From a virus (lineage: Duplodnaviria; Heunggongvirae; Uroviricota; Caudoviricetes): 64,000 bases of DNA. Numbering within the stretch: position 1 is the first letter of the stretch; each line of letters starts with the position of its first letter. The notes under the pieces are model-generated. The model made no database searches. It was given only the letters and a program-made list of their open reading frames with translations, and was not told the origin of the DNA. The stretch lies in the IMG/VR virus record IMGVR_UViG_3300015615_000629, positions 96,001-160,000 of that record. One strand, given 5' to 3'. A program made the position numbers and the translations under genes. Positions 1-64,000 of the stretch are shown here, piece after piece.

Positions 1-489
1 CAACATAAAGGCAATGAATACGTTTGGAGCGTCATCGTCATCTGATTCAGCCTTTGGCCCCAACACTTCGAAAATTCCCTTTATCGCCGGCCCAAATCCT
101 TCAATAGCACTCATCGTGTTGTGAACCTGTGCAAAAGTATTATAGGCTGCTACGCCGTAATTGAGAACCCCTCCATTTCGATAGGCTACCGCCCAACTAT
201 CAATAGTAATCATCAAGCCAGAAAATAAGAGCCCAGGAACCAGCAGAACATAACCGACCTCGAATGAAAACACCATGTATTTTTCATTCAAAAACCCTAA
301 AGAATGGGCACCAAAAACCAAAGCAATTAGATAGCACCAGCTAAAGCCGGTAGCACTCATAATCGCTCCCATCCAATTCATAAAGTGCTGCCAGCCGCCC
401 GCACTTTTGGTTTCAGCCCATGCTTTGCCACAAGCAAAGGCGTTCCAAGCAGAAATTGCAAGATTAAGAATGAAAATGAAGATTAGCAT
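1..489 (-). CDS. Membrane protein, runs off the left edge of the window
   Basis: ATG at 489; open frame MLIFIFILNLAISAWNAFACG... with several hydrophobic segments. Confidence 0.6.
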   Translation of the reverse strand, partial: MLIFIFILNLAISAWNAFACGKAWAETKSAGGWQHFMNWMGAIMSATGFSWCYLIALVFGAHSLGFLNEKYMVFSFEVGYVLLVPGLLFSGLMITIDSWAVAYRNGGVLNYGVAAYNTFAQVHNTMSAIEGFGPAIKGIFEVLGPKAESDDDDAPNVFIAFML

Positions 490-491
490 TA

Positions 492-968
492 TTATCCCTT
501 AATGATTACGATGTCGTCTTGGAATTTGATTTCTTTAACAAAGAGACTGAAATCTCTTGTTGTTCGTTTTTCTTTAAGAGAATTGCAATAGAATTTGATT
601 CCCTTGCGTTTGGCGGACAATTCATCAGCCGCTTTCACAATAATTTCAACCGAATCGCCTTTGAGATCGACAAAATTAAGAAGAAATACTTTATCGGGTT
701 CTACTACTTTTGCAAGGGGAGCATAAGGAGCAAATTGGTACGGTGTGTCCAATAAAGCGTTTATTTCGTCTACATTTTGGAATTCTGCTGCTTCATTGGC
801 AAGTTCATAATAGTTTAAGCCCAAATCAACCGCTAGATTGATAAGGTTTTCTACGTATTTGTTTGCGGATACTTCCGATGGGTTCAACACGCCAGGAGGA
901 TCGTCTAACAAGTCCTCAATCGCTTTAACAAGGGCGATTCGGCAAAATTCACGTGTTTCAGGTTTCAT
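492..968 (-). CDS. Hypothetical protein
   Basis: 158-aa ORF in the packed minus-strand gene run. Confidence 0.6.
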   Translation of the reverse strand: MKPETREFCRIALVKAIEDLLDDPPGVLNPSEVSANKYVENLINLAVDLGLNYYELANEAAEFQNVDEINALLDTPYQFAPYAPLAKVVEPDKVFLLNFVDLKGDSVEIIVKAADELSAKRKGIKFYCNSLKEKRTTRDFSLFVKEIKFQDDIVIIKG

Positions 969-1437
969 TTGTCAGGACCGGCTTGTACTGAGAAAGCACA
1001 GTGTTAAATTTTTCATATGGAGCAACTAATTTAGTATTAAATCTATTTCTTTCTCCATCATCTGTGTATTTGAACGAATGTTCAAATTTCGTGGCCCAAT
1101 AAGAATTAATACAGTTTTCAACAGCCTCTTCTATTGTGCTGCCGCCGCGAATCATATTGCCAAAACACACCAAATAACCATTAGGAATTGCCGTCGGTGT
1201 ATATTCTTTTCCGTCTACAATCACGTTGACATACATTGAAGTGATTTGGGAATATTTGCCCGGCCGGTAGAATAGGTAAAACAGAAGATCTGGAACATGA
1301 ATAAATTCGCTTTGAGGCCATTCATCAAAACCAAATTGCTCTAGTAAAATTGTCCTTTTGTGTGCCGGAACCCATACTTTGGCCAACTTATATCCGTGCT
1401 GGTGAGGGTGTATGGGTTCAAATAGTTCTATTCTCAT
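958..1437 (-). CDS. E2-like (Prok-E2_D-like) paralogue 1
   Basis: Family motifs RTIL...VPDLLF...GYLVCFG...INSYWATKFEH. Confidence 0.6.
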   Translation of the reverse strand: MRIELFEPIHPHQHGYKLAKVWVPAHKRTILLEQFGFDEWPQSEFIHVPDLLFYLFYRPGKYSQITSMYVNVIVDGKEYTPTAIPNGYLVCFGNMIRGGSTIEEAVENCINSYWATKFEHSFKYTDDGERNRFNTKLVAPYEKFNTVLSQYKPVLTNET

Positions 1438-2532
1438 TCAGAACTCCTTATAGATGCCCAAATCTCTTGGCTCATCTGAGTTTATTTCATCCTTTATTTT
1501 CTTATCTTTAGCTTCGTAAACCTTGATAGTCGCTTCAAGAGCCTCAGTTAAGACGGCCAAATTTTTCTTTTTGAATTTCTTGCTTTTCTTAAGCAATCCC
1601 ATAATGTCGTCACGAATATGTTTGTATTGTCCGATATTTTCTGAGGCGAAATCGATGATCGTTAAAAGACGATTCATCAGATGATTCAAATCTTTTTTCT
1701 TAGCAGATTTAACAAGGTTTAAATGAATTTCAGATAGTTCCTTAACGGATCTATCCATAGGTATTCCTAAATAAGGGCCTTCCTTATCAGCAAGAATTGT
1801 GCCAATATCTCTGTCTTCGTCGTTCTTATAATGATAATACTCATCATCAAACAGGAGAACGCAAATCCTGTGTAAAATATACGCTTTGGTGAATTCTGGA
1901 TTGTCCACCATAATTGAAAAACATTCGCCCTGTAATGTGCTGATTTTCTTATCAAGATTCAAATAACTTTTAGAAAGTTTGTCTTTGTATCGACGCAGAT
2001 AATAAGTTGTAGTTTCTAATTCGCTAAAAATACGATAAACTAAAGAAAGTGCTCTCCCTTCATAACATCGTTCCAAGAGCCTTGGAATGCTTAATCCTGC
2101 ATCTAGGAAGTTATGCGAATCCATCGGGCGTTCTTCCTGGGTAGAAAATTCCTCTGCTTCGTATGCTAATTTTGGAGCATGTCGTTTTAAAGCAAGTGCC
2201 CAAAGTCCGTTGTCGCTAGCTCTGATAACATTTGTCGAGTCAGAACCAATAATCCAATGTACTCCATTGGATTTAGAACCAATCAAATCATGCCAAATGT
2301 TTTTCAGATTAGACAATATTCGGATTAGATTTCTGGAAAAATATCCTGCTTTCTTCCGCTCTTCGGCCAACTCCTTATAGAGTTTATTTAGCCTATAAAC
2401 AGAAAATGTCATGCCGCCGAGACGTTCTTCGTCCGAGAGTCCCATTACCAATTCCTGTAAAGTCTTAGTTGGCCTTCGGATAAAACATACTCGCCGTGTC
2501 CATAATCTGTATGTTCGACTCGACCAAGGCAA
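1438..2532 (-). CDS. Hypothetical helical protein (probable true start MGLSDEE at 2445)
   Basis: Long ORF; the internal ATG abuts the stop of the upstream gene. Confidence 0.55.
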   Translation of the reverse strand: MPWSSRTYRLWTRRVCFIRRPTKTLQELVMGLSDEERLGGMTFSVYRLNKLYKELAEERKKAGYFSRNLIRILSNLKNIWHDLIGSKSNGVHWIIGSDSTNVIRASDNGLWALALKRHAPKLAYEAEEFSTQEERPMDSHNFLDAGLSIPRLLERCYEGRALSLVYRIFSELETTTYYLRRYKDKLSKSYLNLDKKISTLQGECFSIMVDNPEFTKAYILHRICVLLFDDEYYHYKNDEDRDIGTILADKEGPYLGIPMDRSVKELSEIHLNLVKSAKKKDLNHLMNRLLTIIDFASENIGQYKHIRDDIMGLLKKSKKFKKKNLAVLTEALEATIKVYEAKDKKIKDEINSDEPRDLGIYKEF

Positions 2533-2861
2533 TAAACGGAGTTATCTTTCAAAATAAGAATTGGTGTTAGTCCACCTTCGCCGCGAAAATCCCCGGCTGT
2601 AGTGTGTTGAGCACATTCGTATCGAAACGGACAGTCTGTTGATTCGCAATTAATGCCGCCATATTTGTTGGTTTCTAATTCAATATGGTTGCCACCAATT
2701 GCTTTAGAAAAGTATTGGCGGAAATATCTGGCCTCATCATCATCCAATTCCCATTCCGCCGAAAGACGTTGGATTTCCAATAAAACATCTGTGTCCGGAG
2801 CAATCCTTAAAGTTTGCTCCAACGCCTCGACAAGGGGTTTCATTTTCCTGTCAATGTTCAT
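2445..2861 (-). CDS. Hypothetical protein with Cys cluster
   Basis: CESTDCPFRYEC motif; overlaps neighbours as in an operon. Confidence 0.55.
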   Translation of the reverse strand: MNIDRKMKPLVEALEQTLRIAPDTDVLLEIQRLSAEWELDDDEARYFRQYFSKAIGGNHIELETNKYGGINCESTDCPFRYECAQHTTAGDFRGEGGLTPILILKDNSVYCLGRVEHTDYGHGEYVLSEGQLRLYRNW

Positions 2862-3234
2862 TTTTAATCAACTTGCCAAATTTGATAGTAACCGTGCGTT
2901 CCATATGTCCAACAACAGTAAAGTTTTCCAAATTGGAAGAATAATAATGGGCGTCTTGAACGAAAGTAATTTTCTCGCCCATTGGGTTGTAGGTGTTATT
3001 TGGATTAAGTCTTTGAACCGTTACGTGCCAAACATCTGGATAGACATCCATCGATTGGGCTCGACCGCCACCTGCGAATTCTGCTTCTACAACAAGCCAT
3101 TTGGCGGTTCCACGGCTAGCAGACTTTTTTATCAAATCATATTTGTTAATTTGATAGGATTTAACGCCGACTCGGCTAATGCGATCAGAGAAAGCCGGCG
3201 AAGTGATTACGTCACCAATTTGGAGTAGTTTCAT
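2851..3234 (-). CDS. Hypothetical protein
   Basis: 127-aa ORF coupled to neighbours. Confidence 0.55.
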   Translation of the reverse strand: MKLLQIGDVITSPAFSDRISRVGVKSYQINKYDLIKKSASRGTAKWLVVEAEFAGGGRAQSMDVYPDVWHVTVQRLNPNNTYNPMGEKITFVQDAHYYSSNLENFTVVGHMERTVTIKFGKLIKNEH

Positions 3235-3554
3235 GATTTTTTACCTACAAGAGTGTACCCCGAAGCAACGGGTATTTCGCCGCCGTGGGTTTCAAAAATA
3301 CAACTCAAACATAAACTTCTCATTTCATCTTCGTCGAGTTTGGTTGGCTTTCCATCGTCATCATTAGCATGAAATAAACCATCTTTATAAACTACTTCCG
3401 TTTCAAATTTCATAAGTGTGGGCACATCCATCTCTTCGCCCATTATATCTTTATTGTAAACAATTCCGCCCACACCATTTTCGACAATTAGGCTATAGGT
3501 CTCATTGATTATGAGGACAGTAAAGCCCTCTTGGACAAACAAAAGATCGCTCAT
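3231..3554 (-). CDS. Hypothetical protein
   Basis: 107-aa ORF, ATGA overlap with the next gene. Confidence 0.55.
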   Translation of the reverse strand: MSDLLFVQEGFTVLIINETYSLIVENGVGGIVYNKDIMGEEMDVPTLMKFETEVVYKDGLFHANDDDGKPTKLDEDEMRSLCLSCIFETHGGEIPVASGYTLVGKKS

Positions 3555-3583
3555 TTGTTGTTTTGTAAACTATCTGGAGGTTA

Positions 3584-4495
3584 TTAAGAACTTGAGCACG
3601 TTATCTTCTTTTCGTATTCTCTCTTGGCGATGATAGCCTCTTCTTTAGTATCGAATCGTCCAAGGAACTTACGCTTCCAATGTGCCATCCACTTATTTCT
3701 CTCTTTATCAAAAGAGATATAAGTTTCACCCGATGTATTGCTACACGCTACAGTAAATTTTCTGCCGACATTGGACCTTTTACCACGCAAAATGTCGGAA
3801 ACAGAACTAATAGAGCATCCTAATTTGCCGGCAATTTGGCTTAAATTATTCCCTTCATCAAACATAAGTGGAATAGATTCGATTTGTTCCCGAGTGAGGA
3901 ACTTCGTTTTTGATTCTCTATATTTCAGTTTATAGGTGAAGCAATTAAATGCTATGTGCGGCTTAACCAATTCTATAAAGTCGAAGTAACAACAAGCACG
4001 CACGTTGATTACATTTTGATTGTCGAAATACGATTTTATCCCAAATGTCTCTAACTTGGCAACCAATATTTCGCAATCCTGTGCGGAGAAACAGTAAGTT
4101 GCGAGTTTACACGAACGATTATCTACACAGTTGCTGCCATCGTCACAATACCAAATAGCAATAGACAAAGGATCTAATTTTACATTTGGTGGAACGATTT
4201 TTGTTCCCGCAGGATACCACATTTTTCTCAAATCGGCGAAATAATGATAACTTTTAGTGGTAAATACAGACTTTAAGTATCTCTTACCTTCTGCGAAGTT
4301 TTCGTAAGTACGAACACTAGAAGAAAAAGGCTGTAATTCTGCGTGAGTCCACTCCAGATATTCTATCCGACGAGCCGTTTGCGACTTGCTAAAATACGAT
4401 TTACCATATCTTATCTTGCTGATACTGCCATCGCCTAAAAGTGAACCGATTATAATAGACTTTTGCTGTGTAGAAAGTAAAAGGTCGTTTATCAT
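3584..4495 (-). CDS. Free-standing LAGLIDADG homing endonuclease with C-terminal HTH and AP2-like domains
   Basis: IIIGSLLGDGSI and IAIWYCDDGS motifs; LSQIAGKLGCSISSVSDIL helix-turn-helix; NTSG...KW.A....FLGRFDTKEEA AP2-like tail. Confidence 0.85.
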   Translation of the reverse strand: MINDLLLSTQQKSIIIGSLLGDGSISKIRYGKSYFSKSQTARRIEYLEWTHAELQPFSSSVRTYENFAEGKRYLKSVFTTKSYHYFADLRKMWYPAGTKIVPPNVKLDPLSIAIWYCDDGSNCVDNRSCKLATYCFSAQDCEILVAKLETFGIKSYFDNQNVINVRACCYFDFIELVKPHIAFNCFTYKLKYRESKTKFLTREQIESIPLMFDEGNNLSQIAGKLGCSISSVSDILRGKRSNVGRKFTVACSNTSGETYISFDKERNKWMAHWKRKFLGRFDTKEEAIIAKREYEKKITCSSS

Positions 4496-4531
4496 ACACT
4501 ATATGAGTATGATAAACGACCTTTTTACAAA

Positions 4532-5146
4532 TCAATCTTGTAAAGGAACGCTCCAGTAAATCTCCGAGAGGAACGCTTCCCAAGTCTTGGGAATAGTAAT
4601 CCTATCGCCTTTGAACAGCGAGAATGAAGGCTTAGTCGGCTTCTTAAGCAACTTCATTTTAGCCTGTTCTGGAGTTCTGTCTGCTTTACGATGGTTGCAC
4701 TTCGTACATGCAAGTACACAGTTTTCCCAAGTGGTCAAACCGCCCAATGCACGCGGAGTAACGTGGTCAATGGACAATTCAGCCGGCCCTGGCTGGCCAC
4801 CGCAATACATGCAAGTGTAGTTGTCACGCTTGTAAATCGAACGACGACTAAAATTGACTCGCGGACGAGGCAATCTGTCATATTCGGTTAACAAAATGAC
4901 TTCTGGAAGTCTATATTCGCGGGAAAACCCACGAATCACAGGCTCGCCATCTTTCGGCAAAACTTTAGACCAATCGGCCCAAGTGTACGTAGTAAATTCT
5001 TGGCTAGGATCAATAATCCTAGCTTTCGGTTCACCGCTTGCCGTAGTATTAGCCAATAATGTAATGGCACGCTGCATCGTCGCTACCCCGACGGCAGTCC
5101 ATAACTTGTTGAGTACCAAAACCTTATGCCTGTTCTTCAAAGTCAT
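4532..5146 (-). CDS. HNH endonuclease (McrA-like)
   Basis: RDNYTCMYCG...SIDHVTPRALGG.TTWENCVLAC..CN.RK. Confidence 0.9.
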   Translation of the reverse strand: MTLKNRHKVLVLNKLWTAVGVATMQRAITLLANTTASGEPKARIIDPSQEFTTYTWADWSKVLPKDGEPVIRGFSREYRLPEVILLTEYDRLPRPRVNFSRRSIYKRDNYTCMYCGGQPGPAELSIDHVTPRALGGLTTWENCVLACTKCNHRKADRTPEQAKMKLLKKPTKPSFSLFKGDRITIPKTWEAFLSEIYWSVPLQD

Positions 5147-5193
5147 TTTGTCACCTTCTATCTAGGCAAAACCTGCCATAGAATTTCCTTTCT

Positions 5194-5793
5194 TTATTTA
5201 GCTTTCTTTCCCAGAAGATTATCGAAAATTGCCGTCAATCCTTCGGTTAATTCTTCATCCGTAATATTTTTCAAACTTTCTTCGTCCTCAAGTTGCCAAT
5301 CCCATTTCAATTCTTTTGGCATATCCTTGCAGCAATCTTCACACCACCAATTTCCTTCTTTATCAGAAGAATGGTAAGTGTTTTTGCCGCATTTACAACA
5401 AACCTCGGACGGTTCAAAAACCATCTGGCTCAAACCACATGTTTTGCAGAAACCCAAACCGTTCTTATAATTTCGGCGGTCGAAATTCTCCGGATTCTCG
5501 TGATCTGCTTTGCAGGCTAGGATTCTCTGGTACTTCTTCCAACAAGACGCCTCTGCCTCGGCAATGGTTCGCCCTTCACCCCGCAAAAAAGTGTCAGGCG
5601 TTCGCGGAAATGCCTCGAAAAAGGCGTTTCTTGACGGAACACTGAAATCGCCGCACTGAACAAAGCAATTATCCGGCCAAGAGTTTTGGCAAGTGTACCA
5701 ATCCTCGTCGGAAAACGAGCCAGTTGGAGCCAAGCGATTGCCAGATTCGTCTTTCCTTAACTTTTGGCGTTCTTCTTGGGTCAAGAAGCCCAT
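5194..5793 (-). CDS. Cys-rich (Zn-binding) hypothetical protein
   Basis: Several CxxC pairs (CKTC, CCKC, CEDC). Confidence 0.6.
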   Translation of the reverse strand: MGFLTQEERQKLRKDESGNRLAPTGSFSDEDWYTCQNSWPDNCFVQCGDFSVPSRNAFFEAFPRTPDTFLRGEGRTIAEAEASCWKKYQRILACKADHENPENFDRRNYKNGLGFCKTCGLSQMVFEPSEVCCKCGKNTYHSSDKEGNWWCEDCCKDMPKELKWDWQLEDEESLKNITDEELTEGLTAIFDNLLGKKAK

Positions 5794-5796
5794 TTT

Positions 5797-6051
5797 TTAC
5801 TTTCTTACAGTGGGGAATTTAGTCCGACCCTCAATATAGGAATTTGCAACCCGTTTGACAAGCGGCTGTTTGCTCAAATACTCGGAAAAGTGCTTTTCCT
5901 TGCCGGCCGGCACTTCTACCGCCCAGCGATCCACTAAAGTTGATACCTGAAAGCCATCTAGGTTGTTATCAACCAGAAATCTTAAAATCTCTTGATACGT
6001 ACTTTCACGAAATGTTACAAACAGGGTGCCTTTTGGTTTCTTTTCAGCCAT
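5797..6051 (-). CDS. Hypothetical protein
   Basis: 84-aa ORF with AAGG RBS. Confidence 0.55.
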   Translation of the reverse strand: MAEKKPKGTLFVTFRESTYQEILRFLVDNNLDGFQVSTLVDRWAVEVPAGKEKHFSEYLSKQPLVKRVANSYIEGRTKFPTVRK

Positions 6052-6076
6052 ATTTACCTTTGAATAAATCCTAAAA

Positions 6077-6191
6077 TGAACTATCCCACGTTGGAATTTC
6101 CTGCTTCGCTTACAGTTGCCTTTTGTCTATAATGACAAAATAAGTCTTACACCATATCCACAGGCTTTTTATTTCCGGTCGTTCCGACCTA
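6077..6191 (-). ncRNA. Orphan IS200/IS605 right-end / TnpB omegaRNA-like sequence
   Basis: Minus strand GGTCGGAACGACC..AAAGCCTGTGGA..TGTAAGAC..hairpin..GAAGCAGGAAATTCCAACGTGGGATAGTTCA; same layout as the 3' end of the tnpB at 57625-57730. Confidence 0.6.
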
Positions 6192-6227
6192 GAAGATAAT
6201 CTAATCTAGTATAAAATACTCAAAACG

Positions 6228-6815
6228 TCAAGTTAAGTATCGAAATAAATCTACGAGAAATGATTTTAAAAACATAACAATCGCCGCAATTGTTACAAGA
6301 TCAGCCAAGTTAGAATCCTTAAAATCTACCAATTCTAAGGAAAACGAGTTATGCGTTGGTTGTTCTATCACCGTTTTAGTATGAAAAAATTGATTGAATT
6401 CACTTGTCCAAAACCTATTAATTAGGTAAAGATCGAACTTGCTTCTAAAAAAGAAGAAATAAAATTTTGGCAAATCAAATAAGCAAACAACCTTGCAGTC
6501 GGTAAGAATGTTATTGAAATACACTCTAGATTTTAGATCGGTTATCTTGTTGTCTGAAAAAGCCGTTTGAAGAACCGACATAAACTTGTAAAAGCCAAAA
6601 GTTAGCCAAACGATCTTTTTTGCTCTAATCACATAAGCGATATTTGGCACTTCTACTATATTAGTGGCCCGATAGGCGGTGCGTGACCCTTCTGCGTGGC
6701 CACAAACTGTTCTTGTCTTTGGCGGCTCTGTCCAGAAAGTTGTTACAGTGCCAAATGCTCCTAACGTGAAATAATTAACCAAGTTACGTTTGGTTGCTAT
6801 CCTTTTGACTTTCAT
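6228..6815 (-). CDS. E2-like paralogue 2 with C-terminal hydrophobic helix
   Basis: EPPKTRTV...VPNIAY...NNILTDCKVVCLF...INRFWTSEF; hydrophobic tail. Confidence 0.55.
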   Translation of the reverse strand: MKVKRIATKRNLVNYFTLGAFGTVTTFWTEPPKTRTVCGHAEGSRTAYRATNIVEVPNIAYVIRAKKIVWLTFGFYKFMSVLQTAFSDNKITDLKSRVYFNNILTDCKVVCLFDLPKFYFFFFRSKFDLYLINRFWTSEFNQFFHTKTVIEQPTHNSFSLELVDFKDSNLADLVTIAAIVMFLKSFLVDLFRYLT

Positions 6816-7396
6816 TAAGATAACCAGTATTTAATTGCTAAAACAATAGTTAAAATAATTGAAAACAATACAAAAACTAGTTTTTCTACACACTTTTGGT
6901 TCAAACTAGTTAATATTGTCGCAGAATCAAGTTCTTGTTGAGTTAGGTTTGTCGGCCGTGTGCCAAAGCAAAAATGTGTTGTCCAAAAGTGGTTTATCAA
7001 ATACCTGTCCAGATTTTTTCTGTAAAAATAAAAATAATTAATACCCCTATCTGACAAACAGACATCTCCTGCTTCTGTGTAATTAACACCGAAATGGCAA
7101 AGACCGTCCATAGCGTTTAAACTAACCGATAGCGGCCAAAAGCCCGCATAGAACCAAAAAACCCTAACGGCCTTTATGGTAAAGTTAATTTCTGGCACAT
7201 CTTTGGCAAAATATCGTCCGAATCCATCGTGTAAAGTTCTTGTTTTTTCCGGTTCCGTCCAGAAAGTAGTTACACTGCCAAAGGCCCCCAACGTCAAATA
7301 GTATAAAATACTACGTTTAGAACCAATGTACCTAACAGACCTTGACCGACGTTGAACCGCCCGTTTGGTACGATTTCGAGCCACCAGTTGTAACAT
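6815..7396 (-). CDS. E2-like paralogue 3 with C-terminal TM helix
   Basis: EPEKTRTL...VPEINF...AGDVCLS...INHFWTTHF; LVFVLFSIILTIVLAI tail; tandem duplicate of 6228-6815. Confidence 0.55.
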   Translation of the reverse strand: MLQLVARNRTKRAVQRRSRSVRYIGSKRSILYYLTLGAFGSVTTFWTEPEKTRTLHDGFGRYFAKDVPEINFTIKAVRVFWFYAGFWPLSVSLNAMDGLCHFGVNYTEAGDVCLSDRGINYFYFYRKNLDRYLINHFWTTHFCFGTRPTNLTQQELDSATILTSLNQKCVEKLVFVLFSIILTIVLAIKYWLS

Positions 7397-7541
7397 TTGT
7401 TACACAACCTCTTTTTGGAGGGGTAGAAGGGGTTGATGGCGTGTCTTCTCCACAACCACCACAACCGCCGCATTGATTTTTGGGCTTCCAAGAGCCATTA
7501 GACATCCCTGGCCCACGCCCTGTTACTGATGTTGCCGCCAT
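7332..7541 (-). CDS. Small Gly/Cys/Thr-rich protein, probably late
   Basis: MAATSVTGRG...CGGCGGCG; TATATA box 5 nt before the ATG. Confidence 0.45.
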   Translation of the reverse strand: MAATSVTGRGPGMSNGSWKPKNQCGGCGGCGEDTPSTPSTPPKRGCVTNVTTGGSKSYQTGGSTSVKVC

Positions 7542-7606
7542 GCAACTATATATCGTTAATAATATTCCCGGCAAACTCCATTAATTTGTTCAAAAAGTCC
7601 AACTTA

Positions 7607-7876
7607 TTAGTATTCCTTTTTGATTTCTGGATGGGTATTGATAATGCCTTCCGTATTGGCTGTAATAAAGTAGCTGTGACGAATAGTTTGCGGATCGCCG
7701 CACCAGACATTAACTCGAAAGTGATTATCCCACAAAAGAATACAATCAACTTTACGAAGATCCTTGGGTTTTCCAAGACGTTCACTAACGCATTTGGAAA
7801 CCATATCTGGATTGATCTTTGGTTCGGCAGGCTTCTTTTCCTTGGTTTCCTTCTCTTTTTCCTTAGTAGCAGGCAT
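7607..7876 (-). CDS. Hypothetical protein
   Basis: 89-aa ORF with AAGGA RBS. Confidence 0.6.
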   Translation of the reverse strand: MPATKEKEKETKEKKPAEPKINPDMVSKCVSERLGKPKDLRKVDCILLWDNHFRVNVWCGDPQTIRHSYFITANTEGIINTHPEIKKEY

Positions 7877-7895
7877 TATGATTCCTTTTTAAGTC

Positions 7896-8357
7896 CTAAC
7901 GGACTGCTGGGGAAATTCTTCCAACTTTGACAGACTTGATTTCGACGCCTTTGCAGCCTTCGTAAGCAGTTGGAATATCCTTTACTTTTATTCCCTTTCT
8001 AAATTTTTCGAAATATACATGATATTCGGTTGGGGATGCAACACCAATCGCTTGCACCTTACCAAATTGGCTAAAATAATCCCGCATTGCTAGCGTTGTA
8101 TCGCGGCTTTCCGTATTCTCAATTTTGGTTGTGCTAGTAGACAAAAACGAAGGTCTTGCTTCCGGAGCACCAATAAATCCAATCTGTTGGCCGGTTTTCT
8201 TGCTGAATCGACAACCATCCACCCGAATATAAGACTTTGTCACAGATTGAACAATAGCGTTTCTCGAACCAGCATATCCAATAACTGTAATCTTGTCGCC
8301 AGCCTTGAGATGTTCGAAATTGCCGTAAATTATCTTAACCATTTCCGTATTCTCCAT
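7896..8357 (-). CDS. Hypothetical protein
   Basis: 153-aa ORF in operon. Confidence 0.55.
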   Translation of the reverse strand: MENTEMVKIIYGNFEHLKAGDKITVIGYAGSRNAIVQSVTKSYIRVDGCRFSKKTGQQIGFIGAPEARPSFLSTSTTKIENTESRDTTLAMRDYFSQFGKVQAIGVASPTEYHVYFEKFRKGIKVKDIPTAYEGCKGVEIKSVKVGRISPAVR

Positions 8358-9144
8358 CGATTGTTCTAAGTTTTTCCAATAGGGCCTCGTGGCCAGCTAA
8401 TTTTTCTCGATGATTTTCAACAAGTTCTGTAAACCCTTTTACATCATATGCAGGAACTTTGGTTGTTTTACCATTCAGCCAAAGCACAGTAATCGCTCTA
8501 TGCGAGTTGTTGCCGGCGTGCTGACCCTTGTTAAGCGGATCGTGAACAACAACGCCTGGGTTTTCAGGTTCGAGGGCGAGATAAACTTTTCGTCCTGCCA
8601 AATTACCATCAGCGAAAATCTTATTATATCCGTTTTCTCTTTCTTCAATTAAAATATCGATTACTTCTTCCGGCGTGCGGTTTAATTTATCGGCTTTCCA
8701 GTTGTTTTCTTTGTAATATTCTACAATCGCCTCTTTCAAATCCTTTATCTTTTCAAGTTTAACAGGATAGTCATCGGTAAATAAATGAGCAGCAATTAAC
8801 TCAATCTTTCCAAGAGCCATTGCAGACTTAAAGAAACTTTCAGAATTATCGTAATCATAATAGTCTAAATCGGCGGCGGCCCATAATTCAGCCAATAATT
8901 TAGTAGAAACCTCTACTTTTTCTTCTTTTTTAACAGCTGCTTCTTTAATAGAATTCAATATCTTGAGAACTTCGTCCTGAATCTTTCGAACTTTTAGTTC
9001 TGCTTTGGATTGTTTGGAAACCACTTCGTCGAAAATATCTGCTACATGGACGCATTTAGGACAACAAAAAGGTGTCTCCCAATCCTTGGAATCCTCAGCG
9101 GCAAAAAATCTTCGGCCGCAAACTTCACAACCAGGATTGGCCAT
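8335..9144 (-). CDS. Hypothetical protein with N-terminal Zn finger
   Basis: CEVCG...FCCPKC. Confidence 0.6.
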   Translation of the reverse strand: MANPGCEVCGRRFFAAEDSKDWETPFCCPKCVHVADIFDEVVSKQSKAELKVRKIQDEVLKILNSIKEAAVKKEEKVEVSTKLLAELWAAADLDYYDYDNSESFFKSAMALGKIELIAAHLFTDDYPVKLEKIKDLKEAIVEYYKENNWKADKLNRTPEEVIDILIEERENGYNKIFADGNLAGRKVYLALEPENPGVVVHDPLNKGQHAGNNSHRAITVLWLNGKTTKVPAYDVKGFTELVENHREKLAGHEALLEKLRTIDGEYGNG

Positions 9145-9308
9145 CTTAAAGGCTCTTGGGGTTTTGTGCTATTGGGGCTGGTCTTGGGGGACATTGAGAT
9201 ATTGGGTTGCCCTTACAACGCGGACATATTCTTAAACCAAACAAAACACGACCAACATCATAACAACGATTACAGTAAAAATTCTGCCCGCCTTTATGTA
9301 TTTTAGAT

Positions 9309-9704
9309 TCAGTTATCATCGTTTTTGGGTTGAACATTGATAATGGCAGGATTTAAAACGCCACCAGATTCATTTGCAATTTCGCCTTCATTATGAATCT
9401 GTGTGGCTAGATTGTGATATCTACGCAATTTTTCGCCATGCAACCAAACATGAGCAAGAATTTTCACGGCACAACCGTACATAAAACCGGTAATTCCTTC
9501 GTCATCGGCAGCACGGCCAGCGTTATCGATACATTGTTCTATGGTCTCGCCGGCATCAAGGGCTGCTTCCATTCTGGTTGCCCACTCGCTGCAAAAGCGA
9601 ATTACAGCATCGCCGTAAGGGTCTTGATTGTTTTCTACAGATTTTGCCCAATCGGCTTCGCCATTGGGTTCAACAAACTTCATCGCCGGGGAATGAACTT
9701 TCAT
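9309..9704 (-). CDS. Hypothetical phage protein
   Basis: 131-aa ORF with AAGGA RBS; GITGFMYGCAV..L...W.HGE. Confidence 0.6.
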   Translation of the reverse strand: MKVHSPAMKFVEPNGEADWAKSVENNQDPYGDAVIRFCSEWATRMEAALDAGETIEQCIDNAGRAADDEGITGFMYGCAVKILAHVWLHGEKLRRYHNLATQIHNEGEIANESGGVLNPAIINVQPKNDDN

Positions 9705-9719
9705 GTTTGTTCCTTTAAG

Positions 9720-9801
9720 TGGAAGCCGTGAGATTTGAACTCACATCTACAGAGATCGACTTGCGACTTACTCTGTTATCCTACCGTTGAACGAGGCTCC
9801 C
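9720..9801 (-). tRNA. tRNA-Ala-like RNA with enlarged anticodon loop (possible anticodon CGC)
   Basis: Acceptor GGGAGCC/GGCTTCC-A with G3:U70; D arm; T arm GTGAG-TTCAAAT-CTCAC; anticodon stem ACAGAG/CTCTGT closing a 16-nt loop. Confidence 0.65.
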
Positions 9802-10002
9802 AACTAACGCCTTAATGTCGTAACCATTTTTACAATGAGTAAGTTTTTCGAAATCTATTTCAACTTCGAAATCTATTTCTAACTCATGTGCAATTTCTTC
9901 CCAATCAATAGTATCTACCCCAAAATCAGATAAATCACACGACAAATCCCGTACCGACCCCAATTGATCCCGAAGAATACCTAAAACTTTTTCATCCGTC
10001 AT
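9781..10002 (-). CDS. Acyl carrier protein-like (attachment Ser replaced by Thr)
   Basis: DFGVDTIDWEEI..ELE.DFEVEID resembles the ACP DLGxDSLD...LEEEF.IEI pattern. Confidence 0.6.
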   Translation of the reverse strand: MTDEKVLGILRDQLGSVRDLSCDLSDFGVDTIDWEEIAHELEIDFEVEIDFEKLTHCKNGYDIKALVGSLVQR

Positions 10003-10372
10003 TGCTGTCTTTCAAAAGTTGAACAATTTCTGTAATAGAACCTAAAGCAGCGGTATCAACAGGCGTCTTAAAATCACCAATTTCGATGCTTTCAACGCCC
10101 AACATGGCCGGCAAATCATTTGCAATCGACAAAGGAAAAATAAGTGAATTCTCAATTTCTTTTATCGCTGCATCCATTTTCTCTTTTTCAGTAAACGGAC
10201 GGGTTCCTATAACTTTTTCTTTTCTGGTTTTTAGCGAATTCTCAAGATATCGAGGTAACACGTATTCTTGTCGAATGCCATCTTCAATAGTTAAATCTAT
10301 ATTGTCGGCAACCCATTTAAAGCCACCTTCAATAAGAATTTCTCGAAGTTCTTCGTAGGTTATTTTAGACAT
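9992..10372 (-). CDS. Hypothetical protein
   Basis: 126-aa ORF in operon. Confidence 0.55.
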   Translation of the reverse strand: MSKITYEELREILIEGGFKWVADNIDLTIEDGIRQEYVLPRYLENSLKTRKEKVIGTRPFTEKEKMDAAIKEIENSLIFPLSIANDLPAMLGVESIEIGDFKTPVDTAALGSITEIVQLLKDSNDG

Positions 10373-10712
10373 GTTTGGGCACTAAATGAATGTAAAATAC
10401 GTAAACTGGTTCGGCATTTACAGAGCCCTTTTTGTTGCCAGTTTGTCGATATTCTACGTCCAGTCGAGTGTTCGGGCCGGTCTCAAAAGGCAAGAAATCC
10501 TTAAGACGGGCAAGCACAGAGCCAATGAACTCAGCCGTGCCAGTAATACGTAACCCGTCATTGTCAAATCGAGTCCCTTTATGTTCAGGAGGAATGGCGG
10601 TTATACGTATAGGCGTATTTGGTTGCAGACTTTGCCAAAAACGAAAAATCTCTTGGCGAGTCGCTTTCCAAAGTTTACGCGGTTCTTTTACAAAATCCTT
10701 AAACCCTTCCAT
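10365..10712 (-). CDS. Putative late/virion-internal protein
   Basis: N-terminus MEGFKDFVKE; TAGATA box 6 nt upstream. Confidence 0.55.
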   Translation of the reverse strand: MEGFKDFVKEPRKLWKATRQEIFRFWQSLQPNTPIRITAIPPEHKGTRFDNDGLRITGTAEFIGSVLARLKDFLPFETGPNTRLDVEYRQTGNKKGSVNAEPVYVFYIHLVPKHV

Positions 10713-10771
10713 TACAAATATCTATGCCGTGCGTTGATAAAATGGGTTCTACCATGAATCAGCACTTGCCC

Positions 10772-10799
10772 ATCATAGCACAAAACAGACGTTTGACAA
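10772..10799 (-). promoter_or_regulatory. Sigma70-type promoter
   Basis: TTGTCA-16 nt (ending TGTGC)-TATGAT. Confidence 0.65.
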
Positions 10800-12062
10800 T
10801 TAAGCCCTTTTGTAACGCTTTTTGAAGAAAGCCTTTGCCTCTTCCATATGAGAAAGTCGAGTCGCCCATGCTCTTTTCGCCACCATAACACACATCATGA
10901 ACATCTGACGACTTGGGAAATCTCCAACGCCTGTAACAACCCCATCAGATATCCAAAGCCTCGGATGCTGCTGCTTGGCTAACCATTTTAAAGCTGGGTA
11001 ATCCACGACATTGGAACCGCCAGTTGTGTTTCTCCAATTTTTAACACATCTGCCGTTCTTGGCGATAATTTGCAAGGTTCCTGACTTGGTTTGACCGCTA
11101 TAAGTTGCAATCGTACAACCAGGAGCCAAACGCAGAACTTCGGCAATATCGTAGGAACTTAAAGACATACTTCCACTTACGTCAACTAATACTGTGCCGC
11201 CCTGATGGCGTTTTTTATAGCCAAATATTTTTCCGTCTATGAAATATCTGTTTAAATAACGTGGCAATGTCCCTTCGTCGTTGGCACGCCATTTTCTAGA
11301 AAATTTAGAAGGCGGCATAGTCGCAGAAATATCTTTATGTAATTTAATTTTCATTTCCCCAGGTGGAGCATAACCTTTTCCACCATGTTTAAATTGCATT
11401 TTCATCTGCTCGTCTAAATAACTTGACCCCATTTTAGACTTTTCCGAAGGACTAAGCGGACATTTTCCCTCGCCTTTAATGGCATCTAAAAATTCTTCGT
11501 AAGACATTTCATAGAAGAACTCAACATCGCCAGTCTCATCCGGTTCTTCATCCGCAAAGCCGGAAGTACGAAGAAATAAATCTTCCTTCCGAAAAAATCC
11601 CAATGTCTTCGCACAATCAATCGATGTCTCAATTACTGGGTTTTCTGCAATCCTGTTCAATAAATGACGACCAGTGGCCTTGTACCCATCCACAAAACCA
11701 TAAATTACATCATTGAGAGAATCGTGCTTCGATGCAAGTAATTGCTTCCCTTTCTCGGTAATATCTTCAGTAGTTAAATTAATCCCTAATTTACGTAACT
11801 TGTACGTAATCCTGGCTTGTTCGCAAGCTAATAATGCCTGTGGATCAACGCCGTTGTCGGCGGCTAAATTCTGAATTTCTTCGGAATCATAACCCCAAAG
11901 CATGGAACCCATGACCAGCATCCGGCTGCGGAAAGCAGCCGGATGCGTACAAGCGGTTAATTTGCCATTCTTATAAAAATTCCTGTGTAGACCAGGAGAA
12001 TCGGCGGAAACAATCTCTAAATTCTCATCGGAAATTGCTTCAACTAAAGGATAAACCTTCAT
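10800..12062 (-). CDS. vWA-domain partner of a MoxR-type AAA ATPase
   Basis: MIDAS-like VLVDVSGSM; ISDG; GGSNVVD; downstream of an AAA gene. Confidence 0.75.
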   Translation of the reverse strand: MKVYPLVEAISDENLEIVSADSPGLHRNFYKNGKLTACTHPAAFRSRMLVMGSMLWGYDSEEIQNLAADNGVDPQALLACEQARITYKLRKLGINLTTEDITEKGKQLLASKHDSLNDVIYGFVDGYKATGRHLLNRIAENPVIETSIDCAKTLGFFRKEDLFLRTSGFADEEPDETGDVEFFYEMSYEEFLDAIKGEGKCPLSPSEKSKMGSSYLDEQMKMQFKHGGKGYAPPGEMKIKLHKDISATMPPSKFSRKWRANDEGTLPRYLNRYFIDGKIFGYKKRHQGGTVLVDVSGSMSLSSYDIAEVLRLAPGCTIATYSGQTKSGTLQIIAKNGRCVKNWRNTTGGSNVVDYPALKWLAKQQHPRLWISDGVVTGVGDFPSRQMFMMCVMVAKRAWATRLSHMEEAKAFFKKRYKRA

Positions 12063-13292
12063 TTAAACTCTCTTGTATTTTCGAGTAAATTTCTTTTTCT
12101 TTTTGACCGGAGCAACTGCTTTTGGAGAGTAAATCGGCACACCAGCAGTGCTCAGTCGCAGACCCATACTTGTAATCTTTGCATGAACCTCTGCCAGGGC
12201 AGGTACATTGAAATTACGAATACAAAGAAGTTTCTCCGCAGTCCATCCAACTAAATGCCCAACAGTGGTAATGCCTTCGCCCTCTAGGCAATTGGTTGCT
12301 CTTACCGATAGTCCCAAGTCGGATATGCTGATATTTAATTTATCAGCAGTAGGTTTCTTCGCAGGCGTTTTTGACCGCCCGCCATCAATGGAAACTTTCG
12401 CTCCACATCTTTCCAATTCAGCCTTAATCCCATTGGCACGATCCTCAGAAATGTTTTCCACAAATCTGTTAGGGAGATTTTCAACCAAATCTTTGGTCTC
12501 TTTCAGCCCAAGACCAGTCATCGCCCGTACATACTTAATTACCTTTATCTTATCAGAACCAAAAGATTCCAAGATAACAGAAACAGATGCCGACCCTACA
12601 GAAACTTTGGCACCCCGCAATTTAAACGCCGCCATTACATCCTTATAGCCAGCACCAAAAATGGCTCGTGCTGCCATTTCATCCCCAACTTCCGGACGTA
12701 ATAAAGCAAATTCCTTCCAAGACCTTACAGAAATTCGCCTTTCTTCATCTTTAACCAAACCGGTTCTTTTCGCTAACTCCCGAATGTCATCAGGCAAAGC
12801 CTTCAAAGCACCTGGAGCAACCTCGTCCACATGAATCGTTACAGGAAACCTATCCCTTAATGCAGCGTTCAAATCACTAGGCTCGCCGTTCATTGTCGCT
12901 ACACAATGAAATCCAGGCAAAGGCTTAACCATTTCTCCGCTAGGTAAAGTAATATTGGCGATATCCATATCGTCCAATATGCCCAAGAGAAACGTCTGAG
13001 CGTCCCCAGAGGCTTTCTCCAACTCGTTCAACACAAGTCTAGTGCCTTTTCTCCAAGCGGAGACGCATGGACCGTCCATCCATACGTATTCCCCGCCCTT
13101 TAAACCAAAATGACCCCTTAATTCCGCAGCAGGGGTATCTTCCGTTAAAGAGAAAGAATATACATTATCATAAGCATCTGGTTTGATGCCAAAACGCTTG
13201 CCAGCATAACTCTTACCAGTACCAGATGGACCGTAAAGCAAAACGCGGTCAGTTTTAGTTAAAACTTTAGAAACTACATCCCAACAGCTCAT
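12063..13292 (-). CDS. MoxR/CbbQ-type AAA+ ATPase fused to ribosomal L7/L12 CTD and RNA polymerase alpha CTD
   Basis: Walker A GPSGTGKS, LVLNELEK, ATMN, ALRDRF; KIKVIK.VR.MTGLGLKETKDLVE (L7/L12); ISDLGLSVRATNCL..EGITTV..L...RNF (alpha CTD). Confidence 0.85.
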   Translation of the reverse strand: MSCWDVVSKVLTKTDRVLLYGPSGTGKSYAGKRFGIKPDAYDNVYSFSLTEDTPAAELRGHFGLKGGEYVWMDGPCVSAWRKGTRLVLNELEKASGDAQTFLLGILDDMDIANITLPSGEMVKPLPGFHCVATMNGEPSDLNAALRDRFPVTIHVDEVAPGALKALPDDIRELAKRTGLVKDEERRISVRSWKEFALLRPEVGDEMAARAIFGAGYKDVMAAFKLRGAKVSVGSASVSVILESFGSDKIKVIKYVRAMTGLGLKETKDLVENLPNRFVENISEDRANGIKAELERCGAKVSIDGGRSKTPAKKPTADKLNISISDLGLSVRATNCLEGEGITTVGHLVGWTAEKLLCIRNFNVPALAEVHAKITSMGLRLSTAGVPIYSPKAVAPVKKKKKFTRKYKRV

Positions 13293-14662
13293 GCTGATTT
13301 TATCCTTTTGAAGAGATTAAAAGCTTCTTTTACGTAAGGAACGCGAATAATACTGTTTCTTTTAACGACATCGAAACACATCATGGTCAACAATGGAAAA
13401 GCACTATCGCCAACTCCTGTGACAATTCCATCCGATACCCATATTCTAGGGCCGGGCATTTTAGACAACCATATGAGAGCGGGATAATCCACTATATTGC
13501 CGCCTTGTTTATAACTTAATTTGGAAGAATACGTTCCATTCTCTGCTAATATCGACAACCTTCCGCTTGACGATTCACCAGAATAGGCCGCCACCGTGCA
13601 GCCAGGAGCAGATTCAGTTATCTTTATTATTTCATCTATCGACAAACCCATACTGCTACTGGTGTCGATTAATACCGTTCCGCCCTGTGCCTTTCTTTTA
13701 ACACCAAAAATCTTACCATCAACAAAGTATCTGTTTAAATATCTCGGATGAGTACCTTCTTCGGCACTTGCCCATTTTTTAGCCTTTTGACCATTTAAAC
13801 GCCTATCCATAGTTTCTTTGCAGATAGACATATTTCCATATGAAAATCCTCCATGATGTACTTTTGACCCCTTATATTGTCCCTCAAAATGATTGCCGTA
13901 GCGGCTGCTATTTAATTCAGCCATCCCCTTCTCAAACGCTTCTTTTTCGTGAGAATTTGAGAATTTAGAATTGTTTTTCAAAAACTCTTCAAAATTGCTG
14001 GTTTCTTCAAGTTCGTCTTTAACTCTTTCCAAAATATCGTGATCTTCCGCCATAGAAGAAGCATCCTTTGCTCCCGTGCAAGTTCCAGCCGGCCGCTTAG
14101 ACGGCTTACCACCACTATCACTACGATCAGAAGATGGCTTGCCCTTCGCTTCCGAGGATTCACCCGGCTTCGGCGTAGACGGATGCTTTATTATTTCTTG
14201 AACATATCTACAAGCCTCTAACAAACAATCTACATTTCCAGACGCCGCAGAAACCATCTCTTTAAATTTAGTAACTACCGGTTCTGTGCTTTCGGCTTCA
14301 AACGCAGAGGAAATAGCAGTTATTAATGGGTTATCGTCAAAACGTCTTGTGGCAGGACATAATTCTATTTCTGTCCTTTTCAAATGATAACCAATTCTAC
14401 CAATCTCACACGCTTCTAAAATTAAAGGATTTAGGGAAAAATTGGTCGCCATATTACGGATTTCTTCATCGGATAATCCCCACTTTATCCGACCTAACGC
14501 AATTATGCGGTTTCGGCGAGCCGATTCCTTCAAATCAAGATTTAAAACCTTCTTCTCAAAATCTAAACTTTCCTTCCAGGGCGTATGATTGATTTCCCAG
14601 CCCTGTCCAAGCAGACCTTCAAACGATTCCACCAATGGGAATATCTTATCGTGCCTCAACAT
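13289..14662 (-). CDS. vWA-domain partner of an AAA ATPase (paralogue of 10800-12062)
   Basis: VLIDTSSSM, VSDG; shared EGT.PRYLNRYF.DGKIFG block. Confidence 0.75.
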   Translation of the reverse strand: MLRHDKIFPLVESFEGLLGQGWEINHTPWKESLDFEKKVLNLDLKESARRNRIIALGRIKWGLSDEEIRNMATNFSLNPLILEACEIGRIGYHLKRTEIELCPATRRFDDNPLITAISSAFEAESTEPVVTKFKEMVSAASGNVDCLLEACRYVQEIIKHPSTPKPGESSEAKGKPSSDRSDSGGKPSKRPAGTCTGAKDASSMAEDHDILERVKDELEETSNFEEFLKNNSKFSNSHEKEAFEKGMAELNSSRYGNHFEGQYKGSKVHHGGFSYGNMSICKETMDRRLNGQKAKKWASAEEGTHPRYLNRYFVDGKIFGVKRKAQGGTVLIDTSSSMGLSIDEIIKITESAPGCTVAAYSGESSSGRLSILAENGTYSSKLSYKQGGNIVDYPALIWLSKMPGPRIWVSDGIVTGVGDSAFPLLTMMCFDVVKRNSIIRVPYVKEAFNLFKRIKSA

Positions 14663-14710
14663 GCGGGTTCTCCGTAGGTCAGCACTAAAAATGCAGTAAA
14701 AAACCAGAAT

Positions 14711-15517
14711 TTAAGATTTAGAGATATTAAGTGCTGCCAATACTTCCGAATAACGGCTTCCAAAAACCGCTTTGGCAGCAAGAGTAGGATTATGTTCTTC
14801 TCTCAATCGAGCAAATTCATTCCAAGAACGAACGGAAATTCTCCGCTGAGCGTCTTTAACAACGCTACAATTATAAACCACATTTCTAATATCTTCCGGT
14901 AACGCCAACAGTGCGTCCGGAGCAATCCTATCAATATTAATCGCTATCGGAAAACGATCCCTTAATGCCGGATTCAAATCCACATCAGGATCGCCATTCA
15001 TTGTTGCAACACACCTAAAACCAGAATCTGGTCTTACCGTTTCACCAGTTGGCAACGTAATACTAGCAATTCCTGGATCGTCTAGAATCCCTAATAGAAA
15101 TGTCTGAGCATCCCCAGAAGCCTTTTCTAATTCATTTAATACTAATCTGGCTCCCTTACGCCAAGAGGATACGCAAGGACCGTCCATCCATACGTATTCT
15201 CCACTTTTAAGGCCGAAATGACCTCTTAACTCAGCCGCTGGAGTATCTTCGGTTAAAGAGAAAGAAAACACCCGTTCATTAAAATTGATCTTCTCACATA
15301 GTCGCCGTTCGGCCGCTATCCAAAATTCCCTATCTTGACCATCGGGGCAACCACGTTCGGCCCAGATGAGTTTTGCTTCGGCAGCAATTTGCTCCTTAGA
15401 TGGAGCAATTCCTAACCGTTTTCCAGCATAACTTTTGCCCGTTCCTGAAGGACCATAGAGCAAAATGCGGTCAGCAGACGGCAACACCTGTTCAACTATC
15501 GACCAGCAGTCTTCCAT
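14711..15517 (-). CDS. MoxR/CbbQ-type AAA+ ATPase with DUF2934-like insertion
   Basis: GPSGTGKS; core nearly identical to 12063-13292; insert EQIAAEAKLIWAERGCPDGQDREFWIAAERRL. Confidence 0.85.
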   Translation of the reverse strand: MEDCWSIVEQVLPSADRILLYGPSGTGKSYAGKRLGIAPSKEQIAAEAKLIWAERGCPDGQDREFWIAAERRLCEKINFNERVFSFSLTEDTPAAELRGHFGLKSGEYVWMDGPCVSSWRKGARLVLNELEKASGDAQTFLLGILDDPGIASITLPTGETVRPDSGFRCVATMNGDPDVDLNPALRDRFPIAINIDRIAPDALLALPEDIRNVVYNCSVVKDAQRRISVRSWNEFARLREEHNPTLAAKAVFGSRYSEVLAALNISKS

Positions 15518-15563
15518 GTTTCTTATCTCTCAAAAATCAAAAACCAGTTTTTTCTATGCGGCC

Positions 15564-15591
15564 ACTATACCACAGAATCCGAAAAAGTCAC
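15564..15591 (-). promoter_or_regulatory. Sigma70-type promoter of the AAA/vWA cluster
   Basis: GTGACT-16 nt (ending TGTGG)-TATAGT. Confidence 0.5.
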
Positions 15592-15747
15592 GCATTTAGT
15601 GGCACACCGCCAAAAGAGGTGCGACATTGTGGCACCCCAAGAACCAAATTGACTCACATGAAACCAAGCATACAATACAGAGAAACCAAAAATGCTTCGA
15701 ATTCGTGCAATGCAATACCAAACGCACAAAAATCTATCAAAAACTAC

Positions 15748-15764
15748 TTGGCATGGCAGTTGCT
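15748..15764 (+). promoter_or_regulatory. Putative sigma54 (-24/-12) promoter
   Basis: TTGGCATG-GCAG-TTGCT matches TGGCACG-N4-TTGCW spacing exactly. Confidence 0.5.
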
Positions 15765-15819
15765 TCTAGTCAGAAAACACTTCTAAGCGGGCTAACACTA
15801 TCTTAGAAAGTTTACTCCA

Positions 15820-16047
15820 ATGTTTCCCGCCACTGATTTCGATACAGACCTGATAAATCAGCAAGATATTGGTGTCCTGTGTGGTCGTTTCGCAGAACTT
15901 CAATCCAGAACTAAAATTCTGCGAAACAACTTTTCGAAAAATCCAATTTGGAAAATAGGCTTAGAAATTACCGGCTTGGAAAAAGACTTTAGAAAAATAA
16001 ATAGCTTAATGCAAATTTACGATCATATACTAACTAATTGTATATGA
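15820..16047 (+). CDS. Small coiled-coil protein, paralogue of 17610-17840
   Basis: L.GR..EL..R.K.L...EI..LE.D..KI..L..I...IL pattern shared. Confidence 0.6.
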   Translation: MFPATDFDTDLINQQDIGVLCGRFAELQSRTKILRNNFSKNPIWKIGLEITGLEKDFRKINSLMQIYDHILTNCI

Positions 16048-16202
16048 AGATCACTAATTTTTTACTTGCCTATGCTACCATGTTTTCAGTAGCTGTAGGA
16101 ACTATTCTTATCGTAAACTGTTTTGCCAATGGATACCTTTATGGAACACCATTGGGAATAGGACTAAGTATACTGTCCTTAAAACTGTTCCTATTTGAAT
16201 GA
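16044..16202 (+). CDS. Small 52-aa two-TM membrane protein (not in the ORF track)
   Basis: ATGA overlap; MKITNFLLAYATMFSVAVGTILIV...GIGLSILSLKLFLFE. Confidence 0.5.
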   Translation: MKITNFLLAYATMFSVAVGTILIVNCFANGYLYGTPLGIGLSILSLKLFLFE

Positions 16203-16267
16203 CCCTACGGGGATTCACGACTTCCAGATTGAGGGTCTGGCGTCCTCACCCACTAGACGATAGGGCC
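16200..16267 (-). pseudogene. Degenerate tRNA-Glu(CTC) lacking part of the T arm
   Basis: GGCCCTATCGTCTAG...CCAGA-CC-CTC-AA-TCTGG; GGTTC missing; ends shared with 17842-17915. Confidence 0.7.
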
Positions 16268-16495
16268 TAACTTTAACAATTCTTCCTTCAAACTTGCCTC
16301 TGTCCTATGCTCTTGTGAATATTCAGCAAGTAAAATGTCAATTTGATAAACCAGTTTTTCCGCATCTGGTTCATTATACTTTTCTATATCCCAAGCAATA
16401 GGAGACAACCACTCATCAAGAGATTCTAAAGATATTTGTCCATCGATATAACTATCGACTTTTGCATGAATCTCTTTCAAAATACTCATTACCAA
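16253..16495 (-). CDS. Hypothetical protein
   Basis: 80-aa ORF; stop codon lies within the pseudo-tRNA. Confidence 0.55.
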   Translation of the reverse strand: MVMSILKEIHAKVDSYIDGQISLESLDEWLSPIAWDIEKYNEPDAEKLVYQIDILLAEYSQEHRTEASLKEELLKLGPIV

Positions 16496-16725
16496 TATTT
16501 CCTTAAATCATTGGCAATTGTCGCAGCCTTTTGGAGTAATTCCTTGTCCAAAACAGCAACAACAATATGTTTCTCAATAGAAACAAACTTCTTTGAGCCT
16601 AAAGAAAATGCTTTAGGCTCATGGTCGAGCGTCTTAATGTAAATCTCATCATTCCACAAAAATTGCTCACCATATGGCAATTCTTCAAATGTTAAAGTTT
16701 TGCTAAATGTTAAAGTTTCGTTCAT
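16489..16725 (-). CDS. Small hypothetical protein (start MNETLTF), tandem paralogue
   Basis: LTFEELPYG..F..N.EIY.K.LDHEPKAFS shared with 16733-16930. Confidence 0.6.
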   Translation of the reverse strand: MNETLTFSKTLTFEELPYGEQFLWNDEIYIKTLDHEPKAFSLGSKKFVSIEKHIVVAVLDKELLQKAATIANDLRKYW

Positions 16726-16732
16726 CTTTTCC

Positions 16733-16930
16733 TTATTTCCTTGACCAAGGACCAAATGTCGATACCGCAACCTCTGTCTGATCGGGAACAGAAACAAATT
16801 TCTTCGATTGCCGAGAAAATGCTTTCGGCTCGTGATCAAGCACTTTAAAGTGAATCTCATTGTTTAGCAAGAAATGATCACCATAAGATACTTCTTTAAA
16901 CGTTAAAACTTTTGTGAATGATTCGTTCAT
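16733..16930 (-). CDS. Small hypothetical protein, tandem paralogue
   Basis: LTFKEVSYG...KVLDHEPKAFS. Confidence 0.6.
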   Translation of the reverse strand: MNESFTKVLTFKEVSYGDHFLLNNEIHFKVLDHEPKAFSRQSKKFVSVPDQTEVAVSTFGPWSRK

Positions 16931-17145
16931 CTTTTCCCTTCTAATTGCTCTTGACGCTCTTGTCGTGGACTTTTACCAATAAATTTGCCAACAGTTACCC
17001 AGTCTTCACCAGGACGCTTTATTTGAAAATAATCCTCGCCATCTATCGTTATCTCACGATAATGACCACTAGGAGAACCTTCCCAAACCTCAACATGATT
17101 CGAACAACCCGCCAAAATACAAATTATGAATAAGTATCTTTTCAT
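16927..17145 (-). CDS. Small lipoprotein
   Basis: MKRYLFIICILAG-C lipobox. Confidence 0.6.
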   Translation of the reverse strand: MKRYLFIICILAGCSNHVEVWEGSPSGHYREITIDGEDYFQIKRPGEDWVTVGKFIGKSPRQERQEQLEGKR

Positions 17146-17461
17146 GCCTTTTCTATCTTAGTAAAAGGAAAAGGCTCCTTCATTAGTTTATCGTAAATTT
17201 CATCTCGCTCTTTTTCAGTAGAAAAATCAAATGACAAGTCCCTTGTCATCGTGGGTAGCCACGTTCCACCAGCACCAGACGGCTTTCCTACCATCTTTTC
17301 AATAATTTTGTCCTTGTCCCGCAACTGCCCTGGTTCCGTCAACTCATAATAGACGTTAAGAAAGTAGGTTTTCATGCTCTCTCCTACAAGTTGCCACAAC
17401 ATGATTATAGCACAACTAGAAACGCCCGTCCAGTTTTCTGAATAATTTGCCAGAAAGCAGC

Positions 17462-17489
17462 TTGCAATTTACTTCCACTAGTGTAGAAT
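17462..17489 (+). promoter_or_regulatory. Sigma70-type promoter (divergent from a minus-strand TGTGC-TATAAT promoter at 17404-17432)
   Basis: TTGCAA-16 nt-TAGAAT. Confidence 0.55.
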
Positions 17490-17547
17490 GTTGCGTGGAA
17501 GACTAGGTAAATGGCATCTCAACTTTTGAGGGGCCAGTTATTGCGTA

Positions 17548-17596
17548 AGCCAATGTTCTAGGTGGCAACTGCCGTCTATTAACGTTGGCTTTTTTT
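17548..17596 (+). terminator. Intrinsic terminator-like hairpin overlapped by a 16-aa uORF (17511-17561)
   Basis: AGCCAATGTT...AACGTTGGCT followed by a T run. Confidence 0.55.
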
Positions 17597-17609
17597 ATTG
17601 GAGAATACA

Positions 17610-17840
17610 ATGTTGTTGTTGCTCGATCCAGCCGACACAAGTCCCTACGCAATCCTTCAAGGCAGACTCGATGAATTAGAATGTAGAAGGAAATTGCTAA
17701 AAGGCAACAACATCCCAATGGCATTAATGGTAAAAGAAATCAGAAAACTAGAAATCGATTTGCTAAAAATCGATGGACTTATAGAAATCCTTGAGTATAT
17801 TCTAGTTTTAGAATCTAGTTTAAGTGACCCGTGGATTTAA
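17610..17840 (+). CDS. Small coiled-coil protein, paralogue of 15820-16047
   Basis: GGAG RBS; ILQGRLDELECRRKLL...EIRKLEIDLLKIDGL. Confidence 0.6.
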   Translation: MLLLLDPADTSPYAILQGRLDELECRRKLLKGNNIPMALMVKEIRKLEIDLLKIDGLIEILEYILVLESSLSDPWI

Positions 17841-17841
17841 G

Positions 17842-17915
17842 TGACCCTACGGGGAGTTGAACCCGCGATTTCCAGCGTGAGAAGCTGGCGTCCTGAGCCA
17901 TTAGACGATAGGGCC
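17842..17915 (-). tRNA. tRNA-Glu(CTC)
   Basis: Cloverleaf; CCAGC-TT-CTC-AC-GCTGG; GGTTCAACTCC. Confidence 0.92.
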
Positions 17916-18287
17916 TTAATGAAATTCCACATTTTCGTTTTTGCTGTATGCGTCTCTTAAACCATTAATAAACTTTACCGCACTATCATAAACCCAACCA
18001 TGCGGGTGCCAGTAATCCCCTTCCTCTGTCTTTAATTCTTCAAGAATAGATTCTAAATCTTCAGCAATTTCAATTCCATCTTCGGGCGATATCTCTCCAT
18101 CACAGTCAGAGTGATGTAAGAGTTTGTTCAAGCCTCTACTTGGAACTTCATCCCAAGGAATCCCGTTTTCACAATATCCTTCCATTGCCTTTAAATTGAT
18201 ACCTATTTTCTCGGCAATAGTTTTACGCCAAGTCATGAAACTAGAATATGAGCCGTGCCAACAATCATGTGTTGTGTCTAAGCCCAC
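17916..18287 (-). CDS. Hypothetical phage protein
   Basis: MGLD...GSYSSF..WR...LLHHSDCDGEI. Confidence 0.65.
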   Translation of the reverse strand: MGLDTTHDCWHGSYSSFMTWRKTIAEKIGINLKAMEGYCENGIPWDEVPSRGLNKLLHHSDCDGEISPEDGIEIAEDLESILEELKTEEGDYWHPHGWVYDSAVKFINGLRDAYSKNENVEFH

Positions 18288-18771
18288 GGGTTATCCTTTA
18301 ATTCTGATATTGTATTTTAGCAAGTTCTCTTCTTAAGCCAACAAATATCTCACATCTCATATCAATCAGAACAATAAAAAGTTCGTCTGAACTATTATCG
18401 GCGGCATACATGGCCGCTCGGCAAAATTTGCCTCTGTTGAGCAAATTGTAAAAATGATCAAGGCGTTTCTTGGTGTCGTCTAAACCCACGGGTAGTACCA
18501 ATTTAATCGAGATTTAGCGATGTTGTAAGCGGCTTGAGCAACCGTTGCTTTTCCTCTGCGACGTTTAATTTTCAGAAATTCTCGAAATAGAATTCCCTGT
18601 TTTCGCCTTCTTTCGGCCATTCGCTTGTTCATGCCGATGCCTGTCCAGTCACACGAAGGTATTCAACTATCTCGTCAAATTCTTCGGCAGTAAATGCCTC
18701 TTTTTCAAGTTTTGCCCATTCCTCGTCTTCGCTTTCCATTATAGTCTAAAACTCCGAATATTTCAAGCAAG

Positions 18772-18842
18772 TGGACTCACTGGGAATTGAACCCAGATTT
18801 TTAGACTGCCAGCCTAATGTCTTCCCGTTTGACGATGAGCCC
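18772..18842 (-). tRNA. tRNA-Ala(GGC)
   Basis: G3:U70; TTAGG-CT-GGC-AG-TCTAA. Confidence 0.88.
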
Positions 18843-18856
18843 ATAAAACTTTAAAA

Positions 18857-18927
18857 TCAAGGTAGAAGAAATCGAATCTTCGCTTTCGGCTCCCCGAACC
18901 GACGGACTACCATTATCCCATACCCTG
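18857..18927 (-). tRNA. tRNA-Pro(GGG), C at position 33
   Basis: C1:G72, A73; TCGGT-TC-GGG-GA-GCCGA. Confidence 0.8.
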
Positions 18928-18931
18928 GAAG

Positions 18932-19003
18932 TAGACAGTACAGGGTTTGAACCTGTGACCTTTTCCGTGTCGAGGAAACGCTCTACCACTGAGCTAACTG
19001 TCT
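18932..19003 (-). tRNA. tRNA-Val(GAC), C at position 33
   Basis: TTTCC-TC-GAC-AC-GGAAA; canonical D and T arms. Confidence 0.9.
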
Positions 19004-19020
19004 ATAATCTATTTTTAAAG

Positions 19021-19094
19021 TGCGGCTGCGGAGAATTGAACTCCGTCTTCGAACTTGGCAGAATCGCGTGCGAAAACCACTACACTACAGCCGC
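19021..19094 (-). tRNA. tRNA-Gly(GCC)
   Basis: GCGGCTG/CAGCCGC-A; CGATT-CT-GCC-AA-GTTCG. Confidence 0.85.
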
Positions 19095-19098
19095 AAAA

Positions 19099-19170
19099 TG
19101 ACCCGTGAGGGAGTCGAACCCTCCTCTGCTGCTTGAAAAACAGCCATCCTGACCGCTAAACGAACGGGCC
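19099..19170 (-). tRNA. tRNA-Glu(TTC)
   Basis: GCTGT-TT-TTC-AA-GCAGC; GGTTCGACTCC. Confidence 0.9.
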
Positions 19171-19812
19171 TTGTGTTAATTTCTGAATTTCTTCAATTTT
19201 ATCTCGTGGCGTTAATGCTCTTGTGCAATAAATCCATTCTCCGTCTACTAATTTTAAATGTCTAATTATGTGACAGGATGCACAAACTATTTCCAAATTC
19301 TCTTCACAATTATTCAAATTATTGCCATCAATATGATGAATAAAAAGAAGAAATTTAGCTGTTTCGCCACAACCAACGCATCCTTTTGTTTCTTCGTCCG
19401 ATAATCTTTCTTTTTTTATTCTTTTTGCCAGTTGAGATTTTTCTGCTGTCCCGTAATGTGGTGGCATTATTTCTTTAATACCACCAATACGTTGAGCCAT
19501 ATCCTTGCATTTTCTAGAACAGAATCTAAATCCGGATTTTGAATTTTTAAATTTACAATCGAGCTTTTCGAATTCATCTTTACAATAATCGCAAACTAAT
19601 ATTGTTCTACGTTGTCTTCCTTTATCTGCACATTGCTTACTACAAAATCTTCTTTTACCAGTTAGAATATCTTTTGCTCTAGCCGAAAATAATGTGCCGC
19701 AACCTTCGCACTTTTTTTCCAAACCTTTACGTCTTCTGCCGCCTTCTTCGATAATCCAAATTTCCATTTTATCCTCCACATTACAAGAGTGTGGAGGATA
19801 AAATATTTGCAA
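19156..19812 (-). CDS. HNH homing endonuclease with Zn fingers, inside the tRNA array
   Basis: CEGCG..FCSKQC, CDYC..FCSRKC, C.GCG...IHHIDGN..NN.EENL..VC.SCH..RH. Confidence 0.85.
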   Translation of the reverse strand: MQIFYPPHSCNVEDKMEIWIIEEGGRRRKGLEKKCEGCGTLFSARAKDILTGKRRFCSKQCADKGRQRRTILVCDYCKDEFEKLDCKFKNSKSGFRFCSRKCKDMAQRIGGIKEIMPPHYGTAEKSQLAKRIKKERLSDEETKGCVGCGETAKFLLFIHHIDGNNLNNCEENLEIVCASCHIIRHLKLVDGEWIYCTRALTPRDKIEEIQKLTQGPFV

Positions 19813-19840
19813 TGCAAATTAATATTTTCCCAAATTTAAG

Positions 19841-19911
19841 TCCTCCCTGAAGGAGTCGAGCCTTCTACGCTTGCTTGTAATGCAAGAATGATTCCGTTTC
19901 ACCAAGGGAGG
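19841..19911 (-). tRNA. tRNA-Val(TAC)
   Basis: CTTGC-AT-TAC-AA-GCAAG; T loop CTCGACT. Confidence 0.8.
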
Positions 19912-19914
19912 AAG

Positions 19915-19985
19915 TGGACCCAGAGAGAATCAAACTCTCGCTTTCGGATTGCAAAACCGACGTACTCTCATTATACTATGAGCCC
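19915..19985 (-). tRNA. tRNA-Ala(TGC)
   Basis: G3:U70; TCGGT-TT-TGC-AA-TCCGA. Confidence 0.82.
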
Positions 19986-20017
19986 AAATTTAACTTCAAA
20001 ATTTTCAAAGAACAAAG

Positions 20018-20088
20018 TAGCCCGTAGGAGAATCGAACTCCTGTTGAAGCGATGAAAGCGCCTTCGCCTACCACTAGCGGAACGGGCC
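20018..20088 (-). tRNA. tRNA-Glu(TTC), second divergent copy
   Basis: AGGCG-CT-TTC-AT-CGCTT; AGGAG-TTCGATT-CTCCT. Confidence 0.8.
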
Positions 20089-20092
20089 AAAA

Positions 20093-20163
20093 TAGCGACA
20101 AGTGGAATTGAACCACTATAGGGAGCGTATGAAACTCCTGCACTACCGTTGTGCTATGTCGCC
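20093..20163 (-). tRNA. tRNA-Met(CAT) (elongator Met or Ile2)
   Basis: GGAGT-TT-CAT-AC-GCTCC. Confidence 0.85.
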
Positions 20164-20171
20164 ATCAAAAA

Positions 20172-20330
20172 CTATTCAACTAAATCGTTGCTATTCATCC
20201 TCTCTGTAAGAGTTTCTAACAGTTTTGGATTTCCAATTAACTTTTTCAACATTTGAACATCCGCATTGCAATCTGCTAAACGGCTTTCAAGTTGTTCAAG
20301 CAGTCGCAACACAAAATCGTTAGCGTCCAT
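20172..20330 (-). CDS. Small 52-aa ORF inside the tRNA array (not in the ORF track)
   Basis: AAGGA RBS; MDANDFVLRLLEQLESRLADCNADVQMLKKLIG... Confidence 0.5.
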   Translation of the reverse strand: MDANDFVLRLLEQLESRLADCNADVQMLKKLIGNPKLLETLTERMNSNDLVE

Positions 20331-20424
20331 TTTCGTATCCTTCTAGAGAAGTGAAACCCACTACCCTATAGGGACACAAAACAGGCTGCTAGCCGCCACA
20401 ATTCCGTGAATTTTCTCCAAAAAG

Positions 20425-20498
20425 TCGGAATGGACGAATTCGAATCGTCGGCCTCTCGCTCCCGAAGCGAGCGCTCTTCCAAACTGAGCTACATTCCG
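20425..20498 (-). tRNA. tRNA-Pro(CGG)
   Basis: CTCGC-TT-CGG-GA-GCGAG. Confidence 0.92.
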
Positions 20499-20506
20499 AT
20501 AACTAA

Positions 20507-20577
20507 TCAAGGTAGTTGGAATCGAACCAACGCCCCGAGCTTCCAAAACTCGTAGACTACCACTATCCCATACCCTG
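20507..20577 (-). tRNA. tRNA-Pro(TGG)
   Basis: CGAGT-TT-TGG-AA-GCTCG. Confidence 0.9.
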
Positions 20578-20585
20578 TAAAAACG

Positions 20586-20620
20586 AAAAAACCCGCATCA
20601 GGTTTTATCCTGAGCGGGTT
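20586..20620 (-). terminator. Attenuator terminator hairpin directly upstream of the first tRNA
   Basis: AACCCGC-TCAGG-ATAAAA-CCTGA-T-GCGGGTT followed by a U tract. Confidence 0.85.
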
Positions 20621-20689
20621 CCAGTATTAACTTTGAACCAAACTCAGGATTACTTTCCTGAGTTGGTGATTACCAGCAGGAAAGCGCGG

Positions 20690-20761
20690 TTAGGCTGCGG
20701 GGGCTGGACGTTCGCCAGCCGGCATACCTTCGACCATCGCTTCCACTACTGCTAATTTCAT
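20690..20761 (-). CDS. Leader peptide MKLAVVEAMVEGMPAGERPAPAA of a putative tRNA-operon attenuator
   Basis: AAGGA RBS; 23 codons, 20 of them Ala/Val/Glu/Met/Gly/Pro, the isotypes of the downstream array. Confidence 0.8.
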   Translation of the reverse strand: MKLAVVEAMVEGMPAGERPAPAA

Positions 20762-20864
20762 TGTATTGTTCCTTCTTCTCTTATCTATGCACGTTGCACG
20801 GATTTTTCACTACTACGTAATTGTGCCTCAACCTACGTGTTCTACGCAGGTCGTCACTTCCACC

Positions 20865-20892
20865 AGTTTAGCACGATTTTTTCGATTGTCAA
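20865..20892 (-). promoter_or_regulatory. Sigma70-type promoter of the leader/tRNA operon
   Basis: TTGACA-16 nt (ending CGTGC)-TAAACT; a TAGATA box also lies at 20782-20787. Confidence 0.7.
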
Positions 20893-20897
20893 GCGAC

Positions 20898-21419
20898 TCA
20901 AGAAAAATTTTCTTCGCACCACTCTTTGAATCCAGCCTTCTTACCATAACGTGTCCGAATGTATTTCTTATAAGCCTCTGGACTCATTTTACCTCTAGGA
21001 CGAGCCTCGGGCCTTCTATAAGGCGAATCCCCAGAACCCATATTTATTGTATCTGGATGTAATACGGTTACGGGATCAACATCCTGCGATGCAGCATAAG
21101 CAACATTTCTTCTGGTTCCAAATCCTTGTTCTTTCTGAAACTGTTGTCTTACAAAGTCTGAGACAATCGTGCCACGCCTAGAAAACGGCATATTCTGGAA
21201 TGAGGGAACTTTTCTTTGAACATAATCATTAACCATCTGAATAAGTTTGTCCCTATTGTCCATAAAATATTGGTAATTATTATGCATCCAATTTGGCTTT
21301 CCTTTACCGTTAAGTGGATTAGATGCATATCTTAGTGCGGAGTCAACAAATTTAGGGACATCCGGTAACATGTCTCTGTCGGCTCGCATAACCATTTCTA
21401 CATATTCTTTGAACAACAT
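20898..21419 (-). CDS. Putative late/virion-internal protein
   Basis: TAAATA 5 nt before the ATG; N-terminus MLFKEYVE. Confidence 0.6.
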   Translation of the reverse strand: MLFKEYVEMVMRADRDMLPDVPKFVDSALRYASNPLNGKGKPNWMHNNYQYFMDNRDKLIQMVNDYVQRKVPSFQNMPFSRRGTIVSDFVRQQFQKEQGFGTRRNVAYAASQDVDPVTVLHPDTINMGSGDSPYRRPEARPRGKMSPEAYKKYIRTRYGKKAGFKEWCEENFS

Positions 21420-21448
21420 GCAAGTATTTAGGAATTACTTGTCATTAT

Positions 21449-21889
21449 TTAGTATGCGTGCGGGCCAAGCAAATCGAAACTACGTATTTGTCCCTTCTTT
21501 AAACAAGTCTCAAATACATCGATATAACGATTTCGATATCGAACATCAACCATGTAAAAGTGACTTGTAAAAGAAGTTGTCCAAAAACGATCTAAAACTT
21601 TATCGAAAAGAATCTTTTCTTTATTGTCGCCTTCTGATACGGATTCGTCGTAGACGAAATTTCTAAGACAAACTTTTCCGAATTGTTCGATATTTGGCAA
21701 CAGGGGCACACGTTCACTACTTGGCAGCCTAACCCTTAAATCACGGAAGGAGAGAATGGCAGTCTCTCCATTTTCAAAAAACCCGCTATAACCCAATTCA
21801 AATACTAAATCAGGAAAAGCCACAAAATATGGCTTTTCCTGATAAAGAATGGTTCGGTTTCTGCCTTTAACTAAGCGAAGTGTTAACAT
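21449..21889 (-). CDS. E2-like paralogue 4
   Basis: RTILY..KPYFVAFPDLVF...LLPNIEQFGKVCL...DRFWTTSFTSH. Confidence 0.65.
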   Translation of the reverse strand: MLTLRLVKGRNRTILYQEKPYFVAFPDLVFELGYSGFFENGETAILSFRDLRVRLPSSERVPLLPNIEQFGKVCLRNFVYDESVSEGDNKEKILFDKVLDRFWTTSFTSHFYMVDVRYRNRYIDVFETCLKKGQIRSFDLLGPHAY

Positions 21890-21898
21890 TATGGAAAA

Positions 21899-22336
21899 TC
21901 ATTCTTTAGAAATGTTTCCAACGACTTCGAAAACTACAGGAACGCCATTTACTTCTGTTGGCCACATGCCAACAGGTTTGGATTCGAGATTAATTTTCAG
22001 TCCATATCCTTCGCCAATACTAGTAATCCCTATTCCACGGACTAAGGCATCAGGGCAAAGCCCCTTAAACGCATCCATAGCGGTTTCTTTGACGGCTCTA
22101 ACTTCATCTAGTGTGAAATTATAGCGTCGGGCTTTTAGTTCATCGGGCTCATATTGATGGTCTAATTGGACACGAACGCCCATATCTTGGAGTTTTGGAA
22201 TAAGATTTGGATCGATATTTTCAACAGCAAGGAGGAATCGATCATCGTTTCTAAGGGCGATATCTATGCCTTCTAGGGCAAGGAGGACTGCGTTGTAGGA
22301 TTCTTGATTTGGGGCGACGATTTTATGTCGGGTCAT
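21899..22336 (-). CDS. Hypothetical protein
   Basis: 145-aa ORF between two E2-like genes. Confidence 0.55.
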   Translation of the reverse strand: MTRHKIVAPNQESYNAVLLALEGIDIALRNDDRFLLAVENIDPNLIPKLQDMGVRVQLDHQYEPDELKARRYNFTLDEVRAVKETAMDAFKGLCPDALVRGIGITSIGEGYGLKINLESKPVGMWPTEVNGVPVVFEVVGNISKE

Positions 22337-22345
22337 TTTTTACCT

Positions 22346-22813
22346 TTATCGAGAGTAATCAACATAAAAGTGACAATTCCTGGGAATTGAGCGTACTTTG
22401 TTTTGTTTAAGGTTATGTTCGAACAAGTCGATGTAAACATCTCTGTATTGTGGTTGAACTATAAAAAAGTGATTTGTAAACTCATTTAACCAAAATTTGT
22501 GTAATACAACGTCAAATAGGATGTCAAGAGTCCCGCCAAAAAGTGGATTTATGGCTCCCAAGCAAACTCGTCCGTCAAATTCGATATTTGGCAATAGTGG
22601 AAATCTGGTGAAATCGTCGGCTAGACAAACATTTAATCCGAAATACTCGTATGGAATATAATCATCAGAGTATTTGAGGATAAATCTTAGAGCGGGCAAA
22701 TTCACAAAATACGGTTTTCCGAGGTAGAAAATGGTTCTACCGTGGGCTTTTATGACACGTTCGACAGATTTGCTCATCCAAGACATTCTAGGCAAATAGG
22801 GCTCAAACGTCAA
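22346..22813 (-). CDS. E2-like paralogue 5
   Basis: RTIFY.GKPYFVNLPALRF...LLPNIEFDGRVCLG...KFWLNEFTNH. Confidence 0.7.
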   Translation of the reverse strand: MTFEPYLPRMSWMSKSVERVIKAHGRTIFYLGKPYFVNLPALRFILKYSDDYIPYEYFGLNVCLADDFTRFPLLPNIEFDGRVCLGAINPLFGGTLDILFDVVLHKFWLNEFTNHFFIVQPQYRDVYIDLFEHNLKQNKVRSIPRNCHFYVDYSR

Positions 22814-22880
22814 TCAAAAAAGGCAAGATGGTCATATAAAGAGTTCTGGGTGGCCTAAATACACGAGACTAGGAGGCATT

Positions 22881-23665
22881 GTGGAAAAGCATTTTATAAG
22901 CAAAGAATTTCCAAAATTTACAGTTTACAGTCCAACTATTGATATTTTCATAAATAGAATTAAAAATAAGAGGTACTTCAATTTTGTTAAAAACAATCAC
23001 TTAATGTGGGATATAATTTGGCGTAACGGCACCTCCCACCTCCCACCTCCCACCTCCCTTCTTGGCTCAAAAAATTAACAAGATCGATTGCTTCTAGCAA
23101 AGACGCTATCTATTGGGGTATGACATACGATTTGTTATTTGAAACGTTATCGTGTTGGTTGCACCCAAGACAAAATTATTTATATGGATATGGAATTAGG
23201 GAAAAAATGTGGCATGTAGAGCATACCACTGTTGAATTTTTTGCCAAAAACAGGGTGCCATTATTTGGTTATATATGGCACGAATATGCGAAGGACAGCT
23301 TCGAAAAATTCTTCTCTGAATTGATTGATTATAATTTTGTATATGTCGGCCCGAAAGAATGGGGGGAGATGGCATTAAAACACCTGCCGAACAATAAAAT
23401 AAAAACAATTTATATTCATCCCAGATTAGCTTCAAAAAATATAGAAGAAACAGCTTCATATATTAATTCTTGCTATGAACCAAATGTTGTATATTTATGC
23501 TCCGCAGGCTGGCTATCTCCATGCTTGTTCCAATCTATTAGACACAAAGATGTATTTGCATTAGACATTGGGACTGGATTTATGCATTGGTTTGAAAAAA
23601 TATACAACAAAAAATGCGACCAAACTGATTTTTGGCATTGGGAACAACTAGAAGGATTTAAATAA
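22881..23665 (+). pseudogene. GT-D-fold-like/glycosyltransferase-related gene, frameshifted at a heptamer repeat
   Basis: ORFs 22881-23078 and 23120-23665 join if the repeat has 2 or 5 units; C-terminal VYVGP...YLCSAG...ALDIG. Confidence 0.55.
23030..23057 (+). repeat. (CACCTCC)4 simple sequence repeat
   Basis: Four perfect 7-bp units within a coding region. Confidence 0.95.
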
Positions 23666-23764
23666 TCTAAGTTCTCGGGCAAAACACAGTTTTGTCCGGC
23701 AATATTCTAGCCCAAAAAGGGCAGATGGTCAAGTAAAAAAGGCATTGAACGTCTAAATAGACTT

Positions 23765-26700
23765 ATGGCAACCCTTACAGTCAAAGATATTACGTTTGAG
23801 CAAGCCTTGTATAGCCTTACGACGACAGAAACTATTCAATTATTGCTTGATAACGACTTCATCGATACCTCTAAAACCGGTACTTCTACAGCTGCTGGTG
23901 TAAAAACCGTTATTCAGAACGAAATAACCAATAAAAGGTTTAAGCATTGGGATATTGAAGACTTAACCATTGACGGAATTATGCAGGTTTTATATACGAT
24001 GGTATCCACTTCTGACTCGGATACGGCGGCTGTAATATCATTTTTAACAGCACATCCGACCACCATTAAAGCGACTATAGGAACTAATTTTGCTTTAGAT
24101 AAAAGCACAATTGTTACAGATACAGTTTTAGACAGAATAAACAACGACGATTTTGGAAGCGTAACATCAAACAGGAAAAGGTTTTACGCTTACACATGGA
24201 GAAATAATCTTCAAGCAACGATTGATGATCCTGATGTAGATAATTTGATATCTAAACAAGATTCGTTGGCGAGCGGGGTTGGACGAATAATTCAATATAA
24301 AACCCCATCTTTAAGTTTTACTCAGCCAGTGGATACATTAACCTCTCCTGCGGCTATATGGGATAAAATTAAGACTGAACCTCTTGGGCATCGTGTTGTA
24401 TATCCATTATTCAGTGCGACGATGATGCAGCGTCCGTGTCAGCAACTATTATTTTCAGCTATTCCATCTTCGGGAACTTATACATTAACTTACAATGGAA
24501 ACACAACCGCCACTATTAACTGGAATGATAGCAGAACTACGGTTATAAGCAAGGTTCAGTCAATGGTATCGGTTAGTGAACCAACCACCATTGTGGATGT
24601 GGTTCCTTTTACGGCATCGTCTGCCAACACGTATTTTGTAACGGATTATGCTGGAAATTACCAGCATTGGGGGTTCAGGATATATTTTTACCCAACGAAT
24701 CCTGCTCCTTATGCAGAAGCCGGTCTTAAGACTTTAATGACAGTAACTAACAGTTTAAATGTTAGTGCAACAATGAGTGCTACGTTTACAACTCATCCTT
24801 TTGATGCTTTGGACGAATCCGGTGCCTTGTTTAAGACGCCTACAACTTCTGTTCCTTTTGATGGGCCGTACAGGACAAAATATAAAACTCATATGGCGGC
24901 TCTTTATACGGCGTGGTTTGAGGCGTTTGCAGCATTGCCGGTTGATCCGGTGTATGGGCCGCCTACAATTGATTACGTCATGATTGATCAAGAAAGTGAA
25001 AGTTTGTATCCGTTCTATACATTTAAATTAGACTTCACTAGAACAGGAGATACAAGTTATCAGGATGAATCTTGGAAAGCAATTGGGGCTGATCCTAGAT
25101 TCGCCACAGACCTTGCTCCAAGATTGGGGAATTTTGTAGCAAAAGACGTAACCAATATTGGTTCTTACGCCAGCAACAGTCCTAGATTTTGGGATGGCGA
25201 CGTAAGTGGTGCCTATTACAACGGTTACGACATGGAAAAGATCAAAAAGCACTATGTATGGGATTCTGTAGACATCGACCGATTAGCAGAACACTTGCAT
25301 GAATGCGTTTATTTGCCGTGTAAAGCGGTTTATCCAAATGTAATGGGAAGTAATTATGCTTCTTATCCCAATTCCATTTCTTATCGTTTTAGTAATCTAG
25401 AAGACAGAAATAAGTTCTGGTCGATGGGTGGATTTACAGGCACCAGTGCATCCTCTTACTTTTATGGCGAAGAACTGTCTACCAACTTAACAATTGACGA
25501 ACTTCCTTCTCAGACTCAGGAGCCTGATTCCAATCCTCGTTCTACTACCGATCCTTTGAGTAGGATTAAGATCAAACACATGGTTCGTTCGAATGGCGTT
25601 GTCACACTATCGATTTTTAATTCAAACGACATTGATGATGGCACGGCAGCTAGAAAACGTGGCAACAAGCAATTTTTAACGAATCTTCAAGTTGGGGATC
25701 AATTTACTATAAACGGTGTTATTAATGGACAAAATAATACAAATTCAACGCTTGTAGGTGCCATTGACGCTCGGTTTGCTCCAGCAACCGCTTTCAATTT
25801 TATTGGGTATTTGAAAATGGTAGATTTATTTACCATTACATCTATTACCAACGATCCAGTAACCGACGAGCCAACTATTTTAACTTATAACGATGATAGA
25901 GCCGATCAAACTTACGCCCCATCGGGAAGCGTATCTACAACAAGTTTAAGTTCTTCGCCGACAGCAAATCAGGTTCAAATCAACACATCTACGAATTTAG
26001 TATCAACATATGGTTGGGTTTCTGGTACTACTGTTATTACAGTAGAAGTCAAAGATGTGGTCGGGTGTCCGGAAGCGAATGGCTTATTTTTAGGCTACAT
26101 AAATGGAAACAATTCATTTAGATTAGTTAATTTTAGTTTGCAAGCAGTTACATCTTCCACGACAGGAACAGGTGGCACTTGGGCAGTGGTTACTGATGGT
26201 TTGGGTGGTGGTTTACCACCGCACATATCTACTTATGATTCTTGGAGAAACTTTAATGTTGCCATTCGCAAACTTCGTTCTATATTTGTACCAGCACACA
26301 TTCCTTTGAACATGTGGATTACGACCAAGTTTTATCATGGCTATCCAGAATATAAAGAATCAGACTTATATCAAGAACAATTATATCACATATTATTACA
26401 TTCTAGAGATTTTAGACTTTTGTATTACCAGGAAAATGAAACATTTAGAACTTACACTTATGACAAACTAGTAAGCAATATACTCAAGGAAGCCGATGAG
26501 TTGTTTGGCTATGATGACATCAAACCGCTTCCTGTTAATTACAAAAACATAACTCTAAGAGAAAGTTATATTCTTTCTGGAGTGCAGTGTCACGGCAAGA
26601 AAATTTATAGATTTACGCCTCAATTTGGCTCGGAAGCTCGTCAAGTTGAAGATCCTATTGATGTAACAATGGATAATGTTGTGATAAGTGCAGCTAATCC

Positions 26701-27094
26701 GGTAGCTTTACAGATAAACGACGGAAACATTGTTGTAATTCAAAACGCTAGCATTGTTACTCCAAGTGTTACAAATTCTACTCGTGGGCTTTGGATACAA
26801 CAAAATCCATCTAGTTCTTCTTCGGGAGGAGATGGCGGGGATGGAGGAGATGGTGAGGACGGCGAAGGGCCGACTCCGACACCAGGGCCGACAGACGATG
26901 GCAGTATTACCTCTTCCGCTACTGCTAGTGGATTTGGCTGTGATGACGAGAATCAGTATAGAGGGGTTCCGGTTGGGCCGGGCTGTCAGAAGGGCAACAG
27001 AACGTGTTCGAGCACTAATGGGGCGTTGGTGCCTGCTATTACGGTCTGCACGGCAAGAGATTATTTCCAATCAATTCAACCAAACACAACATGA
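23765..27094 (+). CDS. Large 1109-aa late (probably virion) protein
   Basis: CTAAATA 5 nt before the ATG; T/S/N-rich beta segments; IDYVMIDQE motif; Gly-rich linker and Cys-rich C-terminus. Confidence 0.7.
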   Translation: MATLTVKDITFEQALYSLTTTETIQLLLDNDFIDTSKTGTSTAAGVKTVIQNEITNKRFKHWDIEDLTIDGIMQVLYTMVSTSDSDTAAVISFLTAHPTTIKATIGTNFALDKSTIVTDTVLDRINNDDFGSVTSNRKRFYAYTWRNNLQATIDDPDVDNLISKQDSLASGVGRIIQYKTPSLSFTQPVDTLTSPAAIWDKIKTEPLGHRVVYPLFSATMMQRPCQQLLFSAIPSSGTYTLTYNGNTTATINWNDSRTTVISKVQSMVSVSEPTTIVDVVPFTASSANTYFVTDYAGNYQHWGFRIYFYPTNPAPYAEAGLKTLMTVTNSLNVSATMSATFTTHPFDALDESGALFKTPTTSVPFDGPYRTKYKTHMAALYTAWFEAFAALPVDPVYGPPTIDYVMIDQESESLYPFYTFKLDFTRTGDTSYQDESWKAIGADPRFATDLAPRLGNFVAKDVTNIGSYASNSPRFWDGDVSGAYYNGYDMEKIKKHYVWDSVDIDRLAEHLHECVYLPCKAVYPNVMGSNYASYPNSISYRFSNLEDRNKFWSMGGFTGTSASSYFYGEELSTNLTIDELPSQTQEPDSNPRSTTDPLSRIKIKHMVRSNGVVTLSIFNSNDIDDGTAARKRGNKQFLTNLQVGDQFTINGVINGQNNTNSTLVGAIDARFAPATAFNFIGYLKMVDLFTITSITNDPVTDEPTILTYNDDRADQTYAPSGSVSTTSLSSSPTANQVQINTSTNLVSTYGWVSGTTVITVEVKDVVGCPEANGLFLGYINGNNSFRLVNFSLQAVTSSTTGTGGTWAVVTDGLGGGLPPHISTYDSWRNFNVAIRKLRSIFVPAHIPLNMWITTKFYHGYPEYKESDLYQEQLYHILLHSRDFRLLYYQENETFRTYTYDKLVSNILKEADELFGYDDIKPLPVNYKNITLRESYILSGVQCHGKKIYRFTPQFGSEARQVEDPIDVTMDNVVISAANPVALQINDGNIVVIQNASIVTPSVTNSTRGLWIQQNPSSSSSGGDGGDGGDGEDGEGPTPTPGPTDDGSITSSATASGFGCDDENQYRGVPVGPGCQKGNRTCSSTNGALVPAITVCTARDYFQSIQPNTT

Positions 27095-27294
27095 TAACAT
27101 TTGAAGAATGGTTCTTTAAAAGAAAAGCAGATAAAACTGCTGTTGGAAGTGACGATGAAACGGTTGTTTTAAATAAAAAACAACCTGGGAAATTGCCTAG
27201 AGTAGGCAAGAAACCGATAAATTTGAGGCCAGGAGATAAGTTTACTAAAACCGACAAGGGCTGGCACGTTCAGGTTAATTTAGACGCGAATTAG
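27091..27294 (+). CDS. Small late protein
   Basis: ATGA overlap; N-terminus MITFEEWF. Confidence 0.55.
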   Translation: MITFEEWFFKRKADKTAVGSDDETVVLNKKQPGKLPRVGKKPINLRPGDKFTKTDKGWHVQVNLDAN

Positions 27295-27756
27295 CTTGTA
27301 CTGTCTTTGTAGAATTCCTGAACTGGCCATCCACGACTTATATCTTGTGGCTGTTACAATACCACTTTTCATGTCGTTTATGAATTGGGTTCTGCCAAAA
27401 CTACAATCACTGAAATGATATAGAAATTGGGATTGCCAAAAGTAATTTACAACAGTTTCGCATAATTTATTGATTTCCGAATCCGACTCACGATAAGAAT
27501 ACCCATCTTCTAAGCAAACTAAACCATCGTCTGTTTGATGGGGCAGAGACAAAACGTGTCCATCTTTATTTGTAACATAAAGCGATTGGAAAAAGTAATC
27601 GTCAACACGACCAATCTCAATAAAGAATTTCATCTCAGGAAATTCTAGGTTATGTGTCCTACTATCAACCACAATAGTTCGCTTTTTAGATAGAATCTCG
27701 CAAACTCCAATATAGGAATTCTCATATTCCTTATGTTGATAGATTTCGATCTTCAT
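27280..27756 (-). CDS. E2-like paralogue 6
   Basis: KRTIV....LEFPEMKF...LPHQTDDGLVCLE...NYFWQSQFLYH. Confidence 0.65.
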   Translation of the reverse strand: MKIEIYQHKEYENSYIGVCEILSKKRTIVVDSRTHNLEFPEMKFFIEIGRVDDYFFQSLYVTNKDGHVLSLPHQTDDGLVCLEDGYSYRESDSEINKLCETVVNYFWQSQFLYHFSDCSFGRTQFINDMKSGIVTATRYKSWMASSGILQRQYKLIRV

Positions 27757-27944
27757 GGAGGAACTTAGAAAGGCCGTAAGTTACTTTTTTGGTTGATTTG
27801 GGCGGCTTTTTATAAGTTCTCTTAGTACGTGGAGCGAGCATTCGTTGACGCCATGCTTCCATTTCTTCTGGCGTGTCAAACTGTCTAGTTTGTCCTCTAA
27901 TTGTCAACTCATATGCTGCCATCCTGGCATTATAATATAAAAAC

Positions 27945-28640
27945 TTAGATTTTCAAGTTATTTTTAATTAATTTGTCCGGATTCCAGAATTTGCCTCTTA
28001 CATAATCTGGCCTTACCATTTTATAACGATAAAGCATCTTCTGTCCGTCACCAATTTTGATATAAATTCCTTCTCGTAAGTCCTTTGAATATTCGGACTT
28101 AGAGCCATACATGGCTGCCAATTCTTCATAGGATTTTAATTTACCTTTAAATAAAAGAGGAGGCACAATAAAGCCTCTTTCTTGGAGAATATTCCTTGTT
28201 TGGTTTGGGTCTAGGAAGAATTTATTCTCGTAATCGTACAGATCGAATGCAATAAAGTAATCTGGAAGGTCTGTATAGTCGATGCCATGTTTGGCCCACA
28301 TCCATTCGCCATAGACGACATAAGGCAAATCGACAAACTTATCTTTATTCTCGTAATACCAATTCCAAATAGGAGCATATTGCTTTTTAGCCGCTGTATT
28401 TTTAATATTGCCTTTATTAAGAATTCTATCTTTATTTCGGATAATTGGTGGTTCGCTAAACATAGCGAGAATACCGATATTGGTTCCGTCAACTTTTTCT
28501 TCAACGGTTAGTTCGTGATTAAAAACATCATCATGCTCAACAAGGATATCATCCTTGTCAAGATTTGGATTATATTTGAGGTGTGGTGTTCGTGGGAAGG
28601 GCGGGAGGTAATCCTGCCTTTTCTTTTCGTAATCTTTCAT
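27945..28640 (-). CDS. RNA ligase-family nucleotidyltransferase
   Basis: FPRTPHL; motif I EEKVDGTN; YGEW; FIAFD; REGIYIK; YKMVR. Confidence 0.85.
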   Translation of the reverse strand: MKDYEKKRQDYLPPFPRTPHLKYNPNLDKDDILVEHDDVFNHELTVEEKVDGTNIGILAMFSEPPIIRNKDRILNKGNIKNTAAKKQYAPIWNWYYENKDKFVDLPYVVYGEWMWAKHGIDYTDLPDYFIAFDLYDYENKFFLDPNQTRNILQERGFIVPPLLFKGKLKSYEELAAMYGSKSEYSKDLREGIYIKIGDGQKMLYRYKMVRPDYVRGKFWNPDKLIKNNLKI

Positions 28641-29281
28641 AGTAATTTACTCGTGATTTAGTCTTAGACATAGTTCTTGATCTATTGCTTCAATTAGTTC
28701 AGACGAGATTTCAATTTGGTCAGGGAGAGTGCTGGGATATTGTCGAGCAGTTTTAACAATTTCATCCCACTGTTTCTGTTGTTTTTCGGATAATTTGGTG
28801 TTAAATGTAGGGGCTTTATCTCTCACATAATCGTTGAATCTGTCACAATTCCTTTTGAATTCAATTTCTGGAGGTAGAATTGTGTTTAATTCAACTTTTT
28901 CTGGCAGGATTTCGGCTAGTTCGCTATGGAACCAGCAAGCGTTGTGTCCTTTTGGCTTGAATATATCACGAACTAAATCCCTTGCCTTTTGGAGGCTTTG
29001 TTTTAGTTCGTCCAGGGACATGTTTTCAATGTCTGGATCACATGACTTGTCTGACATCTTTAATGGTGACTTCAGAGCCATTTGGAAAGTAAAGGGATTT
29101 TGTTCGATAATGAGCACGTGGTACTACATATTCAATTTCCATTATAAGCCCTTCGTTCACGCATTCATCTAGAACTTGGACAAAATCGATATCTTTTTTG
29201 AAAAACTGTTCTGGGATTTTGGAGATAAGTTCTGTGCCTTTGACGGGGCCAGATTCTTCGACGTAGTTTCTAATCCATTCT

Positions 29282-29827
29282 TTAATATCCATTTTTTAAG
29301 ATTTCCTCTTGCGAAATAGGGTTGCATGGCCAACCTCGCTCTGATTCATATTGGTCAAATTTATAAGTGGTCTCTCCTGCTGCTACCGAGATAATATCCG
29401 GTACAAAATATGTAGACCATAACATGTTAATGGCACTGTTACATAAGGATTCTATGGTGGATTCTCTAATTAAAAACCTAGCATCTCCCAAACAGACAAA
29501 TCTAAAGTTATCAACATGAGACAGACCAATAATGTCCCAAACATGATCGTCGTTCAAATTTTTAAGGAACCCCATTCTAATGCCAGCAAAAATGTATCGC
29601 CGGCTCGTCCCCTGCCTGAGTGGATTTGATCTCAACCAAACTTCATAAAGACATCTTGGAATTTCGATAAACTTAGGGACGACATTATATCCGGTTTGGA
29701 ATAACAATGTACGTTTCTTTGATTCGTCTACAAGGTGACATTTGATATAGAAGTTTTCTTCCGTCTTCACTTGATAGTAGCGTTTAATTTCCATACTATT
29801 CCTCTGCTTTTGACCCACACAAGTCAT
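29282..29827 (-). CDS. E2-like paralogue 7
   Basis: KRTLLF...IEIPRCLY...GLSHVDNFRFVCLG...INMLWSTYF. Confidence 0.6.
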   Translation of the reverse strand: MTCVGQKQRNSMEIKRYYQVKTEENFYIKCHLVDESKKRTLLFQTGYNVVPKFIEIPRCLYEVWLRSNPLRQGTSRRYIFAGIRMGFLKNLNDDHVWDIIGLSHVDNFRFVCLGDARFLIRESTIESLCNSAINMLWSTYFVPDIISVAAGETTYKFDQYESERGWPCNPISQEEILKNGY

Positions 29828-30566
29828 TTAAGGTAATATTTGGAATCAATTTGACAGCGATTTCATCGGCTTTTGCTTGCAGGGCCTCTTTGCCTTCCGG
29901 TGTTTTCAACCAGTCCCAATATGCCCAAACATCAGGAAAAGGATTTTTGCCATCTTCTACTTTAATTTTGTCGGCTGCCAGTAAATCTTCTGCTAAGTGT
30001 TTTGCTCTCGCATTGATTGTTGGCACATGTTCCTTCAAAAGTTTGGATTCATAAGGCAAATGAATTTCTGGAGTTGCCATAAAGAACAAGAATGAGTGGC
30101 TTGGAGTTGAACTTTCTCCCAAAGCTACATCCCATTCTTTACCTCTAGCCTCCCATTGTTTTCGCGTCATTTCTTCTGGATGATCCGTGTTGTTCCAGTA
30201 AGGATAAGGTTCGACGCCTTCGATGCTCTCCCATGCTTCGGTTAAGGTTCTATTGCCGCAAAATAAAAGGGCAAGAATCTTATTTCTGCCCTGTTTGCAA
30301 CCAATTTCACAACGGTAATCATATTCCGATGTTTGACGACCTTGGTGTTCCTTAAGAACCCTTTTCCAAGCCTTGTCTAAGTAACGATCTTTTGTCCCTT
30401 TTAAGGTGTGTCCGTCTAAGTCTCGAACCGCTATCTGGATGATATCTTTCTTTGATTGGTTCTCAGCCATTTCCCTAAGAAAATTGCAATTGTTGTGGAA
30501 GAATTCAGAAAGTTCTTTAAAATTAAAATTGGGCAACTTGTAACCGTTGTAGATTTTAGTGCTCAT
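29796..30566 (-). CDS. Hypothetical phage protein
   Basis: MSTKIYNGY...YWNNTD.PE....W..R...W. Confidence 0.65.
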   Translation of the reverse strand: MSTKIYNGYKLPNFNFKELSEFFHNNCNFLREMAENQSKKDIIQIAVRDLDGHTLKGTKDRYLDKAWKRVLKEHQGRQTSEYDYRCEIGCKQGRNKILALLFCGNRTLTEAWESIEGVEPYPYWNNTDHPEEMTRKQWEARGKEWDVALGESSTPSHSFLFFMATPEIHLPYESKLLKEHVPTINARAKHLAEDLLAADKIKVEDGKNPFPDVWAYWDWLKTPEGKEALQAKADEIAVKLIPNITLNDLCGSKAEE

Positions 30567-30859
30567 TTTATGTCCGGAACTACTTTTATCCTTGTGGCGA
30601 TTCCGTCGGTGAATCTTATCACGTAACGCTTGAGTCCATTTGAGATAAACATATCCAAATGTGTGTCTTTGATAAGAATAGGTTCTTCAAGTGCCTCGCC
30701 ATCAAACCAACCAGACGACATTTGCCATAGTTTACCGTCTTTGTCGATTTTATAATCAGTAAGCGTGCTATCTAAAGCCTTTGTCTGAAACTGAATTCCA
30801 GCCGGATCGGTCCCATCGGGCAGATCCATTTCAACGGTAACGGTGTCATACATTCCCAT
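30563..30859 (-). CDS. Hypothetical phage protein
   Basis: MGMYD...FQTK.LD..L..Y.I..DG.L. Confidence 0.6.
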   Translation of the reverse strand: MGMYDTVTVEMDLPDGTDPAGIQFQTKALDSTLTDYKIDKDGKLWQMSSGWFDGEALEEPILIKDTHLDMFISNGLKRYVIRFTDGIATRIKVVPDIK

Positions 30860-31846
30860 TATAGTTCCAAAATAAGTTCCGGATTATTGTCAAAAACGCA
30901 GAGACTTTCGGAAAAATCTTTTAATTTATGAGTCGGGTATCGCTCCATAAGTTTGGCAACAATCTTGTCGTGCCAATTTTCTTCCCAATACCTGCAACAT
31001 CCGCTATCTTGGTCATTCAAAGCAGCATACATATCTGTCTTGTTTTCCCGAACATATTGTTCAACGATAGAAAAATCTTCCTCCGAAACAGAAAAAACGT
31101 TTCTACATTGAAAATCAATAGGTTTTTCAGCAACCAATAAGGTAAATTCTTCATCAATTGGGAATAACGTAAGACGACCATGTGTTTGTAGGCTTCGCGT
31201 TGCCAAAAAATCACTTACCGAAATCTGACAAGGCAAATCTATCGCTTTGTCAATCGGGTCTCTCTTTTTGAGGCCGACCACCAATGGGATGAGCAAACTT
31301 GTTAGTCCAAAACTTCTGCGGTTCACTTTTCTTGTTCCTTGTTAGCTAGATTCGTGTTGGCATTGATGGCATCGGCAAGACCTTGAAGTTCCGTCGCGTG
31401 AAAGAAGACGTCTTTCAATTGATTAGCAGTCAGTTGTGACAAAACGCTGTTAATACATATCGCCAAATAGCAAGCACCGTCACCACGAATAAAATACCCA
31501 GGCCAGTCGTCGCCAAATTGAACAGCCCCCGTTTCGACGCGGGGCTCAACTTTAGGCATCTGCTGAATTCCCATTATCACTGAACCTCAATTGTCGTATG
31601 TTTCTTAATAGACATTTTCTTCGCTTCATATACGCTTACATTGTCGCCATATCTTTGGATATAAGAAATCACTTCGCCCTTGGTTTTAAATTCACGAACC
31701 TCCTTATATTGTTCGGTTCGTTCCGGATATCCATGACCTGGATTCGTTCTGGATCGCTCATCCCCTGGAATATAAACGCTTACCTCACTCACAACCAAAT
31801 AGATTAGATCGTCAGAATTAACTGGAGTTGGCGGCTCAGTCACAAT

Positions 31847-33616
31847 TCACCTAACGTAAAAAACAGGTGCTTTGGTTGGAAAAGGCAATCGGTAATTATC
31901 CGGCAGCAAATAAGCATGGTCTCGATCTACAGGCACCTTCACTATATCACAAAAACCGTCAGTGACAATTAACAAAGGACCATTAGCTGGGAAATCATTA
32001 GCTTTGTGTATAAAGTCGATTGCTGGCTGTAGGATTGTGCCACCTCTTCCCTTAACCTTTGCCCCAGCCCCCAATAGGACTTCTGGTACGATATATCCGC
32101 CATCGTAATAGGTTGCATCGCAATAAACCATTCTAATTCGTTGAACATTACGAGAAATGCTATAATTCGCTATAGTGCCAAGGCATTCGGCAATCTGATG
32201 CCGATCCATTGACATAGAAGTATCGAAAACAATTCCAAAGGTTCTTTCTTTCTCATATTGAGACGCTACACGGGCAGGACGGGGAATATCTGGCGTAGCA
32301 AAACTTCTCCTACTTAATCGGGCATAGGTTCTACGCTTGGCAAGTGGCTGAAAATGTCCATCAAACCATTCTGCAAGTTTAACGTTCCAAGGCATAGGTG
32401 GCCTTGATAAGGCTTTAATCTCTTCTTCAAGACCAGCAGGAATAAAACCACGACCTTCAGACTCGTGCAAATGATATCCATCAATTAAAGCATTTCTAAA
32501 AAATTCATCCAAATCCATGCCTTCTGGAGTCTGCCACCAGTCACGGTCGTCTAGCATATCTCCAAGATGTCCGCGTAACGTCAACATTCTCTTGTATCTT
32601 GAATCTCCAATAATCTTATCGTAAATTTCCTCGGCAGAAAGCCCATCAAAAGCCCTATCATAACAACCACCACGGATAAAAGTGCCCACTTTCATATCAA
32701 CCAGCCAAGCATTAATCAGGAAATCACAAGCAATATTCCAAACATAAGGGTCTCTGCCTTCACGGCGAGCAATATGTCTTAGAGCCACATGAAGTAATTC
32801 GTGTGCCATTAAGAACTTACGTTCTTCCATTGTTAGTGGATAATTAGGATTTACATAAATTTCCTTTAGTTCGGCACTAACGGCACCAGTGGTGATTTGT
32901 AATCTTCGGCAAATATCTCTATCTTCAACAATTTTAAAAGCGGCGGCCAGAATGGCTAAAAGTGGAAAGTTATTCTCAAACCATTCTAGGGCCTCTATGT
33001 TGGCACTTTTGATTGGAGTTTTATCCCCGAAGCCAGCAATACGGCCGCCAGCGATTGAAATAGATTGACTAACAGCAGCCGATATTCCTTGGGCGAAGAT
33101 TTCCGACCATTTGTATTTTCTGCCAAGCCATTTAATATTTTTAACAAATCTAAAATCTACATGTTTATAGCTGGTTGTCAGATTCGTGCAAATATCAGGA
33201 ATGCCATGATTGGCGAAATGTTCATATAATTGTTCTTCATTTCCCCTTGGGATCAATTCAGCATTTACCCGCATTTGGGCAGGAGGCGTTCCTAAATCAA
33301 TATCATTTAGGAATCTAGCGATAACGCAATGGCAGGCAGCAGCCCAGGCATCAGGAATTGCTTTTTCTTTAAAATGCTCAAAGCAGAGGTGAAGGACACA
33401 ATGGCCGAAAACGTAGAGCCATTCATTTGGCTCAAGACGTTTGTTCATATCAACATAAATAACATCGTTGCTCGCAGGTTCAGCAATTCCGCCACTTAAA
33501 TCCATATCCTCGAAACGAACATAGTTCATAAAATAAAACAAAAAAGGTTCCGAAGACGCCTTTTGGATGGCATCTTGAAACCTTTTTTTAGCAATATCAC
33601 TAACTTTTCTTTTCAT
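31847..33616 (-). CDS. DUF2201-like metallopeptidase + vWA protein
   Basis: HCVLH and HELLH motifs, WNIACD..IN, VFDTSMSM, GRGGT, TDG. Confidence 0.85.
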   Translation of the reverse strand: MKRKVSDIAKKRFQDAIQKASSEPFLFYFMNYVRFEDMDLSGGIAEPASNDVIYVDMNKRLEPNEWLYVFGHCVLHLCFEHFKEKAIPDAWAAACHCVIARFLNDIDLGTPPAQMRVNAELIPRGNEEQLYEHFANHGIPDICTNLTTSYKHVDFRFVKNIKWLGRKYKWSEIFAQGISAAVSQSISIAGGRIAGFGDKTPIKSANIEALEWFENNFPLLAILAAAFKIVEDRDICRRLQITTGAVSAELKEIYVNPNYPLTMEERKFLMAHELLHVALRHIARREGRDPYVWNIACDFLINAWLVDMKVGTFIRGGCYDRAFDGLSAEEIYDKIIGDSRYKRMLTLRGHLGDMLDDRDWWQTPEGMDLDEFFRNALIDGYHLHESEGRGFIPAGLEEEIKALSRPPMPWNVKLAEWFDGHFQPLAKRRTYARLSRRSFATPDIPRPARVASQYEKERTFGIVFDTSMSMDRHQIAECLGTIANYSISRNVQRIRMVYCDATYYDGGYIVPEVLLGAGAKVKGRGGTILQPAIDFIHKANDFPANGPLLIVTDGFCDIVKVPVDRDHAYLLPDNYRLPFPTKAPVFYVR

Positions 33617-34664
33617 TTTTCTTTTTTCCCAATCTTGGCATATCCCGAAATATTTCGGTCAAAAACCAAGTCGGCAACAGTCTCTCGTGTTTGTTTGATA
33701 CAAAAATCTGTGCCAATTCAAAATTCGTATCAACTAATTGTCTAAGCAGACGTTTTGAATTATGAGCAAACTCTTTTTGTTCGGTATTGAGTCTAGAGCC
33801 ATCGGCTGGGAGATCGTGAATAACTCTTTCTCTAAAAGCATCGACAAGCCAATGTAAGACATCCAATTCAGCAGGTTCACTTGGCCAACGGCGTTCGCCA
33901 GCAATCAAATCACGCAACATTTTTTCTGGATCGTGGAATTTGCCAAAAGCCGAGAAGCCTTTGGCGTGAATCGCACTTAAATTCGCACTGGCAATAACCG
34001 AAATGTACTCTGGAGTGATGATTTTTCTAGCCTTAAGACAATCACTGACCATATGCCAACTACGTGGCGTAGAATAAGGTTCTTCGGTAGCAGGTGGTTC
34101 AGAATGCAGATGAGATGGTTTTGATTTAATATAATCAAATACAAGTCTGTGGATGCTGTTTGTTCCTGCCCAATCGAGCCATTCTTTAGGGCTAACTTTC
34201 AACCCAATATGAACCATTCGGTTAATAAGGGCAGAACCCATTGGCTTGACCAAAGCGGTATCAGAAGCCCTATTACCAGCCCCGATTACAATAGAACCGG
34301 CCGGCATTCTATATTCACCAACTCGGCGGTCGTGAATTAGGCTATAAAAAGACTTTTGAACATCGAATTCACTAGCATTAAGTTCGTCCAAGAAGAGACA
34401 ATAAGGATTGTCTCGGGCGATCATGCTAGGAGGATAGAATTTGGTATATTTATCATCAATTTTGGGGCAGCCGATAAGGTCTTCGGCGGCAATTTGGCTA
34501 CCCAAAAGGGTAACGCATTCCATGCCAACGCTTTTAGCAAAAAGTTCTACTAAAGCGGATTTGCCGATTCCTGGCGGACCCCAAATGAAAACCGGACGTA
34601 CAGGGGCTACGTCCAGTAATATCTCCATTAGTTCGCTTGGCGGTACTGCTTTTATGTTACGCAC
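33600..34664 (-). CDS. MoxR-type AAA+ ATPase
   Basis: WGPPGIGKS, LFLDELN, GAGNR, ALINR, TPRSW. Confidence 0.9.
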   Translation of the reverse strand: MRNIKAVPPSELMEILLDVAPVRPVFIWGPPGIGKSALVELFAKSVGMECVTLLGSQIAAEDLIGCPKIDDKYTKFYPPSMIARDNPYCLFLDELNASEFDVQKSFYSLIHDRRVGEYRMPAGSIVIGAGNRASDTALVKPMGSALINRMVHIGLKVSPKEWLDWAGTNSIHRLVFDYIKSKPSHLHSEPPATEEPYSTPRSWHMVSDCLKARKIITPEYISVIASANLSAIHAKGFSAFGKFHDPEKMLRDLIAGERRWPSEPAELDVLHWLVDAFRERVIHDLPADGSRLNTEQKEFAHNSKRLLRQLVDTNFELAQIFVSNKHERLLPTWFLTEIFRDMPRLGKKKNEKKS

Positions 34665-35319
34665 TGAACATCTTTTCTAATTCGTTTGCTTCGTCTTGGC
34701 TTTCGAAAAACCTAAAGAAAAGAACCAAATATTCTTGCATTTGGCAAGCAATAAAGAACTGTTTCACTTCCTTAACAGCACTTGGGCTTTGATTCTCCAT
34801 AATGTCAGAAGACACAACCTTATAGCCTGTAGTGCCTTCCATTATCGGAGTCATGCCTTCCATCTTGGCAGTATTCTCGTCGCCCCGATGTAGACTTAAC
34901 ATAGTTAAAGCCTCATCGCTCAGAGAAAGTCGTTTAATCAATTCTTGTGAGAAGTCAGCAAAGAGAAGGCTCATTGCTTTATTTCGATTAATGATTTCAG
35001 TAAAATACTTAGTGTGACGCTCCCGGCCGCCGTGTTTCTCTTGTTGGGCGGATTCGAGAACAGATGAAATAGTATCTGTCGATACAATTGGAGCTTCGCC
35101 CTCTAAAAGGACCGCATAAATACGAATACAATAATCCAAGTATAGGTTTACGAAACTCATTTGGATGTCAAGGCTTTGTAGAAAGAAATTAGAAGTTTCA
35201 TGCATGAAAGCAAGAACTTTTTCATTATCTTTCATAAGAGCCTCTAGGGAATATTTGACATCTGAAGCGTTTAACTTGAGAATCTTTGTCACAGAATCAA
35301 TTGTTACCTGCGGAAACAT
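34657..35319 (-). CDS. Hypothetical helical protein
   Basis: 220-aa ORF in operon. Confidence 0.55.
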   Translation of the reverse strand: MFPQVTIDSVTKILKLNASDVKYSLEALMKDNEKVLAFMHETSNFFLQSLDIQMSFVNLYLDYCIRIYAVLLEGEAPIVSTDTISSVLESAQQEKHGGRERHTKYFTEIINRNKAMSLLFADFSQELIKRLSLSDEALTMLSLHRGDENTAKMEGMTPIMEGTTGYKVVSSDIMENQSPSAVKEVKQFFIACQMQEYLVLFFRFFESQDEANELEKMFSA

Positions 35320-35320
35320 C

Positions 35321-35623
35321 CTATTCCTTCTGGTTAGATTGCCATTTTTTAAGTTTTCGCTTCAAAATCTTCGGCAACGACTCTAAATCGCCGCCGCAGC
35401 CGACATACAAAGCCAACGACATAATCAACAAATCAACCGCCTCAGACAAGGCTGGTTCGTCTAAGGTTTTATGTTTGTTGCCATAAACCTTTTCTTCTAC
35501 CTTAATCGCTCTGCCAAGTTCTCCAAACTCTTCGCCAGCACTTAAGTATAATTCCGCTATGGATTTATACTTAAGGTCTTTTTTGGTAAGTTCTTGTATT
35601 TTCTTAAGAAGTTTCTTATTCAT
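35321..35623 (-). CDS. MazG-like NTP pyrophosphohydrolase
   Basis: EEFGEL...SEAVDLL. Confidence 0.75.
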   Translation of the reverse strand: MNKKLLKKIQELTKKDLKYKSIAELYLSAGEEFGELGRAIKVEEKVYGNKHKTLDEPALSEAVDLLIMSLALYVGCGGDLESLPKILKRKLKKWQSNQKE

Positions 35624-35637
35624 TGTCTAAATAAGAC

Positions 35638-35841
35638 ATGGCGTTAAAGAGTTTTGAACAATGGTTACAGGAACGTGGAATTAGGACTGCGTTGGGCATC
35701 TATCCGCCCGCTTATGGCGTTGGTCAATACCCAAGTCTTTATTTTATGCCAATTTCTGCTTCTGCTGGATTTTCTTTGACAGCGATTCACCACAAAGAAG
35801 ACAAGCCAAAAAAGAAGAAAAAGAAGAAATCTAAAGAGTAG
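35638..35841 (+). CDS. Small late/virion-internal protein
   Basis: CTAAATA 4 nt before the ATG; MALKSFEQWLQE; poly-Lys tail. Confidence 0.6.
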   Translation: MALKSFEQWLQERGIRTALGIYPPAYGVGQYPSLYFMPISASAGFSLTAIHHKEDKPKKKKKKKSKE

Positions 35842-36083
35842 TATATTTCAGTTTTTGGCTTTTGTCAACTAGGCGGATTACCCCTTTTACTTCTTCCACA
35901 CGAACGTTAAAGAAGGATTCATAAGGCTTTGTGGCTCTTTGAACCGCTGTGGCTTGGTTGGGAGCCTTTAGGATAATGAGATGTTCGTCTTTTGAGATGT
36001 TCAATCTGACGACAAATAGTTTTTCCTTGATGACCACGATTTGGGTTTTGGTTGGAAACAATTTGGATAATATTTTCAGCATA

Positions 36084-36551
36084 TCAGTTCCAATACAACT
36101 CAAAAGGGTCTAATCGGCACGAAAACGGACTAATAGGTAACTGGCCGCATTTTAGTTTGTTAAAACTTTTCGGATTAAGGCTATGAAACTTTGAGTTCCA
36201 AAAAAAGTTTATTGTTTCTAATGCAGTTGTCTCGTAACTGCCATCGTCTGCCATTTTGAATGGAAAACTAAATCCCAGACAAACATATCCATGATTGGAA
36301 ATTTGTGGAAGATCGATAGTTCGCCAAAACAACCAGGGTTTTACAAAAACTTTTAAAGCGAACGGATAAGGGCCGGTATCTCGTTGACCAAATTTTACCA
36401 CAAATAATGTTTTTGGCCATTTTACATAAAAAGACTCTATTTCTCTGCCAGTCCAAGCCAATACAGTCCTATATTGAGCAGGCATTACCAATGATGCAAC
36501 AATCGATCTATGTGGATAACAACCTACTTGTTTAATTTTGACAGTAGCCAT
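36084..36551 (-). CDS. E2-like paralogue 8
   Basis: YRTVL...YVKWPKTLF...LPQISNHGYVCLG...INFFWNSKFH. Confidence 0.65.
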   Translation of the reverse strand: MATVKIKQVGCYPHRSIVASLVMPAQYRTVLAWTGREIESFYVKWPKTLFVVKFGQRDTGPYPFALKVFVKPWLFWRTIDLPQISNHGYVCLGFSFPFKMADDGSYETTALETINFFWNSKFHSLNPKSFNKLKCGQLPISPFSCRLDPFELYWN

Positions 36552-37264
36552 CAGGGTTGATTTTTGATTCTATGCATCCAAAAAAAGAATGAAGAAATAC
36601 AAAAAGTTAGGGAAACAATGCTTAAAACAACCACCACATATTCAGGTGTCGGAAATATGTTGAAAATTCTTAGACTAGCGATCACAAGCACAACAATGTT
36701 AACCAGCAGACAAAGTCCAAATAATATTTCTTCGATTTTAGGCATTGTCTTCGCAAACCTTTTTGGCTAATTTTAAGGTTGGGAGCCTATCTTTTAGAAT
36801 AAACCATGCTGGTCTGGTTCTGCCACGGTTGATAAGGGTTCTATAAAACATCTTAACCGGTTTGTTGTTCATTTTGTCAATCTCCATAATGCGGAATTGA
36901 CCATTCGTACTCTCAAGTATTCTAAAGCCATCTGGAGTAAAATTCCAGTTACTTTCACCTATTTTCTTTGCTCGAAAGACCAGTGCCACGGATTTCCCTT
37001 ATCTTTTCTAGAAGGTCGTCAATCTCTTGTTCAATTTCAGGTGGTGCTTTAAACCTTCCTACCAATGCTAAATCTTGGGCTCTATCATAATCGCCAGCCT
37101 CAAACGCAAGGGAGGCAGCACTTCTAAAAAGAACGGATCTAGTTGGCTGTTCTTCGGTCTGTTTGGCGGCTTCATGTTCTAATTCCGACGCCGCCATAAA
37201 CAAATTGATTTTCAAATAAAGATTAAACTTACATCTGTCTGCTATTTCAGCAACGGCCATTGCA

Positions 37265-37645
37265 TCAAGATGAAGTTGAAGTATGTTCATTTATCTTTTC
37301 CTCCCAAACTTTGTCTTCAGGAGAAACTTTGTTTGTCTCTTTCAACCAACAGCCTGAAAAACCATCGTGGCTTACCAATTTAAACCCCATTTTTGGCAAA
37401 CCATTACCTAATTGTTCGCAAGCATTTTCGATATAAATGGACAAGTTATATTTCTCAATACGCTTAATTAACTCTTTAAATAACCCTTGTCCTGTTTTTA
37501 ATGCTTCCACCGACGCTATTTGAATGCAATTAATCTTCTTTTCGCCAATGTAGATTCTACCCTTTCGGACATAGAGAGTGGAGAATCCAGGCTCATTTAA
37601 GTGGTGATTGCGAAAACCAGATTCCATGAATTCGTCGAAAGTCAT
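37265..37645 (-). CDS. GNAT-like protein (start MTFDEFME)
   Basis: IQIASVEA..TGQGLF..LI; TGTGC-TATAAT 6 nt before the ATG. Confidence 0.5.
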   Translation of the reverse strand: MTFDEFMESGFRNHHLNEPGFSTLYVRKGRIYIGEKKINCIQIASVEALKTGQGLFKELIKRIEKYNLSIYIENACEQLGNGLPKMGFKLVSHDGFSGCWLKETNKVSPEDKVWEEKINEHTSTSS

Positions 37646-37694
37646 GGACGTATTATAGCACAGATGGCCGAAAAATCCTACTTGCCACAAGTGC

Positions 37695-38096
37695 TTAGTA
37701 CAATTGAAGATGGCCAGTTACTGGATCGATTTTACTGGCTTCGTGTGGCCCGATTGCCAAACAAGTATGGGTTGGTTCGCCAAACTCGGTCAACCCGCTA
37801 TCTTTGATAAGATGCACCTCTAAACCGGCCTTTTTGGCGTTCCGATAAACCTCAAGCAAGTCCTCCTCGGTCTGAACTTGCACACAGACTTTCTTGAAAT
37901 TACCTTCACACCATGCTATTTGTTCCGGAGTAAGGTTAATTGTGTGGGACTTGCCCTTCTTTGCTAGATTTCTAGTCAGAAAGGACATAGCCGCATGACA
38001 ACTTTGGGCAATTTCTTTACCTTTCCTCATTCCAATATTATCGCCCTTGGAATTTGTAAACTTACGTCTAACGACAATTACTTGCTTGATGTCCAT
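37695..38096 (-). CDS. pth2: Peptidyl-tRNA hydrolase, Pth2 family
   Basis: KQVIVVR, GKEIAQSCHA, KKVCV, DSGLTEF, TCLAIGP, ID.VTGHL.LY. Confidence 0.92.
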   Translation of the reverse strand: MDIKQVIVVRRKFTNSKGDNIGMRKGKEIAQSCHAAMSFLTRNLAKKGKSHTINLTPEQIAWCEGNFKKVCVQVQTEEDLLEVYRNAKKAGLEVHLIKDSGLTEFGEPTHTCLAIGPHEASKIDPVTGHLQLY

Positions 38097-38428
38097 TAGG
38101 ATTCTTCAAGGCTACGCTGGCAAGCGATACATCTTGCAGCATGGGGTAGGGCTTGCAACCGAGTAACGGAAATCGGTTTTTCACAATCTTCGCAAATGCC
38201 ATAAGTTCCATTATCAATGCGTTCTAAGGCATCAATAATCTTCTTTAATTCTTCCCGTTCTACCTCATCGAGCATGGAATCAATATCATCTTGCTCTTCC
38301 AGCGAGGCAGAATCAGCATAATCTTCACCGTCTTTATTGCGGCCTCGAAGGCTATTTGATTTATTTGCAAGAACCTGTAAAAGGTCTGATTTTCGCTCAA
38401 GGAGTGATTTTTTAATTTCTTTATGCAT
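38096..38428 (-). CDS. dksA: TraR/DksA C4 zinc finger protein
   Basis: DYADSA; ALERIDNGTYGICEDC..PI...RL.ALP.A..CI.CQ. Confidence 0.9.
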   Translation of the reverse strand: MHKEIKKSLLERKSDLLQVLANKSNSLRGRNKDGEDYADSASLEEQDDIDSMLDEVEREELKKIIDALERIDNGTYGICEDCEKPISVTRLQALPHAARCIACQRSLEES

Positions 38429-40489
38429 TTTTATTTTTCTCAGGAAAAAGCCAAGATAGTAAAACTAATGAACCAGCGAAGGAAAAGCCAATTCCGGCAC
38501 CAATCCAGGGATGAGCCGGCCACATCACGGAACACATATAGGACCAACCCACTACCAGAAAAATATCCCAAAACAAAGCTTTCATTTTTTATCCTTAAAG
38601 TCAATTATATCATTTATTTTCTGGATTTCAAGTTCTTATTGTAAATTTGTAAAGGAATTTCAGGCTCTAGGACAAGGTGGCCATTATCCCAATCAAAGCC
38701 AACGCTCACATTGGTCAAATTAATGCCGTGTCGCATGCCGCCAAAGGCCCTGACTCTTAATTTGGAGTTACCTTCGGGGTCTATCTGTTTTGCTTTTTCG
38801 ATAAATTCGTTTAGTGTCATGTGTAATTTCTCCAGTTTTTACGTCGATAATAGTCGTAGAACATGGGCTAAAACAACTTAACAATATGGAAAATATGGTT
38901 TTAAGATAAATTTTCATTTGAAAACATATCCGGATGTAGTTCTAAGGCAGAAATAACTTCATTCAACGGAAGAATCTTTCTCTCAACTAACAATTCAACT
39001 ATGTTTGACATTTTCCTGCTAATGTCTTCTATCAAAGAAAGAGCTTCTGTCCCATCGTCAGAATAACCTCGATAAGCTCCCTGTAAGGTTTCATAAACAA
39101 GATGTTTAAGTTCTATTTCATTAGTCTCTAAAGACTTACAGCATAGTGGAACTTTGTAGTACGGCTCAGTCTTGAATTTGATTTTCATTTTTTCTCCAAA
39201 AGACATATACCGACATTAAAAAGAACATGATGCATATCTCGAATTGAACATATTCTTTTAATTTTTCACCGAAAACCTTAAAGCCGACTTGTAGTTGATC
39301 CGGTTGGAATATACCGACAAACAAACAAAAGGCGAAAATAAAGAGCATTAACATCGACGCCAAGGGCAACACAACTAGCAAAGTTACCGAGATATGGTGT
39401 TTTAGTAGTTCTAAAATCTTGTCTTTCATCTTGGGCCACCTTTTGGCATTGGGGGCGGAACTAAATTATATGTCACGCTCCAATAAAGTTTTGAACTCCA
39501 CACTTCCCAACGGGCGTGCTTATCATCTTCTTTCAATTTAACTACAAAGGAATAATCTGGACATTCTGCATAAGCCACAATACTTTTGTACTTTTTTTCA
39601 TATTCCGAATACTGTAATTCGTAGCACAATTTAGGGCGGGATTTAGCGAGTAACCCATCCCAATTAAGTTTAGGACTCGAAATAACAAACCATCTATCGT
39701 TTTTAAATACATATTGGTAATTTTCATCAGACGTAGCATAGGTTTCACCTTCAAAATATTTCCTATCAACCCACGTGATGGAGGTTGGGTATCGAAAATA
39801 TGCAAAGATTGCCGCCGTCGATAAAACTAAAACCATTAACAGAACTAAAAAAGATGCTTTCATCATTCAGCCCTGTTCGACAACAAGATAATAGAGCCGC
39901 CTACAGCAAAACCAAATCCTAAAATCAGCAGTATTGCAAATATAATTGTGTTATCCATAACGATGGTTGCATAGACGACAAAAAACACCGAATAACCGTA
40001 GACTGTATAACCAAATTCTCTTAATCTACGTTTTTCCTCTGTTCGGTATAAAGAATATAACCCAATAGTGGATATAAAAATACAACCTACCCCAACCAAC
40101 ACTGCGAATAGGGCCATTATAACTTCCTATTAATAACGTTTTCTAGAACTTGAGCGTGCAATTCATTCTCAACAACACGCCTTACCAGAATAATGGCATC
40201 TGATTGCCAGTTGTCTCGTTTATCAAATTCTATAAAATAAAGCCGTTTTGAATTCTCGCCAATACCAAAGCAGTATGGGCGTGAATTCACTGAAGTCGTA
40301 TGGATTGCCACCTTTTCGCGGCATTCATCCAAATAGGTAAATCTCAATACATTGCGTTGTTCAACGTATTCAGGAATATCATACGGAGAGGGCGAAATGG
40401 TAACGTTTTCGCCCTGTTTATAGGAAACGGAGACTTCAGATGCATTAACCATCGTTCGCATTCAAGCCATTCTAGCACAATGTCTTGAG

Positions 40490-41095
40490 TTAGCAATTGT
40501 GGTTTTTCCAATTCTTAGGAGAGACCTTTTTAAGAGAATTGGTAGGATTTAAATATGTCTTCAAACACGCTCCGTAATCGTTTATATCTAACTTGCTTTC
40601 CTTCTTGAAGTTATTACTACGTAGATCATTATATGAATTTATAAATTCTTGTGAATAATATCCAATCCCCTCTGTTCCGTTTGGGTTCCAAAAACGTGAA
40701 TTCCAAAAGTAATCAATTATTATTTGAACATTTTCGTTTATATCCTTGTTAATTTCCCAAGATGGGAAATCTTCTCCCAAACAGACTTCTCGTTTTGCAA
40801 TTTGATTTGGTAAGGCTAATGGATATATGATTGAGTCGCATTGATGGCCTATGTATAATATATAATCCATATAAGGATAAAGAACATTTATAATAAATAT
40901 CATATCTGGCAGATATAATAAGTCTGCCGTATTATCTGTAAGTAGTATAGTCCTTCGATGAGATGGCAGTTCTACCGTAACGTATTTTGTGCGGTTCATC
41001 ATTCCTTCGCCAACAAAACAGTTGATCTTCATTTTAATAACCTTAAATAAAGGTATGAATGACACACAATTAATTACCGCACTTGCGGCAATCAA
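40490..41095 (-). CDS. E2-like paralogue 9
   Basis: RRTILL...LYLPDMIF...LALPNQIAKREVCLG...IDYFWNSRF. Confidence 0.65.
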   Translation of the reverse strand: MIAASAVINCVSFIPLFKVIKMKINCFVGEGMMNRTKYVTVELPSHRRTILLTDNTADLLYLPDMIFIINVLYPYMDYILYIGHQCDSIIYPLALPNQIAKREVCLGEDFPSWEINKDINENVQIIIDYFWNSRFWNPNGTEGIGYYSQEFINSYNDLRSNNFKKESKLDINDYGACLKTYLNPTNSLKKVSPKNWKNHNC

Positions 41096-42026
41096 GCCGC
41101 TGACAAAACCGCATCATTCTGTCCATCTCTTAAACACGCCGTTGTTTGGAGCCGACAAGAAAGATATTTTATCACATTATGTGAGAATTACAAAATCTTT
41201 TCCTGTTTCGGTTGAATGGCCAAAACAAATTCAAATCGACTTAGGTGCTCCACTTTGTAAAGAGCATGGAGCGTCATTTTGCCTACATACAAATCCTTGG
41301 ATGAAAATGGAGGCAGCAGGAAAACGTGCCGACGATTGGGGAACAGAATTTGTTGCAGATATGACAAATTTTGATAAAAATCTTTCCACACTAAAAACAA
41401 ACATCAGTAAAACAAACATTCCAGTATCTACAATCTTGTTAGATTATGAATTGTGGACATTAAAAACAGATAAGGCTTCGGCAATGGACGCAAAAGCTTC
41501 TGTTATATTTTCCACAATAGCAAAATATTTTCCAGCCGCCGAAACTGTTATTTACGCTCGCGGCGGCGTCAATTACGACAACGCCAAAGGTTGGAGCAAT
41601 AATGAAGCTGGTTTCACCACCTTAAACGAACCTGGGGATTATTTTTCTCCAGACCTTTACTTCTTAACAGAAGTTTACTTAATGGAAGAAGTCTTCCGCC
41701 GTAATTTAAAAGCGGCATCTGAAAAGGGGTACAAAAAAGTTATTCCTTGGATTGCGCTAGGAGGAGCCGGAGTCAGAGACGGCATTAGTATCATTCAATG
41801 GACTACGCCACCGCACGACTATCCATTCGTAAATAGTTATAGAATGGGATTTGATATTAATTATAGTTGGGGTTGGCAATTCCCAGAAAGATTTGGCGAT
41901 TGGTCAAACGTACCTTGTGTTTGTTTCTGGCCGGCAGCGTTTGATCCAATGTGTCCAAATTGGGGCAAACATTTCTTGGCATATTGCCAAGGAGCCAATA
42001 GCGTTAAGATGTCAATTCCTGATTAA
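41055..42026 (+). CDS. Late protein, possible glycoside-hydrolase-like TIM barrel
   Basis: TAAATA 5 nt before the ATG (MNDTQL); ILLDYELW, FSPDLY, VIPWI. Confidence 0.55.
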   Translation: MNDTQLITALAAIKPLTKPHHSVHLLNTPLFGADKKDILSHYVRITKSFPVSVEWPKQIQIDLGAPLCKEHGASFCLHTNPWMKMEAAGKRADDWGTEFVADMTNFDKNLSTLKTNISKTNIPVSTILLDYELWTLKTDKASAMDAKASVIFSTIAKYFPAAETVIYARGGVNYDNAKGWSNNEAGFTTLNEPGDYFSPDLYFLTEVYLMEEVFRRNLKAASEKGYKKVIPWIALGGAGVRDGISIIQWTTPPHDYPFVNSYRMGFDINYSWGWQFPERFGDWSNVPCVCFWPAAFDPMCPNWGKHFLAYCQGANSVKMSIPD

Positions 42027-42792
42027 CCAAATCAGCAAAAGAGACACGAGCACGTGCTGTGTCAACAACACGATGATTGTATAAAAATTTGACGGTCCAT
42101 TCAAGAACCTCAAAACTAGGATAGACAAGACGCATTTTATTCAGAAATGCGTCTTTATTTTTATCTGTGTCTAAAAACCAGCGGTCATTTTCCCCTCTTT
42201 CGTGTGGGGAAAGATCATATTCTTTTTCGAGAATTTTTACTTCTTCCTCGAAGGAAATTTTATCGGATTCTGGCGTGTCTGAATATCTTGTATTAAATTC
42301 ATGTACTCCAAAACGGAGTTGACAATTAAGAGACACATAATCAGCGTAATTTGCTTCGAAAGTGCTTTCTCCGAACCTTTCGTGGCAAACACCAGTTTCC
42401 GCAACCTTGATGCAAAAACCCTTTTTCAGAGCAGCCAATTTAGGCGGAATTATGTCGTTTGGACATGCCTTGGCCAAATCCGCTTCCATTTCACGAATTT
42501 TTTCATTCAAGGCCCGCATGTTTCTACAACGAGACTCTTCTTGAGCGGCCTTGTGGGTTTCAATATTAACTTGTTTACCGATTCTTTCTAGTTCATTTTC
42601 TGCTACAGATATCGCATTATAAGCCCTCTCCGTAGTTAGAGAATTCGATTTAATCAAATCAGATACAAATCGCAATGCTCCATAAATTTCAGATATGCTC
42701 TTGTTCATTACAGCGATTTTGTCGGCATTTAACTCTACCGGAGCATCAACCACATTTCGAACGCTGTATTCGATTTGAGTTGGCTTTGACAT
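42004..42792 (-). CDS. Hypothetical protein
   Basis: 262-aa ORF. Confidence 0.6.
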   Translation of the reverse strand: MSKPTQIEYSVRNVVDAPVELNADKIAVMNKSISEIYGALRFVSDLIKSNSLTTERAYNAISVAENELERIGKQVNIETHKAAQEESRCRNMRALNEKIREMEADLAKACPNDIIPPKLAALKKGFCIKVAETGVCHERFGESTFEANYADYVSLNCQLRFGVHEFNTRYSDTPESDKISFEEEVKILEKEYDLSPHERGENDRWFLDTDKNKDAFLNKMRLVYPSFEVLEWTVKFLYNHRVVDTARARVSFADLVNQELTS

Positions 42793-42793
42793 T

Positions 42794-43639
42794 TTAATCG
42801 TTTCTGCGTTTCATTTCGGTAGTTTTTTTGGCAACCAAACGAGTCCAATTTGGAAGATATTCAAATTGTTCGTATTGTTCCCCTACCGTTGTCATAGGAA
42901 TTAAATGTTTTCTAATTTTGTGCATATTCAATACAACCGTCGCAGTTTCTAACAGCATTTTCGCAAAAGTATCCCTAATTTCTGCAAAGTCGGATTTGTC
43001 TGCGAGCAATCTCGCCATATTCGTAGAAATTCCAGATCGACCGCCATCAACGAATGCCGCAATCGACTCATCGTAAGAGCCATATACCGAATCATTTAAG
43101 ATATTACTACAAAATAGTTCTACTCCCTTTTTTAATCGCTCTGAACCACCTATTTTTAGTAGAGCGTCCCAAGCCCAATCGTGGCACATCCAAGGGCATA
43201 GAATAGCAGGTTTATTTTGATTTACATAGATGCCTCGAAAGCGAGCCTCTTGACGAGATACTTTGCCTTCTTCTCGATAAGGGTCTAGTTCAATGTCCCC
43301 ACGCCAACAAGCCTCCCATAAATCCTCTGTTTTTATTTTGTTCTTAGGGGTGGTCTCAAATACTTTACGAGAATATTCCACATGGTCTTCTAGAGCCGGC
43401 AAACTGCTTTTAAGCAGCAATTCTACAACAGCCCATTCTTCATCCGAAGCATCATTTCGTTCGATATCCCCGTAATCGTTATAAGTAGATTTAACTGGTA
43501 ATGTCCAGAATTGATAACTACTACCTGCATAACAGACGAAACTATATTCGCCTGTTGGCACCAACAAACCGGCACGGACGGGGTCGCCGTGGTGCAACGG
43601 TAGTCCAGTTAGACAACAATTTGAATCAAAACATCCCAT
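42794..43639 (-). CDS. Hypothetical phage protein
   Basis: MGCF...C.LTGLP...GD.V...YNDYG. Confidence 0.6.
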   Translation of the reverse strand: MGCFDSNCCLTGLPLHHGDPVRAGLLVPTGEYSFVCYAGSSYQFWTLPVKSTYNDYGDIERNDASDEEWAVVELLLKSSLPALEDHVEYSRKVFETTPKNKIKTEDLWEACWRGDIELDPYREEGKVSRQEARFRGIYVNQNKPAILCPWMCHDWAWDALLKIGGSERLKKGVELFCSNILNDSVYGSYDESIAAFVDGGRSGISTNMARLLADKSDFAEIRDTFAKMLLETATVVLNMHKIRKHLIPMTTVGEQYEQFEYLPNWTRLVAKKTTEMKRRND

Positions 43640-43642
43640 GTT

Positions 43643-44712
43643 TTATCCAATGTGGGTGTTGCGAAATCCACGAACATGCTTCAAACTTAGACGAATCAGG
43701 ATAAAGACAATCCCAATTACGGCCAAAATGTAAGTAGAAGGTTCGGGGATGAGCATTAAAGGCATTGCGGCACTTCCACTACCATAGTGGTCGGCCCAAA
43801 GGACGTAATCGAGACCATCCACGTTGCCATCGTGGTTGAAATCTCCTTTAGACCAATTTCCAGCACCGCCAGACATGCCGAATCCATCGGCCCAAGCCAC
43901 GTAATCCAAACCATCAACGACGCCGTCCAGATTGGCGTCACCCAAATGTGTATCCAAAACTTTATTCAAGAAATTATTGGCAAGCCACGGATAGCCGTTG
44001 TTGCCAGGACCGTAAAGGTGAACATAACCAGGATTTACACCATCGTCACCATACATTGTTTGCCAATTCGGCACCTGCTGGATATCGTAATTAGTGTCGA
44101 TTAAGTTAAAGCCGTACAAATCGGCTTGCTCTCGAATCCAAGGATTGTAAACGGTATCAACCAAAGTGTTAGCTTGAGCATTAATCGGATTGTTTGGATC
44201 GGCAAGGATTGGCAAAATAGTGCTTACAAAAATCTGCGGATGATTGCCATTTGGAGAAGTTGCCGTAGAAAGGTAATCGTAAACATTAGTCATTACTGAC
44301 TGGTAAGTTGTCCACATTGAGGGATTGTTTACGGATTGATAAGCATCATTGCTACCAATCATCAGGATAACCGCATCCGGATTCACCCCAGTTACACGCG
44401 GCAAATTGTAGTATGTCCAAGGCGGCCCAAAACTGTAAACCGTACCTTCGACAGCATCGAAAGCAAAATTGTGAGAAATTGGAGAAGGAACCCAATGGCC
44501 ATCGGGTGCAAACCCGCCAGAACAGACGATGTGGCACCACCGGAAGCCATCGAATAGGCATTTCCAGTAATGCCTTGGGCGTTCATCGCTAGTTGCAGTT
44601 GAATCGGCCCATAGCCAGTGCTATTGGAATCGCCAATGCCAACAATCTTGAAATTGCCAGCGAAAGCGGGCGAAACAACAAAAAGCAAAAACAGGATTGT
44701 CAACTTCTTCAT
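43643..44712 (-). CDS. Secreted SGNH/GDSL hydrolase with dockerin-like repeats and PEP-CTERM, split by a -1 frameshift
   Basis: Signal peptide, GDSNS and SGGATS in 44392-44712; MIGSND, DGVNPGYVH, two GD.N.DG.VDGLDY..W repeats and IPEPSTY+TM in 43643-44404. Confidence 0.8.
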
Positions 44713-44900
44713 TTTATCCTCGTAACCATTCTAGTAGTCGGTGCATTCTTGGCCGAAACCAATCGTGCAAATGTCTACTAGGAATTCGGGCAAAAACAAA
44801 CCCAATGAAGGCACCAAGCCTACCGGCTGTTTCTTCCCAAAAGTTCTTTCTGCCATTCATGGTACAGGTTAGGGTAATTACCACAAACGCGACACGCAAT

Positions 44901-44934
44901 AAAAAAACCGCTGGGATGTCCTCCCAGCGGTTTT
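44901..44934 (-). terminator. Intrinsic terminator after the Ubl gene
   Basis: AAAACCGCTGGGA-5 nt loop-TCCCAGCGGTTTT followed by a U tract. Confidence 0.9.
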
Positions 44935-44959
44935 CACTAACCTCTTAGCTCAGAAACCT

Positions 44960-45304
44960 TTAGGCACCCTTGGTGCCGGCCGGTTTCAAGAATTCGACCT
45001 GTTCAGTGGTCGCGTCAAGCAAGTGGTCATCAGAAACAGCAACGCCCTTGAGGTAGCATTGTGCATCTGCGGCCACGTTGAGCATACCAGCGACAGCCTT
45101 ACGAACTTCGCCGACTGTCTTGCCAGCGACGGCCATTTCGGTTTCGTTGACACCGCACATGATAGGGACCGGCTTACGCTCGGAAATCGCGGTATCGAGT
45201 TTTTCAAGAACTTCGGTAGAACTTGGGTTCTTGTTTTCCAATCCGGTTTCGCACGAACCGGAAGCTACCGTATCGGCAACTTTATTTTGCTGCTTTTGAG
45301 CCAA
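44960..45304 (-). CDS. Ubiquitin-like (beta-grasp) protein ending in GTKG-A
   Basis: GGAGG RBS + TTG; GKTVGEVR...LNV......L.G..VSDDHLL......VEF.KPAGTKGA; adjacent to E1/JAB/E2. Confidence 0.8.
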   Translation of the reverse strand: MAQKQQNKVADTVASGSCETGLENKNPSSTEVLEKLDTAISERKPVPIMCGVNETEMAVAGKTVGEVRKAVAGMLNVAADAQCYLKGVAVSDDHLLDATTEQVEFLKPAGTKGA

Positions 45305-45342
45305 GGTTAGTTCCTCCGTAGAGTTTAGTAACTGCTACTTAC

Positions 45343-45370
45343 AATTTAGCACACTTGAAGCGAATGTAAA
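45343..45370 (-). promoter_or_regulatory. Dedicated sigma70-type promoter of the Ubl gene
   Basis: TTTACA-16 nt (ending TGTGC)-TAAATT. Confidence 0.6.
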
Positions 45371-45375
45371 GTAAA

Positions 45376-46068
45376 TTATCCCGCACGCTTCATTGAACGG
45401 GATTTATTTTGCACGACATCGACGTAAACCTCTTCGTAATCAGGGTTTTTGTTCGTCGCTACCGCATAAAATGCGTTTAGCATGACGGCACAGATTGCGA
45501 AGTTTGTGACAACCAATTGTGGAGCGGACTTAACCATCTCCATGCACCCCAACAACTTCAATTCGTTAGGGTGCTTATCCGTTGGAGTATTAATCTCCGG
45601 ATGGACTTCATGCAAAGCACGAGTCAGATTTTTGCCGTTTTTTCGCTGGTGAATCATCACGTTGCCATCAAGCAACTCGTTCCCGCCAGAAATCAAAGTA
45701 ACATCGTTAAGTTGATTGCAATGGTGAGAAACCAGTTTTCTCGTGGCGTGATTGTCCACGCAAAGCAAAACCACATCACCATCCTGAATTAATGTTGAAA
45801 TATTATCAACATCAACATAAACAGGATGATAGGAGATTTCTAGATTTTCGAATTCCTCCTTCAACTCTTCGGCCAGAGCTTGGGCTTTATTGCCCCAACT
45901 GGTGAATCGCTGACGAGTTTTGTTCGAAAAATCGAAATCGTCGCCATCAATCAAGCCCAAAGTAGGGGCTGTAAATTGATGGTCGGCCGAACCCCAATTC
46001 AAAAATTGGCACAGCGGGTAGACCAAGTGTGATCCAATCCCACCCGTTCCAATCATTTTAACACGCAT
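45376..46068 (-). CDS. E1/ThiF-family activating enzyme
   Basis: IGTGGIGS, IDGD.....N..RQ, CVDNH.TR, SGGNE, putative catalytic Cys in LLGC..PQL..TN. Confidence 0.92.
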   Translation of the reverse strand: MRVKMIGTGGIGSHLVYPLCQFLNWGSADHQFTAPTLGLIDGDDFDFSNKTRQRFTSWGNKAQALAEELKEEFENLEISYHPVYVDVDNISTLIQDGDVVLLCVDNHATRKLVSHHCNQLNDVTLISGGNELLDGNVMIHQRKNGKNLTRALHEVHPEINTPTDKHPNELKLLGCMEMVKSAPQLVVTNFAICAVMLNAFYAVATNKNPDYEEVYVDVVQNKSRSMKRAG

Positions 46069-46103
46069 TTAAAAAATCCTTTTCTAATCCTTTTCAAGGA
46101 AAA

Positions 46104-47069
46104 TTACTTAAGTGGACCCCATTGACGATCATCATCGTCATCGTCCCACTTTTTACTGCGAGAATTTTTCGCTGCGACGAACGCTCGGCTAACCCGTGGC
46201 ATCCATTCGTCTTCAATTTTGTCTTCCAAATCCGCTTGTTCGTCGGCACTTGGAGCGTCATTCACTCGGAAGTATCGACTCCGATCCCGCCAAGAAGTGG
46301 TGAGCGACCGCCAACCAGAGCGAATTCCTTGAAAGAATCCCATTCCTTCATCTTCGTCGTCGGCTTCGTCTTCAACCTCTTCTTCGTAAATTTCTTCGGC
46401 AGAACCGCCCGTATTGACGACATTCATAACCTCTTCGGGCGGCACTTGTTTTCGATTGCCGTCGATTACAATCGAAGCGGCGGCTGAAAAGTCCGCCCTA
46501 TCAACATGACCAAGGGTAATATGCAAACCATCTTGGTCATGTTCGTCGTGGATATCGACGCCTGAATGGTAGGCAGAGAAATTACAATGTGAATGGATTG
46601 TACCGATTACGATAAATCCATTTCCTTGCAATTCTCCCAATTCTTCATCCATTTTATAATCAACCGAACCACCGGAGACGCTTTGGTTTGGACACCAAAG
46701 AACGTACTCTTTCGTTCGGCGATTATAAAGAATCATGACTTCCGCTTCGGCATGAAATTTATCCCAAACCATTTGAAAAAAGGTGTGGGCCTTATTTACC
46801 AAGGCAGCCGGAAGTATAGGCAACTTGTAGTTGTACTTGTCATCTGGGGATTCTGCCAAGAAATACAAATCATTGGTCGGAACCAAAGCATCCACAACTG
46901 TGGACATTTTTCGCACCTGAGTGCCGTTCTTTGACAGAACGTAATAATTGCCCTTTGTAGGCAAATCCTTGGCGGTGACGAATTTGCATTCGACACCATC
47001 TTGGAATTCTGCGTCGTCATCAACAAGCACGTAAACCGAATGGATGATGTCGGTCATTGAATTCTCCAA
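46104..47069 (-). CDS. JAB/JAMM isopeptidase (PRTRC protein A-like)
   Basis: EAEV...GTIHSHCNFSAYHSGVD = E...HxH-x7-S-x2-D; acidic C-terminal tail. Confidence 0.9.
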   Translation of the reverse strand: MENSMTDIIHSVYVLVDDDAEFQDGVECKFVTAKDLPTKGNYYVLSKNGTQVRKMSTVVDALVPTNDLYFLAESPDDKYNYKLPILPAALVNKAHTFFQMVWDKFHAEAEVMILYNRRTKEYVLWCPNQSVSGGSVDYKMDEELGELQGNGFIVIGTIHSHCNFSAYHSGVDIHDEHDQDGLHITLGHVDRADFSAAASIVIDGNRKQVPPEEVMNVVNTGGSAEEIYEEEVEDEADDEDEGMGFFQGIRSGWRSLTTSWRDRSRYFRVNDAPSADEQADLEDKIEDEWMPRVSRAFVAAKNSRSKKWDDDDDDRQWGPLK

Positions 47070-47078
47070 AAGTAACGT

Positions 47079-47852
47079 TTAGGCAAGTGGAGACACTATA
47101 GCACGATTTTGGGCAATGTAAACTTCCGTTGGCTTGAAAAAGTTCAAATGCGACTTTTGAATACCATGATGCTCAAGACGCTGATCGGGATGGTAGTAAG
47201 ACGCATATCTAGCCAAACTAGGCCCAGTTTTGGGGTAAAAGCGAGGGTCTAAAATAAAAGATGCATCTGCTCGGGTTTCTTGTTCCCATAATTTTAGACA
47301 AACACTTGTGCTCTCGCAATTATAACAGTTATTAATATTCATACCAAAATTGAACAAAGAAGTTGTGTAATCTCCTGTAAAACGACTATTCCAAAAATCT
47401 TCTAGAATATCAATTAAACAACTACGGTGGTTAATATTCTCGACCATCGTGGGACCGAAACAAATACGCCCACTCTCAAAACGTATGTTTGGCAACCAAC
47501 CAAGGGATATCGAACCCTTATCTCTTATTGATTTGTTAGAAAACCAACAAACACCAGCAGACCGATAGTAGTGGCCAGAATGCGGCATGAACGTAATGGC
47601 CGTTCGATTGAGAGTTATGCAAAAAATAACATATGGAAATGAGAGATAATAACCACCATACGCCGTGTTAATCGTCCTGCATTTTGGTTTCAATTCAAAG
47701 AAGAATAAACAACTGGACTCACTCACTGGAATAATAAATTCGTAATCTTCGACAGACAAGTCATTACAAAAAGCAGGAAATTCAAAATCCGAAATAGAAA
47801 CTTTCAACTTCGTGCAAGATTCCCGCACCTTCTTTTCAAATTCACTCGACAT
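47079..47852 (-). CDS. E2-like conjugating enzyme (Prok-E2_D/PRTRC B-like), paralogue 10, operon-linked
   Basis: RTI....YYLSFPYVIF...LPNI...GRICFG...FWNSRFT; W...T......IL. Confidence 0.75.
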   Translation of the reverse strand: MSSEFEKKVRESCTKLKVSISDFEFPAFCNDLSVEDYEFIIPVSESSCLFFFELKPKCRTINTAYGGYYLSFPYVIFCITLNRTAITFMPHSGHYYRSAGVCWFSNKSIRDKGSISLGWLPNIRFESGRICFGPTMVENINHRSCLIDILEDFWNSRFTGDYTTSLFNFGMNINNCYNCESTSVCLKLWEQETRADASFILDPRFYPKTGPSLARYASYYHPDQRLEHHGIQKSHLNFFKPTEVYIAQNRAIVSPLA

Positions 47853-48348
47853 CTATATTAAACCTTTTCCTAATCGAGTGTATTGCTCTTTGACCACGTT
47901 GCATGGCAGCAACTCGTGAGATTCCCAGCCCATCGCCTATTTCCTGCCAGGAAAGCCCATTTAGATAATGCTGAGTTAGTATTTTTCTGTTAAGAATATC
48001 AGCATCTGTGTCGTCTGGTGATTCTGTTAAGAAATAAGATAAATCTAGGAAATCTAGTCCTGTTTCACTCCAGGTTGGTTCAAAATCTAATGATTCTGTT
48101 CGTCTTAAACGACGAGATTTTCTGCCAGAAATAATCCTATTCCGCATACAGCGAAAAGCGAATTTTGAAAAAAATGGAGTTTTGGTCTCGTCAAAAGATT
48201 TAGCCGCATCCAACAACCCATCTACAGCATCAGAATATTCCGGAGTATCTTCGACTGGACCGCTAGGAACGTAAGAACGACATATCTTACGTGCAAGCCC
48301 AAGATGTTCCGCAGCGTTAATTTTCTTTAGGGAAATCATTCGGCACAA
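47842..48348 (-). CDS. Small sigma70-family sigma factor (regions 2 and 4)
   Basis: HLGLA..I...DAVDGLLDAAKSFD....PFFSKFA...MRN; LSWQEIGDGLGISRVAAMQ. Confidence 0.8.
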   Translation of the reverse strand: MCRMISLKKINAAEHLGLARKICRSYVPSGPVEDTPEYSDAVDGLLDAAKSFDETKTPFFSKFAFRCMRNRIISGRKSRRLRRTESLDFEPTWSETGLDFLDLSYFLTESPDDTDADILNRKILTQHYLNGLSWQEIGDGLGISRVAAMQRGQRAIHSIRKRFNIDVE

Positions 48349-48844
48349 CCAAAACTTCGTATACGTCCTGTCCTATGGACAACCTGTTTGTATCAGCATC
48401 CCCTTCGATTATATCGATAAGCCGAGATAAAACTTTTTCAGAAGATATTAGATCGTTGAATTCCTTGGAGATTTTGTTACGACGAGAGAAAAACATCAAA
48501 AATCCTTACCGTAAATAACGCATTCACCTTTCCACTTTTCTGCTTTATCGTCAGATAATTGCGGAATCGGCATTAAAGATTCTAAGTCAAAGAAAAAAGC
48601 CAAGGAATTGGTACATTTTTTCCAAGTTGGCGGAAACATTCTGCCACTGTTTCTGGGATGCTTGTGTAATTTAAACTTAATCCCTAACTCCGTAAGAATC
48701 TTTTCCGCTTTGACAGTCAGAGCGGCTTTGCTAGAAGGGATTTTATTGCTAATAACCAATTCGGGCGGGTCATCGTCATCGAAACAAATATACCAATCCT
48801 CCCCATAAAGAATAGGGTTTTTGTAAAATAAACCATCAGTGGCT

Positions 48845-49075
48845 TTAACCCACGTTGGCACTAGGCTCATAAAATCCCTTTAAGTGTGCGGTGATTACGT
48901 CATCGGTGGCGTTTGTAAACAAAACACAATTACAATTATCACAAATTGCAACAGGCAAGTCGGAAATAATTAATTTCTCATGTAAAACGTAGTTTTTCAA
49001 GACGCCCTTGTTAACAGTATCTTGCTTGCAGTCGGGACACTTCCAAGGAAATGGTCTATCCGACATAATTGGCAT
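48845..49075 (-). CDS. Stand-alone YgiT/MqsA-type zinc finger
   Basis: KCPDC...IISDLPVAICDNC..V.F. Confidence 0.65.
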   Translation of the reverse strand: MPIMSDRPFPWKCPDCKQDTVNKGVLKNYVLHEKLIISDLPVAICDNCNCVLFTNATDDVITAHLKGFYEPSANVG

Positions 49076-50021
49076 CCTTTAAAGTCTCATATGCCGCTCG
49101 TGCGATACTCGGCGGCAAAGCATGAACAATATCCCTCGGAAAGAACAAAATCCAGCCAACTTCCCGTTGTAAATTTTTTATATATTCCTTCCCCAATTTT
49201 AGCTCAATAATTTTGTTTTGTAAAACTTTACATTCCTCAAACGAATTAAACGGATTCCATTCTGGAGGATTAAGAATACTGCTATATGGGTCTGGCCTCC
49301 AACCTATTATATTGATACGCAACCATGCCAAAACTTTAGCGTCATATTCTCTGGATCGTCGAACACTAATATAATGTAAGGCTAGCAACGCCCAAGCTGT
49401 CGCCGAAGCCATTAAAACAAGAAGCCACGCAATCGTGCTCATTTTCTAGCCCATACTTGTATCGTGCAGACAAAAATCAACAAACAACAAAATAAATCTG
49501 CCCAACACTCAGCAAGGCTTTGAGGCCATGCGTTCCATCCGAAATAACTATTTTCCATTACAAAGAAAATTGCAGCCAGGAAGAACAACATTATCCAACC
49601 GTAGGCAAAAAGGCAGAATCTGGTGAAGCCACAGAGATAATAACAGACTTTCCAGGTGCCGCAGGATCAGAAGTTATCTGATCTCTAATCTGTTTGCAGA
49701 AACCAGCAAATTCATCAGGCGTATACCGCATTGTCCTCTTTTCTCCCGAAGAATCCGCGTTGATATAAGTATTGGTAAAGAAATACCCATTATGGAAAAA
49801 TACTTTGTGATCCAAGGACGCCATCGTAATTCCCTGTACGTGACTGCCCTCCATTTTTGTCAAATTAATGAAAAGAGGAAATTCGTTCTTGGGAACCCTT
49901 AAAGCCCAATCGGTATCAAAAACAAACCACAACTCGCCATTCGGGCAACGCCCAATCTTCCACATCCTAATATCCTATCGTAAAAAAGACGCAAATCAAG
50001 TTAAAAACGCAACTCCAAACA

Positions 50022-52037
50022 CTACAACAACTTACGAAGACCATCTATGTCGAGTATTTTAACGTTCAACTCCCTTGCCTTGTCGCTCTTAGAACCAGAA
50101 CCAGGGCCAGCAACAAGGTAATTAACCTTTCTACCAACCGAACCCACACAGACGCCACCAAGGGATTCTACCATAGATTCCCAATGTCGTTTACCATCAT
50201 CGAAACCACCACTAAAACAAAAAGTCAAACCAGACAATTTGCCTTTCGGAGTTTGTTTCGGCTCAAGATACTGTAACAGGTTTTCAATACGATTTTTGTT
50301 TCTTTTCAGATAGGCACAAAAGACTTCGGCGGTTTTCTGCCCAACACCATCAATCTTTACATAATCTTCGACGGATGCCAAGAAAATTGCGTCTAGATTC
50401 TCAAATTCAGAAACAATCGCTTTGGCTGTTGAGTCCCCAATACCTTTAATGCCAAGAGAGGCAAGAATCTGCCAGAGCGGCAATTCAATCTTATGTTTTC
50501 TTCGGGAAGCGATTTCTTTTTGAAGATCAGAATCTTCCATTTTATCAGGAGATTCTATCAAATAAATCCCTGCCAAAGACAGCAAGGCAATTCGCTTAGA
50601 CAAACCGCTGCGGACACAATCCTTAACATCCAACTTATAGAAATCAGCAAATTCTTTAACAACCCCGCCATCAAGCAAAGATTGAAGCCGAGAAGTGCCA
50701 ACCCCTAATACGCCCATTTTCTTCAAGAAGTATTCAAGTAAACCTACGCTTCTGGCTTCGCAAAAATCATTTTCACATAAAAGTTCCGACATTTCGCCAT
50801 TTGTGGAAATCTGAGTTTTTTCGCCACAAGAAGGGCAATGACTTGGCGGAACCGTTTTCTTTTTATCACCAACAACTTCAATAACTTTTGGAATAATTTT
50901 ACCAGACTTAATTATCTTAATCTTGGTTCCAACACCAATCTTGTTACGAAGCAAAAAGCCAAGGTTGTGCATAGTGGCACGACTTACCTTAGTGCCTGCA
51001 AGGGGTGTTGGGGCAAAGTTTGCGACAGGAACAATTTTACCTGTGCGACCAACTTGCCAAGAGATAGAAGCAACAACAACTATGGCACATTCCTCGGCAA
51101 ATTTCCAAGCAATTTTACCTTTCGGATTGCCTGTAACTGGGTCGCCGTGCCGGCCAAGTTGTTCCTGATCTTCAAAATTATCAACACTTACTACAACGCC
51201 ATCGACTTCATAATCAAGATTTGGAACATTTTTCTCCATTGTTTCCAAATCGTCGAACTTGAGCCGCCTTACCTGAACAAATTGAACGCCAAGTTTTTGA
51301 TTGCACCACTTGGCACGTTCAATTTCAGTCTTATAAGGAGGACTTTTTAAGCCATCAATAGCGTAGGCAATAAAGGTAAGGCGTTGGTCTTCTACGTTTT
51401 TTGGGTCATTAAATTGACGGATACCGCCAGCGGCATGATTTCTTGGGTTGGCCCGTTCATCTTCGCCGGCTGCAATTAGTTCCTGTTGAACTATTTCAAA
51501 ATCAGACAATTTACAGATTAATTCGCCCGAAATAGAACAAGTTAAAGGCAAATTAAGAGTTTGAGGAACACCCGTTACATATTTCACTTGTTCGGTTACA
51601 TCTTCGCCAAACCTACTCTTACGCGGTCTTAGCCCAGCCTTATCAAGTTTACCATCTACGTAATAGAGTCTTAAGGCCACGCCATCCAGTTTATATGCTT
51701 GAACAAATTGAACATCGGGGATTTCGTTTTTACAGTCCACCAACCATTTATCTAGAATATCTTTTTTCTTATTTGGGTCTTCGTGGTTAGCCTTCTCGAT
51801 AGAGGTAAAGGCGGGATGGTGCTCGAACTTTCTGCCTTTTTCCTTGGCGGTTGAAGCCGTATTGAACTTGAAAATCTTAGAATTAGGATGGAGAGTACGT
51901 AGTTCAAACCTGAACATATCGTACTGGCCATTTGTAACAATGGCACCTGTATCGGGATGGATACAGGGGAGACCCTGATCGTAAAGGGTGTCCAGATGTT
52001 CAATTACACGTTCTAGTTCGTCAATTCGTGGGTTCAT
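50022..52037 (-). CDS. ligA: NAD-dependent DNA ligase
   Basis: KLDG, ANPRNHAAG, DGVVV, WQVGRTG, CPSCG Zn finger, HhH motifs, BRCT domain. Confidence 0.95.
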   Translation of the reverse strand: MNPRIDELERVIEHLDTLYDQGLPCIHPDTGAIVTNGQYDMFRFELRTLHPNSKIFKFNTASTAKEKGRKFEHHPAFTSIEKANHEDPNKKKDILDKWLVDCKNEIPDVQFVQAYKLDGVALRLYYVDGKLDKAGLRPRKSRFGEDVTEQVKYVTGVPQTLNLPLTCSISGELICKLSDFEIVQQELIAAGEDERANPRNHAAGGIRQFNDPKNVEDQRLTFIAYAIDGLKSPPYKTEIERAKWCNQKLGVQFVQVRRLKFDDLETMEKNVPNLDYEVDGVVVSVDNFEDQEQLGRHGDPVTGNPKGKIAWKFAEECAIVVVASISWQVGRTGKIVPVANFAPTPLAGTKVSRATMHNLGFLLRNKIGVGTKIKIIKSGKIIPKVIEVVGDKKKTVPPSHCPSCGEKTQISTNGEMSELLCENDFCEARSVGLLEYFLKKMGVLGVGTSRLQSLLDGGVVKEFADFYKLDVKDCVRSGLSKRIALLSLAGIYLIESPDKMEDSDLQKEIASRRKHKIELPLWQILASLGIKGIGDSTAKAIVSEFENLDAIFLASVEDYVKIDGVGQKTAEVFCAYLKRNKNRIENLLQYLEPKQTPKGKLSGLTFCFSGGFDDGKRHWESMVESLGGVCVGSVGRKVNYLVAGPGSGSKSDKARELNVKILDIDGLRKLL

Positions 52038-52054
52038 GCCAGTTACGGTACAGG

Positions 52055-52633
52055 TTAGGTTGGGTAAATCAACACTCTCTTAGCAATTGCTGACTCGTTC
52101 CAAATACACCCGCTGGACAAATCCCATCCGTTATACCAGTAGAACAATTCGTCTGCCTTACGGTTAAATCTTATGTCGATCCCATCATAATCCTTAGAAA
52201 CCTCAAACCAATCAATCAAGAATGGATGTTTAAACCGTTTATAGTCGCCACGCTGGAACGATTTTAAATATGACAATTCATTGGGTTTTATATCGCTGCA
52301 TAAAACCCCATAACGTTCGGTAAATTGTATAAACTCTTTTTGACTTCGCGGCCTAAAAACATTGCCTTGTATCTTTATTTTAAAGATACACTTGTATTCT
52401 TCAAGGCGTTTGCGGCCCCATTTGGAACCAGCAAGATAGTCGGCCCAAACGCCTCCCCATGAATACCACACGCCAAATGGTTTAATATCAATCTGTTGAT
52501 ATGTGTCAAAACGCAAATCCACATGTTTGGAAAAATGCAGTTTTTGCCTAATTGAAATGTGTCTTACGGAAACAAGATCGTTCATTGGGCTTTGCGAAAC
52601 AAGAAAAATCCCAAAACCATCCCGCCAATGCAT
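52055..52633 (-). CDS. Hypothetical phage protein
   Basis: KP.G.WYS...IDW..V..DYDGI...GWD..SGCIWN. Confidence 0.6.
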   Translation of the reverse strand: MHWRDGFGIFLVSQSPMNDLVSVRHISIRQKLHFSKHVDLRFDTYQQIDIKPFGVWYSWGGVWADYLAGSKWGRKRLEEYKCIFKIKIQGNVFRPRSQKEFIQFTERYGVLCSDIKPNELSYLKSFQRGDYKRFKHPFLIDWFEVSKDYDGIDIRFNRKADELFYWYNGWDLSSGCIWNESAIAKRVLIYPT

Positions 52634-52754
52634 CCTATCGCAGCAAATGGCCAGCCGTCAATTCCCATCACGCGAGCAAGACCTAAAAAAGAAAATCCAC
52701 CTAATATTCCAGCCATATGAACACGGGATACAATTAAGCACCATTCCATAAAAG

Positions 52755-53282
52755 TCATTTATTCACCCATTTTCTGGGTCTAATCTGCTGCGAATCGGGT
52801 GGAATTCTAAAAACCTCGATGCAAGCAATTAATTCCTTTACATCTTTTGTTCTTTGCCACTTTGTTACATCATAACCACCAAACGCACTACTCCAAAAGT
52901 ATGAGATGGCATTTTCTATTAATGGTTTCAAATAACGTTCATTCCGTCCGTGACGAGGATAAAATCTTGTCATGCATATATTGCCGTGCGGAATCTCGGA
53001 CGATCCATGAACCGCTTTTGAGTTGTCGCCCTTCATAAAACCAAAACTAAGGCCATGAAAATGAAATCCATCTGGATTTCGATAAGCATCTATTTTAAAA
53101 CAAGTTCTAGGAAATAGAAGGTACTTACTAAGAGTATTAGTGCCGTCATCATCGGCGAATCTTACTGTGCGATATCGACTAGGAAATGTTATAAAAACCT
53201 CTACACCAAGATCGACGTTTCGGTCGTGATAACGTCGATAGACTTCTGTGTATCTTTCAAAGATTTTCATCGTCTTGCCCAT
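52755..53282 (-). CDS. E2-like paralogue 11
   Basis: PSRYRTVRF...YLLFPRTCF...HGNICM...ISYFWSSAF. Confidence 0.6.
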   Translation of the reverse strand: MGKTMKIFERYTEVYRRYHDRNVDLGVEVFITFPSRYRTVRFADDDGTNTLSKYLLFPRTCFKIDAYRNPDGFHFHGLSFGFMKGDNSKAVHGSSEIPHGNICMTRFYPRHGRNERYLKPLIENAISYFWSSAFGGYDVTKWQRTKDVKELIACIEVFRIPPDSQQIRPRKWVNK

Positions 53283-53815
53283 TTTCTTGGAAAAATTTGT
53301 TTTGAATCGGGAGGAATTCTACCAATTATAGATGCGGCCCGCCCTTCGACAGTACAGAAGTAGTCATTAACATCCTCAATTTTTTTCCACAAACCGATGT
53401 AATGAGAAACAAAAAACGAACTATTCCAAAAATAATTGACTACATCCGATACAAGTGTGTCGGCGTAACGAATGGATGGAAGCCTCAAATAATTTTCCAT
53501 ACAAACAGAACCATCCCATCCAATATTTGGCAGATACCTGTGATAATAGATGATTTTTGAATTCTCATTCTTAAGGATTCCAAACTTTAAAGATTTGAAT
53601 TTAAAACCGGTTGACGTTCGAAAAACATCGATACCAAAACAGGTTGCCGGAAACAACAAATATTCATTGGTAACTCGATGACGATAATCACCCTCAAATC
53701 TAATAGTTCGATATCTGCTAGGTTCTGTAACTACAATCGTAGCAGCCAGATCAGCATCTTTTGAAAGATGCCGCTTAACTTCCCTAAGTAATCTCTTTTT
53801 CGAGAAAATTTTCAC
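53267..53815 (-). CDS. E2-like paralogue 12
   Basis: EPSRYRTIRF...YLLFPATCF...YLPNIGWDGSVCM...VNYFWNSSF. Confidence 0.7.
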   Translation of the reverse strand: MKIFSKKRLLREVKRHLSKDADLAATIVVTEPSRYRTIRFEGDYRHRVTNEYLLFPATCFGIDVFRTSTGFKFKSLKFGILKNENSKIIYYHRYLPNIGWDGSVCMENYLRLPSIRYADTLVSDVVNYFWNSSFFVSHYIGLWKKIEDVNDYFCTVEGRAASIIGRIPPDSKQIFPRKWARR

Positions 53816-53817
53816 AA

Positions 53818-54591
53818 TTACTCTCCGACATGGTGATCAATAGACATTCCAGCCTTCTTTTTCATTCTCGGCAGAATATCTCTCTTAAAGTTAAATGGCC
53901 GATATTCTCCCAAAATCTTGTTGGCATTGTCCACACCAACATCAATTGAACGCCGACTAGGAAAAAGTTTATCCAACATTGGTTCGGCTGTAGAGTGGCT
54001 GTGTCCGTAAGCTGCTATCGCACCGCGATGCATTTTATTCCAAATCGCTGGTGCGTAATGTTGCACTATAAGTAGGTCGTTGCCTACATATATCTCGTCA
54101 TAATCCTTAGCAGTTACAAACAGATTATGAATGCTCTTTTTGTCGTGATTGCCCCAAACAATATGAACGTTACGACAAATTATGCGATTACGATATTCAG
54201 AAGCACGCTCATAATAACTATGACGCACGCCATAACAGAAATCGCCAATTATTCTCAAATCTGCATCGATAGGGACAGTTTCATTTATCCTATCGATAAG
54301 ATGTGCATCCATGCGGTCTGTAGATTCCTTACAAGGCCGAAAGAATAGCCTTGCTAGTTCTTCTTTAAGTCGTCGATATTCGCTTGGAGATATAGTCAAA
54401 ACCGGCCGAGGATCACCTACATTGTCACGTTCGTAGGCTTTTACAAGCGGTTCGATAGCATCAATATCGTCAAGCCGTTTTTGCTCATCGGGATTGAGAA
54501 AGGGCCGATGGCAATATTTCAAAATGTTTGAATGGCCAACGTGCAAATCAGCTGTCAGAAATAGTTCTTCAGGGTCTATGTTGTTTTTCAT
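53818..54591 (-). CDS. Calcineurin-like metallophosphoesterase
   Basis: DLHVGH, GDF, GNHD, GHSH, DVGVD. Confidence 0.9.
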   Translation of the reverse strand: MKNNIDPEELFLTADLHVGHSNILKYCHRPFLNPDEQKRLDDIDAIEPLVKAYERDNVGDPRPVLTISPSEYRRLKEELARLFFRPCKESTDRMDAHLIDRINETVPIDADLRIIGDFCYGVRHSYYERASEYRNRIICRNVHIVWGNHDKKSIHNLFVTAKDYDEIYVGNDLLIVQHYAPAIWNKMHRGAIAAYGHSHSTAEPMLDKLFPSRRSIDVGVDNANKILGEYRPFNFKRDILPRMKKKAGMSIDHHVGE

Positions 54592-54597
54592 CCATGC

Positions 54598-54625
54598 ATT
54601 CTAGCACAGATAATTTAACCGTCAA
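54598..54625 (-). promoter_or_regulatory. Sigma70-type promoter, probably leaderless mRNA
   Basis: TTGACG-16 nt (ending TGTGC)-TAGAAT, 6 nt before the ATG. Confidence 0.7.
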
Positions 54626-54936
54626 TCAAGCAGCAATCCAATGTTTTCCCTCAAGACCGACTCAGTTTGTAACCCCTTGACAATCTTAGAGATAGCACCA
54701 TTCTTGAAAAAGTAGATTGCTGGAATGGCATCAATGTTATAGGTGGAAGCCAAATCGTAATTTTCATCTACGTTAACCTTACCTATTTTTACTTTTCCAG
54801 AAAATTCTTTTTCTAGTTTTTCAATCAAGGGAGTCATGGCGTTACAAGGGCGGCACCAAGGAGCCCAAAAATCTACCACAACCGGTATTTGTGACTTAAT
54901 AACCTCTTGCTCAAAATTACTTGAAGTAAAGTTCAT
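54622..54936 (-). CDS. trxA: Thioredoxin
   Basis: VVDFWAPWCRPC, KVNVDEN, IP. Confidence 0.95.
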   Translation of the reverse strand: MNFTSSNFEQEVIKSQIPVVVDFWAPWCRPCNAMTPLIEKLEKEFSGKVKIGKVNVDENYDLASTYNIDAIPAIYFFKNGAISKIVKGLQTESVLRENIGLLLD

Positions 54937-55433
54937 GCTTTAAACCGAGCCTTTCCTTTAAAATGCATAAATTCGAAAACATAAGCCTGATTATCATTAT
55001 CTGAATCATAATGATCTGTTAGTATCTGAACAGCCCTAAAACCCAAATCTTTAAAAAATAAATGGGCTTGAAGGTTGTAATCCACGATTATAGCCTGCAA
55101 CAATCCATTATTGGCTTTTGTAAAAACCGCTTTTTTTAATTGTTCCACCATTTGGGTGGCGACCTTTTTTCGACGATATTCCTCTTTAACGGCAATATTG
55201 ATGATTTCATAATAATCCGGCCCGTCACGAGTAATATACATATAACCAACAATTTCCTCTTCTTCCGTCTCAGCTACAAAGGCTAATACATCTTCATCTT
55301 TTATAAATTTAGATATTTCCGCCAATGTCCACGGTGTTGGGAAACTTTCCGATTCAATTTTTGAAATTTGTTTGCAATGCTTTTGGCATGCTCGTCGAAT
55401 AGAGATCATACCAATATTTAGTTCTGTTAACAT
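54933..55433 (-). CDS. RimI-like GNAT acetyltransferase
   Basis: IESESF..PW, EIINIAV.EEYRRK.VA, N..A..F...LGF. Confidence 0.85.
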   Translation of the reverse strand: MLTELNIGMISIRRACQKHCKQISKIESESFPTPWTLAEISKFIKDEDVLAFVAETEEEEIVGYMYITRDGPDYYEIINIAVKEEYRRKKVATQMVEQLKKAVFTKANNGLLQAIIVDYNLQAHLFFKDLGFRAVQILTDHYDSDNDNQAYVFEFMHFKGKARFKA

Positions 55434-56177
55434 GATGATTTTTGAGCAACTAAATCACATAACCAGTAACAATAATTCTCCGTCAGAGGTAGAACTTTAT
55501 TGTGCCAAGAGTTAAATAACCGCTCATCCTTTCCTAAAAACAAATTAATCCTTCCAAGACGCTCTTTATGTGAAATTGAAGCGTCCAACGAAGCCAAAAG
55601 ATTCTTATCTTTATCGAATTTACAGATTTGATCGTCAAAACAGTAGCAAAACGTCTCCCAAGCAAACAATTTAACCTCTTCCTTGGAAGATATTAAAGAC
55701 TTGGAATTCGCCTCGTTTGCCCAATTTAACAGAAATGATTCATAATTGTCCCACTCAATCCACATTTCCTTGCCAATAGTTTGAAAAAGCGAATTTCTAG
55801 AAGGAGATAAGAATTTGATAATATAAATGTTAGAATCCCAGCCAATTGACATAATTAGCCTGGAAATCTTGTCGTCTATCTCATCTTTGAAGAAAAGATA
55901 CCCAGATTCGACATGATGCACGAAAGGCAGATTAATTTTGTTTCTTTTTAGATATTCTTCACACAAAAGCATTCAATCTACCTTAAACCTGGAAGATAAG
56001 AAGATATCTGGATCGTGTTCCCAGACATAACGCTCTTCGTTCCATATAATTGGAAATTCCGTAGGTACTTCCAACAGAAGAGTATAGAGATGAGCGGCAT
56101 TTTCAGCCCTTTCCACGGTTCTGTGGAACAATAAAGGGTGAATGTCTGGAAATTGTTCTTTAATTGAGTTAATTATT

Positions 56178-56468
56178 TCAGGACTTATCATGCATTTTTC
56201 GTCGCATTTCTAGGAATCTATTGAGTTTATATCTGCTATAAACATAGCAGAAAATAACACCACCTAAAACGCCCATTATTATCCCAGATGGAGAAAATGG
56301 GTTGCCATGTCCAATCAAGAAATTTACAAATCCACCAATATAAGAACCAACAATTCCAATACCAATCGTTTGCAAAAATCCTACCGGCACTTCTGGCTTA
56401 TTGTACAACATCCTAGAAATAAAACCAACTATAAATCCATAAATTGCCCAACCAAGTAAAAATAACAT
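56178..56468 (-). CDS. GlsB/YeaQ/YmgE (transglycosylase-associated) membrane protein
   Basis: GFIVGFISR...TI.IGIVGS.IGG...GVLGGVI. Confidence 0.8.
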   Translation of the reverse strand: MLFLLGWAIYGFIVGFISRMLYNKPEVPVGFLQTIGIGIVGSYIGGFVNFLIGHGNPFSPSGIIMGVLGGVIFCYVYSRYKLNRFLEMRRKMHDKS

Positions 56469-56470
56469 TT

Positions 56471-57361
56471 TTATCTCCTTTTTGCTTTTACCGTCAAATA
56501 GTCATCCGGTGTAATCCTATTGAAAATATCTTGCGATAGGGCTTCCATATAGCGTTTTACCTTAGAAATAAACTCCCTATGTCCGCTATATCCATAAACC
56601 TTTACTAAAGCCTTTTCGTTCGCTCCAGAAAGCAAGAATTTTACAAAATTGTCCTGCCCTAGTTCCTTTCTCAATAACAAACAGACCATTGCTGCCTCTT
56701 TGTCAAAAGAATTTCTATCATCGTTACTAAGTTTTACCCATTCTTCCGGAGTCGTTTCAAACAGTTTTTTAGTGTCAAAAAAAGTGGTCTTAAAACTTCT
56801 TGAATTCATCACCGACTTGATCTGCTCAGGCGTACCATTCAAAAGCCCCATTCCACGATGCACCCAATGTCCTAAATTAACTCCAGATTGTTCTTCCAAT
56901 TCCTTCATACACACTAAAGTCAAGGGAATTGGAATAGTGTTATTTGGGGAATCATCTAATACCAACCACAATTTACTGCGTATAATCTTGCCATTGGCAT
57001 CACAAGTTACTTCTCCATGAGATGAATTGATCTTAAATATTTTCTCAAGAAGTTCCCTGTTAGGAACACAACAAACAATACATTCAGAACCAAAATCTAC
57101 GTTCGGCAATCCCCAACGATCAAGTAACCACTTTTTCATTGGTTCTATATTATTAGCCAAATAAGCAGATTGTTTATAATCAATGCTGCAAACAACAAAG
57201 TTCTTAGTTTTCCAAGTATGCCATTCCAAATCTTCCAATTCTGGGTCGATTTTAGGAGCTTCTCCATAAGGAAATGGCAAATCCCTTGTAAAACGTCGCT
57301 GCTGACCGATAGCAGGAGAACACAAGGCTAAAAACATCAGAATACTAAGAAAGAGTCTCAT
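56471..57361 (-). CDS. Secreted hypothetical protein
   Basis: N-terminal signal peptide; 296 aa. Confidence 0.6.
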   Translation of the reverse strand: MRLFLSILMFLALCSPAIGQQRRFTRDLPFPYGEAPKIDPELEDLEWHTWKTKNFVVCSIDYKQSAYLANNIEPMKKWLLDRWGLPNVDFGSECIVCCVPNRELLEKIFKINSSHGEVTCDANGKIIRSKLWLVLDDSPNNTIPIPLTLVCMKELEEQSGVNLGHWVHRGMGLLNGTPEQIKSVMNSRSFKTTFFDTKKLFETTPEEWVKLSNDDRNSFDKEAAMVCLLLRKELGQDNFVKFLLSGANEKALVKVYGYSGHREFISKVKRYMEALSQDIFNRITPDDYLTVKAKRR

Positions 57362-57614
57362 ACTTGTATTTATATATGATCCTTAGATAATCCTTCATTT
57401 CGCCCTCGACTCTAGAACGAGCAAAAGTAGAAAATAAGATATTTTTATCTATTTTGTATCTAATTGAAGCCTTGACAAGCCCCATATAAGCCGCAGATTT
57501 TAATTCATCAAAGCTTATACGTTTACTGGCTTTTCTAAAATATTTGGCGGCCAAGCTATTTGCAAACGGCATATAGTTGACAACAAGTTCGTTTCGTTCT
57601 TCTAAAGTTAACAT
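57345..57614 (-). CDS. Truncated sigma70-family protein (region 2 only)
   Basis: RNELV..Y...A..LA...DELKSAAYMGLVKA..RY......FSTFA..R..GEM.DYLR; no region 4. Confidence 0.75.
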   Translation of the reverse strand: MLTLEERNELVVNYMPFANSLAAKYFRKASKRISFDELKSAAYMGLVKASIRYKIDKNILFSTFARSRVEGEMKDYLRIIYKYKYETLS

Positions 57615-57624
57615 AAAGTTCTCA

Positions 57625-58838
57625 TGAAATTACTCAACCATAAAGGCCGAATTTCCGATCCAACCAGTAGCTTTCTATGAAGAAAGTCTAACACCAGGAC
57701 AATCGGCTATCCCCGTAATTCCTACGGTTCTATTTTGCTCATTTAATCCTTGTCTCAATATGTTTTTAGCAGCATTTAGATCCCGCCCCAAATGCTTGTT
57801 ACACCTTGGACAAGTCCATTCTCGATCATTTAATGTTAAACTATCATTTATATAACAACACTCATTACAAGTCTTTGAGGATGGAAACCAGCGACAAATT
57901 TGTATAAATTCCCGTCCATACCAACGTGATTTATACTCAATTTGTCGTATTAACTCATATAATGAGCAATCTTGAATGGCTTTTGACAACTTACGATTCT
58001 TCATCATTCCACTTATGTTCAAATCTTCCATAATGATAACTTGGTTTTCGCTAACGATTTTATGGCTAATTTGGTGTAAATGGTTATTTCTAATGTTGGC
58101 GATCTTGTTGTCTAGTTTGGCTAATCTTATTCGTGCTTTTTCTCTACCTTTTGAACCTTTTATAGTTCTTGAAAGGGCTTTGGCTCGAATTCGTCGGGTT
58201 TTTTCAAGTGTTCGATATGGTTTGATATTCTTGTATATTGTTCCATCTGAGCAGATGGCTAAGTCTTTGACTCCTAAATCAATTCCAACGGTTTTGTCAG
58301 TTTTAGGAAGTTGTTCAATAGTTCGTTTAACACAGACACTTACAAAATATTGCCCAGCTTTGTTTTTTATTACGGTCACGTTTCTTATTTCGCCTTCTAT
58401 TTGTCGATGAAGATTTATCCTTATTCCTTCTTTAAATTTAATGATGTGTAGATTGTCATTTTCAATTCTTATGTTTTGTGGAACTCGGAACGATTGTTTT
58501 GCATGACGTTTTTTGAATTTGGGAAAACCACTAAGTTTCTTATAGAATCTGTTGAATGCTCCATCTAGGTGCTTGAGGGCGTATTGAAGGCTTTGGGCAT
58601 TGACCTCATTTAACCACTTAAAGTCTCTCTTAGTTTCAGTAAGGACTTTGTTATCATCGAAATAATTCAAAGATTTCTTGTCTAAATCTTTTTCTTTTGC
58701 TTCAAGGTAAAACTTTGTTCGGTTGTCAAGGAAATGATTATAGCACCAACGGACGCAACCAAAATGTTTAGACAATTTGATTTCTTGTTCTTTTGTTGGA
58801 TAAAGTCTGAATTTATACGTGTAATCTGTTGGCTTCAT
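57625..58838 (-). mobile_element. tnpB: Solo IS200/IS605-family (IS1341-like) tnpB with right-end omegaRNA region; CDS 57675-58838
   Basis: YKFRLYPT HTH; RuvC GIDLG / EDL / RDLNAA intact; SSKTC..C..WTC..C; hairpins ending in TTCA at 57625; no tnpA nearby. Confidence 0.9.
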
Positions 58839-59102
58839 TAATATCTATACTGATAATCACTACAGTATATATGGCGATTTAATTTATTTTTGAAGAAACT
58901 ATTTAAACGGCTTGCGTCCACATTCATGGTTAAACTCTGGTGTTTGGTACATCAATCAAGCCACTGTCTGGGTTGGCAGGAGGTGGCGGTGGAACGGGTG
59001 CTTTATTCTGTTCGATAAGAATAGAAACCCCACGCACCAGAGCCATGCCAATAAACAGCAACCCAAGTAATATTATAAGGTTAAGTATACAAATTGTAAG
59101 TA

Positions 59103-60245
59103 TCATGCGTTCACAGCCGAAGTTATGTCTACAAGGTTGAAACCATCTGTGTTATTTAATTCAGTTATGTTGAATTCTAAATTTGGATTTTTTACCCAAT
59201 AACTACTTTTAAATAATCCTAATTTATCTGTCAAGACGTATAACCTCGGATTGGACGGACTCGTAATTGTTTTCGTAATGGTATTTATCCTAACGTTAAA
59301 TTTTAATCTGGTAGTTGGTAAACAGGTTACATCTTGAGGTATGACAAACAAAATCCTTGAATCTAGACTCTTGGAGGACGCAATTTTACTGACGTAGACT
59401 GATAATTTCCAAGCACTAGTAGAGAGTAATTCCCCTGAAACTTCGTCGGTACAACCCCATTCAAAAAGAACAGACCAACGCTCTCCACCACCACTGAAAT
59501 TATAATTCCTAATCCAAGAGCCCCTATTTGAATTATATTCTAAAGAAACCTTTCCAGGTATAGAATTACCAGTTCTTCTTAAGAAATCACCTAAAGGATT
59601 AGAAATACTTAAATTGTGTCTTAGATTTATCTGTAATCCGATACCGTTACAACCACACTCCGTATTAACCAAACCATCTGATATGGATAATGTATCTGAG
59701 AACACTTCCGTATCGTCCGGAAAGCCTGTGCCGCCAAAAATAAATCCGCCACTACCCGTATAACTAAACGAAGAACTTGGTTCTGTAATGAGGTTTAAAC
59801 AATCAGCAACTTGTTCTAAGTCTTGTTCTTCAAATACGTTACAACCATAATCCACACCAGGAGTTTGATAAACTGGAACGCTGTGTTTTTTAATAGATTG
59901 TATCGGCCATTTAAGTGGAGAGTTGCTATTATTTAACTTTTCGCAAAGGTCAGACAAGCCTCTTGCCGCAATAACCTGAATAAATGTGGGATTCGCAACT
60001 TCGCACAGGTCATCGGAAGGATCGAGCCCTGTATTTTCGCATGTTGGGTTTATACATTCGCCTTGAACTTGGTAGTAAAATAGTTCGGATTCAGTATTCC
60101 AGGTAATATCTAAGGACTCTTCTGTAAAGCCTGCAAAAGAGAAGCCTCCAGAGCCAGTATAGCTAAAGCTACTTGCTTCTGCAGTCGCAGCGACATAAGG
60201 TGGCTCGAAAGTAGAATAAATTAAATGGAATATACTAGGTAACAT
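59103..60245 (-). CDS. Putative virion structural protein
   Basis: Repeated SSFSYTGSGGF segment; Cys-containing, beta-rich composition. Confidence 0.5.
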   Translation of the reverse strand: MLPSIFHLIYSTFEPPYVAATAEASSFSYTGSGGFSFAGFTEESLDITWNTESELFYYQVQGECINPTCENTGLDPSDDLCEVANPTFIQVIAARGLSDLCEKLNNSNSPLKWPIQSIKKHSVPVYQTPGVDYGCNVFEEQDLEQVADCLNLITEPSSSFSYTGSGGFIFGGTGFPDDTEVFSDTLSISDGLVNTECGCNGIGLQINLRHNLSISNPLGDFLRRTGNSIPGKVSLEYNSNRGSWIRNYNFSGGGERWSVLFEWGCTDEVSGELLSTSAWKLSVYVSKIASSKSLDSRILFVIPQDVTCLPTTRLKFNVRINTITKTITSPSNPRLYVLTDKLGLFKSSYWVKNPNLEFNITELNNTDGFNLVDITSAVNA

Positions 60246-60880
60246 TACAAAACCTTACAAATTTCAGCAACCAACGGATGGCGTACAATAGCCTCTTCCG
60301 TAAAGGTTATTGTGCCTATACCTATTATATTACTTAACTTTTCAACAACGTGTCTCAAGCCGCTATTACTAATATCAGATTGATTAGGGTCCGCTGTAAT
60401 TATCATTTTACTTCCCGTTCCCATTCTGGTTAAGAACAGCTTTAATTGCATTGTTGTGCAATTTTGGGCTTCGTCCAAAATACAGACAGAATCTTCTAAA
60501 GACCTACCTCTTAAATAGGCCAATGGGGCAATTTCTATTGCATTATTGATAAAATCTCTTTGCGGTCCTTTTTCGCCAACCACTTTCCTAATACAATCGA
60601 AAAAAGGAAGCATATAAGGATGTACTTTTTCATGGAAATCTCCAGGTAAAAAGCCCAAACTTTCTCCTGCTTCTACAATGGGTCTTGTTAAAATAATTCT
60701 CTTTTTCTGCTTCTTGAGAACTTCGTTAATAGCAAATGCAGTGGCTAGATGTGTCTTGCCAGTACCTGGAGAACCTAGCATGATTATTATATCATGTTGC
60801 TGAAACAGGCTGTAGGCGAGACGTTGAGAAGGATGTAAAAACTCGATATGAAACTTATTTGTTGTCTTTTTTGGCTCCAT
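60245..60880 (-). CDS. phoH: PhoH-family ATPase
   Basis: GSPGTGKT, TRPIVEAGE.LGFLPG, RGRSL, DEAQN, LTRMG, VRHPLV. Confidence 0.95.
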   Translation of the reverse strand: MEPKKTTNKFHIEFLHPSQRLAYSLFQQHDIIIMLGSPGTGKTHLATAFAINEVLKKQKKRIILTRPIVEAGESLGFLPGDFHEKVHPYMLPFFDCIRKVVGEKGPQRDFINNAIEIAPLAYLRGRSLEDSVCILDEAQNCTTMQLKLFLTRMGTGSKMIITADPNQSDISNSGLRHVVEKLSNIIGIGTITFTEEAIVRHPLVAEICKVL

Positions 60881-61304
60881 TATTTAACCTGTTAATGAAT
60901 TTATCCCATTCCTTATTGTAAAAACTCAAATTTTTATGCTTGCAAAAATGATTTGCAAACGAATGACAAAATAATTCTTCGTCATTTTCTTTAATTTTTG
61001 AATCTTTAGCAATTTCAGACCATTCTTGTCGTAAGTCTTTATCTACTAAATACTTCCATACAAGATGTCCTATTTCATGTAATAGGGTAAATTCTTTAGA
61101 ATGAAACCAAGGGGCAGCAATGGTAATTGACTTCTTTTTCTCGTCAATTACGCCTACGTGTTGGTTATCTTTGTGAAGAGTATGGCCGTCTTGAAAATTG
61201 AATTTATACCCAACAAGTAGTTTTTGATACCGTTTAGGTAATTTCTTGACAGTGCCAACGATATCGGCATCATCGGATTCTAAAAGAAAATCCCTGAATT
61301 CCAT
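60855..61304 (-). CDS. HExxH metallopeptidase-like late protein
   Basis: LLHEIGH...EELFC; TAAATA 4 nt before MEFRDFLLE. Confidence 0.65.
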   Translation of the reverse strand: MEFRDFLLESDDADIVGTVKKLPKRYQKLLVGYKFNFQDGHTLHKDNQHVGVIDEKKKSITIAAPWFHSKEFTLLHEIGHLVWKYLVDKDLRQEWSEIAKDSKIKENDEELFCHSFANHFCKHKNLSFYNKEWDKFINRLNNGAKKDNK

Positions 61305-61319
61305 GCCTTATTTATGGAC

Positions 61320-62072
61320 TTAAGACACAGAAACCGATTCTATTTGACGTAATAATTTAGGGATAGTTAAACTGGCTTCTTCGCACATTATTTCATATTC
61401 GTTAAAATCTACATTAAATGCTTTATAATGATGCACCAATCCATTGGTTTTTTCAGGATGTGCGAAGCCTTGAGGAGAAAATCCTGCTCTTTGGGCTTTT
61501 CTAGTCATAATAAACGCATGTCCCGCCATTGGGAGTTCTTCCGGCCAAGGAGCAATTTTATCCCAACATTGTCTAGACATCATCATGCACCATTCTTCAA
61601 CGAAATTGACACGTTGATTCCCAATCTCATAAGTGTGAAATTGGAAACCAACTATTCCGGCATTCTGGTGTGCTAGAACATTGATTAAATTATCCAACCA
61701 ACCAGGATATAAAACAGATACGTCAGCATGCATGAAAACAAGATATTTAGAACGTTTATCGGCAGCCGCAGCCCCTCGATTGGCAGCCGCAGACCAATAA
61801 AGATTCTTCTCGTTTCTCACAATCTTTATAGACTCGTCCTCGATTTCATCGAGAAAGTCTTGTGTTTCTTTGCCAGAATTGTTATCAACAATTATAACTT
61901 CATAATTATTGTTAAAACTAGTTACTGCAATCGATTGAATACAAAGATTGAGGTAATGCGGCGAATCCTTATGAACAACAATTATAGAAATCTGTTCGTC
62001 TGAACCGTCGTGTAAGTTAATTGTCATTTCTGGACGTTCCCCGTCCAATGGGTTATAGGCACTTTTATTCAT
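61320..62072 (-). CDS. Glycosyltransferase family 2
   Basis: ISIIVV, YEVIIVDNNS, AANRG, FMHADV. Confidence 0.85.
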   Translation of the reverse strand: MNKSAYNPLDGERPEMTINLHDGSDEQISIIVVHKDSPHYLNLCIQSIAVTSFNNNYEVIIVDNNSGKETQDFLDEIEDESIKIVRNEKNLYWSAAANRGAAAADKRSKYLVFMHADVSVLYPGWLDNLINVLAHQNAGIVGFQFHTYEIGNQRVNFVEEWCMMMSRQCWDKIAPWPEELPMAGHAFIMTRKAQRAGFSPQGFAHPEKTNGLVHHYKAFNVDFNEYEIMCEEASLTIPKLLRQIESVSVS

Positions 62073-62297
62073 CTTCTATTTCCAATTCAAATATTCCAAT
62101 TTCCATCATGCATTCTGCCTCGCCAGAAGGCGTGGAAATCTTAAAAATCTTAGGCTTTCCATCAAAAGAAATAAGTTCAGATTTCTTTTTGGAAAGATAC
62201 AAAGCCCCTTGGGCTTCATCTTTAAAGGCTTTTTCGGCACGAATGAAACAATATTCTCCGTCAATCTGTCTGCTCACGGAAATTACAGCCCACAGTT

Positions 62298-62843
62298 TCA
62301 TCCTGTACTCCCAAAGCCGCCTGAGCCACGGGTGGTGGCTCCTAAACTAACTGTTTCGAGCCAATCAAACTTGCTGACTGGTTCAATGTACATTTGGGCG
62401 ATACGGTCGCCACGTTTTATCAGAGCTAATTCATGTCCAATATTTGCTAAAATAACACAAATTTTACCACGATAATCACTATCAATTATCCCAGGAGCAT
62501 TCGCCACAATTATACCCTTTGAAGCCAAACCGCTCCTAGAAACAATGCACGCCTTGTATCCAGGCGGCAATTCCATCGAAAAACCACAATCAAACTTGAA
62601 AATCCCACGATGAGGAATACGAATATCATCTGAATTTGATACTAAGTCCACACACGCAGAACCTTCTGTGTGGTATTGCGGAATATAACTTGGATTGTCC
62701 GCAACGATTTTCACACCGACATTTTCAATCGTCGGTTTAAAAAACTTCTTAGCCGGCGATTCCTTCAAAACTACTCTAGCACTACCCTTTTTAGCTGTCT
62801 TTTTCTTCATTTTTAGATTCCTTATTTTTGTTAATTTTAGCAA
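62298..62843 (-). CDS. dut: dUTPase
   Basis: SACVDL, SRSGLA, PGIIDSDYRG, GDRIAQ, RGSGGFGSTG. Confidence 0.95.
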   Translation of the reverse strand: MLKLTKIRNLKMKKKTAKKGSARVVLKESPAKKFFKPTIENVGVKIVADNPSYIPQYHTEGSACVDLVSNSDDIRIPHRGIFKFDCGFSMELPPGYKACIVSRSGLASKGIIVANAPGIIDSDYRGKICVILANIGHELALIKRGDRIAQMYIEPVSKFDWLETVSLGATTRGSGGFGSTG

Positions 62844-63317
62844 TTCTAGAATTTAAAGTCTTCTTAAAAAACCTATATGAATTCTCAGGATATTGAGAAA
62901 CATCCTTTACGAGGGTCTTTTTTACATAGTCAGATAATTCTAATGATTCAATCCAAGTAATCATCTCTTTGAGTGTAATCGGCTTGACCAAAGGCATAGA
63001 AGGCGTTGGATTGACCCTTATATTAAGTTTAGTTAGATCACTCATGGTTTATGGATTGTTTCCCAAATTCGTTCTTTTTAAGCATTATATCTTGAATTAA
63101 ATCGGCTGGAACTGAATTTGATGGTTTTCTTTTGTCTTGTAATTGTTTAATTACTTTAAGGGCTAATTCCTTGGCAATCGGTTCCCCCGATAATCTATAA
63201 AAGTCACCGGAAGCAAAATTAGCAAAAAGAACCTCTGAATTTTCATTTTCCGATACTAATACAGGAAATAGATAATCTACCTTCATGGAATATAACAGTT
63301 GCTTTCTAAATAATAAA

Positions 63318-63698
63318 GTGGAATCTTTCAGAAAATTTATAGAACAAAATACAGTAGGAACGCATAATGACTATGCTTCTGGTTCCTACTTACCGAGCGA
63401 CTTTACCGGAAGCGAAGTCCCAATTAAGTATGACGGAAGACCAGGGTTTTTACCAAGCGTAGACCTTCAACTTCCATCTACTAACAAAACAGCCATGATT
63501 CGATTCATAGACATGAAACGCAATCCTATATCTATCTTTTTAACAGATGGAACAAGACTTTATCTTACAATTCATCAATTTAAAAGGATTAAAGGCACAG
63601 AACCAGCGGTTGGCAAAACATTATCTGTAACATTCCAGAGAAGCCCCGAAGACCATTCCGAACAACCTTCTCAAATAGCATCAATTACTTGTTACTAA
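63318..63698 (+). CDS. Late protein (GTG start, MESFRKFIEQ)
   Basis: CTAAATA 5 nt before the GTG. Confidence 0.55.
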   Translation: MESFRKFIEQNTVGTHNDYASGSYLPSDFTGSEVPIKYDGRPGFLPSVDLQLPSTNKTAMIRFIDMKRNPISIFLTDGTRLYLTIHQFKRIKGTEPAVGKTLSVTFQRSPEDHSEQPSQIASITCY

Positions 63699-63919
63699 TC
63701 TTCTATCGGTCTGTGTTTTTCGTTTCTAAAGGTATTTGGGTCAATTTTATCGGGATCGAAACTAGGACCGTAAGGGCCTGGAGTATATTCTTTATGAAGT
63801 TTTTCAATAACTTTATCAGCGATTTTGTCGGTTATCTTGCCACCGCCTAAAAACAAAACGGCAACAACAGCGATAATACCAACTACCCACCACATCTTTT
63901 TATCGTCTAAATCAAACAT
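63695..63919 (-). CDS. Small membrane protein
   Basis: WWVVGIIAVVAVLFL TM segment. Confidence 0.55.
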   Translation of the reverse strand: MFDLDDKKMWWVVGIIAVVAVLFLGGGKITDKIADKVIEKLHKEYTPGPYGPSFDPDKIDPNTFRNEKHRPIED

Positions 63920-64000
63920 TAGTTTTCCTCAGTTTCAAAATACTCGCTCTTATATTTATCCTCCAATTTATTTAACTTTTTCAAAATTTTAGAATATTGA

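What the first reader, a model, noticed from the sequence alone, without database searches (positions are those of the whole stretch)
12063..13292. MoxR AAA+ ATPase fused to ribosomal L7/L12 CTD and RNA polymerase alpha CTD
Seen: after the AAA core come a full L7/L12 C-terminal domain (~12390-12585) and an alpha-CTD (~12150-12345), then a basic tail. The sister ATPase at 14711-15517 lacks both. Established: L7/L12 CTD recruits translational GTPases; alpha-CTD binds UP DNA, activators and NusA; MoxR/vWA pairs remodel client proteins. Inference: the hexamer would display six copies of each host interface as bait, capturing or remodelling translation and transcription factors, or decoying defences that monitor them.
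Basis: partly seen in the sequence, partly recalled or inferred. Interest (0 to 1): 0.72.

Follow-up and report, generated by a model that had tools for sequence, protein, structure and literature searches.

The report
Phage ATPase carrying two host domains
A giant bacterial virus has joined pieces of two host proteins, one from the ribosome and one from RNA polymerase, onto one of its protein-remodelling motors; the fusion is real, old and seen nowhere else, but each piece has precedent on its own and what the fusion does is untested.

Summary
Observation confirmed. ORF 12063-13292(-) of a complete 572-kb phage genome is a MoxR-type AAA+ ATPase (aa 1-226) followed in frame by an L7/L12 C-terminal domain (236-302, E 9e-24), an RNA-polymerase alpha-CTD (315-381, E 2e-15) and a basic tail. 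A chimera is unlikely: silent sites are saturated against the nearest donors (25% identical; GC 87% versus 33%) while conserved residues are kept. It is copy B of a duplicated ATPase/vWA cassette; the host is probably a Planctomycete. L12 keeps its GTPase-binding face. The alpha-CTD keeps helix 1 but lost the hairpin glycine (G296N), so UP-DNA binding is doubtful. The three-domain protein is a singleton, and none of 137 family loci carries either domain. Precedent: L12-CTD inserts in phage proteins and in MoxR-system vWA proteins are published; I confirmed separate MoxR/alpha-CTD fusions in Gemmataceae, which this scan had noted on other DNA. Best reading (0.40): the domains dock the motor at host translation and transcription factors while the vWA partner grips the client. 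Binding is not shown and read support could not be checked. New variant of a known kind.

The parts
12063..13292 (-). Fusion gene, ATPase B (409 aa): MoxR-type AAA+ / L12 CTD / alpha-CTD / basic tail
   Evidence: start overlaps the stop of vWA-A (ATGA) and its stop abuts the ATG of vWA-B
12615..13292 (-). AAA+ core aa 1-226: Walker A aa 21-28, Walker B LVLNE aa 86-90, sensor I N135, arginine finger R148, sensor II R190
   Evidence: AAA_5 1.3e-17; motifs invariant in 32-57 relatives; model pLDDT above 90, nearest solved folds NorQ and CbbQ
12387..12587 (-). Ribosomal L7/L12 C-terminal domain, aa 236-302, without the N-terminal dimerisation domain and hinge
   Evidence: PF00542 8.7e-24; E. coli K65, I69, K70, R73, L80, K81, E82, K84 kept, V66 is I as in most bacteria; 25 of 28 conserved columns kept
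12150..12350 (-). RNA polymerase alpha C-terminal domain, aa 315-381, of Planctomycetia type; helix 1 intact, second hairpin altered
   Evidence: PF03118 1.8e-15; R265, N268, C269, N294 kept; G296N, K298P, S299A, E261G; tree; model pLDDT about 90 over the domain
12066..12149 (-). Lys/Arg-rich tail, aa 382-409, net +10, predicted disordered
10800..12062 (-). vWA partner B (420 aa): degenerate metallopeptidase-like N-domain (no HExxH), C-terminal vWA-like domain with DxSxS (D294/S296/S298)
13289..14662 (-). vWA partner A (457 aa), paralogue of B (45% identical over the C-terminal 207 aa), no HExxH, DxSxS (D333/S335/S337)
14711..15517 (-). Sister ATPase A (268 aa) with a DUF2934 domain inserted at aa 42-72 (about 15302-15394)
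   Evidence: sister of ATPase B in the tree, SH-aLRT 94; DNA 71-79% identical in the longest repeats

Best explanation
A mobile two-gene cassette (MoxR-type ATPase plus peptidase-like/vWA partner) was duplicated in a huge phage that probably infects Planctomycetes, and copy B then gained two host-derived interaction domains at the end of its AAA+ lid (shown by sequence and tree; order of events inferred). The ATPase forms a ring and works through the vWA partner, whose metal site grips the client (inferred from NorQ/NorD, CbbQ/CbbO). The added domains are peripheral docking arms: L12 CTD binds host translational GTPases by its intact helix 4-5 face, the alpha-CTD binds protein partners through helix 1 with weakened DNA binding, and the basic tail adds nucleic-acid affinity (all inferred). 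Several weak arms per ring give avidity and place the motor at the host's translation and transcription apparatus, on which this phage depends. The client is unknown.
For: Both domains are preferentially conserved where cellular proteins are conserved: L12 25/28 versus 12/36, p 8e-6; alpha-CTD 12/14 versus 12/45, p 1e-4; silent sites saturated. Factor-binding residues of L12 intact (site described in PMC6753160). 124 of 137 family loci have the vWA partner and no third gene is conserved. The phage has no detectable RNAP beta or EF-type GTPase but has sigma-like genes. The alpha-CTD and the phage ClpX are closest to Planctomycetia, so the domain matches the likely host. MoxR-type systems picked up the same modules independently: alpha-CTD on another MoxR subfamily in 2 of 26 Gemmataceae, L12/ClpS inside vWA partners (PMC7159879). 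RavA uses a C-terminal domain for docking (PMC6987120).
Against: No binding data. One sequence only, so no conservation across relatives. The rest of the family, about 1900 members in one Atlas cluster and mostly viral, works without these domains. Retention of conserved columns can reflect selection on folding as well as on binding, and part of it may predate capture. The link from ring to L12 is only about 9 residues, unlike the long ribosomal hinge. A phage bL12-domain protein associated only weakly with ribosomes (PMC6375957). Walker B is N-E, so ATPase activity itself is untested.
Confidence: 0.4

Rival explanations
1. Generic add-on modules. L12-CTD, alpha-CTD and DUF2934 are small promiscuous domains used here as sticky or nucleic-acid-binding arms, or to bind phage proteins, for a chaperone with an ordinary phage job such as virion assembly; the canonical host partners are not involved.
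For: 119 of the top 149 hits are mostly multi-copy L12-CTD proteins and 30 are alpha-CTD proteins of varied architecture. The family often carries add-ons: DUF2934-like in 11 of the top 120, and 29 of 44 N-terminal extensions are basic. MoxR/peptidase-vWA pairs in jumbo phages were proposed to act in virion assembly (PMC7824862).
Against: The most conserved part of the L12 domain is the exposed basic factor-binding face. Neighbouring genes are small non-structural ORFs, Tad4 and tRNAs, not virion genes.
Confidence: 0.25
2. Decoy or sponge. The ring is a multivalent scaffold that titrates translation factors and activators away from the host, or soaks up host defence proteins that watch or modify L12 and alpha-CTD; ATP hydrolysis and the vWA partner are secondary.
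For: Isolated domains without ribosome or RNAP anchors, protein-binding faces kept and the DNA hairpin altered. An anti-defence gene (Tad4) lies 2.4 kb away, and a second free alpha-CTD-like gene is in the genome.
Against: All ATPase motifs and the vWA DxSxS are kept and the genes are tightly coupled. The phage needs host GTPases and RNAP itself. I found no report of a defence system that senses these two domains (titles and abstracts only).
Confidence: 0.2
3. Tolerated passengers. The domains were captured and are decaying without function.
For: Singleton; G296N and neighbouring changes; branch 0.41 against under 0.15 for most RpoA.
Against: Silent sites fully turned over with frame, fold and conserved columns kept.
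Confidence: 0.1
4. Assembly chimera of phage and host DNA.
For: One contig only; no read check possible.
Against: It needs three in-frame joints at domain edges from two unlinked host genes (rplL and rpoA). GC3 and codon adaptation of both domains lie in the phage's range. The best cellular identity is at most 60% with saturated silent sites. The stop abuts the next ATG.
Confidence: 0.03

Closest known systems
MoxR AAA+/vWA pairs (NorQ/NorD, CbbQ/CbbO, RavA/ViaA, phage CobS-like; PMC13036017, PMC6987120)
   Same: AAA_5 core, nearest solved folds NorQ and CbbQ, adjacent vWA gene with DxSxS.
   Different: Walker B N-E, short lid, partner with a dead peptidase-like domain, cassette duplicated, host-derived L12 and alpha-CTD domains at the C-terminus; client unknown.
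Jumbo-phage MoxR / metallopeptidase-vWA pair (Iyer et al. 2021, PMC7824862; DUF2201 type)
   Same: Same two-gene layout in a very large phage; relatives of the partner carry HExxH.
   Different: The partner here has no DUF2201 hit and no HExxH; the DUF2201-type pair of this phage is a separate locus at 31847-34664. Identity with the published accessions was not tested.
Phage bL12-domain proteins (Mizuno et al. 2019, PMC6375957)
   Same: L12 CTD with conserved factor-binding residues placed inside a larger phage protein whose homologues lack it.
   Different: Carrier is a MoxR ATPase, the domain is followed by an alpha-CTD, and the genome is 572 kb (cultivated bL12 phages in that paper were under 80 kb).
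L12/ClpS insertions in vWA proteins of MoxR-vWA-beta-propeller ternary systems (Kaur et al. 2020, PMC7159879)
   Same: L12 CTD recruited into a MoxR/vWA system.
   Different: There it is in the vWA protein of a bacterial three-gene conflict system; here it is on the ATPase of a phage two-gene cassette.
Gemmataceae MoxR/alpha-CTD fusions (loci L153, L155; scan note e1-2113159)
   Same: AAA_5 followed by a Planctomycetia-type alpha-CTD (50-52% identical to the phage's); in L153, tandem ATPases before a DUF2201_N gene.
   Different: Different ATPase subfamily (Walker B D-E, no significant alignment to the phage core), no L12 domain, cellular.

Membership tests
MoxR-type AAA+ ATPase | AAA_5/MoxR core with Walker A, sensor I, arginine finger, sensor II | tested here: met
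   fold nearest NorQ/CbbQ
MoxR-type AAA+ ATPase | Canonical Walker B hhhhDE | tested here: not met
   N89-E90; N in 114 of 120 parsable matches of this subfamily; the catalytic E is kept
MoxR-type AAA+ ATPase | Adjacent vWA partner with a MIDAS motif | tested here: met
   DxSxS and the later Asp (WxSDG) kept; the Thr position appears to be Asn family-wide; partner at 124 of 137 loci; structural neighbours include VWA/CobT_C clusters at low TM
MoxR-type AAA+ ATPase | Hexamer formation and ATP-driven remodelling through the vWA partner | not testable with these tools
   inferred from PMC13036017
Ribosomal protein bL12 | N-terminal dimerisation/L10-binding domain and hinge | tested here: not met
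   TIGR00855 matches model 50-124 only, 72.4 bits, under the cut-off of 84.4
Ribosomal protein bL12 | CTD with basic helix 4-5 factor-binding site | tested here: met
   residue list from my knowledge of the L12 literature, site location from PMC6753160
RNA polymerase alpha subunit | N-terminal assembly domain | tested here: not met
   rpoA models match the C-terminal part only, far under cut-off
RNA polymerase alpha subunit | CTD 265 determinant for UP DNA (R265, N268, N294, G296, K298, S299) | tested here: inconclusive
   R265, N268, N294 kept; G296N, K298P, S299A. Planctomycete RpoA itself has T at 298. R265/K298 cited in PMC9178005; the rest from my knowledge
Phage bL12-domain proteins (Mizuno 2019) | bL12 CTD in a phage protein whose homologues lack it | tested here: met
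Jumbo-phage MoxR/metallopeptidase-vWA pair (Iyer 2021) | vWA partner with an active N-terminal metallopeptidase | tested here: not met
   HExxH absent from both partners, present in 25 of 33 relatives
MoxR-vWA ternary conflict systems (Kaur 2020) | Conserved third component (VMAP, beta-propeller, FtsH, iSTAND) | tested here: not met
   no conserved third gene over 55 loci; bpMoxR 24.1 bits, under the cut-off of 27

The most novel reading that the evidence does not exclude
A phage AAA+ motor that uses captured host interfaces to engage translation GTPases and transcription regulators at once, and with its vWA partner actively remodels or strips host gene-expression complexes during takeover.
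Probability: 0.15. Interest if true: 0.8.

Novelty: new variant of a known kind. Interest (0 to 1): 0.42.

Why it matters
If the docking reading holds, this protein names candidate partners for a large, mostly viral MoxR/vWA family with no known client, and gives a direct test of why phages keep splicing L12 C-terminal domains into unrelated proteins, open since 2019. The sister cassette without the domains is a built-in control. The repeated, independent gain of alpha-CTD and L12 CTD by MoxR/vWA systems suggests a real link to gene-expression machinery. The limits: one uncultured genome, no host in hand, no binding shown.

Tried and rejected
Independent copies of the fusion or of vWA-B in viral and metagenome contigs: none. 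Tandem L12+alpha-CTD elsewhere: none among the best 150 of 1.84 billion representatives, in near or shorter length classes (word-based, limited) or in 50,697 phage records; longer proteins were covered only. Mixed alignments for a full-length fold misaligned the fragments, so the full model has no alignment for the extension (alpha-CTD unfolded there, an artefact) and domain packing is unknown. The motif GAKVS occurs both before and at the end of the L12 domain; I considered it a relic of a tandem-repeat donor, but the profile found no second copy and only 7 of 245 repeat pairs have that spacing: unresolved. L12 donor taxon: not resolved (best 58% Pirellulales, 57% Vicinamibacterales). Phage ADP-ribosyltransferase acting on R265: nothing found, control also blank. 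Promoter and terminator scan at chance level. DNA ligase as host marker: no hits. The alpha-CTD tree is a quick tree on 69 columns with support 85; no donor test was run. No complex prediction was run: L12 with EF-G is a textbook pair and the true host is unknown.

Full report
Setting. The window lies at 96001-160000 of a 572,167-bp virus record with direct terminal repeats, rated complete. It is 39.6% GC and uses all three stop codons. It encodes sigma-like proteins but no detectable RNA polymerase beta subunit or EF-type GTPase, so it depends on the host's machines.

The observation. ORF 12063-13292(-) is one 409-aa frame with AAA_5 (aa 17-149), Ribosomal_L12 (238-302, 8.7e-24) and RNA_pol_A_CTD (315-373, 1.8e-15), all above Pfam cut-offs, then a tail of net charge +10. 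Relatives end at about residue 226-230, so the 183-aa extension is an addition. Neither domain brings its anchor: no L12 N-terminal domain, no alpha assembly domain.

Is it real? Reads could not be checked and the protein is on one contig. Indirect evidence is strong. Codon adaptation (0.72 and 0.67) and GC3 (0.36, 0.37) of the two domains lie inside the phage's range. Against 25 Gemmataceae rpoA genes the alpha-CTD is 56% identical in protein, but fourfold sites are 25% identical, with GC 87% in the donors and 33% in the phage; L12 shows the same pattern against a broad set. Columns conserved in cells are preferentially kept: L12 25/28 versus 12/36 variable ones (p 8e-6), alpha-CTD 12/14 versus 12/45 (p 1e-4). 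The gene starts in an ATGA overlap and its stop abuts the next ATG. This is an old fusion under purifying selection, though some of that selection may predate capture.

The cassette. The order on the minus strand is ATPase A (14711-15517), vWA-A (13289-14662), ATPase B (the fusion), vWA-B (10800-12062). The ATPases are sisters (SH-aLRT 94; 68% identical), which points to a local duplication followed by different additions: DUF2934 in a loop of A, L12 and alpha-CTD at the end of B. The family is a two-gene unit: 124 of 137 loci have the vWA gene, no third gene is conserved, and its Atlas clusters are about 90% viral. Walker B is N-E throughout; other motifs are intact and the fold is nearest NorQ and CbbQ. 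Both partners keep DxSxS but have lost the HExxH that 25 of 33 relatives carry.

Rarity. No other protein among the 120 best homologues has either domain; 0 of 137 loci carry one in frame or nearby; none of 149 best matches to the extension among 1.84 billion representatives has both; no phage record covers both. Separately, each domain is promiscuous: multi-copy L12-CTD proteins, one with a P-loop, and alpha-CTDs on TPR, kinase, GYF and sigma proteins.

Origin. The alpha-CTD shares a 17-residue stretch (16 identical) with Planctomycetia RpoA, scores best against Planctomycetes and falls in their clade (support 85). The phage ClpX also scores best there, and the closest cellular copies of the cassette are in Gemmataceae bins, in 2 of 121 genomes. 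A Planctomycete host is likely, not proven. The L12 donor is unresolved.

Interfaces. L12: K65, I69, K70, R73, L80, K81, E82 and K84 of E. coli are kept; this is the basic helix 4-5 site that binds IF2, EF-Tu, EF-G and RF3 (PMC6753160; residue list from my knowledge). Alpha-CTD: R265, N268, C269 and N294 are kept, but G296, present in 41 of 41 RpoA proteins, is N, with P and A at 298-299 and G at 261. It still folds in prediction. The same surface serves DNA and activators such as Rob, MarA and SoxS (PMC9178005), so weaker DNA binding with residual protein binding is the simplest reading. G296 changes also occur in other non-RpoA copies.

Mechanism. In NorQ/NorD the ring pulls on its vWA partner, which acts on the target (PMC13036017); in RavA a flexible C-terminal domain docks the ring on LdcI (PMC6987120). 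I therefore read the added domains as docking arms that place motor B at host translation and transcription factors, with vWA-B choosing the client (0.40). Rivals: generic sticky modules on an ordinary phage chaperone (0.25; the family often has basic or DUF2934 add-ons), multivalent decoy (0.20), passengers (0.10), chimera (0.03). Architecture, selection and residue states are shown; binding, ring formation and function are inferred.

Known relatives. Phage proteins with inserted bL12 domains, absent from their homologues, are described (PMC6375957). L12/ClpS insertions in vWA proteins of MoxR systems are described (PMC7159879). MoxR with peptidase-vWA pairs are described in jumbo phages (PMC7824862). 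An earlier scan note reported MoxR/alpha-CTD fusions in Planctomycetes; I found two, in another ATPase subfamily, so that pairing arose at least twice. Other notes report L12-CTD on unrelated ATPases (not tested here). I found no description of both domains on one ATPase in the papers searched.

Verdict. Real, selected and unique as a three-domain protein, but built from known kinds of capture and seen once. New variant of a known kind; interest 0.42.

Noticed in passing
window 9309-9704 (-): Tad4 type I Thoeris inhibitor (PF25186, 1.6e-25), an anti-defence gene 2.4 kb downstream of the fusion.
   Followed up: no
window 9781-10002 (-): Acyl-carrier-like protein (PP-binding, 1.5e-4, just above cut-off).
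   Followed up: no
window 31847-34664 (-): A third MoxR/vWA pair: AAA_5 ATPase (33600-34664) and a DUF2201_N metallopeptidase/vWA protein with HExxH (31847-33616).
   Followed up: partly
L003:1423-1740 (-), genome C1:69997-70314: A free, diverged alpha-CTD/HhH protein of 105 aa next to an HD-domain gene and a Planctomycete-like ClpX; not closely related to the fused copy.
   Followed up: partly
window 17841-20577 (-): Array of 11 tRNA genes for Glu, Ala, Pro, Val, Gly, Met; earlier notes propose a leader-peptide attenuator upstream, not tested here.
   Followed up: no
window 48109-48309 and 57381-57587 (-): Two sigma-70 region-2-like matches above cut-off; the second lies in a 94-aa frame next to a transposase-family gene at 57675-58838.
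   Followed up: no
window 12063-12100 and 10800-10830: ATPase B and vWA-B end in similar basic motifs (K-x-Y-K-R-x-stop); cause unknown.
   Followed up: no
window about 12590-12610 and 12387-12405: GAKVS occurs just before and at the end of the L12 domain; possible relic of a tandem repeat or of microhomology, unresolved.
   Followed up: partly
L155:516-2783 (-): Gemmataceae frame AAA_5 / alpha-CTD / AAA_5, with S at the G296 position.
   Followed up: partly
protein P0148: 680-aa P-loop NTPase with three tandem L12 CTDs; looks KAP-like from memory, not tested.
   Followed up: no
L043 (genome G001): Record titled Alcaligenaceae but drawn with the Gemmataceae family and with Planctomycete-type RpoA: probably a mislabelled bin.
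   Followed up: partly
genome C1:338660-338920 (-): A second DUF2934-like small protein in the phage genome.
   Followed up: no

Follow-up and report, generated by a model that had tools for sequence, protein, structure and literature searches.

The hisL attenuator of Salmonella and E. coli is built from six RNA segments, A to F, in which the helices A:B, C:D and E:F compete with B:C and D:E. Its leader ORF overlaps segment A, the stop codon is located just before B, and transcription is terminated after full translation of the leader or after none; the decision is kinetic, as it is in the trp attenuator. In the ilvGMEDA (Ile/Leu/Val) and thr (Thr/Ile) attenuators, one leader mixes the codons of several amino acids, and shortage of any sensed amino acid relieves termination. 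The pheST attenuator of E. coli (pheM leader) places a component of translation under leader-peptide control by its own charged tRNA supply. The T-box, present upstream of aminoacyl-tRNA supply genes, selects terminator or antiterminator according to the tRNA state by direct binding of one uncharged tRNA, and has no ORF. Giant phages carry dozens of tRNAs for reasons that are debated (codon bias, host shut-off, counter-defence), and to our knowledge the regulation by phages of their own tRNA genes is essentially unknown. In the full-text literature, with few subscription journals covered, our searches returned no description of tRNA genes, whether of phages or of cells, under leader-peptide attenuation; the initial annotation of this DNA likewise knew of no such attenuator on a phage tRNA operon.

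The window analyzed here is a stretch of 64,000 nucleotides, bases 96001-160000 of the 572,167-bp IMG/VR virus record IMGVR_UViG_3300015615_000629 (genome coordinate = window + 96000). It contains an element that is likely to be a ribosome-mediated transcription attenuator with a leader peptide and the six segments of the his type, gating a phage tRNA operon; all the sequence-level features that define such attenuators are present. The six segments, the ORF over A, the stop codon before B and the predicted termination with full or no translation are shared with the his attenuator. The his attenuator controls amino-acid biosynthesis enzymes and reads a run of seven His codons, whereas the phage element precedes tRNA genes, has 19 scattered codons for six amino acids and is without sequence similarity to known leaders (no Rfam leader family at E <= 1). 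The mixing of codons for several amino acids is shared with ilvGMEDA and thr, but those attenuators sense the end products of their own pathway, while the phage leader would sense decoding by the tRNA classes of its own operon, for six amino acids, and the product would feed back on the sensor. pheST control is cellular and concerns a synthetase and one amino acid, while the phage element is viral, and in contrast to the T-box it has a frame-specific ORF.

The leader and its tRNA array

The 572,167-bp record has direct terminal repeats and is estimated to be complete, with a G+C content of 39.6%. It uses the standard code (under code 11, long frames cover 84.5%); an alternative genetic code was considered and rejected, as TAG or TGA read-through adds only about 6 points of coverage and the leader ends with TAA. 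At least 43 tRNAs were counted in the genome, and three minus-strand arrays account for the majority; the genome has a full tRNA complement, in three blocks that are each predicted to be gated separately. A Terminase_6C search of the genome gave no match.

The leader is located on the minus strand, downstream of a gene of 173 codons (20898-21419, minus) whose end at 20898 precedes the leader promoter; the promoter begins 6 nt past its stop codon. The sigma-70-type promoter (20892-20865) reads TTGACA-16-TAAACT with an extended -10 TG and has 10/12 matches; its TTGACAAnCGAAAA form is common to the promoters of the other two arrays and of the suppressor tRNA. The 5' untranslated leader of 97 nt (20762-20858) folds into independent hairpins, including one of 10 bp at its 5' end, and contains the Shine-Dalgarno sequence AAGGA (20774-20770), 8 nt 5' of the ATG. 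The leader ORF MKLAVVEAMVEGMPAGERPAPAA (20761-20690), the predicted sensor, has 23 codons and a TAA: ATG AAA TTA GCA GTA GTG GAA GCG ATG GTC GAA GGT ATG CCG GCT GGC GAA CGT CCA GCC CCC GCA GCC TAA. It has a G+C content of 61%, and codons for Ala, Gly and Pro are themselves rich in G+C. The initial annotation had proposed this promoter and this ORF, and we recovered both, the ORF codon by codon.

An intrinsic terminator hairpin follows (20622-20588, minus; stem of 13-14 bp, -20.9 kcal/mol), consisting of arm E (20622-20609), a loop and arm F (20602-20588), then UUUUUUCGUUUUU. The U tract extends over 20591-20579, and one base separates its end from the first tRNA (20577). The order of elements on the minus strand is therefore promoter, Shine-Dalgarno sequence, ORF, pairing segments, terminator, tRNA. 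No promoter-like site was detected between the leader terminator and the first four tRNAs, so these appear to be reachable only through the terminator. A cmscan search of 16500-22000 at E <= 1 gave no match to Rfam leader families (His_leader, Leu_leader, Thr_leader, Trp_leader and similar) or to the T-box; its hits were tRNAs and chance matches on tRNAs only.

The array holds 12 tRNAs with the isotypes Pro, Met, Glu, Ala, Val and Gly. ARAGORN detected 11 of them, and Rfam together with low-threshold ARAGORN added Ala(tgc) at 19914-19985, in agreement with the tRNA list and the six isotypes given by the initial annotation. Eleven form the controlled unit (18771-20577, minus), which starts with tRNA-Pro(tgg) at 20577 and runs in the order Pro-tgg, Pro-cgg, Met-cat, Glu-ttc, Ala-tgc, Val-tac, Glu-ttc, Gly-gcc, Val-gac, Pro-ggg, Ala-ggc; the tRNA(cat) is listed as Met and was not told apart from a lysidine-type tRNA-Ile. 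A 52-codon ORF (20172-20330) and a gene for an HNH endonuclease (19156-19812), relatives of which are frequently placed in phage tRNA clusters, lie among the tRNAs. The sole minus-strand promoter-like site within the 11-tRNA block is a weaker one (19999-19970) that overlaps tRNA-Ala. The twelfth gene, tRNA-Glu(ctc) (17841-17915, minus), is located about 850 nt past the other eleven and is separated from them by three small ORFs and a strong promoter-like site (18766-18738, minus; 11/12 matches) 5' of it; because of this distance and arrangement, it may be a separate unit outside the gated block.

Alternative folds and ribosome position

The transcript from the ORF to the first tRNA can form five helices, all stable in folding computations, from the segments A to F, and each segment is present within a few bases of where the initial annotation had placed it. 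Segment A (20738-20755, minus) covers codons 3-8 of the leader ORF and pairs with B (20670-20686, minus), which begins 4 nt past the end of the stop codon and pairs with A or C. Segment C (20652-20667, minus) pairs with B or D, and segment D (20630-20650, minus) pairs with C or E. The A:B helix (20755-20738 with 20670-20686) belongs to the default fold, in which the entire ORF and segment B form a single long hairpin (-43.8 kcal/mol), followed by C:D (20667-20656 with 20637-20649, -16.3 kcal/mol) and by the E:F terminator (20622-20609 with 20588-20602, -20.9 kcal/mol). When A and F are masked, two other helices form: B:C (20685-20672 with 20652-20667, core CUUUCCUG:CAGGAAAG, -15.9 kcal/mol), with its start 7 nt beyond the T of the TAA, and the D:E antiterminator (20650-20630 with 20607-20625, core AUCCUGAG:CUCAGGAU plus GGUUC:GAACC, -22.0 kcal/mol).

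The leader as a whole (281 nt) folds with -111.5 kcal/mol (z -7.95 vs shuffles), and the stretch from the ORF to the terminator with -84.4 kcal/mol (z -8.46 vs shuffles). B to E alone, holding B:C and D:E, gives -37.9 kcal/mol (z -7.8), and C to F alone, holding C:D and E:F, gives -37.7 kcal/mol (z -8.5). The two mutually exclusive folds are thus equal in computed energy and each about 8 SD below shuffles, which in these models is the signature of a switch.

The initial annotation had suggested folding the leader under ribosome footprints, and we ran this check by folding the transcript with a mask that extended from 15 nt 5' to 12 nt 3' of the codon in the A site. The A:B and B:C probabilities were computed for the transcript ending after E, under two models in which pairs spanning the ribosome were permitted (permissive) or forbidden, and the terminator probabilities given here are for the full leader with the RNA behind the ribosome withheld. 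With no ribosome, A:B was 1.0, B:C 0 and the terminator 0.98. An A site on codons 1-3 left the terminator at 0.86-0.98, so that a stall at AAA or TTA (codons 2-3) leaves it at >=0.86 and does not free B. With the A site on codons 4-15, A:B fell to 0, B:C rose to about 1.0 in both models and the terminator was at 0.01-0.63. For codons 16-21 the terminator was at 0.00-0.65, and the outcome depended on the model: B:C was 1.0 if spanning pairs were forbidden, a value that persists through codon 22 when A:B is kept from closing around the stalled ribosome, while in the permissive model A, left uncovered behind the ribosome, pairs with B again. This stretch of codons 16-21 includes two of the three Pro codons, and we assume that sensing there needs steric exclusion or a trailing (queued) ribosome covering A. 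When the stop codon occupies the A site, the footprint extends into segment B; B:C was then 0-0.33 and the terminator 0.97.

These folds bear out the proposal that a ribosome at the stop codon masks B and lets transcription terminate, whereas a stalled ribosome masks A and frees B for C. At full-length equilibrium with spanning pairs permitted, the terminator always prevails (probability >=0.93), and therefore the switch has to be kinetic. The folds, modeled thermodynamically, support a choice between terminator and antiterminator by ribosome position, with his-type logic, and the his layout claimed initially is upheld by the segment geometry, the footprint folds and the isoenergetic alternatives.

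We suggest the following course of events. Transcription would start from the promoter at 20892-20865, with a ribosome on the 23-codon leader close behind RNA polymerase. Fast decoding would bring the ribosome to the TAA, where it covers B, so that the C:D and E:F helices arise and RNA polymerase terminates at the U tract before the first tRNA; with no ribosome loaded, A:B would form and lead to the same termination. A stall on an Ala, Val, Glu, Gly, Pro or Met codon would keep A from B, B would pair with C, D would pair with E upon the emergence of E, and the tRNA block would be transcribed in the absence of a terminator. The new phage tRNAs would then quicken leader decoding and turn the operon off again. 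Leader translation, its coupling to RNA polymerase, the stall response and the feedback loop are what we infer from this arrangement. The tRNAs are thus probably made only when ribosomes read the leader codons slowly, and the device would act as a supply-and-demand governor of its tRNA set, switched on also when host tRNAs are lost.

Codon match between leaders and arrays

The residues Ala, Val, Glu, Met, Gly and Pro make up 20/23 of the leader peptide, a count made in the initial annotation that stood on re-reading the ORF. Decodability was scored by standard wobble rules, with the long ORFs of the genome as reference. Of the 22 internal leader codons, 19 can be read by the array (binomial P = 2.8e-8), while array-decodable codons amount to 28.6% (0.286) of the long-ORF codons. 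The exceptions are AAA and TTA, which are codons 2 and 3, and CGT (Arg), codon 18, which lies inside the sensing zone and is served by another array of the genome. The leader ORF ranked first among the 3,612 ATG-started small ORFs of 15-40 codons in the whole genome, the next best having a fraction of 0.67, and none of 123,842 windows of 22 codons from long ORFs reached 19 (maximum 17).

The G+C composition of the leader was considered as the cause of the match and rejected by two controls. The other five frames of the leader have 5/21, 4/21, 3/22, 9/21 and 5/21 decodable codons, and dinucleotide shuffles of the leader ORF (n=20,000) average 8.9 and do not go beyond 17. A genome-wide blind scan, taking every small ORF up to 400 nt upstream of a tRNA, placed this leader first (1.4e-7) and the leader of the second array second (1.8e-5).

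The amino-acid-level match is decisive. At the isoacceptor level, the leader contains an exact Watson-Crick codon for 10 of the 11 distinct anticodons, all but ctc, versus a mean of 7.25 under synonymous reshuffling (P = 0.028), while wobble coverage, also 10/11, is as expected (synonymous shuffling mean 9.2, P = 0.39). The isoacceptor match claimed by the initial annotation is therefore suggestive for exact codons, at chance for wobble coverage, and on the whole weakly beyond chance; its remark that only Glu(CTC) has no cognate leader codon proved accurate.

The same genome has two further leaders on the minus strand. The ORF MNAMFSLSLSFLSLSLYSDDG precedes the Leu/Phe/Ser array, with a like promoter upstream and a terminator downstream, and the ORF MSLMIGTRRDKQHNWCDINTRQGCTIISS, then a terminator, precedes the Thr/Cys/Lys/Ile/Arg/Gly/Trp/Asn/Asp/His/Gln array. 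The terminator of the third array is a 38-bp copy of the leader 1 terminator, 92% identical, with the differences confined to the loop and a bulge. The fractions of codons decodable by arrays 1/2/3 are 0.86/0.05/0.09 for leader 1, 0.15/0.60/0.15 for leader 2 and 0.07/0.11/0.79 for leader 3, so that the 3x3 leader-array matrix is diagonal, with off-diagonal values <=0.15. Equilibrium footprint folding of leader 2, a crude test, kept the terminator at >=0.94 at all positions and did not support a switch.

Homologues of the locus were searched for in several collections. The leader with 3.4 kb of upstream sequence gave no blastn match against 50,697 phage records, and the leader with the first tRNAs gave blastn matches to tRNA-Pro only. 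Scans of IMG/VR with the upstream 173-aa protein, the terminator pattern, the downstream 457-aa protein and the tRNA-Pro pattern gave no match, nor did JGI metagenomes when scanned with an upstream-protein alignment. The sole relative of the 173-aa protein (72% identity) is on an 832-bp contig with a different downstream sequence.

Comparison loci were collected via the HNH endonuclease (19156-19812), giving 80 IMG/VR loci with 690 tRNAs, to which three metagenomic loci and Escherichia phage ESCO13 were added (84 loci). ESCO13 and the 83 metagenomic loci share with our phage tRNA clusters interspersed with HNH endonuclease genes and small ORFs, but among their 1,441 candidate upstream ORFs, drawn from fetched flanks outside which many array starts may fall, none was below p = 2.5e-4 and no matched leader was detected. 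This minimum is about the chance expectation, and hence the leader test is calibrated. The array-matched leader is a special feature and is not general to phage tRNA clusters. A candidate leader of 51 codons at locus L094 (p = 1.6e-5) was rejected because it is the C-terminal end of an ordinary protein rich in Lys and Glu.

The HNH-based collection also led to two other giant phages, whose arrays were examined. In IMGVR_UViG_3300009031_000221 (536 kb), the ORF MKTLTTSFTERSTVTKGESLTSWYLLSPEGVGGR, with a promoter 5' and a terminator-like hairpin 3', precedes 22 tRNAs, all of them for E, F, L, S, T, W or Y, and the ORF MPEGISNPPHAVAAAREGNGRDPQGVPDF, also followed by a terminator-like hairpin, precedes an array of H, N, P, G, I, Q, R, K, D, A, V, E and M. 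The decodable codons for the own versus the other array are 22/33 vs 12/33 and 22/28 vs 2/28, respectively; the isoacceptor-level match in this phage is not significant (P about 0.55). The 1109-aa protein of the window, the one protein tested, has no detectable homologue in the 536-kb genome, and the two phages are apparently unrelated. Since this phage divides its tRNAs among arrays differently and also has array-matched leaders, leader content, as judged by codon decodability, follows array content across genomes. The co-variation of leader and array content that the initial annotation had asked about in related jumbo phages was thus seen in analogues (three leaders here and two in the 536-kb phage), and no homologues were found.

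Alternative readings and biological meaning

The same attenuator may have counter-defence as its purpose, being off normally and firing once host tRNAs are depleted by a host anticodon nuclease or some other system aimed at tRNAs. Phage tRNAs counter tRNA-cleaving defences in T4 and T5-like phages, the leader would sense decoding speed at exactly the codons that its cargo serves, the three separately gated blocks would let the loss of one tRNA class open only the relevant block, and a CCA-adding-type enzyme is encoded in the genome. Against this, the sequence does not separate such a trigger from a mismatch in codon supply or from simple feedback, the genome gave no match for a tRNA repair ligase of the RtcB type, and blocks of 11-18 tRNAs would be a coarse reply to a nuclease cutting one or two species. 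We regard counter-defence as a possible but rather unlikely purpose, with the supply-and-demand governor as the preferred reading.

It is far less probable that the ORF is an independent small gene for a 23-residue peptide, with the tRNAs transcribed by constitutive terminator leakage or from upstream and the codon match being incidental. A short ORF with its own promoter and a strong terminator can make up a complete small-protein gene, and many phage small ORFs are real genes, but such a gene would leave unexplained the array-mirroring composition, which recurs thrice here and twice in another phage, the isoenergetic alternative fold overlapping the terminator, and the stop codon placed 7 nt before B, and there is no promoter-like site from which the first four tRNAs could be transcribed past the terminator. 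Equally improbable is an RNA-only or factor-dependent switch, with the folds set by a protein or by direct T-box-like RNA-tRNA contact: a bistable fold by itself needs no ORF and tRNA-sensing riboswitches such as the T-box exist, but the match is frame-specific (19/22 vs 3-9 of 21-22 elsewhere), pointing to selection on translation, a Shine-Dalgarno site is present at the right spacing, the leader has no T-box or other Rfam match at E <= 1, and one RNA could hardly bind 11 different tRNAs.

If the attenuator reading is true, this would be the first known transcription attenuator controlling tRNA genes and also the first with a product that feeds straight back onto its sensor, and classical attenuation, so far described for amino-acid and synthetase operons, would be extended to tRNA genes and to viruses. 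The element is compact (about 300 nt) and testable in a reporter. The three differently spelled leaders in one genome provide a natural specificity experiment, in which a shortage of one tRNA class would be expected to open a single block.

A sensor reading decoding speed at the codons of its cargo would show that the tRNAs are made on demand, and the direct feedback would link tRNA supply to translation. The phage would take over or repair the decoding capacity of the cell block by block, which would also be an automatic answer to tRNA-cleaving host defences. On balance, we find it fairly likely that some giant phages with near-complete tRNA sets run each tRNA block as a closed-loop governor, in which a translated list of the block's codons would gauge their decoding in real time and open the terminator only upon a lag.

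Protein-coding sequence and a possible separate unit within the array region

The gated tRNA array of the window, that is, the minus-strand array preceded by a leader ORF codon-matched to its own tRNAs, houses ORFs as well as tRNAs. Between tRNA-Pro(cgg) and tRNA-Met there is an ORF of 52 codons (20172-20330, minus strand) that has a good SD site, and therefore the gated transcript also bears protein-coding sequence. An HNH endonuclease ORF was detected between tRNA-Glu(ttc) and tRNA-Val(tac) (19156-19812, minus strand); its relatives, which carry PF13392 or PF01844, are found within tRNA clusters in many large phages besides this one. Because these relatives are 165-195 aa long, the HNH ORF probably starts further downstream than the listed TTG.

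Directly 3' of tRNA-Ala(ggc) we detected a strong promoter-like site, TTGAAA-17-TATAAT (18738-18766, minus strand), followed by three small ORFs (region 17916-18739, minus strand) and tRNA-Glu(ctc), which together look like a separate unit within the array region.

tRNA 3' ends, suppressor-type tRNAs and other genes

tRNA-Pro(tgg), the first tRNA of the array and the only one whose sequence was followed through the 3' end, lacks an encoded CCA. Outside the window, a 524-codon gene has a match to PF01743, the CCA-adding/poly(A) polymerase nucleotidyltransferase family (genome 529039-529530).

A promoter of the TTGACAAACGAAAAAA type, shared with the promoters before the genome's other two arrays, was also found outside the window (genome 286200-286900). 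Located 3' of it are a tRNA-like element that contains a long insert, a gene for a small protein, and tRNA(tca), a tRNA of the TGA-suppressor type. A TAG-suppressor-type tRNA(cta) is present at genome 30802-30894, and the standard code otherwise reads well across this genome. The window additionally encodes a transposase (57675-58838, minus strand; phrog_506, E = 1.6e-124) and an NAD-dependent DNA ligase (50022-52037, minus strand; phrog_3869, E = 1.2e-120).

A possible leader ORF and a shared motif in other giant phages

In the 395-kb phage IMGVR_UViG_3300024252_000004, the ORF MLNALLDTLDSDDDLSDDLRCAATFIS (locus L096, 10856-10939; p = 1.6e-5) is followed 37 nt 3' by Leu(tag), Leu(gag), Leu(aag), Asp and Asp tRNAs, with Leu(taa) upstream, and each of the six Leu codons in the ORF is of the CTN form. 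An intrinsic terminator cannot be seen at this ORF, so the codon match reflects either chance or a different mechanism.

Both gated arrays of the 536-kb phage IMGVR_UViG_3300009031_000221 share the CTTTGACAACTGAAT motif, positioned after the terminator-like hairpin and ahead of the first tRNA (L092, 1021-1345; L094, 1794-2108, reverse strand), and this motif is similar to either a boxA-type antitermination signal or another promoter.
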